Origin: an uncultured Chloroflexia bacterium | GTDB taxonomy: Bacteria; Chloroflexota; Dehalococcoidia; DSTF01; JALHUB01 | DNA length: 64,000 nucleotides | Direction of reading: 5' to 3' | Assembly: GCA_963703345.1 (NCBI GenBank) | Contig: OY969814.1 | Coordinates: forward strand, 640,001-704,000 | Part shown: positions 1 to 64,000 of the stretch, in pieces | Layout: the number at the start of each line of letters is the position of its first letter | Position numbering within the stretch: position 1 is the stretch's first letter | Translations under genes and position numbers: made by a program | The notes under the pieces: generated by a model | Told to the model about the DNA's origin: nothing | The model's database searches: none | The model's input: only the letters and a program-made list of their open reading frames with translations

Positions 1-771
1 CGGCAAGTGGGGGAGGTCACTCATGGTCACCCACGGCCACTCACGCTTCGGATCGTATGCGTACTGACCCATCCTGAGAATCAGCACGTTGACCGCTGCC
101 TTGATCCACTCAATTTCCTCTGGGGTGTGATCACGAGGCACGAGTGGCATCTTGCGTGCTGTTTGCTCGTTTCCGACTTCGGTACTAAGGTGGCCCAGCT
201 TGCTAAGTACGTGCAATGCCACAGAATAGCGATTCGACGCCGCAGACCGGCCCCCTGCTCTTCTTTGGAGAACTGTCAGGCAGAAATAGGCCATGTCGGT
301 CAGCCGCACCCGGTGATCTAGATAGCTGCGAAACAGAAACCACATGGTCTCGACGTCCGGAGAGATGTCGAAGTCGACAGGCGGATCTGGATACTTCCTG
401 CTGGTGACGCTGAGTGTGGGGGGCAAGGCAACGGCCACCGCGACGGCCACAGGAACATGCACGATTTGGGGACTTCCCGGCGGTGGCGGGTCGCGATCAA
501 TAATTTTCGCCGACTCGAACTCAAAGTGGAAGCCAGAGGTGCCCGACCGAAGGGCCGTTCCCATCTCCCACCTGTCCAAATACGTCTTGACGCCTTGTCG
601 TGCGTCTTCTTCGGACGGGTAATGCGTCTGCATTTCGAAGGTCGCGATGTCGTCGCGCAGGGTCAGGCGGAAGTCATTGGTGTTCCACTGGACTGGCGGT
701 GGATTGTCAAAAATAATGCCTGCTGCGGCGATGGCTCGATAGCGCAGCAACTGGACGTGTGGATCTCTCAT
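1..771 (-). CDS. Hypothetical protein, cargo of the integrated element; runs off the left edge of the window
   Basis: Manual translation from ATG at 771 (MRDPHVQLLRYRAIAAAGIIFDNPPP...VTMSDLPHLP) is open for 257 codons to position 1. Absent from the ORF track because there is no stop in the window. Confidence 0.75.
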   Translation of the reverse strand, partial: MRDPHVQLLRYRAIAAAGIIFDNPPPVQWNTNDFRLTLRDDIATFEMQTHYPSEEDARQGVKTYLDRWEMGTALRSGTSGFHFEFESAKIIDRDPPPPGSPQIVHVPVAVAVAVALPPTLSVTSRKYPDPPVDFDISPDVETMWFLFRSYLDHRVRLTDMAYFCLTVLQRRAGGRSAASNRYSVALHVLSKLGHLSTEVGNEQTARKMPLVPRDHTPEEIEWIKAAVNVLILRMGQYAYDPKREWPWVTMSDLPHLP

Positions 772-818
772 CGAATTGCATCCCTTCCGCGCTATTCTGC
801 GCTTCCGCTCTAGGCGCG

Positions 819-1451
819 TCAAGGGGCTGTAACGCTTAGGCCGGCCGAAAGCTCCTTGTCGCCCGCAAGCGCTAGCGCCTTGTGGCGGCGCAGGTGACAG
901 GGCCGACATCTAAGTTCAAAACCTTCAGGCCAGCAGCCGTTCTCGTCGTGGTAGCGCACCATAGCCCGGTAGAGGCGGGTTCCGACACCATCGCGTAGAG
1001 GCCCAGCAGGATATCGGATGTCGCCCCGACCATAGATGTGATCTAGGTGGTCGCCCCGTGGCCCGCATCCGTTCTGGCCGACCGGAACACCACAGTCGAC
1101 GCATTTGCCCCCGTAGCCGGCGAGCACCTTAGAGCGGACGGCCGCGTTGCGCGCCCGATCCCGCTCCCGCGCGCCCTCCAGATCAGCAGTGCGGTGGGCC
1201 CGGTTCAGTGCGTTCCTATGCGTCGGCTGACATTCTGGGCAGTGTAAGGGAGGCCGGGTCGTCGATATCATACGAGCGCCGCAACCAACGCATTCGGTGA
1301 GTAGGTTGGCCCCGTAGCGCTTGCGCTTCAGTGTGTTGTCTCGCTTCCGCTGACACTCTGGACAGCGCCACCGGACGCCCGTTGCTGGCTGGACGATAGG
1401 CACGCCGCAATCTAGGCAATGAGTAGGGCGGGCGACCTTCTTGTAAGACAT
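819..1451 (-). CDS. Zinc-ribbon / HNH endonuclease-like protein
   Basis: Multiple CxxC pairs, then YGGKCVDCG...HLDH...LRCRPCH. Probable start is the ATG of MSYKKV at 1451. Confidence 0.7.
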   Translation of the reverse strand: MSYKKVARPTHCLDCGVPIVQPATGVRWRCPECQRKRDNTLKRKRYGANLLTECVGCGARMISTTRPPLHCPECQPTHRNALNRAHRTADLEGARERDRARNAAVRSKVLAGYGGKCVDCGVPVGQNGCGPRGDHLDHIYGRGDIRYPAGPLRDGVGTRLYRAMVRYHDENGCWPEGFELRCRPCHLRRHKALALAGDKELSAGLSVTAP

Positions 1452-1644
1452 CTTCTCATAGTGAGTAACGAACGAGTGGCCCCAATGTGTCGAAGAAAAG
1501 GGGCAGATTGCTAGGGGGTAGGTTGCGCCTAGCGATAGACCGAGTAATAAGTGGCACCGACCGGCGTTGTTGTAGGTGATCGCGCATCCGAGACGCCCTT
1601 CAGAGCTGCTAGGTTGTGCCGATGATAGAGGTGAGGGAATCAGG

Positions 1645-3366
1645 ATGAAGAAGGCATTGGGCATCGCGAGGGTTTCGACTGAACGGCAGTCGGCAAATGA
1701 TAGAGTATCGCACGCCGAACAAGCCGCCAAGATTCGCGCGTGGGCAGAGGCCAACGGCTACACTTGCGTCGGCGTGCTAGAAGAGACCGTCAGCCGTAAC
1801 AAGGAACTCGACCCGGACGATCACGATAGCCGTCCGATATTCTGGCAGGCCTGGGATCGCTTGAAGTCCGGCGAGGTCGATGCGCTGGTGTTCTGGGTGC
1901 CCGACCGATTCTGCGCTGGCCAAGGCGGGGCCGACTTCGTCTACTGGCTCGCCCAGAGCCGCAAGTACGGCGACGGGATCCGATTCACGGAGAATGAGCC
2001 GCCACGCGACGGCGCTTACGCGACCATCATGAACGCCGTCGCCGGCTCTCAGGCCCATGCTAGCTGGGATCGGCTGATCGAGATTATGAAGGCCGGGAGG
2101 GAAGGCCACGCCAAGCGCGGCGAGTTCGCCGGCGGCGCATTGCCCTTCTGGATTAAATGGGTAAAGCCGGTCAAGAACGACGATGGCTCGGTGACAAGAG
2201 GCTACTTCGAACTCAAAGCCGAAGAGTCTGCCTTGATGCACCGAATTATCGACCTGTTTGAGGGCGGCCTCGGTAGCGAGAAAATTGCGAACATCCTGAC
2301 CGATGAGCGTGTTCCTACGCCGTCCAGCCGCAGTCCCCAGTGGCGCGAGCACAGCAAGAAGCGCCGGGCGAATGTCTGGGACGGTGCTACCATCCTGTCC
2401 TGCCTCCACAATCGGGCCCTCTGCGGCGAATACATCTTCGGGGGCCGGCCCCGCGGCAAGCTCGACACGCGGGCCCAAGAGCCGGTCATCGTCCCGGTGC
2501 CTCCACTGATCACTAGTGAGCGCTTTGACGCCGTCCAGCAACAAATGATGCGCAATAAGAAGTCTGGAACGGCGCGCCAATCGAGCGGCTGGCCGCTACA
2601 GGGGCTGATACTGAGCGAGGCGTGCGGATACCTCTACTCGGCGCGCACGGATGGCCGCACACAGCGCCGTGTTTACCGCTGTCCCGGCAGACAGGCCAGG
2701 CGGCACCGTGTGGACGGGAATACGTGTCACTGCCCGCCTTTGCCCGCTGACGGGCTTGAGCGGGCGGTTGTAGCGGCCGTGCGCCGGCTACTACAGGATC
2801 CAGACGCACGCCGCAAGGCCGTGGGTGACTACATCGCCAGCCTAGAAAGCCGGAAGGCGGTGCTGGCGGGCCAGTTGGGGCCGCTCGATACTGACCTCGA
2901 CCGGATCCAGACGGCCATCGATGACATGACAGTTGCGGTATCCCTAGGCCGGTTGTCGCGGGATAGGTACGACGCGGAAGTGGCTAAGCTGGAGGCCGAA
3001 CGGATAATGCTGCAGCACCGGCGGGAGAATTTCGGAGCCGTCGAGCGCGAGCTTCGGCAAGTCGAGGAATCGCTGGCCGATATCAACAGCGCGATTGATG
3101 ATGGGCTACTCCACATCAGCGTCGTAGCGCACGGCGGGCACGGGAAGCCTAGCGCCATTGCGTGGCTGGACACCGACTCGGACGATTTCGTGCTGCGGCA
3201 AGAATCCTTTGCCGACCTAGTGCGCCGGCTACGTCTTCGGGTCGTGGTGCGCAGCGATGGCCGCATCGAGATCACCGGGCTACTCCAGCCCCTCGCGGTC
3301 ACGCTTCCTGATGGCCCCAGAACTGCTTCGGCTCCCGCAGGTTCGGATAGACGACGAAGGGGATGA
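1645..3366 (+). CDS. Large serine recombinase (integrase)
   Basis: N-terminal ARVSTERQ catalytic motif, recombinase domain, Cys-containing ribbon (ACG..YRC..CHC) and coiled coil. ATG at 1645 follows a GAGGGA RBS. Confidence 0.92.
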   Translation: MKKALGIARVSTERQSANDRVSHAEQAAKIRAWAEANGYTCVGVLEETVSRNKELDPDDHDSRPIFWQAWDRLKSGEVDALVFWVPDRFCAGQGGADFVYWLAQSRKYGDGIRFTENEPPRDGAYATIMNAVAGSQAHASWDRLIEIMKAGREGHAKRGEFAGGALPFWIKWVKPVKNDDGSVTRGYFELKAEESALMHRIIDLFEGGLGSEKIANILTDERVPTPSSRSPQWREHSKKRRANVWDGATILSCLHNRALCGEYIFGGRPRGKLDTRAQEPVIVPVPPLITSERFDAVQQQMMRNKKSGTARQSSGWPLQGLILSEACGYLYSARTDGRTQRRVYRCPGRQARRHRVDGNTCHCPPLPADGLERAVVAAVRRLLQDPDARRKAVGDYIASLESRKAVLAGQLGPLDTDLDRIQTAIDDMTVAVSLGRLSRDRYDAEVAKLEAERIMLQHRRENFGAVERELRQVEESLADINSAIDDGLLHISVVAHGGHGKPSAIAWLDTDSDDFVLRQESFADLVRRLRLRVVVRSDGRIEITGLLQPLAVTLPDGPRTASAPAGSDRRRRG

Positions 3367-3991
3367 AGCCGTACGGGTTCGCCTTCTGGTCGAGGCGGAT
3401 GTTGTCGACCCACAGCTCGAACTCCTGCTCCGTCCAGACCTCGACGACCTCCGACCCATTCGACCTCGCCTTCGCCGGCGTGACGCCGTACAGCATCTCC
3501 GCCTCTTCCGGCAGCAGCGTGTAGCGACTGGCGACGCGCCACACCCGCGACGTGTCGTCGCCCAGCCACCAGACGAAGATGCCCTGCACGTCCGGCGCCG
3601 ACACGCGCACCCGCCGCTCCGCCGTGTCCCAGGTCACCTTGAAGACGCCGTCGCCGAGGACCGACGCGTCGAGCTCCGTCTCCAGGTCGAGCTGCGCGAG
3701 CTGGTTCGCCTCGTAGACGTCCCGCAGCGCCTTCTCCGCCCGACGCGCGGCGTCCTGCGCCTCCGCCGACTCGTCCAGCGGGTCGACGGCGAAGCTCAGC
3801 CCCGACATCATGTATGACACCGTCTTCTCGATGAGCGCCTTCGCGTAGTTGAAGACGAGCCGCCGCTCACGACGGTTCCGCTGGTTGTCGGGCCACTGCT
3901 CGCCCTGGTAGAAGGCGAGGTTGTCGGCATACGCCCGCAGCCGCGTCTTGTCGAGGCTGGCGAGCTGTTGGGGAAGCGTGAGTCCGGTCAT
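3299..3991 (-). pseudogene. Phage portal protein, 5' part only (interrupted)
   Basis: AFYQGEQW, LVFNYAKALIEK, LGDGVFKV and NPYGFIPFV motifs of SPP1-like portals. Only 230 aa, ending at the integrase junction. Confidence 0.8.
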
Positions 3992-4017
3992 TTCTAAGCT
4001 CCTTTAGTCTGATGACG

Positions 4018-4320
4018 TTACCCACAACGTCTGAGAATGCGGAAAACCGTCCGCCGTGACAGCGCGAATCGCCGCGCCAGGGCGTCGATGGGCAGGCGCT
4101 CGCAGCGTCGCAGTCGCGCAATCTCCTCGTCGCGGGGCAGCGTGCGCAGGCGTCGCGTGCCGCCCGGCAGGTCGTAGCGACACAGCGGCAGGCGGCAGTT
4201 GAGGCAGGAGGGCGATAGGTCGCAGCCCTCGTCGCGATAGCGCACCTGCTCCGGCAGCGCATCGACGACCGACTGCGCTTCATCGCCAGCTTGGGGCAGG
4301 TCATCCAGTTGCGCCGTCAT
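4018..4320 (-). CDS. Cys-rich protein with C-terminal helix-turn-helix
   Basis: YRDEGCDLSPSCLNCRLPLC followed by IDALARRFALSRRTVFRIL. ATGA overlap with the terminase stop. Confidence 0.75.
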   Translation of the reverse strand: MTAQLDDLPQAGDEAQSVVDALPEQVRYRDEGCDLSPSCLNCRLPLCRYDLPGGTRRLRTLPRDEEIARLRRCERLPIDALARRFALSRRTVFRILRRCG

Positions 4321-5737
4321 CTCGAGCGTCCCTCCCCCGCCTCGCGAAGGCGACCCCGCGCCGTCCGCGGCCTGCTGTCCGCCGCCGCCTCCACGGTGAG
4401 CGCCGCGCTCATCAGGTAGTCGTCGTGTCCCTCCGTCGGGTCGACGAAGAAGTTCATCGTTTGATTGGCGCGATAGGCGACGCGCGCCGCCTCCGCCTGC
4501 CGCCGGAACTCGCCGTATTCGTCCGAGGCGTCGCCGGCGTACATGCGCAGCCGGCCGCCGTTCACCGCCGCCAGCAGCGCGTAGCCCAGCCGCGACTTGC
4601 TTTCGCCCGTGAAGCGGAACGGCCGCACGACCTCCTGCCCCAGCGCCGCCGCCAGAAGCCGCGACAGCGTCTCGCCCAGGCCCGTCGCGTCCACCGCGAC
4701 CCGCCGGACGCGCCACGCGCGCCCCAGCACGTTCGACAAGACGCGCCAGCAGCGCGTCGTGTGGCTCGTCCGTCCAGGCGTAGTGCTCGACGATCTCGAT
4801 GCTCGGCTCCTGCACGAGGGCGGCGCGCGACGGATGCGACACGCGGGCAATCGTCAGCACCGTTGCGTCGCGACGCGGGGAGGCCGCCGCCGACGGGTCC
4901 AGCGCCGCGCCGGCGATGTCCAGCCCCGCGACGTACGTCTCCCCCGGCGCCGGCGTCGATTGCCGTCCGTGCGTACCCTGGAGTTGAGCGCGTTGCTGCC
5001 GGTCGAAAAGCCGCCCGCCGCCGTGCAGCGGCCGCAGGCAGTATTGCGTCAGAAAGAGCGGATGGCTCTCGCCCAGGCGCAGTCGCTCCGCCTCCACGAA
5101 CCGTCCGTAGGCCGCGTTGTGCTTCGCGACGCGCTGCCAATCGAATTCGAAGTGGCGGCGGACGCCGTCGCGACGCTCCGCTTCCAGGTTGGCCTGCTTC
5201 GTCCGCTCCAGCAGCGTGCGGTCATCCCAGGCAGTGCCAGAGAACCGTCGTCGCGCCGGTCGAGGCTGCCATGGGACGGAACTCCTTGTCGAACTTCTCC
5301 GCGTCGACGTCCTGCGCCTCGTCCACCTCCAGCAGCACCTGCGCCGTGTGCCCGACGACGTTGCTCTCGCGCTCCGCCGACAGGAAGAGCTGCCGCGCCT
5401 TGCCGACGCTGATCACCCGTCCCTGCTGCCGCGTCGAGATCGACGCCAGACCAAGCTCGCCGAGGCGCGCCCAGAGGCGTCGCATGCTTATGCGGCACTG
5501 CGGCTCGAACGTGGGCGCGCACTTCACGGAGTCGACGTCGCGCAGCATGTTCGCTACCAGCAGAAACGCCTCCAGTTGCGCCGAAAGCTCGTTCTTGCCG
5601 CCCTGTCGTGCCATCTCCACCGAGATCGTCAGCCCTTTGCGATTGAAGACGCTGTTCAGCACCGCGCGCGCCACTTCGACCTGGTAGGGGCGCAGGCGGC
5701 ATCGGACCAACGCTGTCGGCTCGGCTGTCGCGACCAT
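4317..5737 (-). pseudogene. Terminase large subunit-like gene split by two frameshifts (about 5239 and about 4732)
   Basis: LRPYQ, MARQGGKNE (Walker A-like) and LLEVDEAQD (Walker B) in the first frame. AGLDIAG, VAVDATGLG and HDDYLMS nuclease motifs lie in two further frames. Confidence 0.8.
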
Positions 5738-5955
5738 CAGCGCACCAGCCCCAGCACGAACTGCGTGATTACGACGCCGATGATCAGGAAGATGAGGCCG
5801 TTCACGCGCCCCTTCACCTCGTCGAGCTGCTTCTCCAGGTTGCGCAGCCGCTCCTCGACGACGGCGTGGAAGGCGGCGCTTGGAGACGCGCCCCGACGCA
5901 CGGTCCGTCGCTGCGGCCGCGCCTGCCCGCTAGTCTTCGCTTCCGGCGATGTCAC
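5737..5955 (-). CDS. Small coiled-coil protein with C-terminal TM helix
   Basis: EERLRNLEKQLDEVK followed by a hydrophobic tail. Overlapping operon arrangement. Confidence 0.65.
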   Translation of the reverse strand: MTSPEAKTSGQARPQRRTVRRGASPSAAFHAVVEERLRNLEKQLDEVKGRVNGLIFLIIGVVITQFVLGLVR

Positions 5956-6298
5956 CTTCTCCCTCCGGGCTCATCATCCTGCCGTATTCCTCGATCGTCG
6001 CCCTGACGCTCTCGGAAAGTTCGGCTTTCGCGTCCTTCGACAGCCGGTAGCTGGCGGAAAGCGCCTTCACCAGCATCTCGACCCCCTTCAGCATCAGCGT
6101 CATGTTTTCCGGATGCTCCTCCAGCGCCCGTCGCAGCCGCAGTCGCAGCACCGCGATCTCCTGGTCGAGGCCCTGCACTTCGCGCGCGACCGCCAGTGCG
6201 ACCTTGTCGCCCTCCGGCACCGCCGAGTCGTAGAAGCCTTCGACGTCCGACGGCCGCCGGCAGCGACGTCGCGGGCGCTTCTTGCTAGCGCCGGTCAC
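5930..6298 (-). CDS. Hypothetical protein, possible terminase small subunit
   Basis: GFY...GLDQEIAVLRLRL helical pattern, located upstream of terL. Function is inferred from position. Confidence 0.55.
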   Translation of the reverse strand: MTGASKKRPRRRCRRPSDVEGFYDSAVPEGDKVALAVAREVQGLDQEIAVLRLRLRRALEEHPENMTLMLKGVEMLVKALSASYRLSKDAKAELSESVRATIEEYGRMMSPEGEGDIAGSED

Positions 6299-6440
6299 GC
6301 GGCAAGCCTTCCAGCACTTCCAGCAGGCCGGTCAGCGCGTCCGGCGGCAGCTTCGCCGTCACCTCGGCCAGGCCAAGCAGCAGGTACAGCGCCACGACGT
6401 TCCACTCCCGCCTCTCAACCGCAATCGCCAATCGAGACAT
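6285..6440 (-). CDS. Small hydrophobic protein (51 aa), not in the ORF track
   Basis: MSRLAIAVERREWNVVALYLLLGLAEVTAKLPPDALTGLLEVLEGLPRDRR*. Has an AGGAG RBS and fills the operon gap. Confidence 0.6.
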   Translation of the reverse strand: MSRLAIAVERREWNVVALYLLLGLAEVTAKLPPDALTGLLEVLEGLPRDRR

Positions 6441-6452
6441 ATCTCCGCTCCT

Positions 6453-6770
6453 CTAGCGCCGTCTTTCCTGACGCAGGATCAGCGCTGAAATGAATGCCGT
6501 GCCTGCCAGCAGCGCCAGTCGCGCCGAAAGCCAGGCCGGCGGCCAGAAGAATCCCTCAAGCGAGCCCTGCCAGCGATAGGTCCAGTACAGCGCCAGCGAG
6601 AAGCCGCCTTCGACGGCGATGGCCGCGTTCAGCAGAGCCAACGCCGCGCTCCCGACGCGATGCGACGCCCGCGAGCCCCGCGTGGCCCATCGCTTCGAGA
6701 AGTAGGCGGCGTTGAAACCGGCGCAGAAAATGGTGGCAAAGTCCTGTAGCAGGACGAGAACGTCCGCCAT
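6453..6770 (-). CDS. Small membrane protein (about 3 TM), first gene of the packaging cluster
   Basis: Three hydrophobic segments, downstream of the promoter at 6865-6893. Confidence 0.6.
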   Translation of the reverse strand: MADVLVLLQDFATIFCAGFNAAYFSKRWATRGSRASHRVGSAALALLNAAIAVEGGFSLALYWTYRWQGSLEGFFWPPAWLSARLALLAGTAFISALILRQERRR

Positions 6771-6864
6771 AAAAATCCGTCCGTGTCGAGCGAGTGTTTA
6801 GGAGACCCTCATCAGTGTGGTTTCGCCGTTCCCTCGGAGGTTCTCAGGAGGAGGGATGGAAGGA

Positions 6865-6893
6865 AGAATAGAACACCCGTGCTATTCCGTCAA
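6865..6893 (-). promoter_or_regulatory. Sigma70-type promoter with a LexA/SOS-box-like palindrome in the spacer
   Basis: Minus strand TTGACG-N17-TATTCT. AGAAC-ACCC-GTGCT at 6870-6883 is one mismatch from AGAAC-N4-GTTCT. Confidence 0.7.
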
Positions 6894-7124
6894 TCGGGGA
6901 ATGTCACTATTCTTGGCCGCATGGGGGATAACCGCCTCGTCAGGCGCGTTTTCACCGGCGGTGGTAAGATGGCGTACAGGGTCAACCGACGAAGAGGGGA
7001 GGAGAAGGTGGTTGCGGCTACCGCGTCCGGCTGACCGACTTGTTGCAGTGCGATGCCTCCCTATCGCTGATACAGTGGGATTCCCTGGGAATTGCGGTGC
7101 TGATATGGAGGCAACAAAACAATT

Positions 7125-7574
7125 ATGAAAAAGAATCCAGTGTTATCCGTGATGGCACTAGTAGTAGTCGCCGCCTTGGCCGAGGGTTCTTGTGCATCAT
7201 CCACGAAGCAAGGAGACGGGGGATCTAGTTCGAATACGCCAACTCCGTCAGCTACGTCAGCAGGCGATTCAGACATAGACAGTATCATTCGGAATTTGGT
7301 CCTAAGCGAAGCCGGTCCAAGTATCAAAGACGTGAGAGTCGAGCACAAAACCTATTACACCGACTCATCTGGTACCGACTGGATACGATTCATCGTGTAC
7401 CCCATACCCGCAGGGGTAACGGACCCTGCTTCCGGAATCCTAACAAAAGTCTCGGCGGGAAAGTGGGAGCTAGTCAACCTTGGAACGGGTCGTGTTGAGT
7501 GTGGTCTTCCACCGGATGTCCAGACGGGCCTGGGATTTACCATTTGCACGCCGGTGCCTAAGCGAGGGCCATGA
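7125..7574 (+). CDS. Putative lipoprotein / exported protein
   Basis: Signal peptide ending in Cys, S/T-rich linker, lower GC than the flanks. Confidence 0.65.
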   Translation: MKKNPVLSVMALVVVAALAEGSCASSTKQGDGGSSSNTPTPSATSAGDSDIDSIIRNLVLSEAGPSIKDVRVEHKTYYTDSSGTDWIRFIVYPIPAGVTDPASGILTKVSAGKWELVNLGTGRVECGLPPDVQTGLGFTICTPVPKRGP

Positions 7575-7692
7575 TGATCGTTGACAACAGTGCCACCTTC
7601 ACCCACAACGGCTACAACCAGCTCGTCCAGCACGTCATCGGCGGCAGTGCTGCAACGGGCACGGCAGGAAGCGGGCGCATCGCGGCGCGCCC

Positions 7693-8292
7693 CTAGACGT
7701 TGCGATTGCGTGAAATGTCGTAGTACTCCCGCGCCGCGAGCACGTCCGGATGCACCGTCCACCCCTCGCGACGCGCCCGCTGGAGGTACAGGTCCAGTGC
7801 CCTGACCATCGCCGCGTCCAGGTCCTCCTGCGCCAGGTCGCGCACCTCACGCCACTCCGGATAGTGCGCCAGCTCGTCCGGCTCCGTCTTGTCCGCCAGG
7901 AAGACGACCTTCTCGATGTCCGACATCCCGGCGCGACCCGTCGTGTGATAGCGCACCGCGTCCAGCACCGCCGCGTCGTGGATGCCGAAGCGCTGGGCAA
8001 GCATCCGGGCCGCCATCGCGCCATGCAGTAGCAGCGGCTCCGCCCGCTCCGCCTCGTTCGGCTCGATGCCCGCATCGTGCGCCAGCCGCAGCAGCTCTTC
8101 GCGCGGGGTCACTCGCAGCAGGTCGTGGCCGAGCACCGCCAGCCGCACCCTGGCCTCATCGACGCCATGGAGCCGCGCCAGCCGTTCGCCCACGTCCTCC
8201 ACGCGTTTGACGTGGCTTCGCAGCGGCTCCGGCAGCCGCTCGACCTCACGACGCAGCGACTCCTCGACGTCGGACGCGTCAGCCTTCGGCAT
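7693..8292 (-). CDS. yqeK: YqeK-family HD hydrolase (Ap4A hydrolase)
   Basis: HVKRV, GHD, LLHG, RYHTTG and VFLADKTEP motifs. Confidence 0.85.
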   Translation of the reverse strand: MPKADASDVEESLRREVERLPEPLRSHVKRVEDVGERLARLHGVDEARVRLAVLGHDLLRVTPREELLRLAHDAGIEPNEAERAEPLLLHGAMAARMLAQRFGIHDAAVLDAVRYHTTGRAGMSDIEKVVFLADKTEPDELAHYPEWREVRDLAQEDLDAAMVRALDLYLQRARREGWTVHPDVLAAREYYDISRNRNV

Positions 8293-8620
8293 GCAGGACC
8301 CGACCGCCCAACACGTGCATGTGGAGGTGCATGATCACCTGCCCGCCCTCTAGCCCGACGTTCATCGCCACGCGATAGCCGCTCTCCGCGACGCCCTTCC
8401 TGACGGCCAGCTCCTTCGCGACCTGGATCATGTGGAAGAGGAGCGGCATGTGCGCCTCCGTCACGTCCACCAGCGAGCGTATGTGCTCCCTGGGGATGAC
8501 CATGAAGTGCACCGGCGCCCGCGGGTTGATGTCGTCGATGGCGAACAGCGAGCCGTTCTCGTACAGCTTCTCGACCTGCATCTCGCCGGACGCCATTCGA
8601 CAGAAGAGGCAATCGTCCAT
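8279..8620 (-). CDS. HIT (histidine triad) nucleotide-binding protein
   Basis: DCLFC, DINPRAPVH and HLHMHVLGG motifs. Confidence 0.92.
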   Translation of the reverse strand: MDDCLFCRMASGEMQVEKLYENGSLFAIDDINPRAPVHFMVIPREHIRSLVDVTEAHMPLLFHMIQVAKELAVRKGVAESGYRVAMNVGLEGGQVIMHLHMHVLGGRVLHAEG

Positions 8621-8746
8621 GGCTCCATCCTTTCGCGACGACTTGCACCTCAATATAGCTCATCGCTCGCGCGACGGCGCAACAAGAAGGGACCGACGCC
8701 TTGCGGCGCCGGCCCGTATGTCTGTCTTGACGGTTTTGGAGGGCTT

Positions 8747-9214
8747 CTACTGCGTTAGCTTGTCGACGCAGGCCATGACGGCGTCCATCAGCTTCTGGTC
8801 GATCTCCGGCGGAAGCGTCGAGTCGCCGGATAGGCCTGCCTCACCGATCTGCCTCAGCTCGTCGGTGGTAACGTTCTTCAGGAGCTCATCGATAGCGCAC
8901 GTGCAATACTCCTGCGCCATCTCCGGCGAAACGTCCTGGCCTTGCGCCTCGTCCAGGCACGACTTGACGGCGATTTCACGGAATACTTCCGTGTCCGGCT
9001 CGCTCTTCGGCGGGTTCGCCTGCCACGTTGCGACCTTCTGCGGAGTCGACTGCGCGCTCGTTGTCGTCGTCGCCGCCGTCGTCGCCGCCGTCGCCGCCGC
9101 CGTCGCCCAGATCGACGGGTCTGCTATTTTGCTGCCGCCGCCGCAACCGGCCGCGAGCAGCGCCCCAGCCAGCGAAACGGCCAGCACAATGACCAACAGA
9201 GCTTTCTGTCTCAA
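8747..9214 (-). CDS. Putative lipoprotein
   Basis: Lipobox LAAGC, A/T-rich linker, YCTC motif. Confidence 0.7.
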   Translation of the reverse strand: MRQKALLVIVLAVSLAGALLAAGCGGGSKIADPSIWATAAATAATTAATTTTSAQSTPQKVATWQANPPKSEPDTEVFREIAVKSCLDEAQGQDVSPEMAQEYCTCAIDELLKNVTTDELRQIGEAGLSGDSTLPPEIDQKLMDAVMACVDKLTQ

Positions 9215-9363
9215 GACATACCCCTTTCTGCTCTGCTGGTATCATCGGCAAACCCCTGTCGTCCTCCATCGACCGTTTGGCGTACGCCCCGTCGTCCTTT
9301 CGAGCACGCGAAAAGGCCGGCACCCAAACGATGCCGGCCCTTGCCATTCAAAACGTGTCTTTG

Positions 9364-10230
9364 CTAGCTATAGGCCAGTCCCGCCATCGAGTACAGCCGC
9401 CTCACCCTCTCCTCGATCGGCGGGTGCGTGCTGAAGAGGTTCGTCATGCCTTGAGCCTTGAACGGGTTGACAATGTACAGGTGCGCCGTCGCCTGCGTTA
9501 CGCCCGTCTCCGGCATCGGCCGCATCTGCACGCCCTGGTGCAGCTTCATCAGAGCGCTGGCCAGCGCCTCCGGATCGTGCACCATCCGAGCGCCCGTCGC
9601 GTCGGCCTGGAACTCCCGCGAGCGCGAGATCGCCATTCGGATCAGCGTCGCCGCAATCGGCGCTAGGATGACCGTCGCCAGGAGCGCGACGATACCGAGT
9701 GGATTGTCGCGGCCGCCGCGCCGTCCGCCGCCGAAGAGGAGGCTCCACTGCAGCATCCAGGCGATCATCGTGATCGCGCCCGCGACCGTCGCCACGACTG
9801 TCGAGATGAGGATGTCGTGGTTGCGGATGTGTCCCAGCTCATGCCCGAGGACGCCGCGCAGCTCCCGCTCGTCGAGGATGCGCGCGATGCCCGTCGTCAC
9901 GGCGACCGCGGCGTGATTGGCGTTGCGGCCGGTGGCGAAGGCGTTCGGCGTATCGGTGTTGATGATGTAGACGCGCGGCTTGGGGATCATCGCCAGGTGC
10001 GCCACCTCGTCGACGATGGCGTGCAATCGCGGCTCCTGCTCCGCCGTCACCTCCTTCGCGCCGGACGCCTTCAGCGCCAGCTTGTCGGAGAACCAGTACG
10101 ACGAGAAGTTGAGCACCGCGGCCAGCACCAGGAAGACGACCATGCCCGAGTAGCCGCCGATGGCCCAGCCGACGGCGACGAGTATCGACGTCAGCAGGGC
10201 GAACAAGAAGAAAGTCTTCAGATTATTCAT
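9364..10230 (-). CDS. htpX: Zinc metalloprotease HtpX (M48)
   Basis: PNAFATG, HELGH, SRSREFQAD and FSTHPP motifs. Start MNNLKT follows GGAGG. Confidence 0.95.
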   Translation of the reverse strand: MNNLKTFFLFALLTSILVAVGWAIGGYSGMVVFLVLAAVLNFSSYWFSDKLALKASGAKEVTAEQEPRLHAIVDEVAHLAMIPKPRVYIINTDTPNAFATGRNANHAAVAVTTGIARILDERELRGVLGHELGHIRNHDILISTVVATVAGAITMIAWMLQWSLLFGGGRRGGRDNPLGIVALLATVILAPIAATLIRMAISRSREFQADATGARMVHDPEALASALMKLHQGVQMRPMPETGVTQATAHLYIVNPFKAQGMTNLFSTHPPIEERVRRLYSMAGLAYS

Positions 10231-10379
10231 TGTCTCCTCCACCCCGTTGGCCGGCCTGTTCACCTGCCTCTGGAGGGCTGTCAGGTGGGCCCAATCGGGG
10301 CAATCCTATCCGCATCTATTATACAGCACCTCGGCCGTACAGCCGCGAACCTGAAGCCGTGCCCGCGGTCGAACAGAAT

Positions 10380-10411
10380 GGGGCTGCCCCGTCAATCGAC
10401 GGGACAGCCCC
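10380..10411 (-). terminator. Stem-loop after the acyl-CoA dehydrogenase operon
   Basis: GGGGCTG(C)CCCGTC-AATC-GACGGG(A)CAGCCCC inverted repeat. Confidence 0.6.
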
Positions 10412-10438
10412 AAAGCTTCGTCTCCTGTCGATGCCGGG

Positions 10439-11575
10439 CTACACGCCCAGCGACTGCGCGACCATCTCCCGGTGGAAATCGGCGTCGCCCCACATCAGGT
10501 CCGCCATCTTCTGACGACGGAAGTAGAGCTGGATCTTGTAGTCCTTCGTAAAGCCGATACCGCCGTGGATCTGCTGGCCGTGCGCCACCACGCGTCGCGT
10601 CGCGTCGTTGGCCCACGCCTTCGCCATGTGCACTGCCTGCACCGCGTCCGGCTCGTCCTCCGCCAGCGACCAGGCCGCGCGGTAGACCATGAAGCGCGCG
10701 CCGTCGCAGTCCGTCACCATGTCCGCGCACTTGTGCTGGATCGCCTGGAAGCTGCCGATCGGCCGGCCGAACTGCACGCGCTCCTTCGCGTAGTTCACCG
10801 TGATCTCGAAGTCCATCTGCGCCAGGCCGACGAGGTAGGCGCTCTCCAGGATAGCCGCCTTCAGCAGCAGCTTGCTGAGGATCGGCCAGCCCTTGTCGAT
10901 CTCGCCGAGGACGTTCGACTTCGGCACCGAAACGTTCTCGAACTTCACCTCGCGCTGCTTGTCGCTGCCGATGGTCAGCAGGGGGATCGTGAGGATGCCG
11001 GGGCTCGTGGAGTCGACGATGACCAGCGTGATGCCGTCCTCGGCGCTGCCGCCCGTCTTCGTCCGCACGGCAACCGTCATGAAGTCGGCGACGTGCGCGT
11101 CGCGGACGAAGAGCTTCGTGCCGTTCAGCACCAGCTTGTCGCCCTCGACTTTCGCCTCCATCTGCACGCCCTCGGCGTCGAAGCGCGCCGACGGCTCCGT
11201 CACCGCCAGCGTCCACATCTCTTCGCCGGCCGCAATCTTGGCCAGGTGCGCCTGCTTCTGCGCGTCCGTGCCCCATCCGAGCAGCGGGATCGCGCCGCCC
11301 ACCTGCGTCGAGAGGAAGGGTCCCGGCACCAGCGCCCGACCGAACTCCTCGGTCAGGACCGCCAGGTCCATGAAGCCCATGCCGCTGCCTCCCTGCTCCG
11401 GCGGGATGATGAGCCCGCACCAGCCCTGGTCGGCCATGCCCCTCCACAATTGCGGCGAATAGCCCTTTTCGTCCTCCTCCATCTCCCGGACGAGGTTCTC
11501 CGTGCACTCCTTCTCCAGGAAGTCGCGCGCAAAGTTCTTGAGCAGCTCTTGCTCTTCGCTAAGACCCAGGTCCAT
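10439..11575 (-). CDS. Acyl-CoA dehydrogenase (FadE27-like partner subunit)
   Basis: RVQFGRPIGSFQAIQH and QIHGGIGFT, with a degenerate C-terminus (WGDADFH). Confidence 0.9.
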   Translation of the reverse strand: MDLGLSEEQELLKNFARDFLEKECTENLVREMEEDEKGYSPQLWRGMADQGWCGLIIPPEQGGSGMGFMDLAVLTEEFGRALVPGPFLSTQVGGAIPLLGWGTDAQKQAHLAKIAAGEEMWTLAVTEPSARFDAEGVQMEAKVEGDKLVLNGTKLFVRDAHVADFMTVAVRTKTGGSAEDGITLVIVDSTSPGILTIPLLTIGSDKQREVKFENVSVPKSNVLGEIDKGWPILSKLLLKAAILESAYLVGLAQMDFEITVNYAKERVQFGRPIGSFQAIQHKCADMVTDCDGARFMVYRAAWSLAEDEPDAVQAVHMAKAWANDATRRVVAHGQQIHGGIGFTKDYKIQLYFRRQKMADLMWGDADFHREMVAQSLGV

Positions 11576-11675
11576 TCTTGGCTCCTTTCCTACTCCGGCT
11601 CTCCCGAGCCGTTCTGCTTCGATTGCGTCTATGTCCGCGGCCGCGACGCCGCAGCGGCGACCGTCTATCCCGTTA

Positions 11676-12206
11676 TCAGACGCCGGCGTCTATCTTTTTC
11701 GCCGGCCAGTCAAATCGAAAGGAAATCTCGCAGCTCCCGTTGCAGGTGTCGCACTCGCCCGTGCCGATGACTTCGGCGGGAATGCCAAGTCCCTCCATCC
11801 AGCCGCGAAAGCGGGTCGGAGCGGCGCAACGGTAGGTGGACAGTCCGCCTGATTTGCGGACGTTATCCCACACGTAGCAATGCAGTATGCGTCCGACCAT
11901 CAGGTCATCCGCGGCGATCTCGATTTCCGTCTTGTGCTGTTCAAGCCAGTAGAGCGGGCCGGCCATCTCGATGAACTCCTTGAAGTCTCGCGCGCTCGCG
12001 ATCTCCGTGCCGGTCCGGTCCATCAGCTCTCTAGCCTCTTTCTTTCCCATCGATTTGACCACGATCATGTTCATCTTGTTGGCGATTTCGAATCCGAACT
12101 CCTCGGCCGTCTTCAGGAACCACCGCCCGTCGTGGGCGACCCACAAGTCCCGCAACAGCGCTTCTTTTTCCGTGGGTGAGAGCTCCGCTCTCATGGAAGA
12201 CATCAT
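11676..12206 (-). CDS. DUF6125-like protein
   Basis: LWVAHDGRWF motif and conserved Cys residues. Lies inside the operon. Confidence 0.6.
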   Translation of the reverse strand: MMSSMRAELSPTEKEALLRDLWVAHDGRWFLKTAEEFGFEIANKMNMIVVKSMGKKEARELMDRTGTEIASARDFKEFIEMAGPLYWLEQHKTEIEIAADDLMVGRILHCYVWDNVRKSGGLSTYRCAAPTRFRGWMEGLGIPAEVIGTGECDTCNGSCEISFRFDWPAKKIDAGV

Positions 12207-12224
12207 GTCGTTCCGCCTTCGCGC

Positions 12225-13400
12225 TCAGTCCCTCGAAAGGCCGAGGCCCCTCTGCGCGATGATGTTGCGCTGTATTTCCGACGTGCCCGCCTCGATGGTG
12301 TACCCGACCGACCGCAGGTACTGGTGCGACCAGGCGCCCATGTGCGGCGCCTTCTCGTCGCCCGACATGAGCTGCGCGTACATCCCCATGACGTTCATCT
12401 TCGTGCGGGCGATACGCTGGTGCAGCTCCGCCGAGAACACCTTCACCACCGACGCCTCGTAGTTGGGGATAAGGCCGCGGTTCTGCATGCTGGCGATGCG
12501 GTAGGAAAGCATGCGCCCCACCTCCGCCTCGATCAGGCGGTCCGCCAGCTCCAGCCGCAACAGCGGGTTCATGTCCAGCACGGAGATCAGGAGCTTGCGG
12601 TACTGTACCGCGTAGTCGATCAGGTCCTCCACCTCTTGCCGCATGCCAACCGCTGAGCCAACGCTGGAGCGCTCAAAGTCGAGCGTCGTCATGCCGACGT
12701 ACCAGCCGCGGTTCTCCTGCCCGACGATGTTCTCCTTCGGAACGCGGACGTTGTCGAAGAACACCTCGTTGAACTCGCGAGTGTCCGCCATGTTGGTGAG
12801 GCCGCGGACTTCGATGCCCGGCGACTTCATGTCCACGACGAAGTACGTTATCCCCTTGTGCTTCGGCGCGTCCGGGTCCGTGCGCGCCAGGCAGATCATC
12901 CACCTCGCCATGTGGGCGATGGTGCTCCAGATCTTCTGGCCGTTCAGCACGTAGTCGTCTCCGTCCTTCACCGCCCGCGTTCGCAGGGAAGCGAGGTCGG
13001 AGCCCGCCTCCGGCTCGGAGTAGCCCTGGCACCAGATGTCGGTGCCGGCGAGAACGCCGGGCAGCCAGCGCTTCTTCTGCTCCTCGTTCCCGTGGACGAT
13101 GATGGTCGGTCCCGCCAGTCCCAGGCCGATGACCAGGTGAGCGGGGCGCGGCGCCCGATGGCTTGCCATCTCCTCGTTGAAGATAAACTGCTCGATCTGG
13201 CTCATGCCGGCGCCGCCGTACTCCTTCGGCCAGGCCGGAGCGATCCAGCCGCGCTCAGCCAGTTTCTTGAACCAGCTCTGTCCTTTTTCTGCCAGCATCT
13301 CATACGACATTCCCGGCTGGGCGCGCGGCGCTTCCTTCTCAATGAAGTCCACAACCGCTTTCCGAAACGCCGCCTCTTCCGGTGAATCTCTAAGGTCCAC
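12225..13400 (-). CDS. Acyl-CoA dehydrogenase (FadE26-like)
   Basis: WCQGYSEPEAGSDLASL, NGQKIW and IEAGTSEIQRN motifs. Confidence 0.93.
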   Translation of the reverse strand: MDLRDSPEEAAFRKAVVDFIEKEAPRAQPGMSYEMLAEKGQSWFKKLAERGWIAPAWPKEYGGAGMSQIEQFIFNEEMASHRAPRPAHLVIGLGLAGPTIIVHGNEEQKKRWLPGVLAGTDIWCQGYSEPEAGSDLASLRTRAVKDGDDYVLNGQKIWSTIAHMARWMICLARTDPDAPKHKGITYFVVDMKSPGIEVRGLTNMADTREFNEVFFDNVRVPKENIVGQENRGWYVGMTTLDFERSSVGSAVGMRQEVEDLIDYAVQYRKLLISVLDMNPLLRLELADRLIEAEVGRMLSYRIASMQNRGLIPNYEASVVKVFSAELHQRIARTKMNVMGMYAQLMSGDEKAPHMGAWSHQYLRSVGYTIEAGTSEIQRNIIAQRGLGLSRD

Positions 13401-13414
13401 TGCGGTTCTCCTCG

Positions 13415-14209
13415 CTAGTCCTGACGGTGGAAGTCAGGCTCGCGACGTTCCATGAACGCCCGGATCCCCTCGCGGTGCTCAGCCGTCAACATGCACTCGG
13501 CGAAGGCCGCTGTCTCGCGCTCGAGGGCATCGGCGTAGTCGCCGTCGAGGTTCCGGTAGATGATCTCCTTCGCCTTTCTCAACGCGAAAGGAGGCCTCTT
13601 AGCGATGATGGAGGCGACATTCATCGCTTCCTCCATCAGGCGGTCGTCCGGCACGACGCGGTTGACCAGTCCCATCTCCAGCGCCTCTTGCGCGCCGAAC
13701 GTTCGCGGCATGTAGACGAGCTCGCACGCCTTCGCCAGCCCTATCATCCGTGGCAACAGATATGAGGAGCCGAACTCCGGCGTCAGGCCGACGTTCAGGA
13801 ACTGGGTGTTGAGACGCGCGCCCTCGGCGGCGATGCGCATGTCGCAGTTCATCGGCAGGGTGACGCCGATGCCCATGGCATAGCCGTGAACCGCGGCAAT
13901 GCTGGGCTTGCCAAAATGAAGCAGCTCGATGAGCGATGGGAAGTCGCTGGCAACGCGCTCGGTCTGAATTCCGGCATCCTGGGCATCCGCGCGTAGCTTG
14001 AACTCGCCGATATCCGCGCCGGCGCAGAAAGCACGGCCCGCGCCCTTGAACAGCACAACGCCGACGCCCTTGTCCTCATTGGCGTCGACCAGCGCCTGCG
14101 CCACCTCGACGGCCATCTGCTGCGTCCAGGCGTTCAGCTTCTCCGGCCGGTTCAGCGTAACGACGGCGATGCGGTCCCGTTTCTCGTACAGAATTGCGCC
14201 GTAAGCCAC
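13415..14209 (-). CDS. Enoyl-CoA hydratase/isomerase
   Basis: LNRPEKLNA, FCAGADI and GLTPEFGSS motifs. GTG start at 14209. Confidence 0.9.
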   Translation of the reverse strand: MAYGAILYEKRDRIAVVTLNRPEKLNAWTQQMAVEVAQALVDANEDKGVGVVLFKGAGRAFCAGADIGEFKLRADAQDAGIQTERVASDFPSLIELLHFGKPSIAAVHGYAMGIGVTLPMNCDMRIAAEGARLNTQFLNVGLTPEFGSSYLLPRMIGLAKACELVYMPRTFGAQEALEMGLVNRVVPDDRLMEEAMNVASIIAKRPPFALRKAKEIIYRNLDGDYADALERETAAFAECMLTAEHREGIRAFMERREPDFHRQD

Positions 14210-14223
14210 AGCATTCCCCTCTT

Positions 14224-15390
14224 CTACTCGCGGGGAAGCCCCAGGCCGCGCTGCGCCATAAGGTTCCGCTGGATCTCGTTGCTGCCCGCGTAGATCGTCT
14301 CGCCGATGGTCCACAGGTAGAGGTACTTGATCCGTCCCCCGATCTGCGACCACGGGGACTTCGCGTCCAGGCCGCCGTACAGGCCCATGATGTCCATACC
14401 CGTGCGGGCCAGCCTCTGGTGCAGCTCAGTTCCGAAGGTCTTTGCCATCGACGCCTGGTAGGCGGGGATCAGCCCCTTCGTCTGCATGTAGGCGACGTTG
14501 TAGTTGATCAGCGTCGCAACCTCGATCTCGATAGCCATCTCAGCCAGCTTGTGCTTGACTACGGGGTCGTCGGCGATGGGCTTTCCGTTCCGCTTCGTCA
14601 CCTTCGCCCACTTCACCAGCTCCTCCAGCGTCTTCGCCGACTCGGCGGCAAAGCTGATCGAGGACCTCTCGAAGTCCAGCGTCGTCATGGCCACGTACCA
14701 GCCGCGGTTCTCTTCGCCAATCATCTGGTCCTTGGGCACGCGGACGTTGTCAAAGTAGGTGTCCGTGAAGCCGGAGAAGCCGGCCATGTTGACGATGGGC
14801 ATGACTGTGATGCCCGGCGATTTCATATCGCAGACGAAGTAGGAGATGCCGCGGTGCTTCGGCGAGTTGACGTCCGTCCGCGCCATCACGTGGATCCAGT
14901 CACCGACCGTGCCGGCCGAAGTCCACGTCTTCTGGCCGTTGAGGATGTAGTCGTCCCCGTCCTTCACCGCGCGAAGCTGCAGGCTCGCCAGGTCGGAGCC
15001 GGCGTTCGGCTCGCTGAAGCCCTGCGCCCAGATGACCTCGCACTTGGCAATCGGCGGCAAGAAGCGCTTCTTCTGCTCCTCGGTCCCGTGGACCATGATG
15101 CAGGGGCCGATCATGTGCACGCCCTGCCCGTCGAGGATGCGGGCGCCGACGTAGGACATCTCCTCGCGCAGGATGATCTGCTTCATATGCGTGGAGCCGC
15201 CGCCGCCGTACTCCTTTGGCCAGTGCATTGTGCGCCAGCCCTTGTCGGCCATCTTCTTCTCGAAGGCGCGCGCCTGTTCGAACACCTCCGGGTCTTCAAC
15301 GTCGATGTAGCCGAGCGTCCACTCCTTGCGCAGGAACGCCCGTACCTCCTGTCGAAAGGCTTCTTCTTCTTCCGTGAACTTGAAGTCCAT
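14224..15390 (-). CDS. Acyl-CoA dehydrogenase (FadE26-like)
   Basis: QGFSEPNAGSDLASL and IYAGSNEIQRN motifs. Confidence 0.93.
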   Translation of the reverse strand: MDFKFTEEEEAFRQEVRAFLRKEWTLGYIDVEDPEVFEQARAFEKKMADKGWRTMHWPKEYGGGGSTHMKQIILREEMSYVGARILDGQGVHMIGPCIMVHGTEEQKKRFLPPIAKCEVIWAQGFSEPNAGSDLASLQLRAVKDGDDYILNGQKTWTSAGTVGDWIHVMARTDVNSPKHRGISYFVCDMKSPGITVMPIVNMAGFSGFTDTYFDNVRVPKDQMIGEENRGWYVAMTTLDFERSSISFAAESAKTLEELVKWAKVTKRNGKPIADDPVVKHKLAEMAIEIEVATLINYNVAYMQTKGLIPAYQASMAKTFGTELHQRLARTGMDIMGLYGGLDAKSPWSQIGGRIKYLYLWTIGETIYAGSNEIQRNLMAQRGLGLPRE

Positions 15391-15499
15391 ACTTAAGCCC
15401 CCTCTTCACTAGGACCAACTGATGGGTTGGCGTGACTCAATGGGATATCGCTTCTCCTTTCCCGAGGGATTGATGCCCCCGCTATGGCAAATTGCCGCT

Positions 15500-16195
15500 T
15501 CATGTCGCTATCCCTTCCATTGAGGAGGGGACGATTGGCAGATGGTCGTAAGGCAACGTTGCGGTGATCGATCGGAGCCGTCCCTCCGGCAAGTCGGCGC
15601 GTATAGCGTCGATAAGCATATGCACCCACGCCTCCACCTTCTGACGCGTGAGATCGCTGTCGAAGCCAAGGAGGTGCCTCGCGTCCAGCATCAATCCCAT
15701 CCCCAGGAAATGCCAGGCAAATGCGCGGGCGTCGACATTGGCTCGCACCAGGCCGCGCTTCTTGCCGTCCTCCACCAGTTCAGCAAAGAGCTCGACAAAC
15801 GAGGAGTAGTTCTCCCGTAGGGCCAGCCGGATCTCCGCGTCGTCCGCCTCGACGAGCGCCTGGAACTGGAGCTTCATGACTGCCGAGTGGCTCTTCAGGT
15901 GGTCGTAGTAACTCACGCCGATGCTCCAGAGCGTCTCCAGCGGGTCGTCCACCTCCGAGGCGATGCGATTCCAGCTTTCGATTAGCCTGGGCGCGGTGGT
16001 CCTGAGCGTGGAGAGGAAGAGCGCCTTCTTACTGGGGAAATAGCGGTAGAGGGCGGGCTCCGAGATGCCGGCGGCCCTGGCGAGGTCCGCGGTGCTCACC
16101 TTCCAATAGTTCGACGCAGCGAAAGCGACCCTGGCGCTCTCGATGATGAGCTTCTTGCGTTCGACGGCGGGTAGCCTTCTTGCTCGCGTTGTCAT
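15500..16195 (-). CDS. TetR/AcrR family regulator
   Basis: N-terminal HTH LARAAGISEPALYRYFPSK. Confidence 0.92.
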   Translation of the reverse strand: MTTRARRLPAVERKKLIIESARVAFAASNYWKVSTADLARAAGISEPALYRYFPSKKALFLSTLRTTAPRLIESWNRIASEVDDPLETLWSIGVSYYDHLKSHSAVMKLQFQALVEADDAEIRLALRENYSSFVELFAELVEDGKKRGLVRANVDARAFAWHFLGMGLMLDARHLLGFDSDLTRQKVEAWVHMLIDAIRADLPEGRLRSITATLPYDHLPIVPSSMEGIAT

Positions 16196-16199
16196 TTGT

Positions 16200-16264
16200 T
16201 AGTGAACACTCACTACTAAGACTGAGAGCGCAGAAAAGCTACCACCAAGGCCGTTTATCGTCAA
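16200..16264 (-). promoter_or_regulatory. Promoter and palindromic operator of the TetR-ACAD operon
   Basis: TTGACG-N17-TAGCTT on the minus strand. TAGTGA-ACAC-TCACTA palindrome at 16200-16215. Confidence 0.7.
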
Positions 16265-16517
16265 GCGGTCTGAGGACGCCGAGCGGGGGGCTGTCTCAAG
16301 CTATGCCCTGAACGGGGCTAGGTAACGACTTCCATAGATGGTCGGACACAACGACGACCCCCCACTTGGACTCGGAACCCGAGAGTGGATGTAACCGCAA
16401 TCATACGCGGTCGCCCGGCTTCAAATTCCTGAACTCCCGCTACCATTCGGCCCATAGACCTGCCAGCCCTCCTCTATAGGTTCCCCTTACAAACCGCGCT
16501 CCGGCCACCTTTCCGCG

Positions 16518-16545
16518 TTGACAACACTTTACCTAGTGCTATAAT
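16518..16545 (+). promoter_or_regulatory. Near-consensus sigma70 promoter
   Basis: TTGACA-N16-TATAAT with an extended TG. Confidence 0.7.
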
Positions 16546-16677
16546 CGCTGCATTCGCGACTTGACATCGACCGAAGAAACACAAACATAGGCGGCAGAGC
16601 GACCAGCCGTACTACCTCGTTACATCGGTGCGCTTAAACGGGCGCAATTCTGAACAACCATCCAGGGCAAGATAAGC

Positions 16678-18267
16678 GTGAGCAGTCAATTGCAGCTGAA
16701 TGATTCTCGGATAGACAAACTGACCAGCCTAATCAAGGACAGCTTTCGGGTTCGTCCGAATCAAGACCCATTGTACGTGCCTATAAGCGACCACCTAGAA
16801 CGTCTGAAGGCCAAACAGCATCAGATAATCTTCGGCAGGCGGGGGTCTGGAAAGTCCTGCCTGCTCGTCCATTACCACAGAAGTGAGAAGAAGAGTGAGG
16901 GAGTCCTCTCGCTCTACATCGAAGCGGACGAAATAAAGACGCTGCCTTATCCTGATCTCTTGATAAGGCTATTGCTCTCCATCGGTGAGCAATTTCGTTC
17001 CGCTTCTCATGGTGCCATCGCCCGATTGTTCAGGCTTGAGTCCGGACGGTTGAGAAGGGAGCTACGGGCGCTGCGTGCGCTTCTTGATGAAGCGGAAGTT
17101 GCCGAAGTTTCGCGCGAAGTGGGCGGGAAATCATCTTCTTCAACAGGGCTGCGTGTCGGAGCTGGTGGAGCGGTTCTTGACGCAGGCCACTCGGCCGAGG
17201 AGGCTACTCACAAGACGACGGCATTCACAGAGAGAAAGATTGAGAACCTCGAACGCCATTTGCAGGATTACAAGGCGGCACTTGTCAACGCTTTGAGAAA
17301 GTCACGATTCCGACATGTCGCCATAATCATCGACGACTTCTATCTAATAGAGTCGCGCCGGCAACCGGACGTAATTGACTACTTGCACCGCCTCTTGCGG
17401 GGAACCGAGTTCTACCTAAAAGTGGGTACGGTGCGCCATCGGACCTCTCTCGTTCGTCACGATGGGTCACAGACTATCGGTGTCGAGCTTGCCCAAGACG
17501 TGGAAGAAATCAGCTTGGACAAGACATTTGAGGACCTAGACGAAACCAGACGGTACTTGGCGAGGATGCTGGATTTGATGGCAGCTAAGGTCGGTCTGCA
17601 GAACCTCACGCAGAGCGATATCATAAGCGAGGATGGGCTCTTGGCGCTCACACTCGCGTCTGGAGGTGTCCCTCGTGACTTCCTTACTATATTCGTGGAG
17701 GCAGTCGGTGCGGCGAGAGACAGGGGCTGGCCCCGCATAACGCCAACGAGCGTCTACAGAGGCGCAGGTCGGGTGTCCTACAGAACCAAGCTCACAAGTC
17801 TGCGAAGTGATGCGGGAACCGAGGCAACCGGACTGGAGAGGGTATTCACAGACCTCACAACCTATTGTCTAAGAGAGAAACGAAAGACCGCGTTCCTAGT
17901 GTCGCAAGATGACGCCGGAACGTACAAAGATGTTCATGAACTCATCCAGCAATTGATGGACTTCAAGCTTATTCACGTAATAGAGCCTGACACTTCTGCA
18001 GCGTCTGGAAGGTCAGGTCGCTATGAAGCTTACACCCTCGATTGGTCGCTCTTCATGGAGCCTCGGCTTCGAAACATCGAACATGTCGAATTCTGGCTGA
18101 CCGATGAGCAGCGTCGGAGACGAGGCCTTAGGGAAGCGCCCGTGTATTCACTTCGGCGCGCCAGCGATGTCCTCGTAGCTCAGGATGTACAGAGTCCCGA
18201 GCAGACAATGTCGGATATCCAAGCTGGGGAGGCTGTCGCGGACGACGTAGAATCCGATGAGGTGTAG
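16678..18267 (+). CDS. P-loop ATPase (AAA+/ORC-Cdc6-like), probably horizontally acquired
   Basis: Walker A GRRGSGKS, Walker B IIIDD and SGGVPRD. Atypical codon usage. Confidence 0.8.
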   Translation: MSSQLQLNDSRIDKLTSLIKDSFRVRPNQDPLYVPISDHLERLKAKQHQIIFGRRGSGKSCLLVHYHRSEKKSEGVLSLYIEADEIKTLPYPDLLIRLLLSIGEQFRSASHGAIARLFRLESGRLRRELRALRALLDEAEVAEVSREVGGKSSSSTGLRVGAGGAVLDAGHSAEEATHKTTAFTERKIENLERHLQDYKAALVNALRKSRFRHVAIIIDDFYLIESRRQPDVIDYLHRLLRGTEFYLKVGTVRHRTSLVRHDGSQTIGVELAQDVEEISLDKTFEDLDETRRYLARMLDLMAAKVGLQNLTQSDIISEDGLLALTLASGGVPRDFLTIFVEAVGAARDRGWPRITPTSVYRGAGRVSYRTKLTSLRSDAGTEATGLERVFTDLTTYCLREKRKTAFLVSQDDAGTYKDVHELIQQLMDFKLIHVIEPDTSAASGRSGRYEAYTLDWSLFMEPRLRNIEHVEFWLTDEQRRRRGLREAPVYSLRRASDVLVAQDVQSPEQTMSDIQAGEAVADDVESDEV

Positions 18268-18415
18268 GCTACCACTTACAAGAAGGCGTTGGCCAGGCTA
18301 ACTCGCCCCGCTTGCGATATCGCTCGAGACCCCCTACAATCCTGTCGTCAGATGCCACGCGGGCAAGACCGCAGGATTCGCCCTCGCAGAGCGACATCTG
18401 ACCTGCGCTGACTCC

Positions 18416-19069
18416 TCATCCCTCTTCCGACTCCCGACGCCGCTCCTCGTCCTCCCGCGCCGCCTCCACCTCCGCCTCGAACGCCTCCTCCGGCGACTTG
18501 TCCGGCGCCTCCGGCTTCGGCATTCGCGCCTTCAGCCGCGACCCCAGCAGCGCGTAGAAGTTCACCCCCAGATAGTGCAGCGGCTTCGCGTCGTCGTCGT
18601 TCAAGAGCCACGTCCCGTCGAACGCCTCCGCTTCCGCCGACGCCGCCAGCACCTGTCCGACGAACAGCATGTGGTCGCCCGTGCGCAGCGTGTCCTCCAC
18701 GCCGCACTCTACGTACGCCACGCAGCCTTCGATGAGCGGCGCCTCCACCCGCGTCGCCTTGAACGTCGGCAGCTTCGTCAGCTCCAGCTTGTCGACATCC
18801 GCGCCGCTCACGCTGCCCAGGTACTGGACGTGATGCAGCAGGCGGCGACCGGGGATATTGAGCGCGAACTGCTCGCTGTAGCGGATCATATCGTAGCTGT
18901 GCCGGGTAGGGCTTATCGCCACGCCCACCAGGGGAGGATCGAAGCTCAGTGGGGTGACGAACGCCGCCGGCATCACGTTGCTCTTGCCGTGCCAGCTACT
19001 CGTCACCAGCGTCACCGGTCCGCCGCCCAGCAGGCGACGGGCGTCCGTTTCCGCGACCGGCCGTCTCAT
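18416..19069 (-). CDS. Flavin reductase family protein
   Basis: SFDPPLV, FALNIP and GDHMLFVGQV motifs. Confidence 0.88.
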   Translation of the reverse strand: MRRPVAETDARRLLGGGPVTLVTSSWHGKSNVMPAAFVTPLSFDPPLVGVAISPTRHSYDMIRYSEQFALNIPGRRLLHHVQYLGSVSGADVDKLELTKLPTFKATRVEAPLIEGCVAYVECGVEDTLRTGDHMLFVGQVLAASAEAEAFDGTWLLNDDDAKPLHYLGVNFYALLGSRLKARMPKPEAPDKSPEEAFEAEVEAAREDEERRRESEEG

Positions 19070-19566
19070 AGTCCTCCTCCCTCCGTCGCTTCGCCAAGCC
19101 CCTCCACCGCCTGCCGGTCCGACGCCGAGAACGCGCAGAGTGTGCATTCGACGTCCGGGTACTCCGCCATGGCCCGCGCCATCGCCCGCGCCACCTCTCG
19201 CGCCGGCACGCCGACGATCCCGGCGCCGAGAAGCGGAAAAGCGACGCTCTTGAGCCCCAACTCCCGGCAGAGCTCCAGCGCCGACCGCGTTCCCGCGTAG
19301 ATGTCGTCAATGCTGGCCCCCCGTCCGTGCGCGTAGTCGATCGTAGGGACGTGAATGACGTAGCGCGCCTGCAGCTTTCCCGCCGTCGTCGCGACCGCCT
19401 TCCCCAGGTCGCACCAGCCGATGCGGTCGCTCTCCTCCTGGATCACGCGACCGCCCGCTCGCACGATCGCCGCCGCCACGCCGCCGCCGTGCCGGAGCTG
19501 CGTGTTTGCCGCGTTCACAATCGCGTCCGCCGCCGTCTCCGTGACCGGCCCGTAGTAGATGCGCAT
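19066..19566 (-). CDS. Macro domain protein
   Basis: DAIVNAAN, GGGVAAAI and SVAFPLLGAGI motifs. Confidence 0.9.
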   Translation of the reverse strand: MRIYYGPVTETAADAIVNAANTQLRHGGGVAAAIVRAGGRVIQEESDRIGWCDLGKAVATTAGKLQARYVIHVPTIDYAHGRGASIDDIYAGTRSALELCRELGLKSVAFPLLGAGIVGVPAREVARAMARAMAEYPDVECTLCAFSASDRQAVEGLGEATEGGGL

Positions 19567-19660
19567 TCGCGACCGCCTCCTTCGGAAGAAAGCTACCCTC
19601 GCCACAGGCTCGTTCAAATGATAACATCTCTTACAACGAACATAGCCAGGGAGTCCGACC

Positions 19661-20311
19661 ATGGCCGTCAAAACCAGAACCTGCTTACTTCTCGGAGTCG
19701 TTCTCGGCGCCGCCGCGTTGCTCGGTGTCGCCTGCGGAGGAGGCTCCAGCGGTGGCGACTCGTCGCAGAGCACCAGCACGCCCCTCACCACCTGCAAGCC
19801 GGCAAGCTCACCGGTCTTTGCTGCTCCCACCGGTGTCCCCACCGACAAACAGGTATACCAGTCCACGGACCTGGGCTACAGCATCATCTATCCCGCCGAC
19901 TGGCAGGCCAAGCCCAATCAGGCGACCTACCAGAACGTCTCCGGCGATACCTTCTTCTCGCCGGGCTTGCTCGGCGAAGTCCACCCCAACATCACCATCA
20001 CCTGCGAGACGATTCCCGTCGGCACCGACACCAACGTTTACGCCGACTCCCGACGCGCTCTCCTGCAGCAACTGCTCGGCTCGAGTCCTACCTCAGCAGC
20101 CAACGTGAAAGTCAACGGCAAAGACGCATTTTTCTGGCACTACAAACTAACCAGCAACAAAACCCCTCAGCCTGCCGTCATTGACAAGATAGAAGTCCTC
20201 TTCGCCGACGACCGCGGTGGTTGGGTGATCTCGCTTGTCGCCCCGGAAGGGCATCTCGGCGACTACAAGTCCGTCCTCGACGACGTCCTCGCCTCGTTCC
20301 ACGAGCAATGA
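19661..20311 (+). CDS. PsbP/DcrB-like lipoprotein
   Basis: Lipobox GVAC, GYSIIYPADW, C-terminal VLASF. Confidence 0.65.
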   Translation: MAVKTRTCLLLGVVLGAAALLGVACGGGSSGGDSSQSTSTPLTTCKPASSPVFAAPTGVPTDKQVYQSTDLGYSIIYPADWQAKPNQATYQNVSGDTFFSPGLLGEVHPNITITCETIPVGTDTNVYADSRRALLQQLLGSSPTSAANVKVNGKDAFFWHYKLTSNKTPQPAVIDKIEVLFADDRGGWVISLVAPEGHLGDYKSVLDDVLASFHEQ

Positions 20312-20634
20312 CGGCGACGGCTGCCTGATGGGATTCGCGCGGGTATAAGGGGGAGCGGCGCGAGCATCTCAGGCAGGCTGTTGGTTGACTGGTGACTGCT
20401 GTATAAGTGGATTGGATGCCTTTGCCCGCGCCGCTCGAATCACCTTCCGCTATAGTAGGGGTAGTAGTCGGCCGGCCCACCATGCCGAAAAGCAGACCGG
20501 TCGACAGAAGGCTGGTTGCTGTCGCGAAAGGTGAACAAGCAGAGCTTAGGCCTTGCGCCAGCCCTGTGGCATCGGGAATATCCCTCGATCGCCATCGGCG
20601 CAGCGCCTAAAGAAATCGCCCGGGCTTCGACCAA

Positions 20635-21534
20635 ATGAGTGCGCGCATCCTCGTCGGCACCTGCTCCTGGGCTGACAAGAGCCTTATCGACTGCAACTGC
20701 TTCTACCCGCCGGAAGCGAAAACGCCGGAAGCCCGCCTCCGCTACTACGCCTCCCGCTTCCCCATCGTCGAAGTCGATAGCACGTACTATGGCCTCCCGA
20801 CCGAAGCCAACGCCGGCCTGTGGGTCGAACGCACGCCGCCGGAGTTCGTCTTCGACATCAAGGCCTTCCGCCTCCTCACCAACCATCCGACGCCGCCTCA
20901 GGCGCTGACGAAGGAACTGCGCGAGAGCCTCGGCAGCCTCGCCCATGAGAAGCGAAACCTGTACTATCGGGATGTCCCGCCGCCACTGCGCGATGAAGTC
21001 TGGCGCCTCTTCGCCGACGCCCTCCTGCCTCTGGACAGTGCGGGCAAGCTGGGCGTCGTCCTCTTCCAGTTCCCGCCCTGGTTCCTGCCGGGTCGGGAAA
21101 GCGCCGACTACATCGTCGAAGCCAAGCAGCGCCTACCCCAGTACCGCGTCGCCGTCGAGTTCCGTAACGCTCGCTGGCTGTCCGAGACGAACCGAAAGCG
21201 CACCCTGGACCTCATGCGAAGCAATAGCATCTCCCTCGTTTCCGTCGACGAGCCGCAGGGCTTCGCCTCCAGTCTCCCGCCCGTCGCCGAAGCTACCGCC
21301 GCTGTCGCAATTGTCCGCTTCCACGGTCGCAACGCCGAAATGTGGGAGCGCAAAGGCGCGACCGTCTCCGACCGATTCGATTATCTCTATTCAGAAGATG
21401 AGTTGCGCGAATGGGTCTCGCCCGTCGAGCGGTTGGCCGCAGCGGCGCGGGAAGTCCACGTCCTCATGAACAACTGCGTCAGCGACAAGGCTATCGTGAA
21501 TGCAGCGCAAATGCGGACTTTGCTCCGAGCGTAA
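20635..21534 (+). CDS. DUF72 domain protein
   Basis: GTCSW, VEVDSTYY, LFQFPP, VEFRN and RFHGRN motifs. Confidence 0.92.
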   Translation: MSARILVGTCSWADKSLIDCNCFYPPEAKTPEARLRYYASRFPIVEVDSTYYGLPTEANAGLWVERTPPEFVFDIKAFRLLTNHPTPPQALTKELRESLGSLAHEKRNLYYRDVPPPLRDEVWRLFADALLPLDSAGKLGVVLFQFPPWFLPGRESADYIVEAKQRLPQYRVAVEFRNARWLSETNRKRTLDLMRSNSISLVSVDEPQGFASSLPPVAEATAAVAIVRFHGRNAEMWERKGATVSDRFDYLYSEDELREWVSPVERLAAAAREVHVLMNNCVSDKAIVNAAQMRTLLRA

Positions 21535-21553
21535 GCCGATCGAAGGTAGAGTG

Positions 21554-23002
21554 TTAGCTGCCGGGCGTGGGAGTGGCGCCCGAAGCGCCGCTGGCAGCAG
21601 TCGTGGCTTGCGGCGTGACCGTCGGCTGCGGCGTCAACGTGGGTGTCGCCGTCGGCGGCGGAGAAAGGACGATGCTGTTTACGATGTGGAATATGATGTC
21701 CGCATTCGCCGGGCTGAACGCCACAAGCTCATCTCTCGTCGCTTGCCAGAGGATCGGCCCGTCCGACCGCCTGACAACCGATTCCTGGAACACGCCGTTG
21801 ACGTCCTGGTCCCAGTAAGTGTCGCCATTCTGGGTGTTGACGACGACTATTGTTGAAAAGTCCGCGTTCGCCAGCCGCAGCAAGAACGGCGCCGACGCTA
21901 TCCCGTACGGATCGACCTCCAGCCCCAGCATCTTCCAGCCACTGCTTTGCGCCGGGACCTGCAGCGAAAGCCGCCCGATCACGACCAGGTTCCATGTCAC
22001 GCCGGCCGCATTCTCGTTCTCCACGGGTGCGACTATCAGGGCGCCGGGAATCGGCGTTATCTCTGGCACTACGGGCCTGGGCGTTGCCGTGTCACCTGGA
22101 GGTGCGCTCGTCGGCGTGCCTGCCATCGGCGTAGACGTCGGCGTGCCTGCCGTTGCTTCCGTCGGTTCTGGCGAAGGCAGAGCGGGTAGCGGCTCGTGCG
22201 CCACCACGATCGATGCCGCTGCGACGTACGCCTTCGTTGACGTCGTCTTCGCTTCCTGCAGCTCGTCCGTGGCCTTTGGATCGACGAGCGGCGCCACGTT
22301 TTGAAGGACCTGTTGCTGCTCCAGCGCCAGCGCGGAAACCTTCTCGGCGTCCTTGAGGTTGAGGTTGGCCGTCACTAAGGAGTTCGTCTGGCTCGCGAGG
22401 TCATCGAGCGGCCCCTCGCCGACGTGTCCTTGCTGCTCCGCCAGCTTCTGTACCTCATCCAGCCGCTTCTGTGTGAATTCAATGTCGAGCTGCCGGCGCC
22501 CGCCGTCGTCGAAAGTCAAATTGTAGCGAATGTCTTCCATCGTGCGCTTGACCGGATAGCGCCAATCACCCGGCAGAGTGTCGGCAGACGTTGTGACCGC
22601 GAAGCTACCCAGGCCCAGGAAGGCCAGCAGCAAAGCGGCGGCCGCGCTCGCGGCAAACCGGAATGCCGGCTGCCATCGCGACTGACGCTGGCTCGAAAGC
22701 ACTTCCTGCGCCGCCGTCAGGAACCGCCGGCGCGCTGCCATCACGAACGACCGCCGTGGCTCGACGGCTAGCTCTCGCCTCAAGCGGGGCTCGGTCATTC
22801 TCAGGAAGCGCTCTCGCGCTTTCGCCGCGAACTCCGGTCGCGGCGCTGCGTCAAACGCCTCGCCGAGCACAACAGCCGTTCTCAGCAGCGGTTCCAGGCG
22901 CGCCGCGTCCTCAGGGTAGAGCGAAAGACACTCCTCCAGCGACTTTCCGCTGGAAAGCGCTTGCAGGCACTCGCTCAACCGCTGTTCGAATTGATTGCTC
23001 AA
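21554..23002 (-). CDS. Putative anti-sigma factor (DUF5667-like membrane protein)
   Basis: LSECL..L..G.SLEECL..YP N-terminus, TM helix and LPGDWRYPVKR. Overlaps the ECF sigma gene. Confidence 0.75.
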   Translation of the reverse strand: MSNQFEQRLSECLQALSSGKSLEECLSLYPEDAARLEPLLRTAVVLGEAFDAAPRPEFAAKARERFLRMTEPRLRRELAVEPRRSFVMAARRRFLTAAQEVLSSQRQSRWQPAFRFAASAAAALLLAFLGLGSFAVTTSADTLPGDWRYPVKRTMEDIRYNLTFDDGGRRQLDIEFTQKRLDEVQKLAEQQGHVGEGPLDDLASQTNSLVTANLNLKDAEKVSALALEQQQVLQNVAPLVDPKATDELQEAKTTSTKAYVAAASIVVAHEPLPALPSPEPTEATAGTPTSTPMAGTPTSAPPGDTATPRPVVPEITPIPGALIVAPVENENAAGVTWNLVVIGRLSLQVPAQSSGWKMLGLEVDPYGIASAPFLLRLANADFSTIVVVNTQNGDTYWDQDVNGVFQESVVRRSDGPILWQATRDELVAFSPANADIIFHIVNSIVLSPPPTATPTLTPQPTVTPQATTAASGASGATPTPGS

Positions 23003-23640
23003 ATCTGCCCCTCAGCCGTTATTGGCTTCGTCTCCGTCCGCAGCATCTTCTGCAGCTTCAAGACCGCCTTGTGTTGCAGCGTCTTCACATTTCCCTGGCG
23101 CTTGCCCAGGACCTGGGCCGTCTCCGCTATCGATAGTCCGCCGGCAAAACGGAGAGCGATTACGTCCCGCTGCGCCTCCGGCAAGTTCTGCACCGCCTCA
23201 GCCACTTCGCCGATCATCATCTGCGTCTCGACGATTGCCGCCGGGTCTTGCCTGCTATCCGCCATCCGCTCGTCAAGTACCTCCTGACCCTTCCTGACGC
23301 CGTTCTTGCGATAATGGCTGATCAGGTGGTTCCGGGCGATGCGAAAGAGCCAGGCTGAGAAAGGAACGCCTGTCTTCTTATAGTCGCCAATCGCTCCCAG
23401 CATTCGCAGGAAAACATCCTCCGTCAGGTCCTCGGCCTCCGTCACATTCCCAACGCGGGAAAGGACGTATCGGTAGACGCGGGGCAGGTACCAGTCGTAG
23501 ACTGCTCCCAGCGCCTGGGGCTCGCCCGCCTTGGCCCGTTCAATCGTTCCCTCCTCGATTTCCTGAGGAAGGGGAGCGGCAGCGGCCTCCAACTCCAAGC
23601 CTCGGACTCCTATCTTGTAAGAATCGTTGACTAATAACAT
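22999..23640 (-). CDS. ECF RNA polymerase sigma factor
   Basis: AEDLTEDVF, FSAWLFRIARN and a region 4 HTH. Exact start uncertain. Confidence 0.92.
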   Translation of the reverse strand: MLLVNDSYKIGVRGLELEAAAAPLPQEIEEGTIERAKAGEPQALGAVYDWYLPRVYRYVLSRVGNVTEAEDLTEDVFLRMLGAIGDYKKTGVPFSAWLFRIARNHLISHYRKNGVRKGQEVLDERMADSRQDPAAIVETQMMIGEVAEAVQNLPEAQRDVIALRFAGGLSIAETAQVLGKRQGNVKTLQHKAVLKLQKMLRTETKPITAEGQI

Positions 23641-23699
23641 AACATAGTCGTCCGAACGCGTCCATTAGAGTCGAGGGCCGAGCTTCCCACGAAGATCAA

Positions 23700-23724
23700 A
23701 ACGCTTGGGGCGGGGAAAAGTTAA
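23700..23724 (-). promoter_or_regulatory. Putative ECF autoregulatory promoter
   Basis: Minus strand TTAACT-N14-GCGTT. The same pattern occurs at 42420, 43963 and 47151. Confidence 0.6.
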
Positions 23725-23813
23725 CGGCGACAGGGCACGTAGATCAACGAGCCCCTCGCGCCAGTCTGAAGAAACTGGTATGAGGGTGCGTCTGCTCGAC
23801 CATCCAGCCTCTG

Positions 23814-24278
23814 CTAGCCCAGCTCGACCACAGCGAACACCAGGGGCGTGAACTGACTGCTCGCTCGAAGGTAACAGGTGACGCCGTTTGCGCGCCACTG
23901 GGGCCTGAAAACGTGGCTTCCCGCCGCCACTTGCGCCAGCCAGACAATCTGGAGGTCCTGGAGATAGTAGGGCTGAGTATACTGCACACCGTAGTCGTTG
24001 CCCTGGCGCACCCCGTCAATCGTGAAGTCGAAGCACTCGTACTGAACGCCGATTGTGTAGCCGGAACCGAAGAGCAACAGCATCACCCAGCTAGCGCCGG
24101 TAGTCATGTTGATGACAAGGTTGTTGCTGTCAATGTCGACGAAAGACGCGCTCGTCGTCTGATAATCGCTGGCCAGCCGCACGACCCGTGCGACCTGCAA
24201 CCCGCCGCCACCGGTGCCGCCGCCTTCGACAGCGCCGCCCGCTTCGACCAGTTCGCCGAACATTCGCAGTCTTCCCAT
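23814..24278 (-). CDS. Hypothetical protein resembling phage virion/tail beta-domains
   Basis: Gly-rich linker then YQTTSASFVDI...FTIDG...AAGSHVFRPQWR. No signal peptide. Confidence 0.55.
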   Translation of the reverse strand: MGRLRMFGELVEAGGAVEGGGTGGGGLQVARVVRLASDYQTTSASFVDIDSNNLVINMTTGASWVMLLLFGSGYTIGVQYECFDFTIDGVRQGNDYGVQYTQPYYLQDLQIVWLAQVAAGSHVFRPQWRANGVTCYLRASSQFTPLVFAVVELG

Positions 24279-24339
24279 CGACCTCTCCTCGCCATCGTTC
24301 GCCAGAAAACTACCGGAAGTTGCGCATGGAAGCCGAAAT

Positions 24340-24367
24340 AGAATAGCACAAACGTGCTTCGCGTCAA
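24340..24367 (-). promoter_or_regulatory. Promoter with SOS-box-like palindrome, twin of 6865-6893
   Basis: TTGACG-N16-TATTCT with AGCAC-AAAC-GTGCT at 24345-24358. Confidence 0.65.
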
Positions 24368-24523
24368 GGACGACGCGTCACCGGGAACAAGCGTCTCTCA
24401 GTGGAAAGAACGGAAGACTCGTCAACAAAGTAGCCGTGTTCTCTTGCCGGAGTGCTTGACTGAGGCCGACCAACGTCCTATTCTGCAGCTACCCTCAAAT
24501 ATACATAATATTGGAGGCAGAGA

Positions 24524-25612
24524 ATGAGGATCCGGAAACCCCTGTGTTGTCTTGGCCTGGGCGCGCTTGCTCTCGCCGCCACCGCCCTCGTGGTCACGAC
24601 CCTGTTATGCCAGGACCTGGCAAGACCGGCGCAGGCACAGGCTGAAGCCTCAGTCCGACTGGACATGAACCCGAACAACGGTAGTGGCCCCTGCAATCCC
24701 ATCGACGACTCCGTGGATGTTAGCCAGGGTTCTGAATACACTGTCGCGATCTGCCTCACTGGGTCCGATACCCCTCCTAACTCATTCGAGGCCCATATCA
24801 ATCACGATGATTCTATTGGCCAGTGTGTTCCTGTCGATTGCCCCGACAACCAATGCCTCGACGGTAACCCGGACGCCAATGCCGGCAATACTACTTTCAG
24901 CACACCCAGTCTGGGGAACGGCTGGGATTGCTTTGTGGCGGATATCTCGCCTCCTAGCTGTAAGGATGTCGCCGGCCAGATCTCCATCGCCTGCATAAAC
25001 CCCAACGAACCAGGAACTTTGCCGGTAGGTCAGGGCGTATCATCCCCTGTGGCCGTTATCCATTTCAAAGCCGCTTCCCAGGGCACGGACAGCTTGTCGA
25101 TCTTCAGCGCAACGGCCGCTGCCCACGATCTGTCGACCATATTTGTATGCGATGAAGAAGGTGGTTCTTGCCGGGGCGGCACAGTAGTCGTCGGTCCCCC
25201 TGCTCCCGAATCGCCCACGCCTGTAGAGACGGCCGTAGAAACGCCCGCCCCGGGCATAACGCCGCCCACGGTCGGTCCGGTCGATTCCACGGCTACCGCC
25301 GCTGCCGCCGCGCCCGCGGCTACCGCTGCCGCCGCCGCTGCGGCAACCGCTGTCGCGCAAGGAACGCCCATGGCTGCCATCAACCAGGCGGCTACAGCCA
25401 CCTCAGCCGCTGCCGCTACCAAGGCGGCGATTGCGACCAAGGCGACCGTTGTTGCCACGTCTACCCCCAAACAATCGGCCGGTCAGCAGAAGAGCGGTGG
25501 CTCTTCCGGGCCGAACGGCGGACTGATCGCGGGCATCGTCGTCGCGGTCCTCGTAGTCGGCGGCGGCGCGGGCTGGTTTACCTTCCGGAAGCTACGGTCT
25601 CGCGGGAGATAG
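24524..25612 (+). CDS. Membrane-anchored protein with Cys-rich cohesin-like domain (type B)
   Basis: Signal peptide, [23 protein letters not shown] domain, A/T linker, C-terminal TM and basic tail. Confidence 0.75.
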   Translation: MRIRKPLCCLGLGALALAATALVVTTLLCQDLARPAQAQAEASVRLDMNPNNGSGPCNPIDDSVDVSQGSEYTVAICLTGSDTPPNSFEAHINHDDSIGQCVPVDCPDNQCLDGNPDANAGNTTFSTPSLGNGWDCFVADISPPSCKDVAGQISIACINPNEPGTLPVGQGVSSPVAVIHFKAASQGTDSLSIFSATAAAHDLSTIFVCDEEGGSCRGGTVVVGPPAPESPTPVETAVETPAPGITPPTVGPVDSTATAAAAAPAATAAAAAAATAVAQGTPMAAINQAATATSAAAATKAAIATKATVVATSTPKQSAGQQKSGGSSGPNGGLIAGIVVAVLVVGGGAGWFTFRKLRSRGR

Positions 25613-25635
25613 CCATACTCTCGACGAATTCTGGG

Positions 25636-25664
25636 AGAGCCCTCGTCTATCGGCAGAGGGCTCT
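25636..25664. terminator. Hairpin between convergent genes
   Basis: AGAGCCCTC...GAGGGCTCT inverted repeat. Confidence 0.55.
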
Positions 25665-25802
25665 TCTGCTGCCCGGCCGCAGTCTGACCTCGTCGCCGGA
25701 TGCAGCGCAACGGGGCTATGCCCGGCGCGATCGTGGCAGAGGACATGAAGAAGCGGCGCCCGGGAATCCCGAACGCCGCTGTAAGAATCGAAAGCGAAGT
25801 CG

Positions 25803-26471
25803 TCAGGAGCGACGACGCTTCACGACGACTGCCCCACCACCGCCAATCGCGCCTACGACCACCACCGCTCCGATGGCGAAGATGATGAGCTTGGGAAAGC
25901 CGCTGCCGGTGCCTAAGACATGAAGGGAGGCGTTCTCCAAGGAAGCTGTCTCTTCCAGAGGCATGCCGGCTTGATCTATCTCAGCGCTAACGAGTTTCAC
26001 GTCTGAGAGATCAAGAGCAGAATCGCCCCCACCGCTGGGAGAAAACCTCACGACCGCCAGCTTTCCTGATCCATCCGGTCCGGCCTTGCCGCCCATCGAA
26101 ACGGGCGGGCTCATGGTGACGCAGATCAACTGAACAAGGCCATTGTTGCCGCTCTTCGTCGGGCAGGTTACCTGCCGCCCGCTGCTGCCGAGGAATGGAT
26201 CTTCCTGGACGTCCACAAACTTCAAGACCGAACCGTTGTATTGCAGGCTGAACTGAAAGCCGGCCAGATTGTGGACGTCCGAGGCGAGGATGTTCACCTC
26301 AATGTCCGGCCCCCCCTCCTTGATCGGCTGATCTGAAGAAGGCGCCTGTACCGTTAGCTTGGCAGCGTTCCCCTGGGCCCGCGCACTCCCCGCGAAACCG
26401 GCAAACCCTAGTGCCAGCCCCAGCATTCCTATCATCGTATAGCGGCAAATGCGCGCGTGCTTACTTCTCAT
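25803..26471 (-). CDS. Single cohesin-domain membrane anchor protein
   Basis: [19 protein letters not shown] and GSGKLAVVRF motifs. C-terminal TM followed by KRRRS. Confidence 0.8.
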   Translation of the reverse strand: MRSKHARICRYTMIGMLGLALGFAGFAGSARAQGNAAKLTVQAPSSDQPIKEGGPDIEVNILASDVHNLAGFQFSLQYNGSVLKFVDVQEDPFLGSSGRQVTCPTKSGNNGLVQLICVTMSPPVSMGGKAGPDGSGKLAVVRFSPSGGGDSALDLSDVKLVSAEIDQAGMPLEETASLENASLHVLGTGSGFPKLIIFAIGAVVVVGAIGGGGAVVVKRRRS

Positions 26472-26589
26472 CGCTCCAGGTCACCTCTTTCGCTGCCGAC
26501 TCTGCTGGTCGGAACCTCCGCTGCAGGATAACGCAGCATTCCTTATATATATAATATCGGTTCAGCCCCGATCGCTTTCAAGACCGACT

Positions 26590-28161
26590 TCAATGCCGAG
26601 ACCGCCACGGGCCTCGCGCTCTTGATCTTAACCCTTCCAGCACGTCTCTGGCGAGCCCCCGCGTTGATCCTGGTCCGGCGATCCCCACCCAGCCCGCTGT
26701 CGCGAGCAGCGCCGCCAGCAGCAACACGAACATCCCGCCCGAACCGCCGCCCGAACTCCCACCGCTGCCGCTTCCCGGTAAGGCCGTCGCAGCCCGGGTG
26801 ATCTCCGCCGGCAAGACGCTGGTCTTGGTCGGAGCGCGTTCCATCGGCGATATGTGGCTTTGCGGCGTTGGCGTAGCGGTCAGCGCTACCGGCGAAGGTG
26901 TCGCGCTTCCGAGGGGCGTTCGCGTCTTCGTCGGGACCGGTGAGGCCTTCGGCGTCGACGTCCGCGAGGGCGTAATCACCGCTGTCGCCGTCGCCGTGGC
27001 CGTTGGACTCCCTGTCGCGGTGGCCGTTGGACTTGCTGTCGCGGTGGCCGTTGGACTTGCTGTCGCGGTGGCCGTTGGACTTGCTGTCGCGGTGGCCGTA
27101 GCTGTCGCCGTCGGTGCCATAGGAGTAGAGGTCGCCGCTGTTGCCGTGGGGCTAGCCGTTGACGTAACGGTCGGCGTGACCGGCGTAGACGTGGGCGTTT
27201 GCGTTGCCGGAAGTGGCGTGGGCGTCACGGTAGGCGTGTTCGTCGGGAGCGGTGTAAAAGTGGGCGTTGAAGTCAGTTCGGGTGGAGGCTGGGAGCCGTG
27301 ACAAGTGGTGTAGTCCCGCCCGTAAACGAACTGCAGATCCTTGATGTCGATGTCATAGTCGCCGGTCGGCGGCTCCAGATCGAACCACATGTCGTAGGGC
27401 CACAGGCCCAGGACCGAGCCATAGCGCCCGGACTCTGCTTGCTCATCTATTACGTTGACCCGGCAATCCTTGTTTACGTCGCCTTCCAGAGCCCGAACCA
27501 GAATAGTCGCCCCGCTGACCTGAGCGAGAGGAATGGGATTACCTAGCTCGCCGGTCAGATTCGTGCTGCTGCCGTCCTGGAAAAGATATGTCCATATCCC
27601 GTTCCCCAGCGTTGGCCGAATAATAACCTCGGGCGTGAGCGTCACGTAGGCGAGCACGCCCGACCCCGTGGGCCCCGGCTGGCTGCCCGTGGATGTGCAG
27701 GCCATACGCAGGAAGTTCTCCGTTTGGATTTGCTGGCACTGCGTCTGACGCCCAGTGCTGCTCAAGAACGGGCCTTCAGTTGCGCTTACGCTAACGATAT
27801 TCCTGTCGAAATAGACGGTGAAGTCAAAGCCGCCGACACGTGTGCCTGCGGGCACGTTCGCGACCTCCTCGGTCACGACTAACTTCCCTTCACCATTGTA
27901 CGTGCAATCTCCCGGTCCTCCACTGCAGATCCACAGATTCGGGCTGCTCGGATGAATCGACAGAACGATGGGGTTCGCAGCGGTAGCGACAGGAGGAGTC
28001 TGGATCCGAGCAGCAAAGATGAGCCATAGGCCGAACACGCCGATCAGCAGCAGAGGGAACGCGAGCGGCAATCGCGTCCATCGCCGTCGTTTTGCAGCGA
28101 CGCCGCTGACATTGGTGTCACAGCCGCTCGGCAGTTGTCTGAAGCCCGTCTTCAGGCGCAT
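26590..28161 (-). CDS. Cohesin + dockerin-like + Pro/Thr linker protein with LPGSGSG putative sorting signal
   Basis: GPFLSSTGR cohesin, [13 protein letters not shown]...[16 protein letters not shown] repeats, then TM. Confidence 0.8.
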
Positions 28162-31100
28162 AATCGCGTCCTTCGCAAAAGCGATCTCACCCGTCGCAGC
28201 ACGCGTCGGCCTCGGACTACGTCCCTCAGCCGTTTCCGACCCTTCACACGCACACCCGCCGGACCGACGAAGAGTCCGACCATTCCTGTCAGCAGCACGG
28301 CATTAGCCGCGTAGCGCGGCGCGGCGTCCGACAGCGAGGCAGCCGCTTCGGGAGCAGACACATAAACCGCTCCGCCCGCTGTCCCCGCGTTGATCGCCTT
28401 GCCGAAAGGATCGACCAGCGCTGACGCTGAGAAGTCGAGGGAGCTTGTGCCCACCCCCGAGGCCTGAAAAGTGATTTCCGCCAGCAGGCCCGTGCCACTG
28501 GCTCCGGGCGCGCCGCCGCTGCTCAAGCAACCGAAGCGGACCTGCCCGACGTCAACCGTTGGAGCTGGGCAGAACACGGGACGCCCCGTGCTTCCAAGGA
28601 AAGTACCATTGCTGATTCCCGAAAGCACCAGGACGTTCGGATCGAACTGAAGCGTAAACTCATATGCTCCAACGTTTGCAACCCCGTTTGCCACCACGTC
28701 CACCGTGAAATAGTCGCCCACCGTTACGTTCTGCGCCGCCGGATCGATCAGAACGGCTCCCGGGCCCAGCGCTTGCGGTGCGAGGACCAGCCCAAGAAGA
28801 GGGTCTTGGGAATTCTGGGTCTGGGCCGAGCCGGACCCCAACGCCGCGTTGTAGAACGTGGCGATCTGCCCGCGCCAGGCACCGGATGTGCCGACGGTCG
28901 CAGCTGTGGAGTATGTTCCTGTCGAGGTCACCCGGCGGTCCGCGCCGGCATAGGTGAGAACGGAGGTGGTCCCGGCCTGGAAGTCGGCCTCTTCAGTGAA
29001 CGAATTGGTCCAGCTACCAAAGCTGGTGGCGGCGCGGATGTCCATTCCCACAACCAGCAACTCATTTGCATGCGTGGTGGTGACGCTCCCCGAGGACGGG
29101 GTTGTGCCAGTGCCGTTCGCCGAGCTCGTCCGATCGAGCGTGTCCACACCCCTGTACTCGTAGATCTGCAGTCCAACGACCGAGCTGCTGTTCGCCAGAG
29201 TCACCGTCACCGTTCTGGACTCGCCGCTGCCGGCTATCTTGTAGAAGATGGCCTGGCACGGCACAGTGCAACTGCCCCCGCTTTGGTTGATGGCGGTTGA
29301 CCAGCCGCTTGGCTGATTGATGGTGCTGGTCGTGCTGGCACCCACGATGGCGACCAGCAGGTTGCCGGCGACTGGCGTGTTGGTGAAAGTGGCTGAGACC
29401 GTGTTCGTATGGTTTCCGCTGCCAGTGGCCTTCTGGACAAGCGTTGCAGTCGGCGTAGGCGTGAACGTGCTGGTCGGCGTTGGCGTAGGCGTCCAGGTGT
29501 TTGTCGCCGTCGGCGTCCACGTGTTGGTCGCAGTCGGCGTGTTGGTGTTCGTTGGCGTCGGCGGTATCGGCGTGTTGGTGGGCGTTGGCGTAGGCGTCCA
29601 GGTGTTTGTCGCCGTCGGCGTCCACGTGTTGGTCGCAGTCGGCGTGTTGGTGTTCGTTGGCGTCGGCGGGACCGGCGTGTTCGTCGGTGTGTCCGTCGGC
29701 GACGGCGTGTAAGTGGGGGTCTCCGTCGGAGTGCCCGTAGCCGTCGGGGTCTCCGTCGGCGTTTCCGTGGGCGTATCCGTAGCCGTTGGGGTCTCGGTCG
29801 GAGTCTCTGTCGGCGTCTCTGTAGCCGTGGGAGTCTCCGTCGGGGTGTCCGTCGGCGACGGCGTGTAAGTGGGGGTCTCCGTTGGAGTATCCGTAGCCGT
29901 CGGGGTCTCCGTCGGCGTTTCCGTGGGCGTATCCGTAGCCGTTGGGGTCTCGGTCGGAGTCTCCGTGGGCACCGGTGTGGCCGTCGGGGTGTCCGTCGGC
30001 GTCTCTGTAGGAGTCTCTGTCGGCGTCTCTGTAGCCGTGGGAGTCTCCGTCGGGGTGTCCGTCGGCGACGGCGTGTAAGTGGGAGTCTCCGTTGGAGTAT
30101 CCGTAGCCGTCGGGGTCTCGGTCGGAGTCTCGGTAGGCGTGTCCGTGACCGTCGGCGTCTCAGTTGGCGTCTCTGTAGGAGTCTCTGTGGGCACCGGCGT
30201 GGCCGTCGGGGTGTCCGTCGGCGTCGGCGTGTAAGTGGGAGTCTCCGTTGGAGTATCCGTAGCCGTTGGGGTCTCGGTCGGAGTCTCCGTCGGCGTTTCG
30301 GTGGGCACCGGCGTCGCGGTGGGCGTGTCCGTAGGTGTCTCCGGCGGCGTCTCCGTCGGCGTCTCAGTGGGCGTATCTGTCGCCGTAGGGGTGTCCGTCG
30401 GCGTCTCAGTGGGCGTATCTGTCGCCGTAGGGGTGTCCGTCGGCGTCTCAGTGGGCGTATCTGTCGCTGTGGGCGTGTCCGTCGGCGTTTCGGTGGGCAC
30501 CGGCGTCGCAGTGGGCGTGTCCGTAGGTGTCTCAGTCGGCGTATCTGTCGCTGTGGGCGTGTCCGTCGGTGTTTCGGTGGGCACCGGCGTCGCAGTGGGC
30601 GTGTCCGTAGGTGTCTCAGTCGGCGTATCTGTCGCTGTGGGCGTGTCCGTCGGCGTCTCAGTTGGCGTGTCTGTGACCGTGGGCGTGTCCGTCGGCGTCT
30701 CTGTCGGCGTATCTGTCGGCGTCGGCGTATCGGTTGGCGTGGCAGTCGGCGTACGGGTCGATGTCGCCGTTGGCGTGGGCGTATCGATCGGCTTGACGAA
30801 TACCGTTCCGCTCCCGACCGCGGCGTTGACCGCCCTGCCCAAAGGATCGGCCAGCGCGAACGCTGAGAAACCAAGAGAGGTTGTTCCCGCGCCGGACGCC
30901 TGGAAAGTGATTTCCGCCAGCAAGCCTGTGCCACTGGCACCCGGCGCAGTGCCGCTGCTTACGCAACCGAAGCGGATGTTTCTATCGGTAACCGTTGGAG
31001 CCGGGCAGAAAACAGGACGTCCTGTGCTTCCAAGGAAAGTACCATTGCTTATACCCGAAATCACCAGGACGCCAGGGTCGAATTCAAGCGTAAACTCATA

Positions 31101-32978
31101 AGCTGCGACATTCGCGACGTTGCGTGCCATCACGTCTACAGTGAAGTAGTCGCCAACCGTCACATTCTGTGCCGGCGGATCGATGAGGGCCGCCGAAACG
31201 TCCGGAGCAAACGTCGGCGTCGGAGTAGGCGGCTCGTTGCCGGCCGTCGCCGTGCTCGTCGGCGTTTGACTGGGCCCGGGCGTGTACGTCTCCGTCGGAA
31301 GAGGCGTGTCCGTCGGCGTCGGCGCCGGTCCAATCGTTACGGACGCCTGTCCACCGATGCTGACCGCAATGGTTCCTGCCATTGGATTGGTCAAAATGGC
31401 CTTCTCTACGGTGACCTGCGTGTCTCCAGTCTGGAGCGGGACGAAAGTGAGAATGGCCAGGACGCCGCTGCCGCTTGCTCCTGCCGGTTCGGGCCCGAGC
31501 GTGAGGCAGACCGTCCGTACTGTCGGGCCAATAAGATCCCAAGGCAGGCAGCTTGCGCTCCGCCCGCTGCTACCCAGGAAAGGACCGTTCTGCACGCTTA
31601 CGACTTGGAGAAACGCTGGATCAAAGCCGAGCGTCAACTCATATGCCCCAAGGTTCGTTGCGTTGTCCACCGTGACACTGACGCTAAACGGAACGCTTAC
31701 ATTTGCTTGCTGCCAAGCCGGCGCCATGCCTATCGTGACCGCGCCGCCCGGCGGCGTATTCGTCGGAGTCGGCCCTACAGTCGGAGTCGGCCCCGGCGTC
31801 CAGGTTGGTCTTGGCGTAAGTGTCGCCGTTGGCGTTAGGCTCGGCCCAACCGTGAAAGTCGCGGTGGGCGAAGGTGTGACGGTTTGCGTCGGCGTGTCGG
31901 TCGGCGTCGGCGATGGCCCGGACGTCGGCGTCGGCGCCGGCTGGACAACGACCGATGCGCCGAGGAGCGCATTCGTCGGAATGACAGTGGCCTGAATGTC
32001 CGTCAGGACGAAGTCGCTCAGATTCATCAGGCCGATGCCTTCGCGGATGGCGGAAAAAGTGATTGTCGCAAGCACGCCGTTGCCGTCGGGACCGGGAGGA
32101 TGCGTGCCCAACGTGCGACAGACAAGCCGCACCGAGTTGCCCGTCGGACTCGGAGTCGCAGCGTCACAGCTCACACTGCGCCCCGTGCTCCCGAGGAAAG
32201 GGCCGTACTTAGCGCCGACGAACGAAGCGATAACCGGATCGAACTGAATGCTTGCCTGGAAGGCGCCAAGATCGGCCACGTTGTTGACCATAAGGTCGAT
32301 GCTAAAATCGCTGCCGTTAAACGCCGTCTGCCCCGCCGGACGAAGGCAAGCGACCACGCCCGCAGGTGCGCCTTCGCACGTCGGGCCCGGCGTTGGCGAC
32401 GGCGTGGGCACGACAGGGGTTGACGTCGGCCGCGGCGTCGGAAAGCCGATAGTGACTTGCCCATTTTCCGCCACCACCGGTATGTCATTGGCCAAGGGAT
32501 CGCTCAGAAAGGTGGGATCGATGAAATCCAGAGGGCTCACTCCTTCGACGAGAGCGTTGAAAGTCATCGTCGCGACCTCACCAGAGCCGTCAACGCCAAC
32601 TAGCCCATCGAACGAATAACAACCGAATGTCACTTTCCCCAGGGTCGTGTTCACGATAGCGTTGGGACATTCCACGGTTCGTCCGCTGCTTCCCAGGAAC
32701 GGTCCCTCCGTTGCCGTCTGGAAGGCAACCAGGCTCGGGTCAAACTGGAGGGTGAACTCGAAAGAGCCCAGGTTGGAGACATCGTCCAGCATCACATTGA
32801 CGCTGAACGAATCCCCTGCGCTCACGTTTTGAGTAGATGGGTCGAGGCGGACGACGGCCTGTTGGGCGGAAACGAAGCTGAAGTGGTAAGCCAGGAACAA
32901 GGCAACGGCCAGCAGCGCCGCGCAGAGAAGAACCCCCCCTTGCCACGTCTTCATATTAGTATTAATGGAGGACCTCAA
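28152..32978 (-). CDS. Scaffoldin-like protein: five cohesin domains and a long Pro/Thr stalk
   Basis: Five repeats of F.V.V...V.NL/V.A[YF]E..L.FDP...G.FLGS.GR...C...G.G.LA..TF. The start may instead be ATG at 32954. Confidence 0.85.
29450..30790 (-). repeat. Intragenic repeat encoding about 440 aa of TPT[E/D/A] linker
   Basis: 12-bp-based degenerate repeats with higher-order duplicated blocks. Confidence 0.9.
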
Positions 32979-33394
32979 CTTACGTTACTTCGGCTGAAGC
33001 GAAGTGCTTCTCTGATCTACCTCAACGGAAAAAGCGTCGGAATATCACCATCTGCCGCCTTCTCCGTCGGTTTGTCAGTGGGTCTGAGCCAAAGCGGGCG
33101 CCTGCCACCGCCGCACAGCTTACCATAACAGTCGCTCTCGTTACATAAGATCACGAAATCCGGGTAAACTTCGGCCCCACAAATCAGGACCCATGTCGTC
33201 GCTTTCGAGGGGATTATTCTAGCGTTGCCGCTGTCACTTTATGTTATGAAGCAGCCTCAGCAGCGTTAAATTATATGCCGAAATGAAGCCACGACATCTT
33301 TTCGAGGGATGAAAAGAATTGGAGGTAATCTACCGGCGCCTTCCCCGTCCTCTTGCCCGTGTCGCCTGTTTCCGGCATTTTCGCTCAGGGGTAC

Positions 33395-33423
33395 TTGACA
33401 AAACCCGCTGAGAGTGCTACAAC
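33395..33423 (+). promoter_or_regulatory. Sigma70 promoter preceding a leader of about 325 nt
   Basis: TTGACA-N17-TACAAC with an extended TG. Confidence 0.65.
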
Positions 33424-33755
33424 AGCGACGACTGGTGGCCTTTCCCCGCTCAAAGACCTAACCGAATAGCTGGCACTAATTGCCAGAGAACCAGCAAGGA
33501 GCGCCATGCGTCCCTGTTTAGGTTCGTCTTCGGTCTGCAAATGGTGCTACGAAGGATTCCCCTCGTCACCAGTCCCCTTCGTCGGCCCAGCAGATCCGCC
33601 ACCAGTGAGTTTAGAACCAGCTTTAGGCAGGCCCGGAAATGATATGGGCAAGAAAGGAGGGCCGCATAGAAGGGGGGCAGGACAATACTGGCCATGACTC
33701 TGTGGACGGGTCAGGCCGGCATTCCGATTGTTTTTTCTCTGGTAGGAGGAACTTG

Positions 33756-36700
33756 ATGATAAAGAAAGCTTTATTCGTGGGTGCCATCGGGCTGGTAGCG
33801 GTTATGGCAGCCTTCGGCCTGGGTCCTCTGGGTCGCGGCGCTACCCCCACCGGTGCCCTCATCGGCATACCCCTTCAGCCGTTCGCCCCGGACTGGTCAG
33901 GGAACGGGATTAACACCTCCCAACTTGGAGACACGAATACCGGTGGACGGTTGATATCGAACCAAATCGTGGGGAGCATCCGCCGCGGCCAGCGCATCGC
34001 GCTGCCCTACATCTACGCTGACCCGACTTCGCCCGTGCCCCTTGACATGGACGCCGTACCTGGACCAGGGCCGGCAAACAAGATAGGCGACGTCGGAGCC
34101 ACGCTGGACGTGATGTGTGACTCGCCGGCGGACGGCGCCTCTAACGACCAGATGTACGCGAGCCTAGGCCCGCCCATGGTTCCCTGGGACTGGAACAAGA
34201 TCACTACGGCGGTGCAGGGATCGTCTGACTCCTTCCTCTACGCCTTGGTGCCGCCTTACCCGTGGCTCTTGCGTGATAGGGCAGTGGTGGACCACTTCTA
34301 CGTCGCCGGCGCATCCGTTAGCGCCGCCGTCGTCCTGAACACCGTCTTTAACACCGTTCCCTGGTCTGCGAACGGCGGCGGCAACACGGCGACAACGAAG
34401 AACGGCGGCGACGCCCGTGTCTGGACGGCCGCCACTGACGGCCTCTGCATCGACACGCCGCAGGACAGCGTTTCGCACACGTGGACCAACTACGCGCAGC
34501 CTCTCCTGGGCGACACGGGCGGAGCCTGCACCGACGCCAACTGCGCCGACGCTACGGTCTACGGCCCTATAGGCAAGAACACTCAGACCGGGGCCGGAAC
34601 GGTGACCGTAACGGACAAGTACTTGAACAAGGGCCCGAACGCCGGCACCTACCTCCAGATATGGATCATTGAGGTGTTCGGCGTGGCCAACGCCAACTTT
34701 GTTACCGGCGGCGGGAAGTCTCTGTCTGTTCCCGAGAGCCTTGCGGTAGGCACCACGGTCGACGACCCGGAGGACATCGCGATTACGTGTCCTAGCTCCG
34801 GCTGGGGGCTCATAGTCGTCAAGAACGTCCTCATTCCGGTGTCTCCCACCGTGGAAAGGTACGCTCTGGACAACGCCGGCGTCCTTCCGATCCAGGTGAA
34901 CTGCAGCGGGGCGGGCACCGGGGAGGATCTGTCTGTCACCCAAGTCAGGCCGATCCACGTGACTTCACCCTCGGCCTCTAAGCCCGAGCAGATTAACCTC
35001 CTGAACACCGGACAGTCGGCGACGGTCACTATTCGTGACGTAGACAGCAACAACGCGACCACCACCCAGACTGCTGACTGGTACATAGACGTCGAGGTTC
35101 TGGGTGGTCAGCCTCTGACCGTGAGCCTGTCCGACGACGCGTCGCGCACAGTCGGGAGTAACGTTGAAGCATCCGATTGTACGCCCGCTAACTCCGGCTG
35201 CAACAAGTTCTCCCTCTCGATGGATCCGGGCCAGAGCGACCTCAAGGACGACCTGACCATAACTTGCCCGGCCGCCTCACCTGCGGGACGTTACTTTGTT
35301 GTGGTCAAGATAATCATCGTGCGCACAAGCGGCGGCGTGGTCGTGATGGACTCGAAGCCCGCGGACAACGCCCAGCGCCTGGTGATTCCGGTCAATTGCT
35401 GGTCGAGCATGCCGGCCGGTGACGGGACAGACGATGGCACGGGCCTCTTCCCCAAGTGGGTCATCGCCCTCAGCAACCCGGACTCCCGCCAGGACGGCAA
35501 CCTCTTCGCCTCGCCGCCCCCCTATGGCAGCTTGCTCCCGCCCAGCTTCCCTCAGGACGGTGGTCCTGACTCCAAGCTGCAGCAGCCCATCGGCACCTAC
35601 GTGGAGCGCGTCCTGCAGGTCGGCTGCTACTTTGAGACGAGCGACGGCTGCAAGACGAGTTCCGGCGGCGGTTCCTGCGACACTAACGCCGACGGCTACC
35701 TGACTGCCGCCGAGACACAGCGAGACTACCGTTACAATGCCGCTACTATGGACCCTGATGGTGACTGCCTCCAGTCCGCCGCTACCGCTCAGCCCGGGCA
35801 CCCCGTTGACCTGCCGACCCTCGCCGGCACGTGCGACCCGGTTCCGTGGGCCATGACTGGCGGGCCGGCTCAGGTGACCTACACCATGGACGCCGACCAC
35901 GACTGCGACGGTCTGCCGGATGGAGTCGAGGTTGCCTGGGGCTCCAACCCCATGGTTGCCGACACAGATGGTGACGGCGCGCCCGACTACGTCGAGATGT
36001 TCGACTTCACCAGCCCGGTGAACGCCGACACCGACTCCGACGGGTTCCTGGACAAGCCGTCCAGCGTCTTCGGCGACAACACCGACAAGTCCATGGACAA
36101 CTGCCCGACGATCTCGAACGCCGACGGACCAAGTGGCAACAGCCAGTTGAACACCGACGGCAAGCACCGCTCCGTTGGAGCCTCGATCCCGGCGGGCAAG
36201 GCGAGCAACCCGAACAAGGACAAGCTGGGCGACGCCTGCGACCCCGACAACGACAACGACGGGCTTCCCGACGCTGTTGAGGGCGTCATGGGCACGGTGG
36301 CCAAGGGTCTCCAGGGGGACGGAACGCCCTCCTACGACACCGACGGTGACCACTGCGTCGATGGGTCAGAGGTCTTGACGGGCAGCGACCCAACGTTAGC
36401 AACGTCCAAATGCCCCACCGGTGTCTACTTTACGCTGGCGATGGCGAAGTTCTTCCGCGCCTGTCACTGGAACCTGCCGATCCTGAGCACCGACACCGGA
36501 GGAGAGGCCAAGTTCCAGCAGTGGGACGCCAAGTACAGCAGCAACACCGACCGGGCCGAGCTTGACCCGGACCACGACGGTGTTGACTGCCAGACCCCAG
36601 ACCTCAAGATAGGCGACAAGGACAACGACAGCGGGCCGGCCACGTACGCCGACGTGCCCGACATCGTTGAGATCGAAGGCTACAACACCAACCCGGCGAA

Positions 36701-36974
36701 CAAGGACACGGACGGCGACGGCTGCGAAGACTTCGTCCAGATAAACGACCTAAACGGGAGCGGTGCGGTTGACACGACCGACCTGCTGATCGTTGCGACG
36801 TACATCAACAAGCTCCCGCCGGCGGTTGACAAGACTTCGTTTGAGGTGATCGACGTCAACAAGGACCTGAAGATCAACTCCAGCGACCTCCTGCAAGTCG
36901 CATCCAACACCTGCGCCGCCAAGGCCGGCGCCGGTGGCTGTGGCAAGAACGTTTGCAAGCTTAACGTGTACTAG
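33756..36974 (+). CDS. Large secreted Cys-rich protein with DxDxDG Ca-binding repeats and C-terminal dockerin-like domain
   Basis: AGGAGG RBS and ATG at 33756, signal peptide, many DTDGDG motifs, DLNGSGAVDTTDLL...DVNKDLKINSSDLL. No TM anchor. Confidence 0.85.
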   Translation: MIKKALFVGAIGLVAVMAAFGLGPLGRGATPTGALIGIPLQPFAPDWSGNGINTSQLGDTNTGGRLISNQIVGSIRRGQRIALPYIYADPTSPVPLDMDAVPGPGPANKIGDVGATLDVMCDSPADGASNDQMYASLGPPMVPWDWNKITTAVQGSSDSFLYALVPPYPWLLRDRAVVDHFYVAGASVSAAVVLNTVFNTVPWSANGGGNTATTKNGGDARVWTAATDGLCIDTPQDSVSHTWTNYAQPLLGDTGGACTDANCADATVYGPIGKNTQTGAGTVTVTDKYLNKGPNAGTYLQIWIIEVFGVANANFVTGGGKSLSVPESLAVGTTVDDPEDIAITCPSSGWGLIVVKNVLIPVSPTVERYALDNAGVLPIQVNCSGAGTGEDLSVTQVRPIHVTSPSASKPEQINLLNTGQSATVTIRDVDSNNATTTQTADWYIDVEVLGGQPLTVSLSDDASRTVGSNVEASDCTPANSGCNKFSLSMDPGQSDLKDDLTITCPAASPAGRYFVVVKIIIVRTSGGVVVMDSKPADNAQRLVIPVNCWSSMPAGDGTDDGTGLFPKWVIALSNPDSRQDGNLFASPPPYGSLLPPSFPQDGGPDSKLQQPIGTYVERVLQVGCYFETSDGCKTSSGGGSCDTNADGYLTAAETQRDYRYNAATMDPDGDCLQSAATAQPGHPVDLPTLAGTCDPVPWAMTGGPAQVTYTMDADHDCDGLPDGVEVAWGSNPMVADTDGDGAPDYVEMFDFTSPVNADTDSDGFLDKPSSVFGDNTDKSMDNCPTISNADGPSGNSQLNTDGKHRSVGASIPAGKASNPNKDKLGDACDPDNDNDGLPDAVEGVMGTVAKGLQGDGTPSYDTDGDHCVDGSEVLTGSDPTLATSKCPTGVYFTLAMAKFFRACHWNLPILSTDTGGEAKFQQWDAKYSSNTDRAELDPDHDGVDCQTPDLKIGDKDNDSGPATYADVPDIVEIEGYNTNPANKDTDGDGCEDFVQINDLNGSGAVDTTDLLIVATYINKLPPAVDKTSFEVIDVNKDLKINSSDLLQVASNTCAAKAGAGGCGKNVCKLNVY

Positions 36975-37028
36975 CGTCGGGAAAGTTGTTTCCCGAACGG
37001 AACAGTAGAAAAACAGAATAGGCAATAA

Positions 37029-37070
37029 GTACCGTCCGGGCCGGCGCCCGAAGAACGGCCCGGACGGTAC
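37029..37070. terminator. Perfect 15-bp intergenic stem-loop
   Basis: GTACCGTCCGGGCCG / CGGCCCGGACGGTAC. Confidence 0.7.
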
Positions 37071-37195
37071 AAAAAACAGGCATCAACTTACAGATGGTCC
37101 GGCGCAAAAAGCGTGGAACGAAAGGAGGGGCGCAACGGAACATAAGTCGCTAAAAGGACCCCGCCCAGTTACTATGGTAGGAGGTAAACCTTAAA

Positions 37196-39724
37196 ATGAA
37201 GCGTTCGTTACTAGTAATAACAGCCGTCTCGGTCATGGGCCTGATCCTTGGTGGATTCTCGCTCTTCGGCCACAGCGGCTCGGCCAAGGCGGTCACGCCG
37301 ACCACGGTCATGGTGTCGTCCATCCCGGGCGCTGCCGCGAGCGGTGTAACCGGCGCCATCTCGATGTTGGACGCCGGGGGCGGCATCGTGATCTCGCAGG
37401 AAACTGCATGGGGCCTTACGCCTTTCTACCCGAACCTGCCGGGAGTCTTCTACTTTGGCGCGAATGACTGCCTGATACAGGACGTCGTAGGCATGGGCGT
37501 GTACCACGCGGCCGCGGCTGACCAGGGCCTGTTCCTGGACCTCCCGACCGCGTACTTCCACGGCGTCACGCAGAACGCGGACAACAGCCTCACGCTCGGC
37601 AACCTGGCGGTCACGGGCGGCTACGACGTCGTGATCAACACGGTCACGAAGGCCCCGTACACTGGCTACCTCTCGGGCATCAAGAGCGTGGGAATCTCCA
37701 CGCTGCCGGGCTTCAACCCCGCGCAGGACTACACCGCGATCGCGCGTATCCAGCACCTGGCGTGTGGCAACACTGATGGGTCCGCGGTTACCCCCTGGGG
37801 CGCCATTCTGGACGCCGCCTGGAAGATCCCGGACCCGGCCTGCGACATCAACCAGGACCTGGTCTGCGACGCCGGTGATGTCCACATCGCTCTGGACATG
37901 GACGTCACCGATGGCGTCGTCACCAACGGCAGCAAGGACTGCAACCCGGTAACGCCGCAAGTCCCCGGCGATTACCCCACCACTGTGTACCCGGTTGGCA
38001 CAACCTACAAGGTCGCCGTCTGTCTGGTTGGCGCCGGCACATCGGTGGGTGGCACCAACGGACCACCGGCTGCCTTCGACTTCCAGGTGTCGTACGACAG
38101 AACTCTGAACGAGTGCGTGACGGACGGAGTCACTGACTTCAACTTGGATTCCAACCCGGACGCCAACACCGGCACGTCCTCGATGACCTCGCCCAACCTG
38201 GGCACTTCCCTCAACTGGGATTGCACCGCCTCCGGCAACGCACTGCCGACCTGTGACCTTGACCCCAGCGGTCCTAGGGGCGTGGCCTATCTCGGCTGCT
38301 TCATGGGGAGCGGTACTCCCACCCTGCCCACGGGCGACCTAGTCGCAGCGCCTCTCGCCGAGATCTCGTTCAAGAGCCTGGCAGAGGGCATCGACACCCT
38401 GACCGTGATCGAAGCCACCGAGGCGGACAAGGGCACGAACCAGAACATAAGCTGCCCGCCCAACACAGGTGAGTTGAACAGGTGCTTCGACGGGCTGGAC
38501 TTCAAGGGCGAGCCGCCGACGTGGACGCCAACGCCCACGAAGACGAACACGAACACGCCGACGATCACGAACACGCCGACGCTAACGCCGACGCAGACGC
38601 CGACGAACACGCCGACGAACACGCCGACTGAGACGCCGACGAACACGCCGACGAACACGCCGACTGACACGCCGACTGTCACCGACACGCCGACGAACAC
38701 GGCGACGGCCACTACGGTTCCCGGCGTGAAGATGCAGAAGGACGCCGACATTCACTCGGAGGGTGTCCAGGACAGCGCCGTCCTGTGGCTCACGAAGGCC
38801 GGTTGCTGGCTGCTTGACGCGAACGGCCACGTCGTTTTGGACAGCCTGGGCCAGCCCGTAATTGACCCGGCGAAGGCCCTCGCCGCCAATGGCAAGGGCT
38901 GCCTGAAGATTGACGAGTACGTCACCGGCATCTTCGACAAGGACAACACCAACGACTCCGACAACATTCCTGAGGGACTCGGCGCCTGGGAGCACGAGAT
39001 CTTCTGGGACAAGCAGTTCGTCTCCGTGTCGACGGCTCCGGACAACGCCTGGCTCACCAGCGGCGGCCGCGTCGTTAACGTCAACGAGGCAGGCGGCTGT
39101 TTCGTCACCGTCCAGACCGAGACCTCGATTCTCGAAGGCTGCGTGACCAAGGATGCGTTGGCCTGGGTGTACGACCCAGTAACGCAGACGTGGTCGTTGG
39201 TGCCGCAGAACAAGCCCGGACCTAACGGGTGCCAGGTGGGTGTTGACCCCGGCTGCACAGTCAGCAGCCCGGACGGCGTGGTGTCAGAGATCTACATCAC
39301 GCCGAACTTGGCCAACCTGATCTACACCGCTCACTTCCGGCCGACGAAGGACAACGGCGTGGTAACTACCATCGCCGACAAGGACTGCGAAGTTACCGAC
39401 ACCCAGGGCGAGCGGATCCAGGGTACCCTCCCCGGCCAGCTCACCACGGTGTGCGGTAGCGCCTTCATCACGCTCCGGATGCTCGAGGGTGACCTCAACC
39501 TCGACTGCACGGTCGATGTTGCGGACGACCAGGCAGAGGCCTTCCGGTACGGCTTGACACTCGGCCTGAACGGTTACGACCAGTGGTACGACCTGGAGCC
39601 CAAGTGGTCCGACAACGACATCGACATCAAGGACCTCCAGTTCGTCTTCGGTCGCAACTACAGCACCTGCGACCTGCCCATACCTGACGACCAGAGTATT
39701 CCTGCGCCGCATGTAGACCCGTAA
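37196..39724 (+). CDS. Secreted adaptor: type B cohesin-like, PT linker, divergent cohesin and dockerin-like domain
   Basis: GGAGGT RBS, signal peptide, LDSNPDAN domain, GLGAWE/WLTSGGR and [13 protein letters not shown]...DIDIKDLQ. Confidence 0.8.
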
Positions 39725-39768
39725 GCGAACAGGATAGTCGAAGTCCAGGTATAGACTGGAGCAATGAA

Positions 39769-39814
39769 TTGGCGGGGGAGCGCCGATCCAGAAGTGGAGC
39801 GGCTCCCCCGCCAA
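39769..39814. terminator. Intergenic stem-loop
   Basis: TTGGCGGGGGAGC...GCTCCCCCGCCAA. Confidence 0.65.
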
Positions 39815-39971
39815 AAAATTATCGGATGGGCGGATTGCTGAATTAAAGAAAGGCCCGTCGATATTTAACAGAATAAAACTTGATAGGCGCAGTGGCTCAT
39901 CCTACAATGGCGGCGCTGCTGGTAAAAGACACCGCGAAGGGACCCGGGAAGGATCACACCAGGAGGCGGTT

Positions 39972-40991
39972 TTGACAATGAACCATCGGCTAATCCCCCG
40001 TCTGGCCCTGGCCTGCTCCCTCACAGGACTCGTGCTTCTCGCGGTCTCCAATCCCTTCTCAGTCCAGGCCGCCGGGCCGCCGCTCATGCGGCTCGATCCG
40101 CCTAGCCAGAACGTCGATGTCGGCGGCGGCCCCTTCACGGTTTCCGTCATGATCGACAACGTTTCCAACCTCGGCTCCTACGAGTTCGAACTGCAGTTCG
40201 ACCCGCAAGTCGTGCGCTTCGTTGGCGTGGAAGACGGCGGCTTCTTGGGAAGCACGCAAAGGCAGCTTCAGTGCCCCACCGCAACGCTCTTCTACCCCGC
40301 GGAGGGCGAACCACCGAACATGGTCCGCTACAGTTGCAGTACCCTCGATCCGACGCCTGCGGGCCCTGACGGCTCCGGACGTCTCGCCACTGTGACGCTT
40401 GCTCCAGTGGGCTCCGGGTACAGCGATCTCACTCTAATCGCATCGACTCTCGACACAGGCACAAGCGACATCACAGGCGAAGACTTCCATACGATCAGCC
40501 AGAGCGGGGCAGTGAACATTGCAGGCGAAGGACCAACTGCAACGCCGCGTCCCGATGAGCCGACCGCCGTCCCGACCGCCAAGTACGTCCCTCACGTGTA
40601 CGTCACCGTGACTCCTGGCGGCGGCTCGATCTTCACTCCGCAGCCGGGTGAGACACCGCTCACGCGTCCAATGCCCGGCAGAGCAATAGACGACCCTCCG
40701 CCCGGTGCACTCGCCGCGGCTGCTCCCGCTGGCGGCGTGACACCTGAGTACGGCCCGTCCGATTCGAACGTCGACAACCCTCTAGGGCTGAGCATCGGTG
40801 CGGGTGAGGACCAACCGAGAGCAGCCGGGGGCGCGCTTGCCGGCACCAGCCAGGGAGAGCATGAATCATCATCCGGGCCTCCGCTTTTCGCCGATGTGCT
40901 CATAGCGATCGGCGCCGGCGCCGGCCTCCTATTCCTTATGTTCTACCTCAAGCGTATTCGCGCTCGGCGGAACGACAACTCGAATCTATAG
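39972..40991 (+). CDS. Cohesin-domain membrane anchor protein
   Basis: NVSNLGSYEFELQFDP, GGFLGSTQR, Pro-rich linker, TM followed by KRIRARR. Confidence 0.82.
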   Translation: MTMNHRLIPRLALACSLTGLVLLAVSNPFSVQAAGPPLMRLDPPSQNVDVGGGPFTVSVMIDNVSNLGSYEFELQFDPQVVRFVGVEDGGFLGSTQRQLQCPTATLFYPAEGEPPNMVRYSCSTLDPTPAGPDGSGRLATVTLAPVGSGYSDLTLIASTLDTGTSDITGEDFHTISQSGAVNIAGEGPTATPRPDEPTAVPTAKYVPHVYVTVTPGGGSIFTPQPGETPLTRPMPGRAIDDPPPGALAAAAPAGGVTPEYGPSDSNVDNPLGLSIGAGEDQPRAAGGALAGTSQGEHESSSGPPLFADVLIAIGAGAGLLFLMFYLKRIRARRNDNSNL

Positions 40992-41119
40992 AGGCAGAAT
41001 CGGCTTTGTTATCGGGACTCTTCCTACATCGATTCGCTTTCGCCTGCAACGGGCGATGGCCGGGGATGGATCTTGATACGTGGGATACGAAGGAAGCCGC
41101 ATGAGGAGGCCTGAGTAAG

Positions 41120-42367
41120 ATGAGGAAACCCACATTTATCCGTTCTTGTTTTTTCGTGTTGCTGGCGGTTCTCGTAGTCACACTCGCAGGGGAGAGAACC
41201 CCGACTTATGCCGCTGGCAGCCCCTCCATTGCCCCAACCAGCAAAGTCTACCTTGCCACTCCCGGCCTGTACTTCACCAGCTATGCCAATCTGACAGAAG
41301 CCGTGACCACCACTTCTGCCACCTCTATTCACATCACTAACGGCAGCTCGAACAGTCTGCGCACAACATGGACGATAAAGGTCGATTCTGAGTTGATGCT
41401 AATCAACCAGCTCACTCTGGGAGCTTCAGGAGCCCCCGATACGATGGTGGTCAGCCGGGGCCAGGGCGGCACAACTGCCGCCACGCACGCAGCGAGCACG
41501 AATGTGAAGAGCAAGGCCGTCGCCGTTGACATCTTCGCGCAGAACGTATCAGCCCCGACCTATGGCCTCGGCGCCTTCAAAGTCCAGATCACCATCCCGC
41601 CAGGCCAACTCATAGACTTCAGTTACGACTCGACTTGGCTCATCAGCACCGGACGCACGCCGCGCTGCCTGGCAGCCGTCCAGGAGTCGCCGGGCGTCTG
41701 GACGGTGCAATGCGCAACGCTCAACAACCCGGGCCAAGGTCAGCCTTCGTGGTATCCGCCGGGACCCAACGGCAGCGGCAGAATCGCTCGTATCACGATT
41801 CTTCCGCCGGCAACCGGATTGGCCCTCGTTCCTCTCACCGGCAGCTTCGTGACCGATGTCCAGGGCACTAACCTTGGAGCTATCGTAACCCAGATCGCAA
41901 TCCTGTCCGCCGACTGTCCCGACACAAACATGGACAACAAAGTGAACACCACCGATCTGTTGAACGTCGCCATGAACCTGGGTGACGCTGGCGTGGACAG
42001 CGGAGCGACGATCTTAAACGACATAACGTCCACGCAAACCCTGATCGCCATCAGCGACCAAAGCCTCCTTTCCAAGGTTGCTCCTAACAACATCATAGCC
42101 ATTGACAACGAATCGATGACCGTGGTGAATCTCGGGGGCGGTTCCCCGGGTACGATGACTGTTACTCGAGGCACCAACTATCCGCAGCCGGCGGCTCACA
42201 AGGCCGGCTCGCCCATCTACCGTGCGACAACAGACGGCAACCATGACGGCAAGCGGGCTTACAGTCCCAGGCGAGATGTCACGCACGATCGGATCATCAA
42301 TATGACCGACCTCCTGAGAGTGGCCAGCTTCTTTGCGCTCACTCAGACCTGCCCGGCGCCGCCCTAG
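41120..42367 (+). CDS. Secreted cohesin + split dockerin-like protein with two inserted beta-modules
   Basis: GLGAFKV/WLISTGR cohesin, DTNMDNKVNTTDLL and DVTHDRIINMTDLL, two [VI]D.E.M....RG....AA.H repeats. Confidence 0.75.
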   Translation: MRKPTFIRSCFFVLLAVLVVTLAGERTPTYAAGSPSIAPTSKVYLATPGLYFTSYANLTEAVTTTSATSIHITNGSSNSLRTTWTIKVDSELMLINQLTLGASGAPDTMVVSRGQGGTTAATHAASTNVKSKAVAVDIFAQNVSAPTYGLGAFKVQITIPPGQLIDFSYDSTWLISTGRTPRCLAAVQESPGVWTVQCATLNNPGQGQPSWYPPGPNGSGRIARITILPPATGLALVPLTGSFVTDVQGTNLGAIVTQIAILSADCPDTNMDNKVNTTDLLNVAMNLGDAGVDSGATILNDITSTQTLIAISDQSLLSKVAPNNIIAIDNESMTVVNLGGGSPGTMTVTRGTNYPQPAAHKAGSPIYRATTDGNHDGKRAYSPRRDVTHDRIINMTDLLRVASFFALTQTCPAPP

Positions 42368-42547
42368 TGCCGCGCCGCGTTGGGCGGCCCGGTTTTCCTG
42401 CCAAAAATGTGATCAGCGGTTAACCTCGGCGGGCAGTTGCGCGTTATATATCGATAGGGTATCGTCCGCCCTAGAATCTTCTCGAGGCCTGAACCGCGCC
42501 GGGAGGCCTCTCAACGCGTGCTTGGACTACGATCAGGAGGTAGTGGA

Positions 42548-43846
42548 ATGAGACGTTGGCTTCGTGCACCCCTTATTCTCTTCGGGTTGGCCCTGGCGAT
42601 GACGCTGGCTGTTCTGGTCGTTGGCAACAACGGTTCCTCGACCTATGCCCACATCGTCGACTTGGACGGGACCCCCCCCATCGACGCGGGCGACGTTCAC
42701 ATGGAAATCGACATGGACATCTCGGACGGCAACCCCTGCAACCCGGTCGATACGGTGGCCTACCACAAGGCTGGTGACACCTATGTCGTCGCTATCTGTC
42801 TGACCAGCGCCGGCACTGCGGTGGGCGGCGCCAACGGACCGCCGGCCGCCTTCGACTTCCAGGTGATGTACGACAGAAGTCTGGACCAGTGCGTTCCGGG
42901 AGCCGCGGATGCCAATCTCGACGGCAACCCGGACGCCAACATCGGTACGACGTCATTCACGACGCCCAACCTGGGCGATCCCATCAGGTGGGACTGCACT
43001 GCCTCCGGCAACGCGTATCCGACCTGTGACTATGACCCCAGCAACCCGACTCAAGGCACGGCCTATCTCGGCTGCTTCATGGGGAGCGGCACCGCGACCC
43101 TGCCTGCCGGCGACCAGGTCTCAGCGCCCCTCGCCGAAATCACGTTCACAGCCCTGGCAGATGGCACTGATTCCTTGACCTTCGCCGAAGCCACCGAGGC
43201 GGACAAGGGCACGAACCAGAACATAAGCTGCCCGCCCAACGGAGCTGAGTTGAACCGGTGCTTCGACGGGACCAGCATCATCGAAGAGCCCACCGATACC
43301 CCGACGGTCACCGACACCCCGTTGCCGGGGACCGACACACCCACGCCTACGCCGACCGACACGCCCACGCAAACAAACACGCCAACAGCTACCAGCACAC
43401 CCACTGTCACAGATACACCCACTGTCACGGATACACCAACCGTCACGAATACACCAACAGACACCGCGACGCCCACCGATACCCCCACAGTAACCGAAAC
43501 GCCAACAATCACTAATACCCCAACAATCACCAACACCCCAACAATCACAAATACACCCACAATCACACCGACCGGACAAGCTACAGCGCACCATCGAAAC
43601 CCGACCAAAACTCCAACACGCACGGTGACGGCAACAACCGCGCCTCCGGCCAGTCCCGTGGTCGTGCGGACCGCCACGCCCTCCGGCGGCGCGGGACCTT
43701 CCCTCGTCCCTCCGGGCACCGGCGACGGCCCGAGCGGCAGTAGCTTCCCGTGGGTTCTGGCGTTCTTGGCGACCGCAGCCGTGTCGTGCGTGCTGGCCGC
43801 CGGCTTGTATCTCCGGTTTGGCAAGGCGCGTTCCAGAGAACGCTGA
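42548..43846 (+). CDS. Sortase substrate with type B cohesin-like domain and PT linker
   Basis: PPGTGDG, then TM and a basic tail. Confidence 0.8.
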
Positions 43847-43869
43847 GTCCAATAGATAGCGCGTAGCCC

Positions 43870-43898
43870 AAGAGGGCGACGAGAATCGTCGCCCTCTT
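43870..43898 (+). terminator. Intrinsic terminator-like hairpin
   Basis: AAGAGGGCGACGA-GAA-TCGTCGCCCTCTT. Confidence 0.7.
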
Positions 43899-44139
43899 CT
43901 CTATTGCCCCGCCTCCAACAGCTCCCCTCAAACAGAAAACTGAAAAAAACTGAACTTCAGCGTTGACTTTGCCGCTCTTTATGCGTTATACGTAAGAGGC
44001 TGGTTGTAGTTCAGACGTCGAATCGGCCTGGCGTCTGTAGTTCCTTGTATGTCCTGAGGACCTGGCGGAAGCGTATGTCCGTATGTTCCGCTACTGCACG
44101 GCTCCAGTCGGCTAAATTCTGCAGGAAGTGAGGGAACCA

Positions 44140-45207
44140 ATGAAACGTTGGCACTGGATGTCCTTAGCACTGGTGGGCGGCATCCTTGCCGTCGCACTGA
44201 TCGCTGTTCCCCGACTTGTCGGGGGCACACCACAGCATGCGGCCGCTCAAGAAGGTCCGTTCGTCGCGGTCAACATGGACGTGACAAACGGCACCGGCCC
44301 CTGCGACATCAACCATATGGACGCGACGCGCAACACCGCGCAGGGCGAGACGTACACAGTAGCCGTCTGCTTGGTCAACGCGCTTTCCTCGCCCGCCGCA
44401 TTCCAACTCGATCTCCTATACAACGACCAGCTCAACACCTGCGTTGTGACGCCCGGCGACGGCAACCTGGACTCCAATCCCGACGCCAACGCCGGCACCA
44501 CCCTGTTCCCGATGACCCCGACGCCCTCTCCTGGTCTGGGTCCGGGTTTCGACTGCACCAACGTGGGCTCTGCGCCCCCAAGCTGCGACAATGACACAGC
44601 TACCGGAGCCGGTCACGGCGATGCCCTCCTGGGTTGCTTCCAGGGGAACCCCAACCAAACACCGACTCTCCCTGTCGGCCAGGGAGTGTCAAGCGTGCTT
44701 TTTGAGGTAACTTTCACCGCATCCGGCGTCGGCACGGACACCCTGAGCTTCCTTGAAAGCGGAGCCGTTTCCGCGAAAAACTCCCTCACGTACGTGGATT
44801 GCGGGGTGGAAGGCTCCTGCATCGGTGGCACTGACATCAAGGGCACCGGGAGTACGTCGACACCGCCGCCCACGGCCACATCCACCCCCCCCGCCGCGCC
44901 GACGGCAACGCCGGTCTGCGGCTTTGCGGGCCTTCCCACCTGCACGCCGACGCCCAGGGCCCACACCCCAACGCCGACAACCACTGCCACCGCCACAGCT
45001 GCACCTTCAGGTGGCGGGGCGCCGGCGCCACCGCCGGCCGCGCCTCCCAGCGGCGGAGCTGGAGGCAATGTCAGGCCGCCCAACACAGGCGACGGATCGG
45101 GTACTACGCCCTGGGTCACAAGCCTGGAATGGATAATCGGCGGCGCCATGGTAGTCACACTGACGGGCGGAGCGTTCTATGTCCGCCGCGTCCGTATGCG
45201 ACGATAG
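44140..45207 (+). CDS. Sortase substrate with type B cohesin-like domain
   Basis: Signal peptide, LDSNPDAN, then PPNTGDG, TM and RRVRMRR. Confidence 0.8.
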   Translation: MKRWHWMSLALVGGILAVALIAVPRLVGGTPQHAAAQEGPFVAVNMDVTNGTGPCDINHMDATRNTAQGETYTVAVCLVNALSSPAAFQLDLLYNDQLNTCVVTPGDGNLDSNPDANAGTTLFPMTPTPSPGLGPGFDCTNVGSAPPSCDNDTATGAGHGDALLGCFQGNPNQTPTLPVGQGVSSVLFEVTFTASGVGTDTLSFLESGAVSAKNSLTYVDCGVEGSCIGGTDIKGTGSTSTPPPTATSTPPAAPTATPVCGFAGLPTCTPTPRAHTPTPTTTATATAAPSGGGAPAPPPAAPPSGGAGGNVRPPNTGDGSGTTPWVTSLEWIIGGAMVVTLTGGAFYVRRVRMRR

Positions 45208-45330
45208 AACGCGGAGAGAAGACAAAGTTGTCTACTGGTCTGCTCTCCTCAAGCGCCGAGACAAACGCCCACCCGGCGGTCCAGGGGCCGCAGGGGGCAC
45301 AGGAATAAGAAGAAAAGGGGGAAGCGAGCT

Positions 45331-47043
45331 ATGAAATACTGGAAGACCGGCTTGTTGATGGCGATTCCGGCACTGGCATTGGTGCTGTTTGGACTCAACC
45401 TGCGCCCGCCCGCCGCTCAAGCCACCGTAACGAGCGTCATCACCATAACAAAGACCAATTGCCTCACTCTTACCGGCAACGTCAACTGGAACGGCAACGA
45501 CCTCATCGATGTTGATGATGGGGCGGCGGGTCTCTCCGTGTGCAGTAACCTGGACCTTGAAGCCAACTTCAGGGTCCTGACCAGGGTCCTCAATGGGGAC
45601 CAAGACAATCCCCAACCGTCCGACTTCGCGAAGATCGACCTGGACGGCGGCCAAGCGCACGAGGTGGACGGCGATGTCTTCGTTGTCGCCTTCGTCAGTA
45701 GCGACGATCCCGTCGGTTTCTACGCTGACAACGGCGGCTTCGAGGACAGCCACACTCACGCATCCTTTGCCCTATGCGGCAAGCCCGGCGATCCGGCCAT
45801 CGACTTCTCGGACCCTGATTGCGACAAGACCGGGAGCACAATCGGCGATGGTGTAGTCGTCGCCCAATGGAAGCCGAACGGTGCGCCCCGCGGCGCTGGC
45901 GAGTTCCGCGTTCGCCAGGCCGGCAGGGAGATTGCAGCGCCTTACACAATCGTCGGCGAACCCGACCACATCTCGATCAAGGCGTTCGATACCGCCATTC
46001 AGACTGGCGCTCCCGCCTGCGAGCTCTTCAGCGACACGCCGACGTTCCTCGCGGCCGTGACGGAGCCTGAGACTACCCCGATCGTCGCCACCGTCACCGA
46101 CAGCGACGGCACTTCCATCACCGGCGCTCTCGTGACGTACAAGGTGGACGATCCGGATATGGCCTCGCTCGTCATACCATCCACGCTGCGAATTCCTCTA
46201 ACCCCAAGCCTTGACTTGCAGGCGCTGGGTTTCGGCTCGCCGGAGGTGCTTTGCGGCGGCGAAAAGACCGGAACCGTGAAGATCACGGCCACCCTCACCA
46301 CGGGAGAGAACGTTCTTCCATCGCAACTCGCTCTCGACCCCAACGCCAAAATACGTAGTGCCTCCATGACCCTGCCGGTGCAGAGTGAGCCTGTCGCGAT
46401 GACGCTCAGCGCCATTCCGCCCAGCCTCGTCTGCGATGGCACCGCCACCTCTGACGTGTCGGCCAACCTGACCGACGACAACCAGAAGGCAGTTGTCAAC
46501 GGCAACCTTGTGCAATACACGGTGAAGGCGCTGGGCAGCGTCAACCCGATCGAGGCAAGGTCGACCGATGGCGTTGCCAAGACCACCCTGACGCCGCTTT
46601 CCGGCGCGATCAACGGCGTCCTCGTTCGTGCCACCTGGATGCGGCACGTGACAAAGGGGGCCACCCCAACGCCGGTGTTCACCCCCCTGGCACCCACGTC
46701 CACCCCCGCGCCGAATATCGGCACACCTGGGCCTGGCACGCCGACCCCCGTTGCAACCAGCACCCAGGTGCCAGTGCAGACGCCGGCTCCCATCGAAACG
46801 CCGGAACCGACTGAGCTGAAATTCGTGGCCTCGGGCCTGGAACAGAGTTTCCTTGTGAACTGTGACCAGAACCCCGCCACCGTCGGCGAGCTGCCGGCGG
46901 GCGCCCCGGGCGCGGTCATCGCACCGCCGCGCACCGGCAGCGGCGGCAGCGAGCCTTCATCCTGGCTCGTAGCCCTGCCGCTGGGCGCCGTCGTCATCTT
47001 GGCATTCGGCTCCGGCCTCGCTCTGAAGAGGCGCAGAGCCTAA
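45331..47043 (+). CDS. Sortase substrate with Ig-like (Big_1/invasin-type) domains
   Basis: IVATVTDSDG and CDGTATSDVSANLTD...STDGVAKTTL, then PPRTGSG, TM and KRRRA. Confidence 0.78.
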   Translation: MKYWKTGLLMAIPALALVLFGLNLRPPAAQATVTSVITITKTNCLTLTGNVNWNGNDLIDVDDGAAGLSVCSNLDLEANFRVLTRVLNGDQDNPQPSDFAKIDLDGGQAHEVDGDVFVVAFVSSDDPVGFYADNGGFEDSHTHASFALCGKPGDPAIDFSDPDCDKTGSTIGDGVVVAQWKPNGAPRGAGEFRVRQAGREIAAPYTIVGEPDHISIKAFDTAIQTGAPACELFSDTPTFLAAVTEPETTPIVATVTDSDGTSITGALVTYKVDDPDMASLVIPSTLRIPLTPSLDLQALGFGSPEVLCGGEKTGTVKITATLTTGENVLPSQLALDPNAKIRSASMTLPVQSEPVAMTLSAIPPSLVCDGTATSDVSANLTDDNQKAVVNGNLVQYTVKALGSVNPIEARSTDGVAKTTLTPLSGAINGVLVRATWMRHVTKGATPTPVFTPLAPTSTPAPNIGTPGPGTPTPVATSTQVPVQTPAPIETPEPTELKFVASGLEQSFLVNCDQNPATVGELPAGAPGAVIAPPRTGSGGSEPSSWLVALPLGAVVILAFGSGLALKRRRA

Positions 47044-47076
47044 GCGCCGAACGGGCGCCAAATCCGTAAGTCAACG

Positions 47077-47108
47077 CGATCCCCCTCCCCCAATCGGGAG
47101 GGGGATCG
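47077..47108 (+). terminator. Intergenic stem-loop
   Basis: CGATCCCCCTCCC / GGGAGGGGGATCG. Confidence 0.65.
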
Positions 47109-47479
47109 GCGTGAGCGAGCGCGGGATCGCCGAATCTTTGTCGGCAAGCATTAACCTTTTCGTTTTTGCCGCGTTATAACGATCAGCACAAGGCCTGCTA
47201 GACAGCGCCCGAGCGTATGGCGCCTGCCCTGTGGGCGCCGCAGCCCGCCGAGGGCGAACAGGACGTCGCGGTGGGCAGGGAACGCGGATGAGCTCGAAGA
47301 AAGGAGGTAAGGCAACGAGAAAGGTTCCGCTACGCTAGCGTGTCGTCTTCGGCGTCGTCGAATAAGTCTCGGCCGAGGGCGACGCAGGAAGCGAATGCCA
47401 GACAGATCGGAACAAGGACTTGGGAAGAGAGAAACCTATCACAGTAGAAACAAAGGCACGGAACAAGGAGGATTCCTGA

Positions 47480-49135
47480 ATGAAGAAGTTTGCAATACTG
47501 GCGGGTCTGATGAGCCTGGCCCTTGTCATCGGCGTGGCCGGCTCCTCATTCCACCCCGGCAAGGCCCAGGCCAAGCCGACCGACGTCATAGCCATAAACC
47601 CTGACGTCTGCTTCTCTATCCTGAACCAGTTCACTAACCCCGTAGCAGCTGATGCCTGCTACCACCTGGACGATCCGGCCGAACTCGCGATCGTCGCGGA
47701 CGTTCTTGGCGGCGACGTCAACAACGTCGACACCTACAAGGACCTGGTGGACGCCAGTGACGCCCAGTTGGGCGAAGACGCCACGGATGCCACGTGCACC
47801 ACCGACGGCACCGTCGCTCCGTGTACCCTAACAGCTTCAACACCTTTCCAGGTCCGATACAATAGCCAGGCCATGTGGGTCCTCAACTTTGTCACGAACG
47901 ATGACCTGCTGACCGAGGACGCGGACCAGGGCGTATGGCTCTCCACCTCCCCTCTCATCGACGCTACTGAAACCCTGTCCTCCACTCAGAACAAATGCCC
48001 CTTCGCCGACGCCGACTGTGACGCGAACGCCGCTACTGTCGGTGACGGCGTCGTCGCTGACCTCCTCTTCTCCGGAAGCAACAGCGGCGACAACACACTG
48101 GACAGGGGCGACGCTCAGGCTGTCAACACCCAGTCCGGTGTCGACGTGACCCTCGACTACACGGTCGTGGGCGCACCAGACGACTTCACTCTCCAGGCCC
48201 TCGAGAGCACCCTGCAGAGTAACGGCGGCACCTGTGAGCTGCCCAGCTACCACGACGCCGCGGCCTTCACCGCCATTACTGGCCAGCCCGACGTCGCGGG
48301 CATGCTCGGTACGGTCGTTGACGACGACAACACTAAGCTCACCGGCATCTGGGTTGGCTGGCTCAGCAGCGACACGGACAAAGTCGAAGTCGCCCTGAAC
48401 ACCGGCACCCGTAATTCCGATGGGGACATGGTTGGCAGGTTCGAAGCCACGGCAACCATCGCCTCGGGCACAGTCGTCGCCGCGCCTAACCTGGCCTGCG
48501 GCGAAGACGCGGGCGACGCCACTATGGACGCCGGGGTCTTAGCCAACCCCATTTTGGCTTCGACCCTCGACTCCGACAACGAGGCCGACCTCCTTGACCC
48601 GGACGACTCCGCTGACCTGACCGTTATCGGTGGCCCGTCGACGATGACGCTTGCCGTTGTCCCGACGCAGGTCACCTGCGACGGAGTCACCAGCGCCGAG
48701 GTCGATGCCACGGTCCTCAACAGCGCTGGCAAGCCGGTCGGCGCGGGCAACAAAGTGCGGTTTGACGTCGTTGCTCTGGGAACGGCAAGCCCCATCACCG
48801 CCATGACCGACGACAAGGGAGTGGCCACGACAAAAGTCACGCCGCTTTCGGGAGTCACAGCCGGAGTGACGGTAATAGCTACCGTTGAGACTCAGACAGT
48901 CTTACTGAACGACGATCTCGAGGGGTCGGTTACCGTCGGTGTCGGCGATGCCTCGCACGACTACGACGTGACTGACAATCTCGAGTTGGCCAGGACTGAC
49001 GTCAGCACCACTGACGTCGATGCCAACGCTCTCGTCTCCTGCGCCCCCGCACCTGCGACCGCGGTGCCGGGTGGTGGAGGAGCAGGAACCGGAGTTACCC
49101 CGCCGCGAACTGGCGACGGCGGCTACCTGCCCTAG
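47480..49135 (+). CDS. Acidic secreted Ig-like protein (paralog of 45331) ending in PPRTGDGGYLP without a TM
   Basis: AAGGAGG RBS and signal peptide. Shares D.DCD....T[IV]GDGVV, YT[IV]VG.PD and CDG motifs with 45331. Confidence 0.8.
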   Translation: MKKFAILAGLMSLALVIGVAGSSFHPGKAQAKPTDVIAINPDVCFSILNQFTNPVAADACYHLDDPAELAIVADVLGGDVNNVDTYKDLVDASDAQLGEDATDATCTTDGTVAPCTLTASTPFQVRYNSQAMWVLNFVTNDDLLTEDADQGVWLSTSPLIDATETLSSTQNKCPFADADCDANAATVGDGVVADLLFSGSNSGDNTLDRGDAQAVNTQSGVDVTLDYTVVGAPDDFTLQALESTLQSNGGTCELPSYHDAAAFTAITGQPDVAGMLGTVVDDDNTKLTGIWVGWLSSDTDKVEVALNTGTRNSDGDMVGRFEATATIASGTVVAAPNLACGEDAGDATMDAGVLANPILASTLDSDNEADLLDPDDSADLTVIGGPSTMTLAVVPTQVTCDGVTSAEVDATVLNSAGKPVGAGNKVRFDVVALGTASPITAMTDDKGVATTKVTPLSGVTAGVTVIATVETQTVLLNDDLEGSVTVGVGDASHDYDVTDNLELARTDVSTTDVDANALVSCAPAPATAVPGGGGAGTGVTPPRTGDGGYLP

Positions 49136-49161
49136 GGCAGACATCCACAAGCGAAGTTAAC

Positions 49162-49191
49162 CTGGGGGCCCTGAGCAATCGGGGCCCCCAG
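49162..49191 (+). terminator. Stem-loop after the 47480 gene
   Basis: CTGGGGGCCCTG-AGCAAT-CGGGGCCCCCAG. Confidence 0.65.
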
Positions 49192-49440
49192 CGCTCTAAG
49201 GGAATCGATGAGTCGTTCCGCAGTCACAGAGCACCGGCCGCGCGGCGCCAGCCAGGCACAGCGGCCTTGCGCCAAGCTTGACCATCGCGCCAGCGGCGCT
49301 ACAATTGAATCAGCCTGTCTGCCGCTTCCCGTTGGACCGGCAGCCGGAAAGCCTGCCTGTACGGCCTGCCTGTTCATCCGCCTCTCAAGGAAGGGTAGGC
49401 AGGGTGGTGGAGGAAGAGCTCTCATCCAAGAGGTAAGCAG

Positions 49441-50184
49441 ATGAACCGAATTGCCCTACCACGCTCGCGTCTTCTCTTGTTCGGTGCCCCTGTCGTTCTA
49501 CTGTTCGTCATCGCCATCATCGCTGTCGGTGTCGCCCGCAGCGGCGGCAGTAGCAGCGCCAAGATAGGCGGCAGCCCGACAGCCAACTCCGCCGGCCTCC
49601 TCAGCGAAGGCATCGACCAGCAACAGCAGCTCGATCCCAGCCTGCTCGCCAACCGCCAGAGCGCCAGCGGCCTCTCCGGCACAAACCCGGACGCGCCTGT
49701 GCCCGGCACCGGCGAGGGCGACCGCCTGCTAATCCCGGCCATCGACGTCAACGCCGCCCTTTCGATGCGCGCCGTCACGCCGGGAACGAACGGCGCCACT
49801 GACATGCCCAACCCGGATGGGCCGAACGACGTCGTCTGGTACGACTTCTCCGCTTTCCCCGGCCTGGGCGGCAGGCCCGGCGTCGGCGGCAACTCCGTCC
49901 TCTCCGGCCACGTCGACTACCATGACTACGGGCCGGCGGTCTTCTGGGACCTGAGGAAACTCACGGAAGGCTCGGAGATCACTATCCAACTCCGCGACGG
50001 AAGCTCTTACCACTACGCGGTCCAGTGGAACCGCGTAGTCGATCCCGCTTCCACCTCCTGGAACGACATCGTCGCCGCGACTCCGCAGGAATCGCTGACA
50101 ATCATCACCTGCGCCGGCACCTTCGACTCCTCAACTCGCTCCTATGACGAGCGCCGCGTCGTCTGGGCCGTGCGCACCGGCTAG
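49441..50184 (+). CDS. Class F sortase 1
   Basis: N-terminal TM, LLIPAIDVNA, VVWY, GNSVLSGHVD, LTIITC and R. Confidence 0.92.
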   Translation: MNRIALPRSRLLLFGAPVVLLFVIAIIAVGVARSGGSSSAKIGGSPTANSAGLLSEGIDQQQQLDPSLLANRQSASGLSGTNPDAPVPGTGEGDRLLIPAIDVNAALSMRAVTPGTNGATDMPNPDGPNDVVWYDFSAFPGLGGRPGVGGNSVLSGHVDYHDYGPAVFWDLRKLTEGSEITIQLRDGSSYHYAVQWNRVVDPASTSWNDIVAATPQESLTIITCAGTFDSSTRSYDERRVVWAVRTG

Positions 50185-50193
50185 AGGTGGGAA

Positions 50194-50856
50194 ATGAGTG
50201 GTGGCGGAGGTCCCGTCCGAATACCCCGTCGTTTGCCCCGCTGGAGCCCGTTGCTGGCTTCCGGTATAGCTCTTGCCGCTGCCGGTGTCTTCATCCTGCT
50301 CGTCTCGCTGGCGCACGTGGACGTTCCCGCGGCCGGCGAAGACGCCTTCTCGAACGACTCCGTCCCGTCGCCCGCCGCTTCGCCCACGTCAGTCGCCCAG
50401 GTCGACCGCCTCGTCATCCCAGCCATAAGCCTCGACGCGCCTGTAACGCCGAAAGCGGTGGACGGTGACGGCCAGATGCCTTCGCCTGACGGCCCCCAGC
50501 AGGTCGTCTTCTACGACTTCTCCGCCTGGCCCGGCCTCGGCGGCAGCCCGGGCGAGGGCGGCAATACCGTTCTTGCCGGCCACGTCGATTACCACGACTA
50601 CGGACCGGCCGTCTTCGCGAAGCTGAACGACCTCAGGGAAGGGGATCGGATTACAGTCCGACTTCGCGACGGCACCGAATACGAATACACCACGCAGTCT
50701 AATCGCGTCGTCAACCCGTCCTCCACGTCCTTCGACGAGATCGTCGCCGCCACGCCGGAAGAATCACTCACCCTGATTACCTGCGCCGGCGCCTTCGATT
50801 CGAGCACGCACCAATACGACGAGAGGCGTATAGTATGGGCCGTTCGCGCAGGCTAA
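50194..50856 (+). CDS. Class F sortase 2
   Basis: GNTVLAGHVD, LTLITC and YDERR. Confidence 0.92.
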   Translation: MSGGGGPVRIPRRLPRWSPLLASGIALAAAGVFILLVSLAHVDVPAAGEDAFSNDSVPSPAASPTSVAQVDRLVIPAISLDAPVTPKAVDGDGQMPSPDGPQQVVFYDFSAWPGLGGSPGEGGNTVLAGHVDYHDYGPAVFAKLNDLREGDRITVRLRDGTEYEYTTQSNRVVNPSSTSFDEIVAATPEESLTLITCAGAFDSSTHQYDERRIVWAVRAG

Positions 50857-51632
50857 TAGCTTCCCTGAGGCGGACACGAAGGCGCACCGTCGAGCTCTTC
50901 CGGCGCTATCCGCGTGTTGCCTTCCCCGTTAGCGGCACCGTCGCTTTCGGTCTCGTGGCCCTCGCCGTCTTCGTCGTCCTCGTTCTCACCCCGGGCGGCG
51001 GCTCCTCCTCGAGCAGCGACGTCCTCGCCGACAGCACCACAGCTACGCCCGACTCGACGCTGACGCCGACTCCCACGGCCACCCCTACGACTGCGCCCGA
51101 CGCCATTGAGGCCGCCGCAGCGCCGTCGTCCGCCGGCTCGAGCGCCCAGGGCTCGTCCTCAGAAGGCCCGGCGTCGGATAGCGGCATGCGCTTCAAGATC
51201 CCGTCCATCGGCGTCGACGCCCCCGTCACCATTCGCGTCATGGGCAGCGACGGCGTCATGGGCGAGCCCAACGGCCGCTTCGACGTCGTCTGGTACGACT
51301 TCAGCGCTTTCCCGGGCATGGGCGGCTACCCGGGCTCCGGTGGCAACGCCGTCTTCGCCGGTCACGTCGACTACCATCCGCACTACGAGGCCGTCCTCTG
51401 GGACCTTCATCTCGTCGGACCCGGCGACCTCATCGAAATCGACCTTCCCGACGGCACGCCCATCCGCTACTCCGTGCAGTGGAGCAAGCAGATCGGCGAC
51501 GACGAAGACTTCAGCACCTATGTCAGCCAGACCGGCGAGGACCTCATAACCATCGTGACCTGCCAGGGAACGTTCAACTCTGCCACCCATAACTATGACC
51601 ACCGCCTCGTCGTCCGCGGCATACGCCAGTGA
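50835..51632 (+). CDS. Class F sortase 3
   Basis: GNAVFAGHVD, ITIVTC and YDHRL. Confidence 0.92.
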   Translation: MGRSRRLIASLRRTRRRTVELFRRYPRVAFPVSGTVAFGLVALAVFVVLVLTPGGGSSSSSDVLADSTTATPDSTLTPTPTATPTTAPDAIEAAAAPSSAGSSAQGSSSEGPASDSGMRFKIPSIGVDAPVTIRVMGSDGVMGEPNGRFDVVWYDFSAFPGMGGYPGSGGNAVFAGHVDYHPHYEAVLWDLHLVGPGDLIEIDLPDGTPIRYSVQWSKQIGDDEDFSTYVSQTGEDLITIVTCQGTFNSATHNYDHRLVVRGIRQ

Positions 51633-51703
51633 GAAGCCCTCTAGTGCCACCCCAGGAGCTCCGATAGAATGAAACAAGTGAACAAGCGGGACATGGCAGT
51701 GCT

Positions 51704-52426
51704 TTGAAGTTTCGACCGTCCTCCCACGCAAACTCTGACCGCCTGAGCCGGCTCTCCGTCATCGTGATGGCGCTGGGCATCGCCGCCCTGCTGGCCTCCG
51801 GCGTACTCTTCGGCCTCTCCGCCACCGGCATCATCGGCAACGGTGGCTTGGGCAGCGGCCCGGGCACCGTCAGCGGCTTCGGCAACCTCACGCCCGAGCC
51901 CTGGACGCCGCCGCCCGCGCTGCCGACACCCGACAACTCGCCGCTGACCCGACTCGTCATCTCCAAGGCGAAGGTCGACGCCAACCTCGTCACCCTCGGC
52001 CTCGACGAGAACGGCGTCATGCAATCACCCAACAACGCCTACGACGTCGCCTGGTACGACTTCAGCGCCAGGCCCGGCGCCGGCGGCAACGCCGTATTCT
52101 CCGGCCACGTCGACTATCACAACGTCGGCGCCGCTGTCTTCTGGAATCTGCGCGACCTCCTGCCCGGCGACGTAATAGAAGTCCACCTGGCGGACGGCGC
52201 CGTCTACCGCTACTCCATCGACGCCCTGAACTGCATCCCCGTCGACGGCGCGCCGATAAACCAGATCGTCGGTCCCACCTCCAGCGAGGTCGTCACCCTC
52301 ATCACCTGCTGCGGCACCTTCAATAGCTCCACGCGCCAGTACGACAAGCGCCTCATCATCCGCGGCGAGCGCCTCGTCGACGCCACGCCCACGCCCGTTC
52401 CCGAAACGCTTCCGCCGCTTTCCTAG
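51704..52426 (+). CDS. Class F sortase 4
   Basis: GNAVFSGHVD, VTLITC and YDKRL. Confidence 0.92.
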   Translation: MKFRPSSHANSDRLSRLSVIVMALGIAALLASGVLFGLSATGIIGNGGLGSGPGTVSGFGNLTPEPWTPPPALPTPDNSPLTRLVISKAKVDANLVTLGLDENGVMQSPNNAYDVAWYDFSARPGAGGNAVFSGHVDYHNVGAAVFWNLRDLLPGDVIEVHLADGAVYRYSIDALNCIPVDGAPINQIVGPTSSEVVTLITCCGTFNSSTRQYDKRLIIRGERLVDATPTPVPETLPPLS

Positions 52427-52475
52427 GCCGCCCGGCGCCTGTGCTATAATCTAGCTTGCCATTGGGAGCCCCGGC

Positions 52476-52565
52476 GGAGAGGTGTCCGAGTGGTTTATGG
52501 TGCCGCTCTCGAAAAGCGGTGTCCTGGCAACGGGACCGGGGGTTCGAATCCCTCCCTCTCCGCCA
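52476..52565 (+). tRNA. tRNA-Ser(CGA)
   Basis: GGAGAGG acceptor stem, CCGCT-CTCGAAA-AGCGG anticodon arm, long variable arm, GGTTCGAATCC and a CCA end. Confidence 0.95.
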
Positions 52566-52649
52566 TCGACAAGAACGTAGCCGAGACTTTCTAGTCTCGG
52601 CGTCTAATTCACTGGTCGAATCTTGGAGCCCTGGCCGGGGCACTTGGGC

Positions 52650-52737
52650 GGAGAGGTGCTGGAGTGGCCGATCAGGCACGCCTGGAGAGCGTGTGACCTT
52701 TCGGGGTCCGTGGGTTCGAATCCCACCCTCTCCGCCA
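52650..52737 (+). tRNA. tRNA-Ser(GGA)
   Basis: CACGC-CTGGAGA-GCGTG anticodon arm, variable arm, T-loop and a CCA end. Confidence 0.95.
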
Positions 52738-52794
52738 ATCAAGAAACGGCTCGCCGGTCGTTGCGCGCTGAAGAACCGATGAAGCGAAGAAGCC

Positions 52795-53232
52795 GTGAGT
52801 GAAGCTCGGGGAACCAAGTGCTGGCTCGTCGTGATATCAAAAGACCACGTAGAAATCGGCAAGAAGCTTGGCATCGTCCAGGCTAATCATGGCAAAGCCG
52901 CTCCCATGAAGCGGCTGAGACCCGGCGATTTAGTCGTCTTCTATTCCCCCAAGCTCCGTTTTCAGGGCAAGGAACCGTTGAAGAAGTTCACGGCTATCGC
53001 CCGCGTGAAAGAAGGCGAAGTGTATGAGGGAGACATGGGTGGTGGCCTCCGGTCTTACCGCCGGGACGCCGACTATCTTCCCTGCAACGAAGTTGACGCT
53101 TTGCCGCTCATTCCGGAGCTCAGTTTCATAAGAAACAAGCAAGCGTGGGGCTATGTCTTCAGATTCGGTCTTCTTGAGGTGCCGAAGCAAGATTTTGAGA
53201 CTATCTCCAGGAAGATGACGAAGGAAGGCTGA
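52795..53232 (+). CDS. EVE domain protein
   Basis: WLVVISKDHV, QANHGK, GDLVVFYSP and WGYVFRFG motifs. Confidence 0.85.
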   Translation: MSEARGTKCWLVVISKDHVEIGKKLGIVQANHGKAAPMKRLRPGDLVVFYSPKLRFQGKEPLKKFTAIARVKEGEVYEGDMGGGLRSYRRDADYLPCNEVDALPLIPELSFIRNKQAWGYVFRFGLLEVPKQDFETISRKMTKEG

Positions 53233-53267
53233 ACGACGCCACAGGGTTACCTCCGGCTCATCCTCGA

Positions 53268-53435
53268 ATGAAGATCAACAGGGAATGGCACGGAAAGAAC
53301 CGGATGCCGACGAACCCGACGCTTGCGCAGCGCATGGAGTGGCACGTGGCTCACGCCGCTAGCTGCTCCTGATGCCCCATCCTCCACAGGCTCCGCGCCG
53401 AAATCGAGCGCTTCCGAGCTGACAGAATGTCCTGA
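53268..53435 (+). pseudogene. Small His/Cys protein with an in-frame TGA at 53370 (nonsense or selenocysteine)
   Basis: MKINREWHGKNRMPTNPTLAQRMEWHVAHAASCS*CPILHRLRAEIERFRADRMS*. Confidence 0.5.
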
Positions 53436-53543
53436 GTCTCTCCAGACGACTTCGACAGGCCCTCGCCTCGGCAAGCGTCGCACTATTTGTCCAAACGATC
53501 AGCCTGCTGGCGTCTCAATTGAGACTACTGGCAAAATAGAGCT

Positions 53544-54110
53544 ATGGACAGGTTTGCCGGTGCCTTCATACTTGCCTGCTGGGCCGCCGCCCTCGGCTAC
53601 GTCTTCATCTCCGCCTTCAGCACGAAGCGGACGGTCGAGAGAGTCAGTTGGTGGTGGCGCATTCCTTTACTGCTGATAGCGGTCATCGTAATCCGCCTCC
53701 TCCCGGGCCTCGGCGGAGCTCAGTCCGGCGCCGTATTCTGGAAGCGCTCGCCGGCGGAAGAGATTACCGCCGATGCCGTCGCCTTCCTCGGGCTTGTCGT
53801 CGCCATCTGGGCGCGGACCGTCCTCGGCGGCAACTGGAGCACCGGTATAGCGTTCAAGGAGCACCAGGAGCTTGTCGAACGCGGCCCCTACCGATACGTT
53901 CGTCACCCACTGTACAGCGGTATCTTGCTCCTCTCCCTGAGCCTAGCGATATGGTTCGGCAACCTGACCGGCATCGCCATCTTCGTCATCATGTTCGCTG
54001 GGTTCTGGCTTCGTAGCCGCGAGGAGGAGAAGCTGCTGACGAGGCACTTTCCCGTCGCTTACCCCGCGTACAAGCGACGGACGAGGGCCCTCATCCCGTT
54101 CGTCTTCTGA
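53544..54110 (+). CDS. Isoprenylcysteine carboxyl methyltransferase family membrane protein
   Basis: LGGNWS, GPYRYVRHPLY, EEKLL and YPAYKRRT motifs. Confidence 0.88.
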   Translation: MDRFAGAFILACWAAALGYVFISAFSTKRTVERVSWWWRIPLLLIAVIVIRLLPGLGGAQSGAVFWKRSPAEEITADAVAFLGLVVAIWARTVLGGNWSTGIAFKEHQELVERGPYRYVRHPLYSGILLLSLSLAIWFGNLTGIAIFVIMFAGFWLRSREEEKLLTRHFPVAYPAYKRRTRALIPFVF

Positions 54111-54123
54111 GGAGGGCAAAACC

Positions 54124-54154
54124 AAGACAGGGCCCGCAGTAAAGGTCCTGTCTT
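54124..54154. terminator. Hairpin between convergent genes
   Basis: AAGACAGGGCC...GGTCCTGTCTT. Confidence 0.6.
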
Positions 54155-54181
54155 CCCCTGGAACGGCTGCGGTTGGCCAGC

Positions 54182-54649
54182 CTAGCGCCGCGGCCGACGA
54201 CGCTTCGTCATGAACTCGTGCTTCCGACGTGCCTCCTCCTGGCCCTCCGTCATCCCCTCCCTGCCCTCCACCCACGCGTCGCCGAGGCGCTCCCGCAGCG
54301 TGCGCCAGGCGCTCTGAGCGCCGAACACGATGGCGCCCGCAATCGACGACACTCTCTCCTTCGCCACCTGCGCCCGCAGGAGCCCTTCCCTTTCGATCCG
54401 CTCGCGAAGCTCCCTCGGCTCGCCCGGAGGTTCAAGCTGCGAGCCCTTCTCGCCCTTGAGGGGCGCCAGCAGCATCGCCAGCGCCGCCCCGACGATCGCG
54501 CCGCTGAGTATCCCGCCGCAGAACCCGTGACACTTCCCACCGCAACACCTCTCGCAGCCGCAGCCGGCCTCGTGCTCCTCCGCAGCGGCCTCTTCGACCG
54601 GTTCCTCGCCGGCGGGCGCCCGCTCGTCGTCGCTATTCGTCTCGTCCAT
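54182..54649 (-). CDS. YtxH-like protein
   Basis: GFCGGILSGAIVGAALAMLLAPLKG motif. Confidence 0.65.
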   Translation of the reverse strand: MDETNSDDERAPAGEEPVEEAAAEEHEAGCGCERCCGGKCHGFCGGILSGAIVGAALAMLLAPLKGEKGSQLEPPGEPRELRERIEREGLLRAQVAKERVSSIAGAIVFGAQSAWRTLRERLGDAWVEGREGMTEGQEEARRKHEFMTKRRRPRR

Positions 54650-54680
54650 CAGTCAGCCTCCGGTCCGTCTCGGAACGACT

Positions 54681-55004
54681 CTACGCCCGACGCTTTCGCC
54701 GGCCCAGCCCAAGCAGCGCCATCACACCGCGGCGCACAGCCGTGACGACGCCGTAAAGGCGGATAATCGGGCTCACGGTCGTATCGGCGATGAAGGCGGT
54801 CGTGCCGCGAATGTCGTCCACCACCTGTCTGGCCGAGTCCAGCGTCGGCGACACCTGCCCCTTCAGCACGGTCTTCGTCGCGCTGATCAGCCCCTTCGCC
54901 GCGACTCCGACGACGATGACCATGACAAGCGTCACGATCAGGACCAGCGCCGTAAGGCAGCCGGCGACGATTATCACGATGTCCCGGATGTCCTGGAGAT
55001 TCAT
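54681..55004 (-). CDS. DUF948-like membrane protein
   Basis: N-terminal TM and amphipathic helix. Typical neighbour of YtxH genes. Confidence 0.6.
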   Translation of the reverse strand: MNLQDIRDIVIIVAGCLTALVLIVTLVMVIVVGVAAKGLISATKTVLKGQVSPTLDSARQVVDDIRGTTAFIADTTVSPIIRLYGVVTAVRRGVMALLGLGRRKRRA

Positions 55005-55051
55005 GTGCCACGCCTCCTTGTAGGGGAGGACTTCAGTCCTCCCGCGACTTC

Positions 55052-56137
55052 CTAATCGCCACGTATCGTCGCCGGGAAGCTTCTCGCGATGGTCCCGCCG
55101 CCGATAACCTGCTCTCCATCATAGAATACCGCAGCTTGACCCGGCGTGATCGCCCGCTGCGGCTCTCGAAATCGCACCGACGCGCAGTCGCCGCGCACCG
55201 ACAGCGTCGCCGCAACGGCCGGCGCCCGATACCGCACCTGCGCTTGAGTTACTGTCTCGCCCTCCGGCGCCCTGCCGTCGACCCAGCGCAGTTCCTCCGC
55301 CAGCAGGCCGTCGCACAGCAGGTCCTCCTCGCCGCCGATAGTGACGGCGTTCGCCTTGCTGTCTATTGCAACAACATAGCGCCTCTCGCCCAGGGCCACG
55401 CCTAGGCCGTGTCGCTGCCCCACGGTGTAGCCGCCGACGCCGCCGTGCCTGCCGACGACGCGACCCGCCGTGTCGCGGATATCGCCCGGCTCCTGTCGCA
55501 CGCGCCCGTCGATGAACGCGCGATAGTCATCGCCGACGAAGCATATCTCGAAGCTGTCGCGCTTCTCCGCGACCGGCAGCCCCATCTCCGCCGCCATCCG
55601 TCGCACCGCCGTCTTGCGGAGCTCGCCTATCGGGAAGAGCAGCCGCGATAGCTCCGCCTGCCCTACCGTGAACAACGCGTACGACTGGTCCTTCGTTTCG
55701 TCGACTGCGCGCAGCAGCCGATACTCTCCGCCTTCGCGACGAATTCGCGCGTAGTGGCCGGTCGCCAGGTAGTCCGCGCCCATCTCCATTGCGCGCTCCA
55801 GCAGCTGCTTGAACTTCACGCGGTCGTTGCAGGCCAGACAGGGATTCGGCGTCCGCCCGCGCTCGTAATCGCGACAGAAGTAGTCCACCACCTCTTCCTC
55901 GAACTCCCGCTCGAGGTTGATCACCTGGTGCGGGATGCCCAGCACGCCGCAGACTGCCCGCGCGTCGTCGGCCCCGAGCACGCAGCAGCCGCTATTCGGC
56001 GCGGCTGGACCCGCGTCCTCGCTCCACAGGCGCATCGTCACGCCGCGGACGTTGTACCCCGCGCGCAGCAGCAGCGCCGCCGCCACCGACGAATCGACGC
56101 CGCCGCTCATCGCAACAATGACACGTTTTCGGCTCAT
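55052..56137 (-). CDS. mnmA: tRNA 2-thiouridylase MnmA
   Basis: AMSGGVDSS, TPNPCLACN, ATGHYAR, KDQSY and TPGQAAVFY motifs. Confidence 0.97.
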   Translation of the reverse strand: MSRKRVIVAMSGGVDSSVAAALLLRAGYNVRGVTMRLWSEDAGPAAPNSGCCVLGADDARAVCGVLGIPHQVINLEREFEEEVVDYFCRDYERGRTPNPCLACNDRVKFKQLLERAMEMGADYLATGHYARIRREGGEYRLLRAVDETKDQSYALFTVGQAELSRLLFPIGELRKTAVRRMAAEMGLPVAEKRDSFEICFVGDDYRAFIDGRVRQEPGDIRDTAGRVVGRHGGVGGYTVGQRHGLGVALGERRYVVAIDSKANAVTIGGEEDLLCDGLLAEELRWVDGRAPEGETVTQAQVRYRAPAVAATLSVRGDCASVRFREPQRAITPGQAAVFYDGEQVIGGGTIARSFPATIRGD

Positions 56138-56208
56138 AAACGTTACCCGATAAGAAGCGCCTTTTACGGCGCTGGCGCCATGCTATAATTGTCGGCGGAG
56201 GTGCAAAT

Positions 56209-56553
56209 CTGGAAGCAAACGAACTGGCTCAGCGAGTCGTTGAGCTCCTGTCGGACAAACAGGCAATTGACATTATACTACTCGACATTGGCCAGGTTGC
56301 GAATTTCGCCGACTATTTCGTAATCGCCTCCGCCACCAACCCCCGCCAGATGCAAGCCCTTCTCGACACACTCGATGGTGACCTCAGCGCCGGCGGCGTG
56401 CCGGGCATTCGCCGCGAAGGCGAAGCGGAGTCCGGCTGGGTGCTCCTCGACCTCGGCGATGTCGTCGTCCACCTCTTCGACGCCGAAATGCGCGCCTACT
56501 ACAACCTGGAAGGCCTCTGGAGCCGCGGCGTCTCCGTCGTCCGCTTCCAGTAG
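56209..56553 (+). CDS. rsfS: Ribosome silencing factor RsfS, probable CTG start
   Basis: DKQAIDI, ADYFVIAS, WVLLDLGDVVVHLF and YYNLEGLW. GGAGGT lies 6 nt before CTG at 56209. Confidence 0.9.
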   Translation: MEANELAQRVVELLSDKQAIDIILLDIGQVANFADYFVIASATNPRQMQALLDTLDGDLSAGGVPGIRREGEAESGWVLLDLGDVVVHLFDAEMRAYYNLEGLWSRGVSVVRFQ

Positions 56554-56563
56554 CGGGCGCCCG

Positions 56564-57022
56564 CTACTTCTCGACGATCCACCCCTCGACGCTGCGTTGC
56601 CAATCGACGATGTCCTTCTCGTCGAAGAACAGCGCCGCTTCCCGCGCCGCCGACTCCGGCGAGTCCGACCCGTGCACGACGTTCCGTCCCAAATCGATGC
56701 CGAGGTCGCCGCGAATGCTACCCGGCGCCGCCTTTTTCGGGTCCGTCGCGCCGATCGTCTGTCGCGCCAGCTCGACGGCGTTCTCTCCCTCGAACAGCGC
56801 CGCGATTATCGGCCCCGACGTGATGAAGCCGGTCAGCGCCTTGTAGAACGGCTTGCCGATGTGCTCGGCGTAGTGCTTGGCGGCCAGCGTGCGGTCCATC
56901 TGCGTCATACGCAGCGCCACCAGCTTAAGGCCGCGCCGCTCGAACCGAGCCAGCACCTCGCCGGCCAGTCCCCGCTGCATCGCATCCGGCTTGACCAGTA
57001 TCAACGTCCTCTCAGGCATCAT
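56564..57022 (-). CDS. ndk: Nucleoside diphosphate kinase
   Basis: ERTLILVKPD, PGSIRGD and NVVHGSDS motifs. Confidence 0.97.
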   Translation of the reverse strand: MMPERTLILVKPDAMQRGLAGEVLARFERRGLKLVALRMTQMDRTLAAKHYAEHIGKPFYKALTGFITSGPIIAALFEGENAVELARQTIGATDPKKAAPGSIRGDLGIDLGRNVVHGSDSPESAAREAALFFDEKDIVDWQRSVEGWIVEK

Positions 57023-57082
57023 CTCACTCCTAGCCTAGGTGTCTCGCGCGTATCGTGGCAGGTTGGGCAGAGACGCCCGACC

Positions 57083-57757
57083 TTACGAAACGACTGGCTT
57101 CTGCGGTCCTATCGCCGGCTCACGCAGGTACAGCGGCGACAGCGTCCGCGCGTCGTCGGCCCGTCCCGACGCCAATCGCCGCCAACCGAGGTCCGCCAGG
57201 AACCCAGCCCGACGTCGCACAGGGGCAACCGTTACCGTCTTTCCGGTCGCGTCGAGCATCGTTTGAATGTCGTCATCCTCCTCGCCGCATAAGAGCGCGC
57301 CGGCCGGCGCCTGGCGCAACAGCTCCTCCGGCGTCGACAGCCGCGGCGCTGAAAGCTCCCGCCAATTTTCGCGCGGCCCGTCGTACGCCGCCCACGCGAC
57401 CTCGCCTCGTCCCGCGCGATGCATTGCGCAGACCGGACCGCCGCAGTCGGCGTGCTGGTACGCCTCCGACTCCAGCCGACCCACGGCGACGATCGGGAGC
57501 GCCAGCGCGAAGGCAAGCCCCTTCGCCGTGCTCATCCCGACGCGCAGGCCGGCGTACCCGCCCGGGCCGCTGCAAACGAAGATCGCCTTCAGATCGCCTA
57601 TCTCGATGCCCAGCCGCGCCAAGAGGTCCTGCACCGCAGGCAAGAGCTGAACGGAATGCTGTCGCGCAGAGCGCCACGTCATCTCGCCGCGCAGCCGCCC
57701 CTCGTCGCTTATCGCGATGCTCGCCCAATCGCTCGCCGTGTCGATAGAAAGCTCCAC
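57083..57757 (-). CDS. tsaB: t6A biosynthesis protein TsaB
   Basis: LSIDTAS, GPGGYAGLRVG and PLYLR motifs. GTG start at 57757. Confidence 0.92.
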   Translation of the reverse strand: MELSIDTASDWASIAISDEGRLRGEMTWRSARQHSVQLLPAVQDLLARLGIEIGDLKAIFVCSGPGGYAGLRVGMSTAKGLAFALALPIVAVGRLESEAYQHADCGGPVCAMHRAGRGEVAWAAYDGPRENWRELSAPRLSTPEELLRQAPAGALLCGEEDDDIQTMLDATGKTVTVAPVRRRAGFLADLGWRRLASGRADDARTLSPLYLREPAIGPQKPVVS

Positions 57758-58242
57758 TAGTCCGGCCTTGAACGCTTTGCCGGCGCCCGCGTCAGCCTTT
57801 CCGCCATCTCCCGATAACGCGTTCCCTCCGGCTCCAGCGTTAGCTCCCTTGAGCGCGCGTCCAGCCAGCGGAGGCGCACGAGCAGGCGCTCCGCGGGCAT
57901 CTGCTCCCAGGCGCGGTCCGGCCACTCGACCGCCAGCACGCCGTCGGCCGCGTTCTCCTCCAGCGCCAGCTCCGCCACCTCCTCCGGCGCCTTCAGACGG
58001 TACAGGTCGGCGAGGTACAGCCGCAGCCGCCCCTGGTACTCGTTCACCAGGACGAACGCTGAGCTCTTCACCGGCTCCGCGACGCCCAGGCCGTCGCCGA
58101 TGCCCTGCGCCAGGCAAGTCTTGCCCGCGCCGAGCTCTCCTTGCAACAGGACGATGTCGCCGGGTCGCAGGAGACGGGCCAGCCGCCGGCCGATGCCGCG
58201 CGTCGCCGCCGGGCTATCGGTTCGAAATGTGAGTGGCGCCAT
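57757..58242 (-). CDS. tsaE: t6A biosynthesis ATPase TsaE
   Basis: GELGAGKT, DLYRL and VEW motifs. Confidence 0.93.
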   Translation of the reverse strand: MAPLTFRTDSPAATRGIGRRLARLLRPGDIVLLQGELGAGKTCLAQGIGDGLGVAEPVKSSAFVLVNEYQGRLRLYLADLYRLKAPEEVAELALEENAADGVLAVEWPDRAWEQMPAERLLVRLRWLDARSRELTLEPEGTRYREMAERLTRAPAKRSRPD

Positions 58243-58243
58243 C

Positions 58244-59278
58244 TTACGCCGGTCCGCCGGCGAAGTGGTCCCAGCCGCCGCTCGCGAAGCTCACCCCCCG
58301 CCCGCTCTCATCGACGAAGCGCACGCGGCGCTCCGCATCCTCGACGAGCGAGCCGATGACGGTGATCGGCGTCGCGAAACGGCTGCGCACTCGGTCGACG
58401 ACGGCCGCTGGGCCCGTGAACAGCAGCTCGTAGTCTTCGCCGCCGCCGACAGCCATTGCGACCGCCTCGTCCGGGAAGGTGCGCGCCAGGTGCTCGCTCA
58501 GCGGGATGTCCTTTACCCTGACCACGGCGCCGAGCCCCGACGCCTCGCAGACGTGACGCAGGTCTTGCGCCAGCCCATCGCTGATGTCGATTGCGCAGCG
58601 CACTCCCGCTCGAAGCAGCGCCTGCCCCAGCTCGACGTGCGGCCGCGGACGAAGCTGCGCCCGACGCAGGTAAGCCGCCGCTTCCGGTGAGCAGGGACGG
58701 CTCTCCAGGATGAGTCGCAGTCCTCCCGCCGCGTTCCCCAGCGAGCCGGACACGGCGATGAGGTCGCCGGCATGCGCGGCGTCGCGACGCAGGGCAAGCG
58801 GTTCGCCGCGCTGGCCTTCGCTCGCCCGTCCCGTCAGAGCGACGCTTATCGCCGTCTCTGCCGCGCGCACCACGTCGCCGCCGGCGATAAGGACGCCGTA
58901 TTCGTTGCCAGCGGCGATCATCCCGCGATACAGCGTCAGCACGTCCTCGACGAGGAAGTCCTCCGGCAGCGCCAGCGTCACGAGCGCGTATTCCGGCGTC
59001 CCGCCCATCGCCGCGATGTCGCTGATGTTGGCGGCCATCGCCTTCCAGCCCAGGTCCTCCCACCCGGAGAACTCGCGGGGAAAGTGGACGCCGGCGACGA
59101 GCGTATCCGTCGTTGCCAGGTGGGCTGTGGCGTTGCTTTGCCACAAGGCCGCGTCGTCGCCGATGCCGATGAGCAGCTTGGAGCGCGGGCCGAGCGCCTT
59201 CGATGGCCTCTGTTGCGCGCCGAGCTCCTCTTTGATGCGCTCGATGAGGCCGAACTCTCCCAATTCGGATACTTTCAC
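58244..59278 (-). CDS. thiL: Thiamine-phosphate kinase
   Basis: GEFGLI, GIGDDAA, NISDIAAMGG, DISDGL and GGEDYEL motifs. Confidence 0.96.
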   Translation of the reverse strand: MKVSELGEFGLIERIKEELGAQQRPSKALGPRSKLLIGIGDDAALWQSNATAHLATTDTLVAGVHFPREFSGWEDLGWKAMAANISDIAAMGGTPEYALVTLALPEDFLVEDVLTLYRGMIAAGNEYGVLIAGGDVVRAAETAISVALTGRASEGQRGEPLALRRDAAHAGDLIAVSGSLGNAAGGLRLILESRPCSPEAAAYLRRAQLRPRPHVELGQALLRAGVRCAIDISDGLAQDLRHVCEASGLGAVVRVKDIPLSEHLARTFPDEAVAMAVGGGEDYELLFTGPAAVVDRVRSRFATPITVIGSLVEDAERRVRFVDESGRGVSFASGGWDHFAGGPA

Positions 59279-59342
59279 GCTCTCGATTATACCGTCCGTC
59301 TTCTCTCCCCCTCAACAGCCGCGCTCGGGGTGTTTGGTGGAG

Positions 59343-59563
59343 ACGCGCTCCGGGGAGCTAGTAGTGACGTCTCAGACACGCGCTCGGGGAGCTTGTAGCC
59401 ACGCGCTCCGGGGAGCTAGTAGTGACGTCTCAGACACGCGCTCGGGGAGCTTGTAGCCACGCGCTCCGGGCTGCCGGTAGCGACGTCTCAGACACGCGCT
59501 CGGGGAGCTTGTAGCCACGCGCTCCGGGCTGCCGGTAGCGACGCCTCAGACACGCGCTCGGGG
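59343..59563. repeat. Intergenic tandem repeat, about 3.8 copies of a 58-bp unit
   Basis: Units start at 59343, 59401, 59459 and 59517. Each contains two ACGCGCTC(C)GGG cores. Confidence 0.9.
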
Positions 59564-59654
59564 CTACCAGAAGCTAGGCTTCTAACAGCGAGATCGCCGC
59601 TCTCCTTCTGCTATCATGAAAGCGTAGGCCCGGCGTTCGACATTCTCAACCGAC

Positions 59655-60389
59655 ATGCGCATTCTCATCGCCGCCGATATCCACGCCAACCTGGTCGCCC
59701 TCCAGGCCGTCCTGCGCCACGCCCAGGCGGAAGGCCCCATCGACCGCCTCTGGTGCCCCGGCGACGTCGTCGGCTACGGCCCCGACCCGAGAGCCTGCGT
59801 CAACCTCATTCGCGGCTTCTCCCATTTCGCCGTCGCCGGTAACCACGATTTCGCCGCCGTCGGCAAGATCCCTACCACCGACTTCAACGACGCTGCCGCC
59901 CGCGCCGCCGCTTGGACCGCGACGCAATTCACCTATGAACAGCGCCACTATCTTGAAATGCTTCCGGAAGTGGCCTACGAAGGGGACTTCACGCTCGTGC
60001 ACGGCAGCCTGCGGGCACCGCTATGGGAGTACATACTGTCGCTGCCGGCCATGGAGGCGCAATTCCGGCTCATGGAGACGCCCTACAGCGTTATCGGCCA
60101 CTCCCACGTGCCGTTTCTCGCCGAAGAGGGCAACGACGGCAAGGTATGGACTTCCGCCTGGCAGGACGGCGACCTCGTGAACCTTCCCGAGAGCCGCCTG
60201 ATCATCAATCCCGGCGCTGTCGGCCAGCCGCGCGACGGCGACCCTCGTGCCGCCTACGCCCTGTACGATTCCGATTCCCGCGCCATCACCCTCCACCGCG
60301 TCGAATACGACATCGCGGCGACCCAGCAGAAGATCATCGCTGCCGGCCTGCCGGCGTCCTTGGCCGAACGTCTGGCCTATGGGCAGTAG
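59655..60389 (+). CDS. Metallophosphoesterase family protein
   Basis: DIHAN, GDVVGYG, GNHD, GHSH and NPGAVGQPRD motifs. Confidence 0.92.
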   Translation: MRILIAADIHANLVALQAVLRHAQAEGPIDRLWCPGDVVGYGPDPRACVNLIRGFSHFAVAGNHDFAAVGKIPTTDFNDAAARAAAWTATQFTYEQRHYLEMLPEVAYEGDFTLVHGSLRAPLWEYILSLPAMEAQFRLMETPYSVIGHSHVPFLAEEGNDGKVWTSAWQDGDLVNLPESRLIINPGAVGQPRDGDPRAAYALYDSDSRAITLHRVEYDIAATQQKIIAAGLPASLAERLAYGQ

Positions 60390-60474
60390 AGGTTGTGGTT
60401 GCTGCGGGTATAGCCGCGGGGCGCAGTGGTTGTTTCGGTTGCCTGCGGCGATTCCGTGAACGGGGAGTTCTATT

Positions 60475-61455
60475 CTAGGCGGGCGCCTTCGTCCCGACGA
60501 TGCTGTTCAGCCGCTCCTGCACCGCCAGCGCCTCCTCAACCATCCGGTCGATGAGCTCCTTGCACGTCGGCACGTCGTGCACCAGCCCGACGCTCTGGCC
60601 CATGCTCACCAGACCGTCCTCCATGTTGCCCGTGTCGACCACCGCCGGTCCCTGCCGCGAGATCAACGGCAGCATCTCCTCCAGCGTCGCGCCCCTCTTC
60701 TCCAGCTCGACGACCTTCTCGACCACGGAGTTCTTCGCCAGCCGCGACGGGTTCATAATCGACTTCATGCAGTAGACGGTCTCCGTCTCCGCGGCGTGCA
60801 CCATCCACTCCTTGAAAGCCGCCTGCCCGCGGCATTCCTTCGTCGCCATGAAGCGCGTGCCCATGAGCACCGCGTCCGCGCCCAGCGCCAGCGCCGCCAT
60901 CAGCCCGCGACCGTCCGCGAACCCGCCGCCGGCCACCAGCGGCAGCTTCACCGCGTCCGCCGCCGCCGGCGCCAGCACCAGCGACGTCACCTCGTCCATG
61001 CCCGGGTGCCCGCCGGCTTCGTGCCCGACGACACAGACCGCATCCACTCCCAGGCGCTCCGCCGTCTGCGCGTACCTGACGCCCGGCACCTTGTGCATTA
61101 TCTTGACGCCTGCCGCGTGCAGAGGCGCGACAATCGCCGCCGGACTGCGCCCCGAAGTCTCGACGACCGGTATCTTCTCGTCGATCGTTATCTGCACCCA
61201 CTCTTCGACGGGCTGCGGGCGCACAGAGGCGAAAAGGTTGATGTTCAGGCCGATGGGCTTGTCGGTGAGGTCCTTCGCCTTGCGGATGTCTTCCCTGAGC
61301 TCTTCGATGGTCGGGTACGTCGCCGCCGTCAGGAAACCGAGCCCGCCGGCGTTCGCCACCGCGGCGATGAGCTCCGCTCGGCCCACCCAGAACATTCCGC
61401 CGCAAAGGATAGGATACTTGATCCCGAACAGCTTTGTGATGCGGGTCTCCAGCAT
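60475..61455 (-). CDS. Nitronate monooxygenase / FabK-like flavoenzyme
   Basis: YPILCGGM, GHEAGGH, AGGGFADGRG and MGTRF motifs. Confidence 0.9.
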   Translation of the reverse strand: MLETRITKLFGIKYPILCGGMFWVGRAELIAAVANAGGLGFLTAATYPTIEELREDIRKAKDLTDKPIGLNINLFASVRPQPVEEWVQITIDEKIPVVETSGRSPAAIVAPLHAAGVKIMHKVPGVRYAQTAERLGVDAVCVVGHEAGGHPGMDEVTSLVLAPAAADAVKLPLVAGGGFADGRGLMAALALGADAVLMGTRFMATKECRGQAAFKEWMVHAAETETVYCMKSIMNPSRLAKNSVVEKVVELEKRGATLEEMLPLISRQGPAVVDTGNMEDGLVSMGQSVGLVHDVPTCKELIDRMVEEALAVQERLNSIVGTKAPA

Positions 61456-61487
61456 CGAGGGACTCCCTTCAGCATCGACAGGACGCG

Positions 61488-63911
61488 CTATCGGACCACC
61501 GACAGCCTGCTCTTCGCCTCCACGCTCTCCCCATGAAGAGCGGCGTTGAGAACGTCGTCAACGTGGTCCGCCAGAACGAATTCTATCTCCTGTCGGACTT
61601 CGGGAGCAATCTCCTCCAGATCAGGCTCGTTGTCACGCGGCAGCGCGATCCTCTTGATGCCCGCTCGATGCGCCGCCAGCACCTTGTCCCTGATGCCACC
61701 GACCGGCAGCACCTTCCCCCGTAGGGTTATCTCGCCTGTCATCGCGGTGTCTTTGCGCACCGGCCGACGCGTCAGCGCCGACACCAGCGCCGTCGCCATC
61801 GTCACCCCCGCGGAAGGCCCGTCTTTGGGCACCGCGCCGGCGGGGACGTGGATGTGCATGTCGCAGTTGTCGAACGCGCCGGGCTCGATGCCGAGCTCCT
61901 CGGCGCGACTCCGCGCGTACGTGACCGCCGCCTGCGCCGACTCCTGCATAACGTCGCCGAGCTTACCCGTGAGCGTCAGCCGCCCCTTGCCTGGCACGCA
62001 CGTCGCCTCGACGTAGAGGATGTCGCCGCCGAAGGGCGTCGCCGCCATCGCCGTCGCCACGCCCACCTCGTCCTCCTCCGCCGCGACCTCCCAGTGAAAG
62101 CGTCGCGGCCCCAGGAACTTGGGCAGCGATTCCGTTGTCACCGTGATCGCCTCCGTCGAGCCCCGCACCACCTCCCGCGCCGCCCCGCGACAGATCGTGC
62201 CGATCTCGCGCTCCAGGTTCCGCACTCCCGCCTCGTGCGTATAGCTCCGTATGATCTCCAGCAGCGCCTCGTCGGTGATCGTCAGGATGCCCGGCTGGAG
62301 GCCGTTCTGCCCCATCTGCCGCGGCGCCAGGTAGCGTTTCGCTATCTCCAGCTTCTCGTGCTCCGTGTAGCCCGGCAGCTCGATGATCTCCATCCTATCC
62401 AGCAGCGGCGGCGGGATCGTGTCGAAGATGTTCGCCGTCGTGATGAACATCACCTTCGAAAGGTCGAACGCCACGTCCAGGTAGTTGTCGACGAACGTGT
62501 TGTTCTGCTCCGGGTCCAGCACCTCCAGCAGCGCCGACGCCGGGTCGCCGCGGAAATCGACGCCCAGCTTGTCGACCTCGTCCAGCATGAACAACGGATT
62601 GTTCGAGTCGGTCCGCCGTATCTCCTGGATGATGCGCCCCGGTAGCGCCCCGACGTACGTCCGCCGGTGACCGCGTATCTCCGCCTCGTCGCGCATCCCG
62701 CCCAGCGACATCCGGACGAAGCGACGCCCCAGCGCCCGCGATATCGACTGCCCCAGCGACGTCTTGCCGGTGCCCGGCGGCCCCACGAAGCAAAGGATCG
62801 GCCCGCGACTGTCCGCCTTTAGCTTGCGGACGGTCAGAAAGTCCAGGATCCGGCGCTTCACCTTGTCCAGCCCGTAGTGGTCTTCGTTCAGTATCTCCTC
62901 GGCGCGGACGATATCGAGGTTGTCCTCCGTGCTCTTGTCCCAGGGCAGGCTGACGAGCCACTCCAGGTAGTTCCGCGACACCTGGTACTCCGCCGCCGCC
63001 TGTGGCATCGAGCGCATCCGGTCCAGCTCTCGCTCCGCCTCCTTGCGTGCCTCCTCCGGCATGTGCGCTTCTTCCATGCGCTTCTGAAGGTCGCCGATCT
63101 CCGGCGTCAGCTCCGACTCGCCGAGCTCATTCTGGATCGCCTTCAGTTGCTCGCGCAGTATGAACTGGCGCTGCCCCTTCTCCATCTCGCCGCGCACCTT
63201 CGACTGGATGTCCTGCTCTATCTGGAGCACCTCCAGCTCGCGCGTGAGATAGGTGTTGATCAGCCGCAGCCGCTCCTCGATGTTCGCCGCCTCCAGCACC
63301 GATTGCTTATCCTCTGGCTTGATGTTGATGTGCGCGGCGATGAAGTCAGCCAGCAGCCCGCCGGGAGCAATCGTCTCCGCCGCCGCCGCCAGCTCGTCCG
63401 GCAGCGACTCCGTGAGCCCCACCGCCTTCTGGAACTGCGCCAGCGCGCTCCGGTACAGCGCCTCCATCTCAACGCCCGCGTGGTCCTGCTCCGGCACAAT
63501 CTCGGCCTTGACGCGCAGCGACGGCTTCTCCTGCTCCGTCGCGACCAGACGCACCCGCATCAGGCCCTGTATTATCGCCTGGACCGCCCCCGTTGGAGCG
63601 CGCGCCATTCGCAGTATGTTCGCCACCGTACCTATCTGATAGAGCGAACCCGTCGGCGTGCCGTCCGGTCCCGACTTCTGCGCGAACAGCGCCAGCATCT
63701 TGCTCGGGCTGGCGGCCGCCTCCGTCACCGCCTGAACGATAGCCTCGTCGCTCGACGACAGCGGCACCATCAGGCCGGGGAAGAGGACAATCCCGCCGCT
63801 GGCGAACGCCGGCAAGACATCCGGCATCTTGAAGCCGTCTTCCGGCTTCTCCTGCTGTCCGCTATCTCCTTCTGAGACCTTGTCATCCATGGCAGTCCCC
63901 TCGCCTGTCAT
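61488..63911 (-). CDS. lon: ATP-dependent protease La
   Basis: GPPGTGKTS, RRTYVGALPG, PKDGPSAG (catalytic Ser) and GGIRDK. The start may instead be 63890. Confidence 0.97.
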   Translation of the reverse strand: MTGEGTAMDDKVSEGDSGQQEKPEDGFKMPDVLPAFASGGIVLFPGLMVPLSSSDEAIVQAVTEAAASPSKMLALFAQKSGPDGTPTGSLYQIGTVANILRMARAPTGAVQAIIQGLMRVRLVATEQEKPSLRVKAEIVPEQDHAGVEMEALYRSALAQFQKAVGLTESLPDELAAAAETIAPGGLLADFIAAHINIKPEDKQSVLEAANIEERLRLINTYLTRELEVLQIEQDIQSKVRGEMEKGQRQFILREQLKAIQNELGESELTPEIGDLQKRMEEAHMPEEARKEAERELDRMRSMPQAAAEYQVSRNYLEWLVSLPWDKSTEDNLDIVRAEEILNEDHYGLDKVKRRILDFLTVRKLKADSRGPILCFVGPPGTGKTSLGQSISRALGRRFVRMSLGGMRDEAEIRGHRRTYVGALPGRIIQEIRRTDSNNPLFMLDEVDKLGVDFRGDPASALLEVLDPEQNNTFVDNYLDVAFDLSKVMFITTANIFDTIPPPLLDRMEIIELPGYTEHEKLEIAKRYLAPRQMGQNGLQPGILTITDEALLEIIRSYTHEAGVRNLEREIGTICRGAAREVVRGSTEAITVTTESLPKFLGPRRFHWEVAAEEDEVGVATAMAATPFGGDILYVEATCVPGKGRLTLTGKLGDVMQESAQAAVTYARSRAEELGIEPGAFDNCDMHIHVPAGAVPKDGPSAGVTMATALVSALTRRPVRKDTAMTGEITLRGKVLPVGGIRDKVLAAHRAGIKRIALPRDNEPDLEEIAPEVRQEIEFVLADHVDDVLNAALHGESVEAKSRLSVVR

Positions 63912-64000
63912 CGTTCGCCCTGCCTTCGTATCGAGACCCGCACCTGGCGCGGAGGCTGGTCCGGCACCTTCGGCAGTACGATCCGCAGGAAACCGTCAGC

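Follow-up and report, generated by a model that had tools for sequence, protein, structure and literature searches.

A portal gene that ends early beside the gene for a large serine recombinase raises the question of what interrupted it, and of whether the interruption serves as a switch, as an attack on the gene or as a mere landing site. We examined such a locus in a 64,000-nucleotide stretch of DNA (the window; G000:640001-704000, where G000 is a single 2.28-Mb contig). The earlier note on this DNA had read it as a serine-recombinase element integrated inside the portal gene, either a parasite disabling a packaging system or an excision-controlled switch. Positions below are those of the window unless marked as genome positions.

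1..3313, no strand: right part of the element (whole element genome 629065-643313 plus one core, 14,259 bp)
1..771, minus: cargo ORF, 264 aa, continuing past the window edge, no Pfam or PHROG family
819..1448, minus: cargo ORF of 209 aa, zinc-finger/HNH-like, with no more than weak PHROG matches (E 2e-7 to 3e-3)
1645..3366, plus: 573-aa large serine recombinase in an open frame, convergent with the portal gene
3299-3991, minus: portal 5' half, 230-aa ORF, Pfam SPP1_portal (E 1.7e-10)
3314-3323, minus: att core at the 5'-half junction, 10 bp, GTTCTGGGGC
4018..4320, minus: host-module HTH gene with a Cys motif, weakly matching the late transcriptional activator phrog_836
4317..5737, minus: host-module gene for the large terminase subunit, split over three frames
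5737..6298, minus: pair of short conserved module genes (72 aa and 122 aa), without a family match
Genome 628410-629054 (L001:4410-5054), minus: portal 3' half, 214 codons, SPP1_portal (E 3.6e-7)

A precise, frame-restorable insertion in the portal gene

The portal ORF of the window ends in FWG-HQEA-stop and consists of 226 portal codons (3314-3991) followed by four element-derived codons and a stop, in keeping with the claim that it is truncated: it encodes 230 aa, against 440 aa for the rejoined gene. The 3' half, expected by the earlier note beyond the left edge, does lie there, 10.9 kb to the left of the window; it was recognised by ORF reading, and a tblastn search of the 5' half against its own genome returned no second portal piece. 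The core GTTCTGGGGC occurs only 12 times in the whole genome on both strands, with a second copy 14,259 bp away from the one at the 5' half (genome 629055-629064, L001:5055-5064), and the two copies sit exactly at the points where portal homology stops and resumes. Joining the halves in silico at this core yields a 440-aa portal ORF with 0 internal stops, colinear with the portals of intact relatives at up to 92% identity. With both halves, the 10-bp core and the stop-free joined frame in hand, the proposed element inside the portal gene is borne out, as a precise insertion from which the frame can be restored.

Homologous portals do not end naturally at this position, the case that the earlier note had named as speaking against it: the site is uninterrupted in 27 of the 29 loci of relatives (L004-L032), the other two being G003, which carries the same insertion, and L025, where the contig ends after the site. 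The break had also been said to fall exactly where the recombinase gene ends. The two do adjoin, but the recombinase ORF runs past the junction, its last ~53 bp being portal antisense DNA, so that host DNA supplies its tail; the protein has 573 aa in the integrated state and a predicted 577 aa in the circular form. Symmetry scoring for the crossover dinucleotide reached 10-11 of 25 at best and singled out no position.

An assembly artefact has a negligible probability, although G000 is a single contig of unstated sequencing technology, and run X1, from which we took further contigs, may be from its own source sample. One X1 contig crosses the left junction without a mismatch, and the right junction recurs in G003 and L066, independent records that refute an artefact. 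A second X1 contig leaves out exactly 14,259 bp, but we did not accept it as a sign of excision; it probably belongs to a relative and not to excised G000, judging from a piece of the same depth (3.67) that ends at the joint and shows 12 differences in ~160 nt. No attP joint is listed among the X1 contigs.

The element and the module that it interrupts

The element reaches 10.9 kb further left than the window edge and has a GC content of 0.607, against 0.644 for the genome. Its recombinase carries Resolvase (PF00239), Recombinase (PF07508) and zinc-ribbon (PF13408) domains, all above cut-off, and matches phrog_95 (E 4e-57). Besides variable cargo, the remaining genes include a winged-helix gene resembling phage rep-O/HTH_36 (atlas 0.95 to replication protein O), a topoisomerase-like gene (phrog_6247), a small HTH gene preceded by a near-consensus promoter, and genes for an RRM protein, a coiled-coil protein of 225 aa, an S78 prohead protease and a RAMA-domain protein. 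Six elements have the RAMA-domain gene close to their recombinase; in that of G008 it was not found. Among the element ORFs of G000, Pfam and PHROG detected no capsid, portal, terminase or primase, and no AlpA. A rep-initiator-like gene, a head protease and a coiled coil, yet no capsid, suggest that the element would depend on some phage for transfer.

The nearest named atlas cluster of the coiled-coil protein is P4 Psu (0.89, below the threshold of the tool), and its predicted model (pLDDT 90.8) matches generic helical hairpins only. Structure comparison did not establish an identity with Psu or Sid: Foldseek gave 0 hits at E<=0.001, the best VIA match (Z 10.4) was among generic hairpins, and neither protein is present among the structure matches listed. 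By blastn, the element and the module have no DNA segment in common. A pattern search found no LexA-like box in the element, and a box with a single mismatch lies ahead of the scaffold and capsid genes. Viral-contig scans with the recombinase, the protease and the capsid-site recombinase of G467 gave 0 matches. At the winged-helix genes of the element we noted a perfect 30-bp palindrome (L001:7533-7562) and a 22-bp inverted repeat (L001:7004-7051), candidates for an origin or operator, and two cargo genes are each preceded by a 35-bp repeat with a shared promoter-like site (window 793-827 and L001:15313-15347).

The interrupted gene belongs to a phage-derived module of the host. On the other side of the insert the module continues with a scaffold-like gene, a capsid gene (PF05065), an SU10-type adaptor, a 660-aa gene and a small membrane gene, and we read the gene next to it as dnaN. 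The 122-aa gene right of the portal resembles a small terminase and may be one. Portal matches, mostly one per genome, occur in 54 of the 61 nearest genomes, in 78 of the 93 genomes of the order, and in 238 of the 401 genomes from the class and 47 of the 401 from the phylum, and a gene so widespread in the class and mostly single-match fits a domesticated, phage-like head and packaging particle system. The module genes often lie in two loci.

In G000, the terminase has suffered a 2-bp deletion near 5238 and a 1-bp insertion near 4733 (assembly sequence, with G002, G003 and G008 as reference), and it is intact at 473 aa in G002 and G003. Its dN/dS from G000 to relatives is 0.14-0.15, like the 0.17 between intact copies, so that the damage appears to be recent. 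No frameshift was found in the capsid, adaptor and 660-aa genes of G000 or in the neighbouring housekeeping genes compared.

Several features lie near the module or in the window as observations in their own right. A methyltransferase and a XamI-type restriction endonuclease directly follow the portal 3' half, outside the element (L001:1809-4393, genome 625809-628393), a spot that holds different genes in G002, L072 and L073. Two small complete genomes, G114 and G188 (L050, L051), have a truncated portal fused toward the 660-aa gene, with the intervening genes missing, which is module decay. The window also contains two tRNA-Ser genes unrelated to the element (52476-52737) and a segment of strong AT skew (about -0.4) and positive GC skew that is unlike its surroundings (29001-31000).

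Recurrence across the recombinase family and the class

The recombinase has eleven relatives at 48-82% identity. Portal codon 226 is used by related recombinases (48-72% identity) in G003, L066, G823 and L072, as established by DNA, and, as read from portal-derived recombinase tails, in P0002 and probably P0009. Among eight loci from metagenome and viral scans, three adjoin this same codon (L066, L072, L073), two adjoin another gene, methyltransferase-like by eye (L067, L068), and three have another or an unreadable context. Elements with the same core genes also occupy non-portal sites in G006 and G008 (2 of the 92 other genomes of the order), and the G008 portal is intact. Together with the sister recombinases at another gene, these placements indicate that the portal is not the family's only target.

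The element is antisense to the portal in G000, G003 and L066 and co-oriented with it in G823 and L072, and the arm beside the portal 3' half is alike in both orientations (14 of 16 bases, by eye). G823 carries a related 15.1-kb element with its own terminase at the same codon, and the surrounding module has kept its terminase, capsid and downstream genes intact; no remnant of that element's terminase was found in the G000 element. Five of the seven genomes of the same genus with this part of the portal lack the insert (G001, G002, G004, G007 and G008). Between G000 and G003, dS is 0.69 for the recombinase, above the 0.19-0.33 of three host genes, which suggests that the two elements probably arrived separately. 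The G003 recombinase lacks residues 1-157 and with them its catalytic domain, and neither the portal 3' half nor the capsid gene was found in this 95% complete genome.

Long insertions interrupt the portal in 4 of 78 genomes of the order (G000, G003, G021 and G467). In the class, where only genomes with partial or multiple portal matches were followed (58), G229, G330 and G130 were added. The insertions by portal codon are:

Codon ~211: G229 (L041-L042, G229:C166:3160-33790), a 30.6-kb complete-looking prophage
Codon ~214: G021, 14.5 kb
Codon ~222: G130; G330 (31 kb, no serine recombinase left)
Codon 226: G000, G003
Codon ~257: G467, 23 kb

The prophage in G229 has its own terminase, portal, capsid, tape-measure, head and tail genes. 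Contamination is 6% in G130, which also has an intact portal copy, and 9% in G229. The G330 insert is a cargo island (L039-L040, G330:C17:21180-52500) with RHS-repeat, YcaO/TfuA and radical SAM genes, and its att arm resembles that of G130.

The capsid gene, surveyed in 80 genomes, is interrupted as well. In G021, G029 and G467 a serine recombinase adjoins the break, and in G026 and G460 the insert lacks one; capsid breaks fall at codons ~35-39, ~65 and ~175 (L119:1493-11770 of G021, L120, L121, L122). G021 and G467 have both genes interrupted. Other apparent portal splits were rejected, being frameshifts or adjacent pieces in G026, G029, G462, G465, G436 and G443 and contig ends in G282, G211, G457, G448 and G043; the portals of G282 and G457 end at codon ~222, possibly at hidden inserts, and were left out of the counts.

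At least five recombinase lineages interrupt the portal or capsid gene. They do not group together, and we rejected a single origin of all module-targeting recombinases, which was recovered in 0 of 200 bootstrap trees (several branches are long). One clade (support 99-100) unites the recombinases at the G029 capsid, G130 portal, G467 portal and G467 capsid genes (L120:9523-10725; L046:296-1837; L059:10163-11746; L122:6661-8154), at four different sites in two genes; the G000 recombinase falls outside it. None of eight further recombinases from 15 genomes joined this clade, with 13 shorter ones left out. That four of four members sit in module genes suggests a tropism beyond sequence conservation and makes this clade the strongest lead for one, in a count that carries an ascertainment bias, since the search for members started from the module.

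When 15-codon windows are ranked by DNA conservation across 25 intact portals, four of the five insertion sites fall within the top 5%; that of G000 ranks at 32%, outside the most conserved windows. The terminase has a long insertion in 0 of 82 genomes, the fetched split cases being contig ends, and htpX has none among the 150 of 172 matches listed, three partial, uninspected ones included. Both genes are conserved too, but less than the portal, and we counted their freedom from insertions against a reading based on conserved targets. A third candidate control, radA, was of no use, since just 2 of the 93 genomes have it. Within that set of 93, match coordinates place a break near codon 350 of comM in at least 18 of 85 genomes (17 if the unpublished G045 is set aside). 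Fisher tests give p=0.054 for portal against terminase and p=0.003 for comM against portal, among kin that are not independent. Among 29 background recombinase loci, four adjoin comM and none a module gene. In this order, comM stands out as a strong hotspot for recombinases (L075, L092, L098, L103).

Readings of the locus and known systems

The reading that we favour, with a probability of about 0.6, is a horizontally moving, satellite-like element on a highly conserved, dispensable site, with a host switch unlikely. The recombinase would join attP to attB within the 10-bp core, integration would cut the portal in two, and precise excision would restore the frame; high conservation and dispensability would account for the use of this site. 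Decay of the rest of the module may have followed the blocking of the portal. We count in favour of this reading the reuse of codon 226 by the recombinase family together with its non-portal sites, the separate arrivals in G000 and G003, the four portal sites in highly conserved DNA, the more frequent breaks in comM, the frameshifted G000 terminase, the decayed G003 element and the double interruptions in G021 and G467. Besides the uninterrupted terminase and htpX genes, the clade with four of four members in module genes and the moderate conservation rank of the G000 site count against it. The G000 copy appears grounded.

That the elements are selected to knock out the module is unlikely as the leading explanation, and may coexist with the favoured one. 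Production of module particles could end in lysis of the producing cell, the particles could rival phage heads, or they could bring in DNA that lacks the element and so cure the cell of it. The hits by five or more recombinase lineages and the complete-looking prophage with its own head genes inside the G229 portal are in line with such a conflict, as are the enrichment of recombinase targets in competence genes, described in PMC10083194, and curing as a reason for interrupting competence genes, proposed in PMC12378983. But the function of the module is a prediction, and a terminase hit would disable it equally, yet none was found in 82 genomes; the insertion sites track DNA conservation, and once the module is knocked out, a second hit as in G021 and G467 brings no further effect. 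The parasite disabling a packaging system fits as a consequence of the insertion; selection to disable would go beyond what is shown. Slightly less probable than such a conflict, and improbable in itself, is a satellite embedded in its helper, which upon induction would excise, restore the portal and be packaged in module particles, much as proposed for helper-embedded PICIs (HE-PICIs) and the late genes of prophages. Its size of 14-15 kb, head protease and rep-O-like gene, the sub-threshold proximity of the coiled coil to Psu, the clade with four of four members in module genes and the G823 element, co-oriented and with its own terminase in an otherwise intact module, all point that way. Against this, the G000 terminase is broken and the element has none of its own, it lies antisense to the portal and shares no DNA segment with the module, the same family uses non-module sites, and the S78 protease hints at a head of another type, as the module genes scanned included no protease.

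A host-programmed switch of the skin/SPbeta type, in which excision would license particle production, is very improbable. The insertion can be undone precisely and in frame, the recombinase gene is intact, and the portal halves show no excess of amino-acid change, all of which speaks for a switch. The patchy distribution, the several sites and separate arrivals, the broken terminase, the decayed G003 copy and the lack of a LexA-like box in the element by pattern search argue otherwise, and with the insert missing in five genomes of the same genus, the excision-controlled switch of the earlier note is unsupported in G000. A more ambitious version of the satellite idea strikes us as doubtful: the class's serine-recombinase elements might be embedded parasites of domesticated GTA-like particles, silencing the system, then excising, rebuilding it and leaving inside, with one clade having re-targeted module genes four times, G000 grounded and G823 possibly still working. 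If it were true that elements ride module particles, they would be satellites of a host-owned particle system. Returning to the moving element on a conserved site, the analysis maps a new, predicted attB/attP pair and a recombinase family, and genomes with and without inserts provide natural knockouts for module function. The recurrence and the module-targeting clade outweigh this single G000 copy.

In skin/sigK and SPbeta/spsM, a serine recombinase splits a gene that can be restored in frame. The G000 element likewise combines a serine recombinase with a 440-aa frame that precise excision would restore, but differs in its lack of lineage-wide fixation and in a pathway broken elsewhere in the genome; neither a developmental signal nor a directionality factor was identified here.

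Gene transfer agents, defined in PMC9662315 to include the packaging and delivery of random host DNA, resemble the module in their terminase, portal, capsid and adaptor of tailed-phage origin; the module, mostly single-copy and widespread in the class, is by these genes a candidate system of this kind. IME1 of Dehalococcoides, described as filamentous-virus-like and free of tailed-phage hallmarks (bioRxiv 10.64898/2026.09.15.751708), is not the G000 element.

Closest in placement are the HE-PICIs, 10-20-kb elements which, as described in PMC10111431, sit in a phage late gene (portal, capsid) restored only on excision, with an identity block of ~10 bp, several sites and late genes, and an integrase clade of repeated tropism. 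The G000 element shares the position inside a portal late gene, the 10-bp core and, across relatives, the several sites and a clade of integrases with repeated tropism. It departs from them in its integrase, since theirs is a tyrosine Phage_integrase clade, for which no G000 element ORF gave a match, and here several serine lineages are involved; in orientation, since they are co-oriented and G000, G003 and L066 are antisense, though G823 and L072 are co-oriented; and in its target, a conserved chromosomal module. The AlpA and primase of HE-PICIs were not detected in G000, where a small HTH gene and a rep-O-like gene are present. The element is HE-PICI-like in placement and falls outside the group on integrase type and, in G000, orientation.

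The nearest parallel for convergence is comM, a known target on which, as PMC10083194 describes, diverse recombinases converge; comM is hit in this order too, and here the target is instead a phage-derived structural gene. The supplements searched of that paper make no mention of portal, capsid, Dehalococc or Chloroflex, and the literature searched, mostly outside subscription papers, gave no description of the module, its interruption or a satellite of host-owned particles. With its domains in one open frame, a shared core and empty sites in relatives, the G000 element is a large serine recombinase element splitting a conserved gene. Such targeting has so far been described for competence genes and prophage late genes, and a widespread, uncharacterised phage-derived module here joins them as a recurrent target of unrelated integrases.
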